Virus record (IMG/VR): IMGVR_UViG_2545824709_000006
From: a virus
Lineage: Duplodnaviria > Heunggongvirae > Uroviricota > Caudoviricetes
Length of the DNA stretch: 5,836 bases
Reading direction: 5' to 3' (one strand)
Shown here: positions 1-5,836 of the stretch, one piece after another
Position numbering within the stretch: position 1 is the first letter of the stretch
Layout: each line of letters begins with the position of its first letter
Notes under the pieces: generated by a model
The model's input: the letters and a program-made list of their open reading frames with translations, nothing else
Told to the model about the DNA's origin: nothing
Databases searched by the model: none
Made by a program: the position numbers and the translations under genes

Positions 1-300
1 TCTCAGTATGTATCGCTGGCCTACACACAGCGGCTTAAGGAAGCCGGATTACTGGCATCAACAGGAAGTACAGGCGACTCGTATGACAACGCGATGGCGG
101 AGAGCATCAATGGTCTTTACAAAGCGGAGGTAATACACCGTAAGAGCTGGAAAAACCGTGCAGAAGTGGAACTGGCCACACTCACGTGGGTGGACTGGTA
201 TAACAATCGACGATTGCTGGAAAGGCTGGGCCATACTCCTCCGGCAGAAGCAGAAAAAGCTTATTATGCTTCCATCGGAAACGATGATCTGGCAGCCTGA
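1..300 (+). CDS. IS3-family (IS629-like) DDE transposase OrfB, C-terminal fragment; 5' end lies outside the window
   Basis: Frame-1 ORF open from base 1 to TGA at 298-300. Translation ...GDSYDNAMAESINGLYKAEV...WYNNRRLLERLGHTPPAEAE... has the D-x-x-x-AMAES/W-Y-N-x-R-R signature typical of the C-terminus of rve-type (IS3-family) transposases, which includes the conserved glutamate region of the DDE catalytic domain. Confidence 0.85.
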   Translation, partial: SQYVSLAYTQRLKEAGLLASTGSTGDSYDNAMAESINGLYKAEVIHRKSWKNRAEVELATLTWVDWYNNRRLLERLGHTPPAEAEKAYYASIGNDDLAA

Positions 301-342
301 GTTCACAGATAAAACACTCTCCAGGAAACCCGGGGCGGTTCA
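1..342 (+). mobile_element. Right end of an IS629/IS1203/IS3411-like insertion sequence, with terminal inverted repeat at about 301-342
   Basis: The reverse complement of 301-342 is TGAACCGCCCCGGGTTTCCTGGAGAG..., which matches the IS629-group terminus as I recall it (5'-TGAACCGCCCCGGG...). The element ends ...GGTTCA at 342, giving the 5'-TG...CA-3' termini typical of the IS3 family. The left end and target-site duplication are outside the window. Confidence 0.6.
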
Positions 343-501
343 TTTCGATTAATGGAGGTCCCTTGCACAGATGGCAATCATGCTCAATGTCAAATTGCCA
401 TACAGGGCTTGCGATTCAGGGCGGTATTAGAGCTGCTAATGATCCTTTGTATTGCGCCTAAATCCACTAAATTGATTTTCAACAATCAACTTGCCATAAT
501 T

Positions 502-534
502 AAGTCACCGGAGTTTGAACTCCTCCGGTGACTT
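502..534. other. Perfect 12-bp inverted repeat (stem-loop) in the noncoding gap between the IS end and ybcN
   Basis: AAGTCACCGGAG (502-513), a 9-nt loop, then CTCCGGTGACTT (523-534), the exact reverse complement. There is no U-tract after it on the + strand and only a weak A/T-rich flank on the - strand. Confidence 0.45.
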
Positions 535-653
535 CTGCGCTAAACGGGGACGTTTATGCGCACATACAATCCAACCTCTCTTCTCCATTCACAGATGCAG
601 AAATGCACCTGCGATATTTTGCATCCAGCGTTTGATCTCTGCGGAGGTGAAGC

Positions 654-1109
654 GTGAACCTCCCACAAGATGGTATCAAATTGCATCGCGGTAACTTCAC
701 CGCTATCGGTCGGCAGATCCAGCCTTATCTGGAGGACGGCAAATGCTTTCGCATGGTGCTTAAACCGTGGCGCGAGAGACGCAGTCTTTCCCAGAATGCA
801 CTCAGCCACATGTGGTACAGCGAAATCAGTGAATACCTCATCAGCAAGGGTAAAACGTTCGCCACTCCAGCTTGGGTAAAAGATGCTCTCAAACACACAT
901 ATCTCGGTTATGAAACCAAAGACCTGGTTGATGTCGTAACCGGTGATATCACCACTATCCAGTCGTTACGCCATACCTCCGATCTTGATACCGGAGAGAT
1001 GTATGTCTTCCTGTGTAAGGTTGAAGCCTGGGCGATGAATATTGGCTGCCACCTGACTATTCCGCAGAGCTGCGAGTTCCAGCAGCTCCGCGACAAACAG
1101 GAGGCGTAA
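654..1109 (+). CDS. ybcN: DLP12-type prophage protein YbcN (reported DNA base-flipping protein), 151 aa
   Basis: GTG start at 654 with GGAGG about 8 nt upstream. The 151-aa product [21 protein letters not shown]... matches my recollection of E. coli YbcN in length and sequence. TAA stop at 1107-1109. Confidence 0.85.
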
Positions 1110-1279
1110 TGGCTACACCGCTTATTCGTGTCATGAACGGACACATCTACAGAGTACCAAATCGTCGTAAGCGTAAACCGGAGCTGAAGCCTTCCGAAAT
1201 ACCAACACTGCTCGGATATACCGCCAGCCTGGTTGATAAAAAATGGTTGCGACTGGCAGCAAGGAGGAATCATGGCTGA
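1109..1279 (+). CDS. ninE: NinE-like small basic protein, 56 aa
   Basis: ATG at 1109-1111 overlaps the ybcN stop (TAATG). Product [56 protein letters not shown] is basic and sits in the position and size expected for ninE. It is missing from the ORF track only because it is short. Confidence 0.75.
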   Translation: MATPLIRVMNGHIYRVPNRRKRKPELKPSEIPTLLGYTASLVDKKWLRLAARRNHG

Positions 1280-1562
1280 TTTGAGAAAAGCAGCGCGTAG
1301 TCGGGAATGCCAGGTAAGAATCCCTGGCGTATGTAATGGCAACCCTGAAACGTCTGTACTGGCACATATCCGGCTGACTGGATTGTGCGGCACCGGTACC
1401 AAACCGCCAGACCTGATTGCCACCATTGCATGTTCTGCCTGCCACGACGAAATCGACCGCCGCACACATTTTGTCGATGCTGCATATGCAAAAGAATGCG
1501 CGCTGGAAGGTATGGCGAGAACACAGGTTATCTGGCTGAAAGAGGGGGTTATTAAGGCGTGA
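1272..1562 (+). CDS. ybcO: YbcO, putative Zn-binding nuclease (DUF1364-like), 96 aa
   Basis: ATG at 1272 preceded by AGGAGG, overlapping the ninE stop (ATGGCTGA). Product [26 protein letters not shown]...[13 protein letters not shown]... carries a four-cysteine motif (C-x7-C ... C-x2-C-H-D-E). The track ORF 1233..1562 is the same frame with an upstream extension. Confidence 0.85.
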
Positions 1563-1921
1563 ATACCTACAGCATCACATTACCCTGGCCTCCGAGCAAT
1601 AATCGCTATTACCGCCATAATCGCGGGCGCACGCACGTCAGCGCAGAGGGGCAGGCATACCGCGATAACGTCGCCCGAATCATTAAAAACGCAATGCTGG
1701 ATATCGGCCTGGCTATGCCTGTGAAAATCCGCATTGAGTGCCACATGCCGGATCGCCGTCGCCGTGACCTGGATAATCTGCAAAAAGCCGCTTTTGACGC
1801 ACTCACTAAAGCAGGTTTCTGGCTGGATGATGCTCAGGTCGTTGATTACCGCGTTGTGAAGATGCCGGTTGTCAAAGGTGGAAAGCTGGAACTGACCATC
1901 ACTGAACTGGGAGATGAATGA
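1559..1921 (+). CDS. rusA: RusA Holliday-junction resolvase (endodeoxyribonuclease), 120 aa
   Basis: GTG start at 1559 overlaps the ybcO stop (GTGA). Product [82 protein letters not shown]... matches RusA as I recall it, including the acidic cluster. Confidence 0.95.
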
Positions 1922-2058
1922 TGTTTGAGTTTTATATGGCAGAACTTCTTCGCCACCGCTGGATGCGCCTGCGCTTATATCGTTTCCCCGGTTCTGTTTT
2001 GACCGATTACCGAATACTGAAGAATTACGCCAAAACACTGACAGGAGCAGGAGTATGA
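1918..2058 (+). CDS. ylcG: YlcG-like small protein, 46 aa
   Basis: ATGATG at 1918-1923 overlaps the rusA stop (ATGA). Product [46 protein letters not shown] matches DLP12 YlcG as I recall it. Small size makes it the least certain gene here. Confidence 0.6.
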
Positions 2059-2143
2059 AGTCAGAGATAACAATCAACTAATACTGTTTTGTTGATTTTT
2101 GCTTGTAATTGGCGTTCTGGTCTGATTTTTGTGGAGTAAGTTG

Positions 2144-2527
2144 ATGCGTGATATTCAGATGGTTCTTGAGCGTTGGGGAGCGTGGGCGGCTAATAATCAT
2201 GAAGATGTGACCTGGTCGTCCATTGCCGCCGGTTTTAAGGGATTAATTACTTCAAAAGTAAAATCTCGCCCGCAATGTTGTGACGATGACGCGATGATTA
2301 TTTGCGGGTGCATGGCCCGTCTGAAAAAGAACAACAGCGATTTGCACGATTTATTAGTAGATTATTATGTAGTCGGTATGACATTCATGTCACTGGCAGG
2401 TAAGCATTGCTGCTCTGATGGTTATATCGGGAAAAGGTTACAGAAGGCTGAGGGCATAATTGAAGGGATGTTAATGGCATTAGATATCCGGTTAGAGATG
2501 GATATCGTTGTTAATAACTCTAATTAA
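2144..2527 (+). CDS. quuD: Q-family late-gene antitermination protein, 127 aa
   Basis: ATG at 2144. Product [26 protein letters not shown]...[16 protein letters not shown]... matches DLP12 QuuD (YbcQ) as I recall it. The in-frame TTG at 2129 reported by the ORF track is a less likely start. Confidence 0.85.
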
Positions 2528-2560
2528 TATGCCAATTGTTTACTAAAAATTATTAAAAAT

Positions 2561-2578
2561 GGGGCGTTGAGACGCCCC
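2561..2578 (-). terminator. Intrinsic terminator for - strand transcription (distal nmpC terminator); also shields quuD from antisense read-in
   Basis: GGGGCG / CGCCCC 6-bp GC stem with a 6-nt loop. On the - strand it is followed by ATTTTTAATAATTTTT; on the + strand it is followed by an A-rich run (CAAAAATAAA), so it should be far weaker for + strand transcription. Confidence 0.55.
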
Positions 2579-2644
2579 CAAAAATAAAGGGTAATATATA
2601 ACAGAAGGTTTATATAGTTAGAAGCAAGGTTGTGCTCCTAAAGG

Positions 2645-2700
2645 AAGTGGCTTGAGGGAGCCACTTATATGTTGGGGAGGCAAAGCCTCCCGCAACATAT
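2645..2700 (-). terminator. Tandem stem-loops immediately 3' of the nmpC stop codon (proximal terminator or mRNA-stabilising hairpins)
   Basis: Hairpin 2667-2700: ATATGTTGGGGAGG / CCTCCC(G)CAACATAT, a 14-bp stem with one bulge and a 5-nt loop. Hairpin 2645-2666: AAGTGGC / GCCACTT. On the - strand they lie 15-70 nt after the nmpC stop and are followed by TTCCTTTAGG. The first is followed by CTTTT on the + strand, so partial bidirectional activity is possible. Confidence 0.5.
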
Positions 2701-2715
2701 CTTTTAGTAATCAAA

Positions 2716-3798
2716 TTAGAACTGGTAAACCATACCTACAGCAACGATATCATCGGTAGCAACGCCAGATGCTTTCGTGAAATCGCTCTTATCAATCAGG
2801 TTGATTTTGTAATCAACAAAAGTGGACATATTTTTGTTGAAGTAATAGGTTGCACCTACATCAATATATTCAACCAGGTCCTGATCACCCCACGCACCCA
2901 AGTCTTTTCCTTTAGATTGCAGGTAAGCAACGGACGGACGCAGACCGAAGTCGAACTGATATTGTGCAACTACTTCGAAGTTTTGTGCTTTGTTGGCAAT
3001 ATGGTTATTACCAAAAACAGTCATGTTCTGGGTTTCAGAATAGGTGGTAGCCAGATAGATGTTGTTCGCATCATATTTCAGACCAGCTGCCCATACTTCA
3101 GCATTTTGACCAGATGCATTCAGGCTGTTGTTACCGTAGATAACCTGATTATTAGTGCGGTCAGATTTAGCATAGGTTGCACCTACACCGAATCCTTCAT
3201 ACTCATAAGTAGTGGAGAAACCGAAACCATCACCATTAGCTTCAGTTACGTCAGTGCGGTCATTTTTACCCTGATACTGAGCAGCAAAGTTCAGACCATC
3301 AACCAGACCAAAGAAGTCATTGTTACGATAAGTTGCAACACCTGTGGTGCGACCAGTCATGAATACATCTGTTTGGGTCCAGGTATCGCCACCGAATTCT
3401 GGCAGAACGTCGGTCCATGCACCAATATCGTATGCTACACCGTAGTTACGGCCATAATCGATGGAGCCGTAGTCACCGAATTTCAGGCCAGCGAAGGCAA
3501 GACGGGTTTTATCTTTGGAGGAACCTTGAGATTCAGCGCGGTTGCCTTTGAATTCATATTCCCACTGACCGAAACCAGTCAGTTGATCGTTGATTTGGGT
3601 TTCACCTTTGAAGCCAAGACGGGCATAAGTAGTATCACCATCATCTGCATCATTAGAGGAGAAGTAGTGCTTAGCATTAACTTTCCCGTACAGATCCAGC
3701 TTGTTACTGTCTTTATTATAAATTTCAGCTGCCTGAGCAGACATCGCCATCAGTACTGATGCAGCTACAGCAGAAATTGCCACTGTTAATTTTTTCAT
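2716..3798 (-). CDS. nmpC: Outer-membrane general porin of the OmpC/OmpF/PhoE family (NmpC/OmpD-like), 360-aa precursor, apparently intact
   Basis: ATG is the complement of 3796-3798, with an AAGGG Shine-Dalgarno upstream. N-terminus [30 protein letters not shown] is a classic signal peptide; the C-terminus ends ...VYQF with the terminal Phe typical of beta-barrel OMPs. Porin motifs such as LPEFGGDT and YDANNIYLA are conserved throughout. The longer track ORF (2716..3858) adds a 20-aa upstream extension that I reject. Confidence 0.9.
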
Positions 3799-4385
3799 CG
3801 TGAGCCCTTTTTTTGAACTATTATTAAAAAATGATGTCACTGCGCGATAAATATTCATCTAATCAATGTGATTATTTCAAGATGTAAGTTTTGGTTTCTC
3901 ATTTGATTTGTGAAGTAGATCTCTATTTTTATCTGAACTTTTTCTATCGAATCCTATTCATGGCTCTTGGCTGAATAAAAATAAATCTATTGGCCAATTT
4001 ATATTAATGGCTGTTATTTATAAGTGCTCTATAATTTGAAGGTTCAATTTAAACCAGCTAAAAATAACGCTGGAAATTATTTGTTGGTTATTTGTTGAGA
4101 TTTGCTTATGTATTTGTAGTGGTGTTTTCAATACTCGGTAGCATTCTCGCAAATATCATTTAGTGGTTTACGTACGTAAAAAATTGGTTATGCTGTTAAG
4201 AGTGGTTACTTCGTCACACAGCTTAAACCCGCCGTCGAGCGGGTTTTTCCATTTTTTGAGTCTCGATATTAGCTGATAACCCAATACCTGAGTTATTCAC
4301 TGACTCCGAGTCTGTTACGTTTCTGCTTTTTTGCGATACGTTGTATTCCCTCAATTTACACCCGCTTTGTCTGCGAGGTGGGGTT
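3799..4385. promoter_or_regulatory. Roughly 590-bp AT-rich divergent intergenic region holding the nmpC promoter and 5'UTR (- strand) and the leader upstream of essD (+ strand)
   Basis: No convincing ORF on either strand and markedly AT-rich. Contains a perfect TATAAT hexamer at 4030-4035 (+) without a good -35. Exact promoters could not be fixed by eye. Confidence 0.4.
4225..4257 (+). terminator. Intrinsic terminator on the + strand about 130 nt upstream of essD (candidate tR'-like late-leader terminator)
   Basis: AAACCCGC (4225-4232), loop CGTCGA, GCGGGTTT (4239-4246), all eight pairs Watson-Crick, followed by TTCCATTTTTT. On the - strand the same hairpin is followed only by TTTAAGC. Confidence 0.55.
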
Positions 4386-4601
4386 ATGAAATCCATGGAT
4401 AAGTTAACAACGGGTGTCGCCTATGGCACCTCAGCAGGTAGTGCCGGTTACTGGTTTTTACAGCTGCTCGATAAAGTCACGCCCTCACAGTGGGCAGCAA
4501 TAGGTGTGCTGGGTAGCTTGGTATTTGGCCTGCTGACGTACCTGACAAACCTTTATTTCAAGATTAAAGAAGATAAGCGCAAGGCTGCGAGAGGTGAATA
4601 A
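4386..4601 (+). CDS. essD: Class II holin (phage 21 S-like pinholin), 71 aa, with dual-start motif
   Basis: GAGGTGG precedes ATG at 4386. Product [71 protein letters not shown] has two hydrophobic segments and a charged C-terminus. Met1-Lys2-Ser3-Met4 gives two in-frame starts, the antiholin/holin arrangement known for S21. The track ORF 4341..4601 has a 15-codon extension that I reject. Confidence 0.9.
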
Positions 4602-5098
4602 TGCCTCCATCATTACGAAAAGCCGTTGCTGCTGCTATTGGTGGCGGAGCAATTGCTATAGCATCAGTGTTAATCACTGGCCCAAGTGGTAACGATGGTC
4701 TGGAAGGTGTCAGCTACATACCATACAAAGATATCGTTGGCGTATGGACTGTATGTCACGGGCATACAGGAAAAGACATCATTCCCGGTAAAACGTATAC
4801 CGAAGCAGAATGCAAAGCCCTCCTGAATAAAGACCTTGCCACGGTAGCCAGACAAATTAACCCGTACATCAAAGTCGATATACCGGAAACAACGCGCGGC
4901 GCTCTTTACTCGTTCGTCTATAACGTGGGCGCAGGCAATTTCAGAACATCTACTCTTCTTCGCAAAATAAACCAGGGCGATATCAAGGGCGCATGTGACC
5001 AGCTACGTCGCTGGGCATACGCTGGCGGTAAGCAATGGAAAGGCCTGATGACTCGTCGTGAGATTGAGCGTGAGGTCTGTTTGTGGGGGCAACAATGA
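4601..5098 (+). CDS. rrrD: SAR (signal-anchor-release) endolysin, T4-lysozyme-like muramidase, 165 aa
   Basis: ATG at 4601 overlaps the essD stop (TAATG). The N-terminus [27 protein letters not shown] is a Gly/Ala-rich weakly hydrophobic SAR domain, followed by the catalytic region [25 protein letters not shown] containing the Glu/Asp/Thr residues of T4-type lysozymes. Matches phage 21 R / RrrD as I recall it. Confidence 0.92.
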
Positions 5099-5562
5099 GC
5101 AGGGTAACCGCGATTATCTCCGCTCTGGTTATCTGCATCATCGTCTGCCTGTCATGGGCTGTTAATCATTACCGTGATAATGCAATCGCCTACAAAGAAC
5201 AGCGCGATAACAAGGCCAGTGAACTGGAGAAGGCGAACGCCACCATTACTGACATGCAGCAGCGCCAGCGTGATGCTGATGCACTCGATGATAAATACAC
5301 GAAGGAGTTAGCTGATGCGAAAGCTGAAAATGATGCTCTTCGGCGCAAGCTTGATAATGGTGGTCGGGTGCTCGTCAAAGGAAAATGCCCTGTGCCATCC
5401 TCAGCCGAAACCTCCAGCGCCTCCGGCATGGGCAATGATGCCACCGTCGAACTCTCTCCAGTTGCTGGACGAAACGTTCTCGGTATCCGGGACGGAATTA
5501 TCCGCGACCAAACAGCACTGAGAACGCTTCAGGAATACATCAGGACGCAATGCCTTCGATGA
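5095..5562 (+). CDS. rzpD: Rz-like i-spanin (inner-membrane spanin subunit), 155 aa
   Basis: ATG at 5095 overlaps the rrrD stop (ATGA). Product [38 protein letters not shown]...[17 protein letters not shown]... has an N-terminal TM segment and a coiled-coil-like periplasmic part, and is very similar to lambda Rz as I recall it. The alternative GTG at 5083 is less likely. Confidence 0.88.
5315..5521 (+). CDS. rzoD: Rz1-like o-spanin (outer-membrane lipoprotein) embedded in the +1 frame of rzpD
   Basis: ORF lies entirely inside rzpD in the +1 frame. Product [44 protein letters not shown]... has a signal peptide with a lipobox-like VVGC and a proline-rich mature region, as in lambda Rz1. Exact start and mature length are uncertain. 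Confidence 0.72.
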
Positions 5563-5736
5563 TAGCGATAATTTTACTCATCATCCTTCACATCTGGCTC
5601 TGTAGACAGGGTGGTGCTCACTTCTGGAGTGAATCCAGATTAAACATCTCATTGCTGATGCTTGATATTGAGCATTTTGCGCGCGGTAAGGGGCTGCGTT
5701 GAGATAAGAGCCAGTCATTACAAATACCAGGATTTA

Positions 5737-5759
5737 GCCTCGCATTCGCGGGGCTTTTT
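5737..5759 (+). terminator. Intrinsic terminator closing the + strand lysis operon
   Basis: GCCTCGC (5737-5743), loop ATTC, GCGGGGC (5748-5754) forming a 7-bp GC-rich stem with one G-U pair, followed by TTTTT (5755-5759). Confidence 0.6.
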
Positions 5760-5771
5760 ATTGCCATTACA

Positions 5772-5797
5772 AAAGCCACTTCCTACAGAGTGGCTTT
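5772..5797 (-). terminator. Stem-loop with a T-tract on the - strand, a candidate terminator for a - strand gene beyond the 3' end of the window
   Basis: AAAGCCACT (5772-5780), 8-nt loop, AGTGGCTTT (5789-5797), a perfect 9-bp stem. On the - strand it is followed by TTTTGTAATGG. Together with 5737-5759 it forms a convergent terminator pair. Confidence 0.4.
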
Positions 5798-5836
5798 GAT
5801 AATGGTTTATACCCTACACGGGATAACTTAACTGAT

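What the first reader, a model, noticed from the sequence alone, without database searches (positions are those of the whole stretch)
2528..2715. No recognisable late promoter directly after quuD; the 188-bp gap is filled by strand-asymmetric terminators serving nmpC
In lambda, 21 and 82 the Q gene is followed immediately by pR', the qut site and tR'. Here the quuD stop at 2527 is followed within about 35 bp by a GC hairpin (2561-2578) whose U-tract is on the - strand, then by two more hairpins abutting the nmpC stop. I could not find a convincing -35/-10 pair in 2528-2600. So the Q gene appears uncoupled from its cis site by the nmpC insertion, and the hairpins look built to stop nmpC transcription from running antisense into quuD while being weaker against + strand transcription.
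Basis: partly seen in the sequence, partly recalled or inferred. Interest (0 to 1): 0.45.

Follow-up and report, generated by a model that had tools for sequence, protein, structure and literature searches.

The report
Porin cassette separating Q from pR'
The 188-bp gap after the prophage antiterminator gene quuD holds the transcription stops of a porin cargo cassette wedged between that gene and its late promoter, which lies 1.6 kb further on; this arrangement is long known and ordinary, although related phages carry many other cargo genes in the same slot.

Summary
quuD stops at 2527, nmpC (minus strand) stops at 2716, and the gap contains the three described hairpins plus two weaker ones. 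No sigma-70 consensus pair is present.

The missing late promoter is at 4167-4201, followed by a terminator hairpin at 4225-4246. That 85-bp module is 77-86% identical to the DNA that directly abuts Q in 933W/Sakai Sp5 and PhiR55_1. It is base-for-base identical in the viable phages mEp332 and 434B. Published dRNA-seq, Term-seq and RNase E mapping in Sp5 fits a start at the base equivalent to A4201.

Homology to relatives breaks at 2503/2504, eight codons before the quuD stop, and resumes at 4165/4166. So 2504-4165 is a discrete cassette.

The terminator reading is only half right. Hairpin 2561-2578 is a canonical minus-strand terminator for nmpC. The strongest hairpin, 2667-2700 (-22 kcal/mol), has its T-run on the plus strand, so the two look like a convergent pair.

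In 64 related loci the Q-to-pR' distance is bimodal: 25 are contiguous and 39 carry cargo. The cargo falls into 20 cassette types. Eighteen are antisense, and several are known defence systems.

The locus itself is already known (PA-2 lc, the lambda qsr' substitution, DLP12).

The parts
2144..2527 (+). quuD, a Q21-family late antiterminator (127 aa)
   Evidence: Pfam PF06530, E=3.5e-53. Matches the solved Q21 structures 6P1B/6JNX at E=7.6e-7. Annotated quuD in K-12 and in identical genomes.
2504..2527 (+). Cassette-encoded last 7 codons plus stop of quuD (IVVNNSN*); the left junction of the cassette is at 2503/2504
   Evidence: blastn homology to PhiR55_1 and 1H12 ends exactly at 2503, after the codons for LEMD. 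The Q tails that follow differ by cassette.
2543..2578 (-). Intrinsic terminator for nmpC: hairpin 2561-2578 plus a minus-strand U-run read from 2560 down to 2543
   Evidence: Terminator scan hit on the minus strand. dG -12.5 kcal/mol; tail ATTTTTAA on the minus strand against CAAAAATA on the plus strand. The stem is invariant and the loop variable in 7 alleles.
2595..2642 (-). Two weaker hairpins in the nmpC 3' UTR (2595-2616 and 2619-2642)
   Evidence: Present in the minimum-free-energy fold of the minus-strand RNA. 2619-2642 is more stable on the minus strand (-8.3 against -5.0 kcal/mol, through G-U pairs).
2645..2666 (.). 8-bp hairpin with no good U-run on either strand
   Evidence: The two innermost pairs are lost in ev017 and PhiR63_2.
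2667..2708 (+). Long bulged hairpin 2667-2700 followed by CTTTTAGT: candidate plus-strand terminator facing transcription that leaves quuD
   Evidence: dG -22.2 kcal/mol; 5 T in the first 8 nt on the plus strand, 2 on the minus strand. Tail is CTTTTTCG in 6 other alleles, and a G-to-C change in ev017 keeps the stem. The built-in scan missed it; the bulged stem is the likely reason.
2716..3798 (-). nmpC/lc-type porin gene, intact (360 aa)
   Evidence: Pfam Porin_1, E=3e-153. Annotated as a porin in identical genomes and as lc in phage PA-2.
3799..4165 (.). A+T-rich nmpC upstream region (28-30% G+C); the right junction of the cassette is at 4165/4166
   Evidence: Composition profile. Homology to cassette-free or other-cassette relatives resumes at 4166. 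The PA-2 record annotates CRP sites in this region.
4167..4201 (+). Late promoter pR' of the QuuD/933W type: -35 TTTACG 4167-4172, 16-nt spacer, -10 TATGCT 4189-4194, inferred start at A4201
   Evidence: 77-86% identity to the module that abuts Q in 933W and PhiR55_1. The 933W record annotates a putative pR' here. A TAnnnT hexamer is conserved in 7 of the 8 aligned relatives. The Sp5 mapping fits this start. Identical in the viable phages mEp332 and 434B.
4194..4252 (+). Conserved core TGTTAAGAGTGGTTAC plus the tR' hairpin 4225-4246 and its T-run
   Evidence: The most conserved block of the 8-sequence alignment. Terminator scan hit on the plus strand. dG -11.5 kcal/mol. Loop varies while the stem is kept.
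4386..4601 (+). essD, a phage-21-type pinholin and the first late gene
   Evidence: Pfam PF04971, E=2e-35. Annotation.

Best explanation
Window 2504-4165 is a self-contained accessory (moron-type) cassette carrying the porin gene nmpC on the strand opposite to the phage's rightward transcription. It occupies a slot between the conserved core of the Q21-family antiterminator gene quuD and that gene's own late promoter-terminator module. The module therefore lies at 4167-4252, just upstream of essD, rather than next to quuD. QuuD is a diffusible protein. It is inferred to act on RNA polymerase that starts at about A4201, letting it pass the hairpin at 4225-4246 into the lysis genes, so the 1.6-kb separation does not break the circuit. 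The 188-bp gap is the 3' flank of the cassette, where the quuD and nmpC transcripts converge. Hairpin 2561-2578 with its minus-strand U-run ends nmpC transcripts after a structured 3' UTR of about 140 nt. Hairpin 2667-2700 with its plus-strand U-run is placed to stop unmodified transcription that leaves quuD before it runs antisense into nmpC. Shown here: the coordinates, structures, homology junctions, identity to viable phages, and the distribution of cassettes. Inferred: termination on each strand, QuuD action at 4167-4252, and the start at 4201, which is transferred from Sakai Sp5.
For: Hairpins and the strand of their tails. In 7 alleles, substitutions fall in the loop of 2561-2578 and spare its stem. 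Window 4166-4248 matches the DNA directly downstream of Q in 933W-type Stx phages (77-78%) and PhiR55_1 (86%). The 933W record annotates a putative pR' and tR' there, and its promoter is the only plus-strand consensus hit in that region. In Sakai Sp5, which is identical to 933W here, Sy et al. report three measurements: a dRNA-seq start 258 nt before the Term-seq 3' end, and RNase E cleavage at a GU|AUU motif at +173. In the 933W sequence these fit only a start at base 736, the A of TAAGAG, with GTATT at 907-911 and the second terminator ending near 993. Base 736 aligns with window A4201. Phage 21 shows the family's canonical layout: -35, QBE, -10, start, pause element and terminator within about 90 bp, beginning 7 nt after Q. 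Homology junctions lie at 2503 and 4166. Viable phages with the same Q-porin-S layout have an identical module. In 64 loci the Q-to-pR' gap is bimodal: 25 at 18-70 nt and 39 at 630-2934 nt. The cargo falls into 20 clusters, 18 of them antisense.
Against: No transcript ends were mapped in this strain. The plus-strand U-run after 2667-2700 has only four consecutive U here, and the base of the stem is A-U rich, so termination may be weak. N-modified transcription from pR would ignore both terminators in any case. No Q21-style pair of 8-bp direct repeats and no clear -10-like pause element were found at 4167-4215, so the Q-loading site is not identified. The promoter is weak by consensus (8 of 12) and was not reported by the scan in the window. 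In Sakai the equivalent first hairpin is evidently read through to give a 258-nt RNA, so its efficiency as tR' is uncertain. Published K-12 work places a sigma-E start for the lysis genes near 3847, inside the cassette. pR' may therefore not be the only route to essD. The direction of evolution, insertion or loss, is not established.
Confidence: 0.8

Rival explanations
1. One reading: all three hairpins form a one-way terminator array for nmpC that protects quuD from antisense transcription and is deliberately leaky to plus-strand transcription.
For: Hairpin 2561-2578 is minus-strand only. The whole gap folds better as minus-strand RNA (z -9.9 against -5.2), and 2619-2642 is more stable on that strand.
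Against: On the minus strand, 2667-2700 and 2645-2666 are followed by AAGTGGCT and CCTTTAGG, which are not U-runs. On the plus strand, 2667-2700 is followed by CTTTT(T). Several sister cassettes place plus-strand terminators right after Q.
Confidence: 0.12
2. A diverged, unrecognised pR'/qut still sits in 2528-2640, and the module at 4167-4252 is a second or unrelated promoter.
For: The near miss TTGAGA (2567-2572), 17 nt, GGTAAT (2590-2595), read directly from the sequence.
Against: The scan finds no site. The near miss lacks the A at position 2 of the -10, and its -35 lies in the hairpin loop, which changes to TTGCAA or TGGAAA in other alleles. The whole of 2504-4165 is cassette-specific and absent from relatives that keep the same Q core. 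The family's conserved module is at 4166-4252.
Confidence: 0.03
3. The gap's dense structure is more than terminators. The 140-nt nmpC 3' UTR, ending in hairpin 2561-2578 with a U-tail and preceded by UUUAUUUUU, yields a 3'-UTR-derived regulatory RNA or an mRNA-stabilising element. This could be true alongside the main explanation.
For: z = -9.9 for the minus-strand RNA. The 3' UTR is unusually long. G-U pairs favour the minus strand. The segment is well conserved across alleles.
Against: No Rfam family matches, even at E<=1. All known copies are at least 91% identical, so covariation cannot be tested. No expression data are available.
Confidence: 0.1
4. The separation is decay of a cryptic prophage: Q no longer controls the lysis genes.
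For: The window is a DLP12-type defective prophage with an IS fragment at its left end. A host sigma-E promoter is reported for the lysis cassette.
Against: The same layout, with an identical pR'-tR' module, is present in plaque-forming phages: mEp332, the PhiR series, ev243 and PA-2. It is also present in the 434B hybrid that acquired exactly this DLP12 segment.
Confidence: 0.04

Closest known systems
Phage 21 late regulatory cassette (Q21, pR'21, QBE, sigma-dependent pause element, terminator)
   Same: Same Q protein family (PF06530). Same kind of compact promoter-terminator module, with a terminator hairpin within about 50 nt of the start. The same phage-21-type pinholin and SAR-endolysin lysis genes lie downstream.
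   Different: In phage 21 the -35 begins 7 nt after the Q stop, and the QBE is two 8-bp direct repeats in the spacer. Here the module is 1.64 kb from Q. No such repeats are seen; a 14-bp palindrome overlaps the -35 instead. QuuD matches Q21 only weakly (E=7.6e-7 over about 80 residues).
933W / Sakai Sp5 Q-pR'-StxS region of Shiga-toxin phages
   Same: Q is about 78% identical and the pR' core 77% identical, including TGnTAAGAGTGGTTAC and the first hairpin. The start was mapped experimentally in Sp5.
   Different: There Q runs straight into pR', so its last codons overlap the -35. A second terminator 258 nt downstream defines the StxS RNA. The window has the nmpC cassette between Q and pR' and no second terminator before essD.
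lc porin gene of phage PA-2, and nmpC in the qsr'/DLP12 prophage of E. coli K-12
   Same: The same cassette. PA-2 is 97.8% identical across 2504-2730, and K-12 and 434B carry it with IS5 inserted in nmpC.
   Different: Here nmpC is intact. The window's plus-strand tail after 2667-2700 has one T fewer.
Phage morons (accessory gene with its own promoter and terminator between genes that are adjacent in relatives; e.g. lambda bor/lom, HK97)
   Same: Flanking genes are adjacent in relatives. The cassette has its own terminator and an A+T-rich upstream regulatory region, and its composition differs from its surroundings.
   Different: The left junction lies inside the coding sequence of the neighbouring gene, so the cassette supplies the last codons of Q.
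[quoted passage not shown] 2022, PMC9122126)
   Same: A fixed position between conserved phage genes that holds many alternative cargo cassettes, including known defence systems.
   Different: A different phage group and position (between Q and pR' of lambdoid phages). Cargo here also includes a porin, a lipocalin and an esterase. I could not establish whether this slot has already been described.

Membership tests
Q21-type Q-dependent late cassette | Q protein of the Phage_antitermQ family | tested here: met
   PF06530, E=3.5e-53, full-length match. Q21 structures match at E=7.6e-7.
Q21-type Q-dependent late cassette | Late promoter immediately downstream of the Q gene | tested here: not met
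   No promoter in 2528-2715. The homologous module lies at 4167-4252, 1.64 kb away. The contiguous arrangement is seen in phage 21, 933W and 1720a-02.
Q21-type Q-dependent late cassette | Sigma-70 promoter with a mapped start | tested here: inconclusive
   TTTACG, 16 nt, TATGCT is only 8 of 12 to consensus. The start at A4201 is transferred from the Sp5 mapping through a 77% identical alignment. It was not mapped in this sequence.
Q21-type Q-dependent late cassette | Q binding element: two 8-bp direct repeats between -35 and -10 (ATTGAGCA / AATGAGCA in phage 21) | tested here: not met
   No such repeats at 4167-4194. A palindrome, TTTACGTACGTAAA, is present instead. The QuuD-type binding site is unknown.
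Q21-type Q-dependent late cassette | -10-like sigma-dependent pause element just after the start | tested here: inconclusive
   TAAGAG (4197-4202) resembles phage 21's TAAGCTG but spans the inferred start. AGTGGTTAC is invariant in 7 of 8 relatives, with unknown role.
Q21-type Q-dependent late cassette | Intrinsic terminator between the promoter and the late genes | tested here: met
   Hairpin 4225-4246 plus T-run, reported by the scan. dG -11.5 kcal/mol. Stem conserved with a variable loop.
Q21-type Q-dependent late cassette | Q-dependent read-through of the terminator | not testable with these tools
   Needs in vitro transcription or a reporter assay with QuuD.
Moron (accessory cassette) | Flanking genes or sites are adjacent in related phages | tested here: met
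   25 of 64 loci have Q and pR' 18-70 nt apart. Junctions lie at 2503 and 4166.
Moron (accessory cassette) | Own terminator | tested here: met
   Minus-strand terminator 2561-2578 by sequence criteria. Function not measured.
Moron (accessory cassette) | Own promoter, expressed from the prophage | not tested
   The upstream region is A+T-rich, and the PA-2 record annotates CRP sites. No promoter was located here.
Rho-independent terminator | G+C-rich stem, short loop, and U-run immediately 3' on the transcribed strand | tested here: met
   Met for 2561-2578 on the minus strand. Partly met for 2667-2700 on the plus strand (bulged stem, 4-5 U). Not met for 2645-2666 on either strand.
Bidirectional terminator | One hairpin flanked by an A-run 5' and a U-run 3' so that it works on both strands | tested here: not met
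   2561-2578 has A-rich sequence on both sides of the plus strand. 2667-2700 has a T-run on one side only.

The most novel reading that the evidence does not exclude
The junction between the Q core and pR' in QuuD/933W-type lambdoid phages is a dedicated exchange slot for accessory and anti-phage defence cassettes, and it may not have been described as such. Its recombination junctions are fixed: after the LEMD codons of Q on one side and at the -35 of pR' on the other. Cargo is almost always antisense to phage transcription and insulated by hairpins, and each cassette supplies its own C-terminal tail to Q. The nmpC gap is then one instance of a general design rule rather than a peculiarity of DLP12.
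Probability: 0.35. Interest if true: 0.5.

Novelty: already known. Interest (0 to 1): 0.25.

Why it matters
For annotation, late promoters of Q21/933W-type prophages should be sought by homology to the conserved pR' core, not by position next to Q. The core can be up to about 3 kb away, behind antisense cargo. For DLP12 biology, the analysis places the QuuD-responsive module at 4167-4252. That is distinct from the sigma-E start near 3847, which lies inside the cassette. For phage genomics, the slot is an easily searchable place to look for lysogenic-conversion and defence genes. The finding as written adds little that is new: a porin gene between Q and the lysis genes has been known since PA-2 lc and the qsr' prophage were described.

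Tried and rejected
- An Rfam search of the whole window at E<=1 found nothing in the gap. The only hit was a sub-threshold STnc560 match at 5634-5825.
- The search for related loci with QuuD returned 80 identical copies, which was useless for diversity. I replaced it with a scan for the pR' core motif.
- The Rueggeberg 2013 and 2015 and Toba 2011 papers on DLP12 Q and lysis regulation are not held. I could only infer their +1 from a later paper's primer and its '-121' coordinate. The reverse primer as printed does not match the window within 3 mismatches.
- The sequences of the Q21 QBE and pause element were not in the text of Yin et al.. I took them from the phage 21 GenBank annotation instead.
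- I looked for Q21-style direct repeats at pR' and found none.
- I considered that window 4095-4165 is a relic of a longer 933W-like Q C-terminus. MAFFT aligns TTGAGAT there, but the similarity is weak and blastn does not find it, so I dropped the idea.
- I considered that the 9-bp inverted repeat TTACTAAAA / TTTTAGTAA (2541-2549 and 2702-2710) marks a small mobile element. It is not kept in the other alleles, so I rejected this.
- Sakai coordinates in Sy et al. do not fit NC_002695.2 directly. I relied on internal distances (258 nt; +173 at GU|AUU) rather than absolute coordinates.
- Literature searches did not show whether the Q-pR' slot has been described as a hotspot.

Full report
**What the window is.** The window is the late-regulatory and lysis region of a DLP12-type lambdoid prophage of E. 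coli. It runs ybcN, ninE, ybcO, rusA, ylcG, quuD (2144-2527), an intact porin gene nmpC on the minus strand (2716-3798), then essD, rrrD and rzpD. QuuD is a full-length member of the Q21 antiterminator family (PF06530, E=3.5e-53). It matches the solved Q21 structures (E=7.6e-7). EssD is a phage-21-type pinholin.

**The observation.** It holds.
- The quuD stop is at 2525-2527 and the nmpC stop at 2716-2718, so the gap is 188 bp.
- Hairpin 2561-2578 (7 bp, 6 G-C) has its T-run on the minus strand only.
- Hairpins 2645-2666 and 2667-2700 abut the nmpC stop.
- Two weaker hairpins, 2595-2616 and 2619-2642, complete a very structured segment. The z-score against shuffles is -9.9 for the minus-strand RNA and -5.2 for the plus-strand RNA.
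- The consensus scan finds no sigma-70 promoter in the gap. Only about 0.5 chance matches would be expected in 188 bp, so this absence alone says little.

**Where the late promoter is.**
- A search with the region upstream of essD showed that window 4166-4248 is 77-78% identical to the DNA that directly follows Q in 933W-type Stx phages. It is 86% identical to the equivalent DNA in PhiR55_1.
- The 933W record annotates a putative pR' and tR' on exactly that stretch. Its TTTACG, 16 nt, TATCAT pair is the only plus-strand promoter-like hit there.
- An alignment of eight relatives shows a TAnnnT hexamer, conserved in seven of the eight, at window 4189-4194 (TATGCT). It is followed by the nearly invariant TGTTAAGAGTGGTTAC and a hairpin with a conserved stem and a variable loop (4225-4246).
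- Sy et al. 2020 mapped the pR' start in Sakai Sp5 by dRNA-seq. It lies 258 nt upstream of the Term-seq 3' end, with RNase E cleavage at a GU|AUU motif at +173.
- Sp5 is identical to 933W here. In that sequence these three numbers fit only a start at the A of TAAGAG (L003 base 736), with GTATT at 907-911 and a second terminator ending near 993. That base aligns with window A4201.
- The absolute coordinates in the paper do not match the current Sakai record, so this rests on internal distances.
- Phage 21, annotated from experimental work, shows the family's compact layout. The -35 lies 7 nt after the Q stop, the QBE lies in the spacer, and the start, the pause element and the terminator all fall within about 50 nt.
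- The window's module from 4149 to 4252 is base-for-base identical in K-12 DLP12, in the plaque-forming phage mEp332, and in the 434B hybrid that picked up this very DLP12 segment. It is therefore the working late promoter of viable phages.

**The cassette.** blastn against relatives that carry a similar Q but different neighbours shows homology ending at 2503 and resuming at 4166.
- The left junction lies inside quuD, after the codons for LEMD. The last seven codons (IVVNNSN) and the stop therefore belong to the cassette.
- Other cassettes give Q other tails: R, ADCLR and DWLLKK. In 933W, which has no cassette, Q reads on for 24 residues into the -35 of pR'.
- The cassette (2504-4165) comprises the structured gap, nmpC, and a 28-30% G+C upstream region.
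- The same cassette is the lc gene region of phage PA-2 (97.8% identical across the gap). It is also nmpC::IS5 of K-12.
- From my own knowledge, the location of nmpC/lc between Q and the lysis genes of the qsr' prophage and PA-2 was published in the mid-1980s (Highton et al. 1985; Blasband et al. 1986). I could not retrieve those papers here.

**The hairpins, strand by strand.**
- 2561-2578: dG -12.5 kcal/mol. The minus-strand tail is ATTTTTAATAAT and the plus-strand tail CAAAAATAAAGG. This is a canonical one-way terminator for nmpC, about 140 nt past its stop. In seven alleles its stem is invariant while its loop reads TTGAGA, TTGCAA or TGGAAA.
- 2667-2700: dG -22.2 kcal/mol. The plus-strand tail is CTTTTAGT here and CTTTTTCG in six other alleles. 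The minus-strand tail is AAGTGGCT. The built-in scan did not report it, probably because of its bulge. By sequence it faces plus-strand transcription coming out of quuD.
- 2645-2666 has no good U-run on either strand.
- 2619-2642 is more stable on the minus strand.

So the gap reads as a convergent pair of terminators whose positions cross over. The quuD and nmpC transcripts would overlap by about 140 nt. Other cassettes in the same slot often carry a G+C-rich hairpin with a plus-strand T-run within 10-50 nt of the Q stop (PhiR55_1, 1H12, L102, L119, L152, L163). None of this was measured, and N-modified polymerase would ignore both terminators.

**A broader pattern.** I scanned IMG/VR for the pR' core motif and located the nearest upstream Q-family gene in each hit.
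- Among 64 loci with a Q, the distance from Q to the motif is bimodal: 18-70 nt in 25 loci and 630-2934 nt in 39, with nothing between.
- The 39 cargo-bearing gaps fall into 20 sequence clusters. In 18 of them the long ORFs lie on the strand opposite to Q.
- Besides the porin (12 loci), the cargo includes:
  - KwaB of Kiwa (E=2e-150) with a membrane partner;
  - a PDC-S20 KAP-type NTPase (E=1e-177);
  - a Dcm-like methylase with a HEC-04-like ATPase;
  - a PDC-M68A HNH protein;
  - a weak NYN match;
  - an alpha/beta hydrolase and an NA37 nucleoid-associated-type protein;
  - several two-gene sets with no match.
- Deposited phages show the same pattern: a lipocalin in 1H12, and unknown genes in PhiR55_1, mEp460, SfII, Stx1_14040 and phi467.

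I could not determine from the held literature whether this slot has been described as a hotspot. The PhiR phages come from a recent ECOR prophage study that I could not read.

**Verdict.** The statement that Q is separated from its site is correct and now has a positive answer for where the site is. The terminator interpretation is half right. The locus and arrangement are long known and ordinary, so interest in the finding as stated is low. The general slot is the only part that might be new.

**Unresolved.**
- The QuuD-type binding and pause elements are not identified. There are no Q21-like direct repeats, and a dyad overlaps the -35 instead.
- The efficiency of the first hairpin as tR' is uncertain, because its Sp5 equivalent is read through to give the 258-nt StxS RNA.
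- The relation between pR' and the sigma-E start reported near 3847 is unclear.

Noticed in passing
window 2504-4165; loci L098-L177, L006-L009, L016, L017: The Q-to-pR' junction is a variable cargo slot. In 64 loci, 25 are contiguous and 39 carry one of 20 cassette types. Eighteen types are antisense, and they include Kiwa, PDC-S20, PDC-M68A, a Dcm plus ATPase pair, an esterase, a lipocalin and the porin.
   Followed up: yes
window 2504-2527; L003 640-714; L006 900-905; L009 2861-2878; L015: The C-terminal tail of Q after the conserved LEMD differs by cassette: IVVNNSN, R, ADCLR, DWLLKK, or a 24-residue tail in 933W. In Q21 the last six residues contact RNA polymerase (Yin et al.), so these swaps might matter, or the tail may be dispensable in this subfamily.
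   Followed up: partly
window 4167-4180 and aligned positions in A3: A dyad overlaps the -35 of pR' and keeps its symmetry while changing sequence among Q subtypes. It reads TTTACGTACGTAAA (window), TTTACGATCGTAAA (933W), GCGTACGC (mEp460, SfII, Stx1_14040) and GCGGTCCGC (1720a-02). It may be the binding site of this Q subfamily in place of Q21's direct repeats.
   Followed up: partly
window 3815-3847, + strand: GAACTA (3815-3820), 16 nt, TCACT (3837-3841) fits a sigma-E promoter. A published lysis-promoter construct described as -121 to +650 has its forward primer at 3726, which puts the published +1 near 3847. This start lies inside the nmpC cassette, diverges from nmpC, and is upstream of pR' and tR'.
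   Followed up: partly
L003 759-784 and 966-993; window 4225-4385: In 933W/Sp5 the first hairpin (+24 to +49) is evidently read through to give the 258-nt StxS RNA, which ends at a second terminator. The window has only the first hairpin before essD, so any StxS-like product here would be about 50 nt.
   Followed up: partly
window 2541-2549 and 2702-2710: A 9-bp inverted repeat, TTACTAAAA / TTTTAGTAA, brackets the structured gap and pairs in both predicted folds. It has a mismatch in the other alleles, so it is probably chance.
   Followed up: yes
window 1-350: The 3' end of a transposase-like ORF (94-300) lies at the left edge, where K-12 DLP12 has ybcM and ylcH upstream of ybcN. This looks like an IS insertion or truncation in this prophage copy.
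   Followed up: no
window 5634-5825, + strand: A weak, sub-threshold Rfam match to STnc560 (20.5 bits against a gathering score of 55; E=0.44) spans two terminator-like hairpins downstream of rzpD. Probably chance.
   Followed up: no
L010 1434-1454 and 1730-1750 (about window 3922-3942 and 4218-4238): The 1986 PA-2 record annotates two putative CRP sites. The second overlaps what is now recognisable as the pR' transcribed region and the tR' hairpin (TCACACAGC...).
   Followed up: no

Follow-up and report, generated by a model that had tools for sequence, protein, structure and literature searches.

An intact NmpC/Lc-type porin gene between the Q gene and the probable late promoter of a lambdoid (pro)phage

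When a lambdoid (pro)phage carries a porin gene between its late antiterminator gene (Q) and its holin gene, in reverse orientation to both, the question arises of how porin expression and the late transcription of the phage are kept compatible. In essence, the answer depends on the side of the porin gene from which late transcription starts: if it starts beside Q, it has to run through the porin gene in the antisense direction, and if it starts beside the lysis genes, it does not. Here, we consider this question for a stretch of 5,836 bp (IMG/VR virus record IMGVR_UViG_2545824709_000006), referred to in its entirety as the window, in which the porin gene is flanked by quuD on one side and by essD-rrrD-rzpD on the other (Table 1).

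Table 1. Features of the porin locus, with their positions in the window and the basis of each assignment
Feature	Position	Strand	Basis
quuD, Q-family late antiterminator, 127 aa	2144-2527	+	Pfam PF06530 (Phage_antitermQ), E 4e-53
Porin 3' UTR, ~165 nt, highly structured	2552-2715	-	Terminator and fold
Long imperfect hairpin ATATGTTGGGGAGGC-AAA-GCCTCCCGCAACATAT, then CTTTTAG	2668-2702	+	Read from sequence, plus-strand fold
NmpC/Lc/OmpD-type general porin, intact, 360-aa precursor	2716-3798	-	ORF, Pfam, PDB matches, alignments
AT-rich divergent control region, GC 0.299	3799-4166	.	Composition, promoter candidates
PR' homologue: -35 TTTACG 4167-4172, 16-nt spacer, -10 TATGCT 4189-4194	4167-4201	+	blastn, alignment
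GC-rich hairpin, stem 4225-4246 (~+25 to +46 relative to the predicted late start), then TTTTTCCATTTTTT	4225-4259	+	Terminator scan
essD, S21-type (P21-type) holin, MKSM dual start	4386-4601	+	ORF, RefSeq, Pfam
rrrD, phage lysozyme, hydrophobic N-terminal segment	4601-5098	+	ORF, RefSeq, Pfam
rzpD (Rz)	5095-5562	+	ORF, RefSeq, Pfam
rzoD, embedded in rzpD	5315-5521	+	Within late lysis cassette 4386-5562

An intact allele of the lambdoid-phage porin gene

The porin reading frame runs from an ATG to a TAA codon over 1083 nt, a length divisible by 3, and the window sequence reads through it without an internal stop or a frameshift. RefSeq makes the identical CDS call in a genome that matches window 343-5836 at 100%. 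A longer frame, opening at 3858, merely adds 20 codons upstream. The Pfam profile Porin_1 (PF00267) is covered from position 1 to 337 of 337 (E 3.1e-153), and the solved porins OmpK37, OmpC, OmpK36 and PhoE match at E values of 1e-130 to 1e-137. The mature N termini of these solved chains align to residue 24 (AEIYNKD), which implies a predicted signal peptide of 23 residues ending in AQA. The LPEFGGD constriction motif of loop 3 and the C-terminal VYQF, with the terminal Phe of the β-signal, are both present, and both are invariant in an alignment of the window porin with NmpC, an OmpD-like porin and OmpC. An earlier note on this DNA had described a full-length frame with signal peptide, porin motifs and C-terminal Phe, and had proposed an alignment of this kind as a check for frameshifts; the description holds, and the alignment contains none. 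Close homology to solved structures suggests that the product is a trimeric, 16-stranded β-barrel that conducts solutes.

The window thus carries, as an intact allele, the classical porin gene of lambdoid phages, known as nmpC in DLP12 and lc in PA-2. The phage NmpC/Lc porins, the IS5 disruption in K-12, intact alleles elsewhere and the IpeX sRNA are already known from the literature. At the protein level, the window porin is 90.5% identical to K-12 NmpC, 77-79% identical to chromosomal OmpD-type porins and 60.7% identical to K-12 OmpC. The porins of phages PhiR34_1 and PhiR68_2 are 100% identical to it, those of about 30 other phage genomes are 94-98% identical, and, among 5,426 complete E. 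coli genomes, 2,502 carry 80% or more of the gene. PhiR34_1, the phage in which the neighbourhood was checked, is 97% identical to window 472-5339; its porin has the same neighbours in the same Q-porin-holin order and is read in the opposite direction to Q and the lysis genes. No material difference separates the window porin from the lambdoid phage porins as a group (Lc/protein 2 of PA-2 and the "OmpD" of PhiR34_1, PhiR68_2, Perceval, ev099 and 4A7, among others), with PA-2 Lc itself standing outside the comparison. Lambdoid porin genes are commonly annotated as OmpD or "OmpC."

The RefSeq name for the window gene is OmpC, and the protein does pass the NCBIfam cut-off for "porin OmpC" (518 versus 484 bits), as a member of the same general-porin fold family. 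However, it belongs to another clade and lies outside the ompC-micF locus. We therefore rejected orthology with OmpC on the grounds of the low identity, the prophage locus and the failure to find micF nearby; the pipeline label "ompC" is a subfamily name and no sign of orthology. The nearest relatives outside Escherichia are Salmonella OmpD and chromosomal porins of Citrobacter and Enterobacter, which share length and motifs with the window porin. The 3 kb around their genes contain no homologue of Q, the holin, the lysozyme or RusA, and these genes are thus chromosomal rather than phage-borne.

A further comparison is with nmpC of DLP12 (qsr') in E. coli K-12, where locus and gene order (rusA-ylcG-quuD-porin-essD-rrrD-rzpD) are the same. 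DNA identity is 99.7% for quuD, 97% for the porin 3' UTR, 97-98% for the promoter region and 100% for the block that carries the putative late promoter, PR', whereas it is just 87% for the porin CDS. Within the CDS, codons 1-120 are 98-100% identical, but codons 121-360 only 67-92%, with indels at loop positions. On this pattern of identity, the window porin is a mosaic allele that differs from K-12 nmpC. The K-12 gene is interrupted by IS5 close to its 3' end, as the earlier note had stated, whereas the window gene is whole. A further difference is that bor follows rzpD in K-12 and is lacking from the genome that matches the window.

A self-contained cassette and its expression

In base composition, the porin gene (GC 0.437, GC3 0.399) is distinct from the pooled nin genes (GC 0.511) and the lysis genes (0.502), and the 368 bp upstream of it are lower still, at 0.299. 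The gene had been proposed to be AT-richer than its flanks, with a GC comparison as the check; run here, that comparison agrees with the proposal for the nin and lysis genes, yet quuD is also low, at 0.427. K-12 ompC is AT-poorer than the window porin (GC 0.506, GC3 0.571), and the OmpD-type genes in the chromosomes of Salmonella, Citrobacter and Enterobacter have GC contents of 0.489-0.515 and GC3 values of 0.53-0.59.

The 3' end of the transcript is marked by an intrinsic terminator, with its stem at 2578-2561 on the minus strand and a T-tract. The minus-strand fold of 2545-2730 reaches -63.2 kcal/mol (z -8.7), a stability equalled by 0 of 200 shuffled sequences. We infer that this 3' UTR is the counterpart of the IpeX sRNA region of DLP12 and PA-2. 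According to the literature, IpeX is co-transcribed with the lambdoid phage porin gene, a known lysogenic-conversion gene. A permissive Rfam search of the whole window, with a library that contains no IpeX family, returned a sub-threshold match to STnc560 alone (5634-5825, E 0.44), whose 20.5 bits fall short of the gathering score of 55.

On the other side, the first ~200 bp of 3799-4166 probably contain the porin promoter and 5' UTR. In K-12, the nmpC promoter is of the σ70 type, is located no more than 199 bp ahead of the start codon, is active by 5' RACE and drives the IS5 transposase; CRP activates it, and OmpR, IHF and MprA repress it (PMC11677980). The minus-strand candidates in the window are a -35 TTGAAA at 3880-3875 and a -10 GAATAT at 3856-3851, of weak consensus, and a weak CRP-like site at 3909-3924 has two mismatches and is not above chance. 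A consensus promoter scan of 2400-4450 gave no sites by its criteria, with both PR' and the porin promoter below the cut-off.

Taken with its own terminator and a promoter region 97-98% identical to the one mapped in K-12, the porin CDS forms a cassette at about 2477-4165, consisting of the CDS, the structured 3' UTR and the AT-rich promoter region. In Sakai Sp5 and Stx2-II, which lack the porin cassette, the PR' block directly adjoins Q; the 1,689 bp of 2477-4165 stand where these phages have 88 bp and, relative to Stx phages, take the place of the last 24 codons of Q. The reading of the gene as a moron between antiterminator and lysis genes is therefore well founded.

Whether the cassette is expressed is a separate matter, as "likely H-NS silencing" had been suggested for it. 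In its strong form, this would make the porin an intact yet effectively silent passenger, quiescent, repressed by H-NS and devoid of current function. The very AT-rich upstream region and the low GC3 of the gene are compatible with such a state. For E. coli B, nmpC is reportedly named a "quiescent" porin gene in the title of a 1998 paper by Prilipov, and thus porin expression may depend on strain and condition. Against silence stand the activity of the K-12 promoter, a 16.5-fold rise in nmpC mRNA at 37 °C (PMC8544407) and the porin (NmpC) of prophage Perceval, 94% identical to the window porin, which is expressed in LF82 lysogens at 10-fold above the local prophage background (PMC9928086). The frame, moreover, is undisrupted in phage genomes and in many genomes of E. 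coli, and divergence from K-12 is concentrated where surface loops carry indels, a pattern that fits an exposed protein under selection. The suggestion of silencing is weakened by these reports: full H-NS silencing is unlikely, because the promoter is active in K-12 and so is a lysogen's copy of a closely similar porin, and we regard a silent passenger as improbable.

Position of the late promoter

The QuuD protein, which shares its RefSeq accession with K-12 QuuD and is a distant match to the solved Q21, is 78% identical over residues 1-126 to the 144-aa Q of the Sakai Sp5/933W type. Homology to Sakai Q stops after residue 120 (RLEMD), and the final seven codons are unrelated. At the DNA level, blastn homology to Sakai extends over window 2144-2476, breaks off and is taken up again at 4166-4248, which is the sequence that adjoins the Q stop codon in Sakai and Stx2-II; a relic of the stop-codon region, GGTTTACGTACGTAA, is found at 4165-4179. 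The two parts of a junction that is continuous in Stx phages thus lie on either side of the porin cassette.

This displaced block matters for the position of PR'. For the Sakai Stx phages, mapping places PR' near Q and tR' 258 nt further downstream (Sy et al. 2020, PMC7547250). Counting back from tR' places the Sp5 start about 22 nt past the Q stop codon, with a TATCAT -10 element ending 7 nt before it and a TTTACG -35 element at 16-nt spacing. Both hexamers, their spacing and the +1 region are kept at window 4167-4209, with a predicted late start near A4201, within the conserved TAAGAGTGGTTAC. The Stx2-II record annotates a putative -35/-10 pair about 155-180 nt past Q; this pair was dropped as a reference for PR', since the measured 258-nt transcript implies a Q-proximal start. 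At 4/6 each, the window hexamers are weak and were passed over by the consensus scan; they are nevertheless the sole promoter-like site at 8/12 or better on the plus strand of 4100-4260. By homology to the mapped promoter, PR' is most likely located at 4167-4201, so that its block lies 1.64 kb from the quuD stop codon, as opposed to overlapping the end of Q in Stx phages.

The earlier note had taken the opposite position, namely that Q-dependent late transcription heading for essD must cross the porin gene antisense and that porin expression and late-gene activity should be mutually antagonistic, which implies a PR' directly downstream of quuD. This would be the natural expectation from lambda and the Stx phages, in which PR' adjoins Q, and from a porin gene that separates quuD from essD and is read the other way. 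The window has just one homologue of the PR' block, however, and it is on the essD side of the porin; across 363 phage records, the block occurs in one copy per genome. In the quuD-porin spacer (2528-2715), blastn and the scans found neither a PR' block nor a promoter-like site; it holds the hairpins and terminator of the porin 3' UTR. The phage genomes with identical Q and porin have the same layout. We therefore consider an obligatory antisense passage highly improbable. The accompanying description of the porin as convergent to late transcription is correct with respect to quuD, and hence to early rightward transcription; with respect to the PR' homologue, the porin gene is divergent.

Downstream of the predicted start, the hairpin at 4225-4246 keeps its stem and varies in its loop among Sakai, PhiR40_1 and K-12, and conservation of the PR' block stops just past the T-tract that follows it. 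As the sole intrinsic-terminator-like site between PR' and essD, it is a candidate for tR'. In Sakai, the homologous hairpin sits inside the 258-nt PR' transcript and thus does not stop all transcripts there. The window accordingly resembles the PR'-tR' region of 933W/Sakai, the source of the StxS sRNA, in having a related Q and a conserved -35 element, spacer, -10 element, +1 region and first hairpin, but the Stx sequence past this hairpin, to which the 74-nt StxS part and the mapped tR' belong, shows no conservation in the window. The arrangement of cargo also differs: in Stx phages it (tRNAs and stx) is found downstream of tR' on the late strand, whereas in the window phage it is upstream of PR' on the opposite strand.

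Closer to the lysis genes, a hairpin at 4361-4382 covers the Shine-Dalgarno sequence of essD. A σE-dependent promoter for the DLP12 lysis cassette was reportedly described by Rueggeberg in 2015, as relayed in a citing paper. Of the two primers given in the literature for a DLP12 "promoter fragment" (-121 to +650), the forward one maps to 3726-3745; the reverse one has no match in the window even with three mismatches and no exact match in K-12, and the σE start is not placeable on the window. Work cited in PMC7918800 puts the DLP12 lysis cassette under Q-dependent control.

Late transcription and a possible cargo slot

We favour a reading in which the intact NmpC/Lc porin is a self-contained cassette between Q and PR', with late transcription divergent from the porin gene and not crossing it, and we put its probability at about 0.8. 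In a lysogen, the porin would be transcribed from its own σ70 promoter, with CRP as its activator, OmpR, IHF and MprA as its repressors and induction at 37 °C. The product would be exported by Sec and assembled by BAM into the trimeric diffusion pore. The 3' UTR would yield IpeX, lowering OmpC and OmpF, and the phage would therefore partly swap the surface porins of its host. Q acts on RNA polymerase initiating at PR', and Q-modified transcription would thus begin some 400 bp upstream of where porin translation starts and lead away from the gene. With Q, late transcription would pass the hairpin at 4225-4246 and enter essD-rrrD-rzpD.

On this reading of a divergent PR', the sole possible source of antisense transcription over the porin would be early rightward read-through past quuD. 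Such transcription, initiated at PR and antiterminated by N during lytic growth, could still produce some antagonism between induction and porin expression. The two genes are convergent and only 188 bp apart. A hairpin at 2668-2702 faces the incoming polymerase and may act as a terminator of quuD read-through before it enters the porin gene, yet it has only a short T-run and was neither scored nor reported by the terminator scan, and N-modified polymerase of lambda ignores intrinsic terminators. N and the nut sites lie outside the window. Many DLP12-type prophages, on the other hand, are defective, and read-through of this kind does not make late-gene expression dependent on crossing the porin. 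We hold it to be a genuine possibility, although not the one that we would expect. The divergent arrangement of PR' and porin carries a correction to the picture of antagonism: in DLP12-type prophages, PR' is apparently displaced beyond the porin, and so Q-dependent antisense interference with porin expression is not expected.

The position of the cassette may have a wider significance. PhiR40_1 carries a different reverse-strand gene, of 148 aa, in the same slot, with the PR' block beyond it. A lipocalin gene in 1H12 was considered as a third example and set aside as weak, the full PR' block being absent there and represented only by a -35-like GTTTACAATCGTAAAAA at L005 5755. It is conceivable, although we regard it as doubtful, that the junction between Q codon ~120 and the PR' -35 element is a recurrent slot for reverse-oriented cargo expressed in lysogeny, in which the Q tail is recoded and PR' is preserved. 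If so, cargo in this position would be shielded from late transcription that depends on Q. As a corollary, constitutive starts at PR' would give a leader RNA of ~55 nt ending at the hairpin 4225-4246, with a possible sRNA role like that of StxS. Reverse-strand cargo between Q and PR' would then be a minor illustration of the way in which lambdoid genomes make room for lysogenic-conversion genes.

An intact prophage porin of the NmpC clade

The window region is a DLP12-type nin-Q-lysis region. DLP12-type prophage homology begins at position 343, and from there to its end the window matches several E. coli chromosomes at 100% identity, where the annotated order of the lambdoid prophage is ybcN-ninE-ybcO-rusA-ylcG-quuD, a reverse-strand porin and essD-rrrD-Rz. 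Pfam identifies the neighboring genes as a Q antiterminator, a P21-type holin, a phage lysozyme, Rz, RusA and YbcO, and K-12 DLP12 has the same gene order. An IS3-family insertion sequence contributes its 3' end to the remaining left part of the window; the junction of this part with the prophage (342/343) was found as one continuous match in 0 of 5,426 complete E. coli genomes. On the right side, past rzpD (14208-15412 in L001, the matching prophage genome), a 50-aa ORF is followed by DUF1398 and YlcI genes; bor, which follows rzpD in K-12 and phage PhiR34_1, is absent from this prophage. An Rfam STnc560 match at 5634-5825 is weak and not significant (20.5 bits versus a gathering score of 55, E 0.44).

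Coordinates of features in the window
Feature	Position	Strand	Basis or remark
3' end of IS3-family insertion sequence	1-342		
ORF within it	94-300		rve_3/rve_2 integrase-core domains
Stretch identical to E. coli chromosomes	343-5836		
quuD	2144-2527	+	
Homology to Sakai Q gene	2144-2476		
Segment replacing Stx-phage 88 bp	2477-4165		
QuuD tail codons	2504-2527	+	
Probable IpeX region counterpart	2552-2715		
Porin intrinsic terminator	stem 2578-2561 + T-tract	-	terminator scan
Hairpin facing quuD	2668-2702	+	long, short T-run
Porin ORF	2716-3798	-	ATG to TAA
Relic of other Q's stop-codon region	4165-4179		GGTTTACGTACGTAA
PR' block	4166-4248		blastn
TTTACG-16-TATGCT	4167-4194	+	
Candidate tR' hairpin	4225-4246		terminator scan
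Leader, PR' hairpin to essD	4261-4385		
Hairpin over essD Shine-Dalgarno	4361-4382		predicted
essD and start of rrrD	4386-4720	+	
essD-rrrD-rzpD lysis cassette	4386-5562	+	
rzoD	5315-5521		nested in rzpD
Right of rzpD	5563-5836		

The porin ORF is uninterrupted (1083 nt, 360 aa) and covers the whole Pfam Porin_1 profile (positions 1-337 of 337, E 3e-153). Solved enterobacterial porins match it at E 1e-130 to 1e-137, and their mature N termini align to residue 24, implying a signal peptide of 23 residues. In the alignment, the protein has the PEFGGD motif and ends in YQF. The full-length, intact porin described in the earlier note is thus borne out, as is its statement that K-12 nmpC is disrupted by IS5, which sits near the 3' end of the K-12 gene.

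The protein shares 90.5% identity with K-12 NmpC, 77-79% with OmpD-type porins encoded on the chromosomes of other genera and 60.7% with K-12 OmpC; among 80 related loci (one genome per species), Q or RusA homologues lie nearby only at Escherichia loci. It passes the RefSeq “porin OmpC” model (518 versus 484 bits), a label that reflects a subfamily HMM, not orthology. Phages PhiR34_1 and PhiR68_2 encode the identical porin, and ~30 other lambdoid phage genomes encode proteins 94-98% identical; in PhiR34_1, the phage checked for order, Q is followed by the reverse-strand porin and the holin. Of the 5,426 complete E. coli genomes, 2,502 contain 80% or more of the gene, and intact alleles in other strains, such as EAEC 042, are already in print (PMC2808357).

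Relative to K-12 nmpC (L089), the allele reads as a mosaic, with DNA identities of 98-100% over codons 1-120, 67-92% over codons 121-360 and 97-100% in the flanks. The indels fall at variable, loop-like positions, the pattern expected of a surface-exposed protein. Stacked hairpins fill the ~165 nt of the minus strand that run from the stop codon to the terminator. This 3' flank folds at -63.2 kcal/mol (z -8.7; 0 of 200 shuffles equally stable) and is 97% identical to K-12, versus 87% for the coding sequence; it is probably the counterpart of the IpeX sRNA region.

A late promoter homologue beyond the porin

QuuD is 78% identical to Q of the 933W/Sakai-type Stx phages and belongs to the same Q family. 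In Stx phages, the late promoter PR' is closely associated with Q, and the 3' end of a short PR' transcript, at the terminator tR', lies 258 nt downstream (Sy et al. 2020, PMC7547250). Position 1303 of the Sakai Sp5 locus is the end of the tR' hairpin and T-tract, and counting back 258 nt places the start near A1046, 22 nt past the Q stop codon, with a -10 (TATCAT) 7 nt upstream and a -35 (TTTACG) 16 nt further up, within the last Q codons. The coordinate 1,266,460 of Sy et al. also falls on 1303 after a shift of 142 nt, which we take to be the difference between record versions. A “putative -35/-10” at 5091-5116 of the Stx2 phage II record (L004, AP005154), ~155-180 nt past Q, was rejected as misfitting the published PR'-tR' distance.

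The PR' block, the stretch homologous to this region, has a single match in the window. The -35, the spacer length, the -10 and TAAGAGTGGTTAC at +1 are all conserved in the alignment with Sakai; the hairpin stem is conserved, its loop is variable, and conservation ends just past the T-tract. The hexamers are weak in the window, and the pair tabulated is the sole plus-strand site between 4100 and 4260 that is promoter-like at 8/12 or better. K-12 DLP12 has the block at 100% identity, and in PhiR34_1 it lies likewise beyond the porin. A single copy per genome is present in 363 phage records; 401 records have the Q family. Compared with K-12, the block above the leader is 100% and essD 98% identical; the leader is 86% identical, with a 16-nt indel.

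Whereas the PR' block overlaps the end of Q in Stx phages, porin-carrying phages have it immediately past the porin. In place of the 88 bp that encode the last 24 Q residues in Stx phages, the window has 1,689 bp holding a new 7-residue Q tail, the porin 3' UTR, the porin and an AT-rich control region. Homology of QuuD to the 144-aa Sakai/933W-type Q ends after RLEMD (residue 120), and PhiR34_1 and PhiR68_2 carry the short Q unchanged. The comparison suggests that PR' has been retained beyond the inserted segment. The tabulated stop-codon relic of the other Q lies 1.64 kb away, at the PR' -35. Reverse-strand cargo between Q and PR' clearly recurs in PhiR40_1 (L006, 3866-4544), where a closely related Q is followed by a reverse-strand 148-aa hypothetical gene and then the PR' block. 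It recurs weakly in 1H12 (L005, 3878-5771): a reverse-strand Blc lipocalin gene follows a closely related Q, and all that was found of the PR' block is a -35-like GTTTACAATCGTAAAAA at 5755, past an extra plus-strand gene.

Within the lysis cassette, the EssD N terminus (MKSMDK) has the dual start of S21-type pinholins, and the essD Shine-Dalgarno sequence is covered by a predicted hairpin. RrrD has a hydrophobic N-terminal segment typical of signal-anchor-release endolysins, and rzoD encodes an Rz1-type lipoprotein (lipobox LIMVVGC) in a different frame from rzpD, an embedded arrangement as in lambda Rz/Rz1.

Transcription around and from the porin

Lambdoid Q proteins act on polymerase initiating at PR', so Q-dependent late transcription should start near 4201 and run rightward. 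The late transcript would pass through the candidate tR' hairpin, the sole terminator-like site between PR' and essD, and into essD. In Sakai, the homologous first hairpin is inside the 258-nt transcript and therefore lets at least some transcripts through. For the DLP12 lysis genes, control by Q is cited in PMC7918800; for the reported sigma-E promoter of the cassette also cited there, primer matching gave no position in the window.

The porin lies upstream of PR' and is divergently oriented, so late transcription should not cross it, and no promoter-like site was found in the quuD-porin spacer, which is made up of 3' structures belonging to the porin. The proposal that antisense late transcription makes prophage late-gene activity and porin expression mutually antagonistic is therefore unsupported. 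Early rightward transcription that continues past quuD may run antisense to the porin during induction; the plus-strand hairpin facing quuD may stop it.

The earlier note also held the porin and its upstream region to be more AT-rich than their flanks and likely silenced by H-NS. The porin (GC 0.437, GC3 0.399) and the 368 bp upstream (0.299) are indeed below the nin (0.511) and lysis (0.502) genes, but quuD (0.427) is as low as the porin. The porin is more AT-rich than core ompC (GC 0.506, GC3 0.571) and the chromosomal OmpD-type genes of Salmonella, Citrobacter and Enterobacter (GC3 0.53-0.59). Its upstream region alone is not diagnostic, because the ompC-micF spacer has a GC of 0.329. The K-12 nmpC promoter, described as a typical sigma-70 promoter and at most 199 bp from the ATG, has CRP as its activator and OmpR, IHF and MprA as repressors; in glycerol minimal medium it is active enough to drive the IS5 transposase (PMC11677980). 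[quoted passage not shown] Such results speak against blanket silencing; thermoregulation leaves room for some H-NS contribution.

The intact general porin with its own terminator, the cassette boundaries and the PR' homologue beyond them are shown by this analysis; the literature supplies the porin's promoter and regulators, IpeX, porin expression in lysogens and the control of the DLP12 lysis genes by Q. An intact phage-borne porin is already known, and the displaced PR' and the recurrent reverse-strand cargo between Q and PR', which earlier studies of the DLP12 lysis-cassette promoter may already imply, are modest points. The porin would be exported by Sec and assembled by BAM into a trimeric pore, partly replacing OmpC and OmpF and so affecting phage and colicin receptors.

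Follow-up and report, generated by a model that had tools for sequence, protein, structure and literature searches.

The 5,836-nucleotide stretch of DNA analysed here, referred to throughout as the window, is the Q-to-lysis segment of a DLP12/PA-2-type lambdoid prophage, and positions 4166-4257 probably form the Q-dependent late-gene control unit of that prophage, consisting of the late promoter pR', a Q-utilisation site and the terminator tR' (a reading to which we assign a probability of roughly 0.78). There is a genuine terminator here, and it forms part of a late unit of the pR'-tR' type, which a porin cassette has moved away from the antiterminator gene quuD. DLP12 is the classic qsr' prophage of E. 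coli K-12, and the unit is an unannotated case of a known type of control unit: neither MG1655 RefSeq nor the 434B record carries an annotation for a DLP12 late promoter, and no annotated feature lies under the match in the 12 E. coli matches listed. E. coli F8111-1SC3 carries the segment with 100% identity; in K-12 the identity is ~94% and nmpC is interrupted by IS5. The PA-2 lc record J02580 spans the same porin gene as the window. The genes and the porin insert are arranged as follows.

Window, + strand: ybcN, ninE, ybcO, rusA and ylcG
2144..2527, + strand: quuD, Q antiterminator of the Q21/PF06530 family (Pfam PF06530, E = 3.5e-53)
2507..4165, no strand: insert (moron) that holds the porin gene with its 3'UTR and terminator on one side and its AT-rich upstream DNA on the other; left edge approximate
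2561..2715, - strand: porin 3'UTR and IpeX region, with a minus-strand terminator at 2578..2561 (terminator scan)
2716..3801, - strand: intact nmpC/lc porin gene (Pfam Porin_1, E = 3e-153), between quuD and essD
4386-4601, + strand: essD, P21-type holin (Pfam match; lysis set PF04971, PF00959, PF03245)
4601-5098, + strand: rrrD endolysin (Pfam match, same lysis set)
5095-5562, + strand: rzpD spanin (Pfam match, same lysis set)

The window can be compared with a Q-dependent late cassette of the Q21/PF06530 type. Its upstream Q gene, quuD, is on the same strand as the late genes and of the Q21/PF06530 family; QuuD matches the Q21 structures 6P18/6JNX in the PDB with E = 7.6e-7, and Q21 is itself a PF06530 member. 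The lysis genes at 4386-5562 are all on the + strand, downstream of an intrinsic terminator with a hairpin at 4225-4246 and a T-tract. The sigma-70 promoter with a defined start is predicted by homology to the pR' of the Stx phage Sp5 only, and it does not immediately follow the Q gene, from which it is separated by 1,674 nt. The features of the control region are these.

4030..4035, + strand: TATAAT pointed out by the sequence-only reading; not part of the conserved late unit
4167..4180 (-34..-21), + strand: inverted repeat TTTACGTACGTAAA, candidate Q-binding element (putative function); its left half is the -35 TTTACG
4167-4172, + strand: predicted -35 hexamer TTTACG, by homology to Sp5 pR'
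4189-4194, + strand: predicted -10 hexamer TATGCT of pR', aligning with TATCAT of the mapped Sp5 pR'
4201, + strand: predicted transcription start, an A (+/- 1 nt), homologue of Sp5 A746 in sequence L007
4203..4217, + strand: initial transcribed region GTGGTTACTTCGTCA(C) with a small 5' hairpin GUGG/UCAC, conserved in relatives found by BLAST
4225..4257, + strand: tR' intrinsic terminator, with a stem-loop at 4225-4246 (+25..+46) and a T-tract at 4244-4248 and then 4252-4257 (to +57)
4258..4385, + strand: predicted read-through 5'UTR of essD with the RBS GAGG at ~4375-4378; no promoter-like site called

The placement of the promoter is anchored in the Sakai Stx2a prophage Sp5, whose pR' start has been mapped by dRNA-seq (Sy et al., 2020, PMC7547250). 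The same study located the 3' end of the pR' RNA by Term-seq 258 nt downstream of the start, as well as an RNase E cut GU|AUU at +173 (PMC7547250). In the Sakai sequence L007, the start, the 258-nt length and the RNase E site together fit only A746, in the context GATAAG[A]GTGG; the promoter TTTACG-N16-TATCAT lies at 712-739, GUAUU at 917-921, and +258 is the last T of a T-run at 998-1003 behind a hairpin at 975-997. DNA homology between this region and the window extends from about -36 to +48 and includes the -35 TTTACG, the palindrome, the -10, the start and an early hairpin with its T-run, and the Sp5/933W-type Q shares 77% identity with QuuD. The corresponding predicted promoter in the window, TTTACG-N16-TATGCT, matches the consensus at 8/12 positions and was not called by a simple promoter scan. 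A4201 is equivalent to K-12 NC_000913.3:577,229, and K-12 is identical to the window from the -35 through the terminator, while PA-2 differs at one base of the stem. The accessible parts of the Term-seq paper supplements list no K-12 transcript ends near 577,229 or 577,27x. The predicted pR' at K-12 577,229 gives the essD-rrrD-rzpD operon a precisely placed start that can be tested at low cost.

The predicted start has a direct consequence for the length of the leader. The hairpin begins ~25 nt downstream of A4201 and the T-tract ends at +57, and so the leader would be ~50 nt long, as in phage 21, instead of the ~200 nt that had been expected from the window's letters. The Sp5 unit, in contrast, begins 22 nt past its Q gene and has a second terminator at +258, whereas the window has only the early terminator. 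StxS, an Hfq-binding sRNA, is formed by the 3' 74 nt of the 258-nt pR' transcript (PMC7547250); since homology to Sp5 ends at +48 (4248) and the window has no homologue of Sp5 +49..+258, it encodes no StxS. Scanned against Rfam at E <= 1, the whole window yielded nothing beyond a sub-threshold match to STnc560, far downstream. The Pas sRNAs were considered as a possible prior description and rejected, as they are different loci.

Conservation of the promoter supports this placement. Among 45 distinct upstream types, T-12 is found in 42, A-11 in all 45 and T-7 in 44, with variable bases at -10..-8, and such near-invariant positions around a variable middle are the signature of a real -10 element. 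These three positions lay outside the pattern used to search for leaders. Invariance at -4..+17 in the locus set was partly imposed by the search pattern, but relatives found by BLAST show the same -4..+17 block without that constraint. In addition, phage 434B is able to grow when its own Q, late promoter and lysis region are replaced by this DLP12 segment, which indirectly points to a working Q-dependent late promoter within the segment.

Comparison across phages separates the unit from its surroundings. When window positions 4150-4400 were searched against phage genomes by BLAST, full-length matches were obtained in ~40 porin-carrying phages, and matches limited to ~4166-4248 in several hundred Stx and other lambdoid phages, at or just past the 3' end of the Q gene. 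For example, the Q stop of the Min27/933W-type lies at L004:1514 and the block match at 1501-1582, and in PhiR49_2 and Stx2_12E129 the Q stop is at 1463 and the match starts from 1501; the Q proteins of all three belong to PF06530, with identities to QuuD of 77% for the Min27/933W-type and 48% for each of the others. The conserved block in the alignment reads ...CGTAAAAA..TAnnnTGnTAAGAGTGGTTACTTCGCCACACAGCTTAAACCCGCCG..CGGGTTTTT, with unrelated flanks, and in SfII it stands behind two minus-strand genes and ahead of the holin. What follows the hairpin differs by lineage (tRNAs, a methylase, stx further on) and the promoter-leader-hairpin part is constant; because unrelated DNA follows the block in other lineages, it is the promoter, rather than the holin, that the hairpin accompanies. 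The idea of the sequence-only reading that the 4225 hairpin belongs to a late leader unit of the pR'-tR' kind is thus borne out by a block shared across phage lineages.

A scan of viral contigs for the leader core motif yielded 120 loci, and a PF06530 Q gene was found on the same strand wherever the upstream DNA sufficed. The gap from the Q stop to the start in these loci was 10, 22 or 34-45 nt, or else 0.6-2.9 kb. The reverse test, starting from the protein, found the motif downstream in 74/74 QuuD loci with enough downstream DNA, at a distance of 1,673-1,693 nt in 73 of them and 2,451 nt in one. The block is carried by 3,730 of 5,426 complete E. coli genomes.

The terminator itself, claimed for 4225-4257 on the + strand, is present as described: a stem-loop and T-tract, retained in relatives. 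Its stem is AAACCCGC/GCGGGTTT (4225-4246) with the loop CGTCGA, followed by TTCCATTTTTT to 4257, and it folds with -12.2 kcal/mol (z = -2.3). It is specific to the + strand, because the minus-strand version of the hairpin is followed only by TTTAAGC, with no T-run. The distance of about 130 nt to the first lysis gene also holds, with 129 nt from the hairpin end to the essD ATG (4386). Terminator-like sites numbered 8 in the window against 4.4 +/- 2.3 expected, so that the window overall is not enriched for such sites and the 4225 hairpin is only moderately unusual statistically; for this reason the case for the terminator rests on comparative evidence. All 58 distinct downstream variants have a GC-rich hairpin and a T-run starting at +42..+66, and the T-run is kept even though several unrelated stem sequences occur among them, a pattern characteristic of intrinsic terminators. 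In a MAFFT alignment of 14 diverse leaders, RNAalifold did not call the terminator, since the replaced stems are out of register. Scored explicitly in these 14 leaders, with slid partners as a control, the terminator helix was 88% paired as compared to ~40-60% in the slid controls, with one A-U/C-G double change.

The separation of the unit from quuD can be traced to the porin insert. As the sequence-only reading had suggested, the unit has been displaced by nmpC over a distance of 1.5-1.8 kb: the Q stop and the predicted start are 1,674 nt apart, compared to 10-45 nt in insert-free phages. An empty-site comparator, E. coli 28RC1 (L131), has the same ybcL..ylcG-Q backbone with the predicted start 22 nt past the Q stop, and the DNA match between it and the window picks up again abruptly at 4166 and ends at 4248. 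On the other side, protein homology between QuuD and Q933 stops after RLEMD, near window 2506. From these two limits of homology, ~1.66 kb (2507-4165) replaces ~60 nt of the insert-free arrangement, including the original 3' end of Q. The stretch at 2561..2715 adjoins porin genes in phage P7 and others and is therefore part of the porin cassette rather than of Q. A pR' placed immediately behind quuD (2528-2715) was considered and rejected, as no + strand promoter was called there and the stretch is porin cassette with a minus-strand terminator at its end. E. coli KKa019 (L130), examined as a further empty-site comparator, has no leader motif within 2.5 kb of Q. Adjacency of Q and its promoter is the ancestral state and not a functional requirement. 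In the ancestral order the unit stood right after the Q stop, and the minus-strand porin cassette (~2507-4165) was inserted between Q and pR'. Furthermore, the comparative set flags the Q/pR' junction as a cargo hotspot.

Other starting points for lysis gene transcription have to be weighed against the predicted pR'. The TATAAT at 4030-4035, which the sequence-only reading had proposed as a possible late promoter, is indeed present on the + strand and, as it had stated, lacks a good -35 (ATGGCT at 17-nt spacing), but it is not supported as the late promoter. The window has two copies of this hexamer where shuffles give 4.2 +/- 2.1, the local GC around it is 26-33%, and it is not beyond chance in AT-rich DNA; it was not called by the promoter scan of the window because it has no usable -35, and it falls outside the shared pR' block because homology resumes only at 4166. 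A leader of ~220 nt running from this site to the 4225-4257 terminator would be comparable to lambda 6S RNA, which is 194 nt long. The hexamer is a perfect -10 that is kept in 39/43 porin-type loci (TATGAT in three, TGTAAT in one) and a transcript from the 4030s would reach the same terminator; however, such a start is very improbable, since the hexamer has neither a -35 nor an extended -10 and lies in insert-specific DNA missing from every phage with pR' right after Q, and the mapped start of the homologous Stx unit is 171 nt further downstream. We attach just as little belief to a hairpin that serves solely to shield the lysis genes against read-through, be it from upstream or antisense to the porin, with essD transcribed from a promoter within 4258-4385, which had been offered as the alternative to a late leader. 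The hairpin would stop any + strand transcript, and the DLP12 lysis genes are reported to be under host regulation (PMC7918800), but the promoter scan of 4258-4385 gave no promoter-like site, the DNA after the hairpin varies between lineages, and elsewhere the same block precedes unrelated DNA, the hairpin going with the promoter. Moreover, K-12 is without 16 nt of 4258-4385, so that this 16-nt stretch is dispensable.

A published promoter poses a more specific challenge. PMC7918800 cites Rueggeberg et al. (2013, 2015) for control of the lysis cassette by Q and RpoE and describes cloning of the lysis-operon regulatory region as "-121 to +650", a numbering taken from Rueggeberg et al. (2015). 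In the window, the forward primer used there maps to 3726-3745, which puts the published essDp +1 at ~3847; RpoE-like elements are found at 3815-3819 (GAACT) and 3837-3841 (TCACT), and the deduced +1 is ~540 nt upstream of essD. The published RpoE essDp would therefore lie ~350 nt upstream of the conserved pR', inside the insert and beside the porin start, as a candidate activity. That it is the main lysis promoter, with QuuD working together with RpoE there and the 4225 hairpin attenuating a long leader, appears quite unlikely, despite the reported Q and RpoE control and the amplicon that maps to it. The site is inside the porin insert and has no counterpart in relatives with a 77%-identical Q, where pR' has been mapped after Q, and known Q proteins load on sigma-70 paused complexes. 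The accessible genomic SELEX data show an RpoS holoenzyme peak in the insH-essD spacer, and the RpoE table among them has no essD entry. The comparison points to 4167-4201 as the probable Q-responsive promoter, though both promoters could coexist. This placement conflicts with the published RpoE essDp as located by its primer, which has already been used for reporter fusions.

The remaining doubt concerns the hairpin, which could mainly serve another purpose than termination, for instance as a leaky pause site, a stability element or the 3' end of a leader sRNA that acts in trans; the actual stop would then lie further downstream, like that at +258 in the Stx unit. Sp5 has an early hairpin of its own at L007:769-790, followed by seven Ts and upstream of the published tR', and it makes a 258-nt RNA through this homologous hairpin, and because this RNA accumulates, the early hairpin must be leaky or its ~50-nt product uncaptured. 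The StxS study does not discuss it (PMC7547250). Terminated pR' leaders can also be regulatory RNAs, StxS being an example. Nevertheless, a mainly non-terminating role is unlikely here: there is no second terminator-like site in the window before essD, the T-run survives in every downstream variant even where the stem has been replaced, and the curated terminator of phage 21 is at the same place. The Stx-phage early hairpin is relevant to the amount of pR' transcription that gets to stx in the absence of Q.

With 4166-4257 read as a Q-dependent late unit, the following course of events is proposed. A sigma-70 RNA polymerase would start at ~A4201 from TTTACG-N16-TATGCT, and pR' is probably constitutive. 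Without Q, transcription would stop at the hairpin and T-tract (+25..+57), which would release a ~48-55-nt leader RNA and leave essD-rrrD-rzpD silent. QuuD would engage the polymerase near the promoter, probably via TTTACGTACGTAAA, which overlaps the -35, and a promoter-proximal pause. The modified polymerase would be resistant to the terminator and read through into essD-rrrD-rzpD, and in a complete phage the QuuD-dependent read-through would extend to all late genes.

This scheme is closest to that of phage 21 (OL657228; Yin et al., 2019), which shares with the window a Q of the PF06530 family, a sigma-70 promoter with a protein-binding element in the -35/spacer region (a candidate in the window), a very short leader with the terminator completed by ~+50, and a P21-type holin, SAR endolysin and spanins downstream. 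The phage 21 record places the Q-binding element (QBE) between the -35 and -10 (-27..-12), the pause element at +2..+8 and the terminator at +3..+50, and the phage 21 transcript folds into this curated terminator. The two nevertheless differ in several ways. No DNA similarity was noted between the control regions, the phage 21 QBE is a direct repeat (ATTGAGCA, AATGAGCA) whereas the conserved element of the window is an inverted repeat, the pause element TAAGCT of phage 21 (+2..+8) has no clear equivalent in the window, and the phage 21 -35 sits 7 nt past the Q stop compared to 1.67 kb for the window promoter. The pR'-qut-tR' unit of lambda follows the same logic: its late promoter is constitutive, its leader is terminated, and Q allows polymerase to read on into S, R and Rz. 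The lambda leader, however, is ~4 times longer, and the promoter adjoins Q. Lambda Q belongs to a different Q family (PF03589) from that of QuuD.

The element through which QuuD might act can be narrowed down by comparing Q types. In each of 14 Q clusters, positions -34..-21 are occupied by a characteristic inverted repeat, such as TTTACGATCGTAAA, AACGCGTACGCAAA, GCGCGGTCCGCA, TGTTATAACA, TGGAATTCCA and ATTCGTTACGAAT, with close clusters sharing or nearly sharing it. The pairing of repeat and Q holds within a cluster across inserts of different length, and the transcribed part is exchangeable between types, for example in L015. The pairing may instead reflect linkage by descent. The loops of the repeat are 1-3 nt across types, which argues for a dyad protein site and against an RNA hairpin; an upstream palindrome acting as an RNA hairpin or terminator was likewise rejected on account of these loops and a flanking run that is A-rich in most types. 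As judged from comparison of the DNA, the best candidate for the Q-binding element is the inverted repeat at -34..-21, and the QBE of phage 21 (-27..-12) is found at a comparable place.

A pause element is less easily recognised, and nothing in the initial transcribed region of the window makes a convincing -10-like pause element. The best candidate, although a weak one, for a sigma-dependent pause element is TACTTC at 4207-4212 (+7..+12; general form TAC(T/A)T(C/T/A)), which is without the key final T: the last base is C in the window, T in Q933-type phages and A in others. TAAGAG, which recalls the phage 21 TAAGCT, was rejected because it occupies -4..+2 and the mapped Sp5 start falls within it. 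In the small GUGG/UCAC helix of the same region pairing is complete (100%), and 5 of the 14 sequences have G-U in place of a G-C pair.

Taken together, these comparisons suggest a tentative extension to the whole QuuD/Q933 branch, to which we give somewhat less than even odds. The QBE of this branch might be a dyad site over the -35 (TTTACG-NN-CGTAAA here) that co-evolves with the Q subtype, the leader and early terminator might form a shared, exchangeable module, and the Q/promoter junction might be a recurrent landing site for minus-strand accessory or defence cassettes, with Q acting from up to 2.9 kb away. If this were so, Stx-phage pR' transcripts would face an unrecognised first terminator at ~+48, before the published tR' at +258. 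Such corollaries are testable in K-12 DLP12 and in Stx phages, and the comparative set yields candidate Q-binding sites for about ten Q subtypes.

The junction between the Q stop codon and the pR' block is a recurrent cargo site, occupied by inserts of 0.6 to 2.9 kb among the viral-contig loci (L010-L129) and by 2507-4165 in the window. The inserts comprise many unrelated cassettes, almost all of which are carried on the minus strand, and in 37 of these loci the cassette is the porin gene. Other cargo includes a KAP-family NTPase, a match (E = 3.5e-176) to PDC-S20, which PADLOC lists as a candidate system, and a NA37-family protein encoded with a 398-aa partner. Furthermore, several two-gene cargo sets in L010-L129 had no family match.

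The porin cassette carries a 3' untranslated region:

Window 2528-2715, minus strand: porin 3'UTR, with a strong terminator at 2578 to 2561.

Two more hairpins lie at about 2650-2700 within this region, which is the counterpart of the IpeX RNA region in DLP12 and PA-2, and an Rfam scan returned no match here.

At the pR' block itself, an inverted repeat at -34 to -21 (window 4167-4180, and at the same position in L003-L129) varies by Q cluster and tracks the clusters closely. For about ten Q subtypes, the repeat thereby becomes a candidate binding site. Downstream of the predicted start, the 3' arm of the early terminator (window 4239-4243) occurs as two common alleles, GCGGG in the window and K-12 and GCTGG in PA-2 and 16 viral loci. 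With GCTGG the stem is weaker, at -6.5 rather than -11.7 kcal/mol.

The same early hairpin is found in Stx phages, for example in the Sakai prophage Sp5 (L007):

L007:769-796: early hairpin followed by a run of seven T residues, canonical in appearance, at +24 to +51 of the Stx2a-phage pR' transcript.

It lies upstream of the published tR' at +258, which delimits StxS (PMC7547250), and the paper describing StxS makes no mention of an early hairpin in the Stx-phage pR' transcript (PMC7547250). This hairpin may act as a leaky first terminator, setting the share of pR' transcription that reaches StxS and stx.

The predicted leader also overlaps an older annotation. The 1986 PA-2 GenBank record J02580 places a "CRP binding site", GTGGTTACTTCGTCACA, at L002:1730-1750 (window 4201-4221), coinciding exactly with +1 to +21 of the leader, and a second such site upstream of the porin gene, at about window 3906-3926. 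A TCACA half-site is created by T at window 4214, which is present in porin-type loci and in a few other lineages (L049, L066, L072 and L097).

Further downstream, 16 nt of the essD 5'UTR (CTGCTTTTTTGCGATA, window ~4326-4341) are present in the window and PA-2 and absent from K-12 MG1655. The essD N-terminus, MKSMDK (window 4386-4397), has the same dual-start motif (Met1/Met4) that the records of phage 21 and 434B annotate for the S21 antiholin/holin pair.

At the opposite end of the window, positions 1 to ~345, upstream of ybcN, hold an ORF ending at 300 followed by a putative terminal sequence, and together these resemble the 3' portion of an inserted element of the IS3 family.
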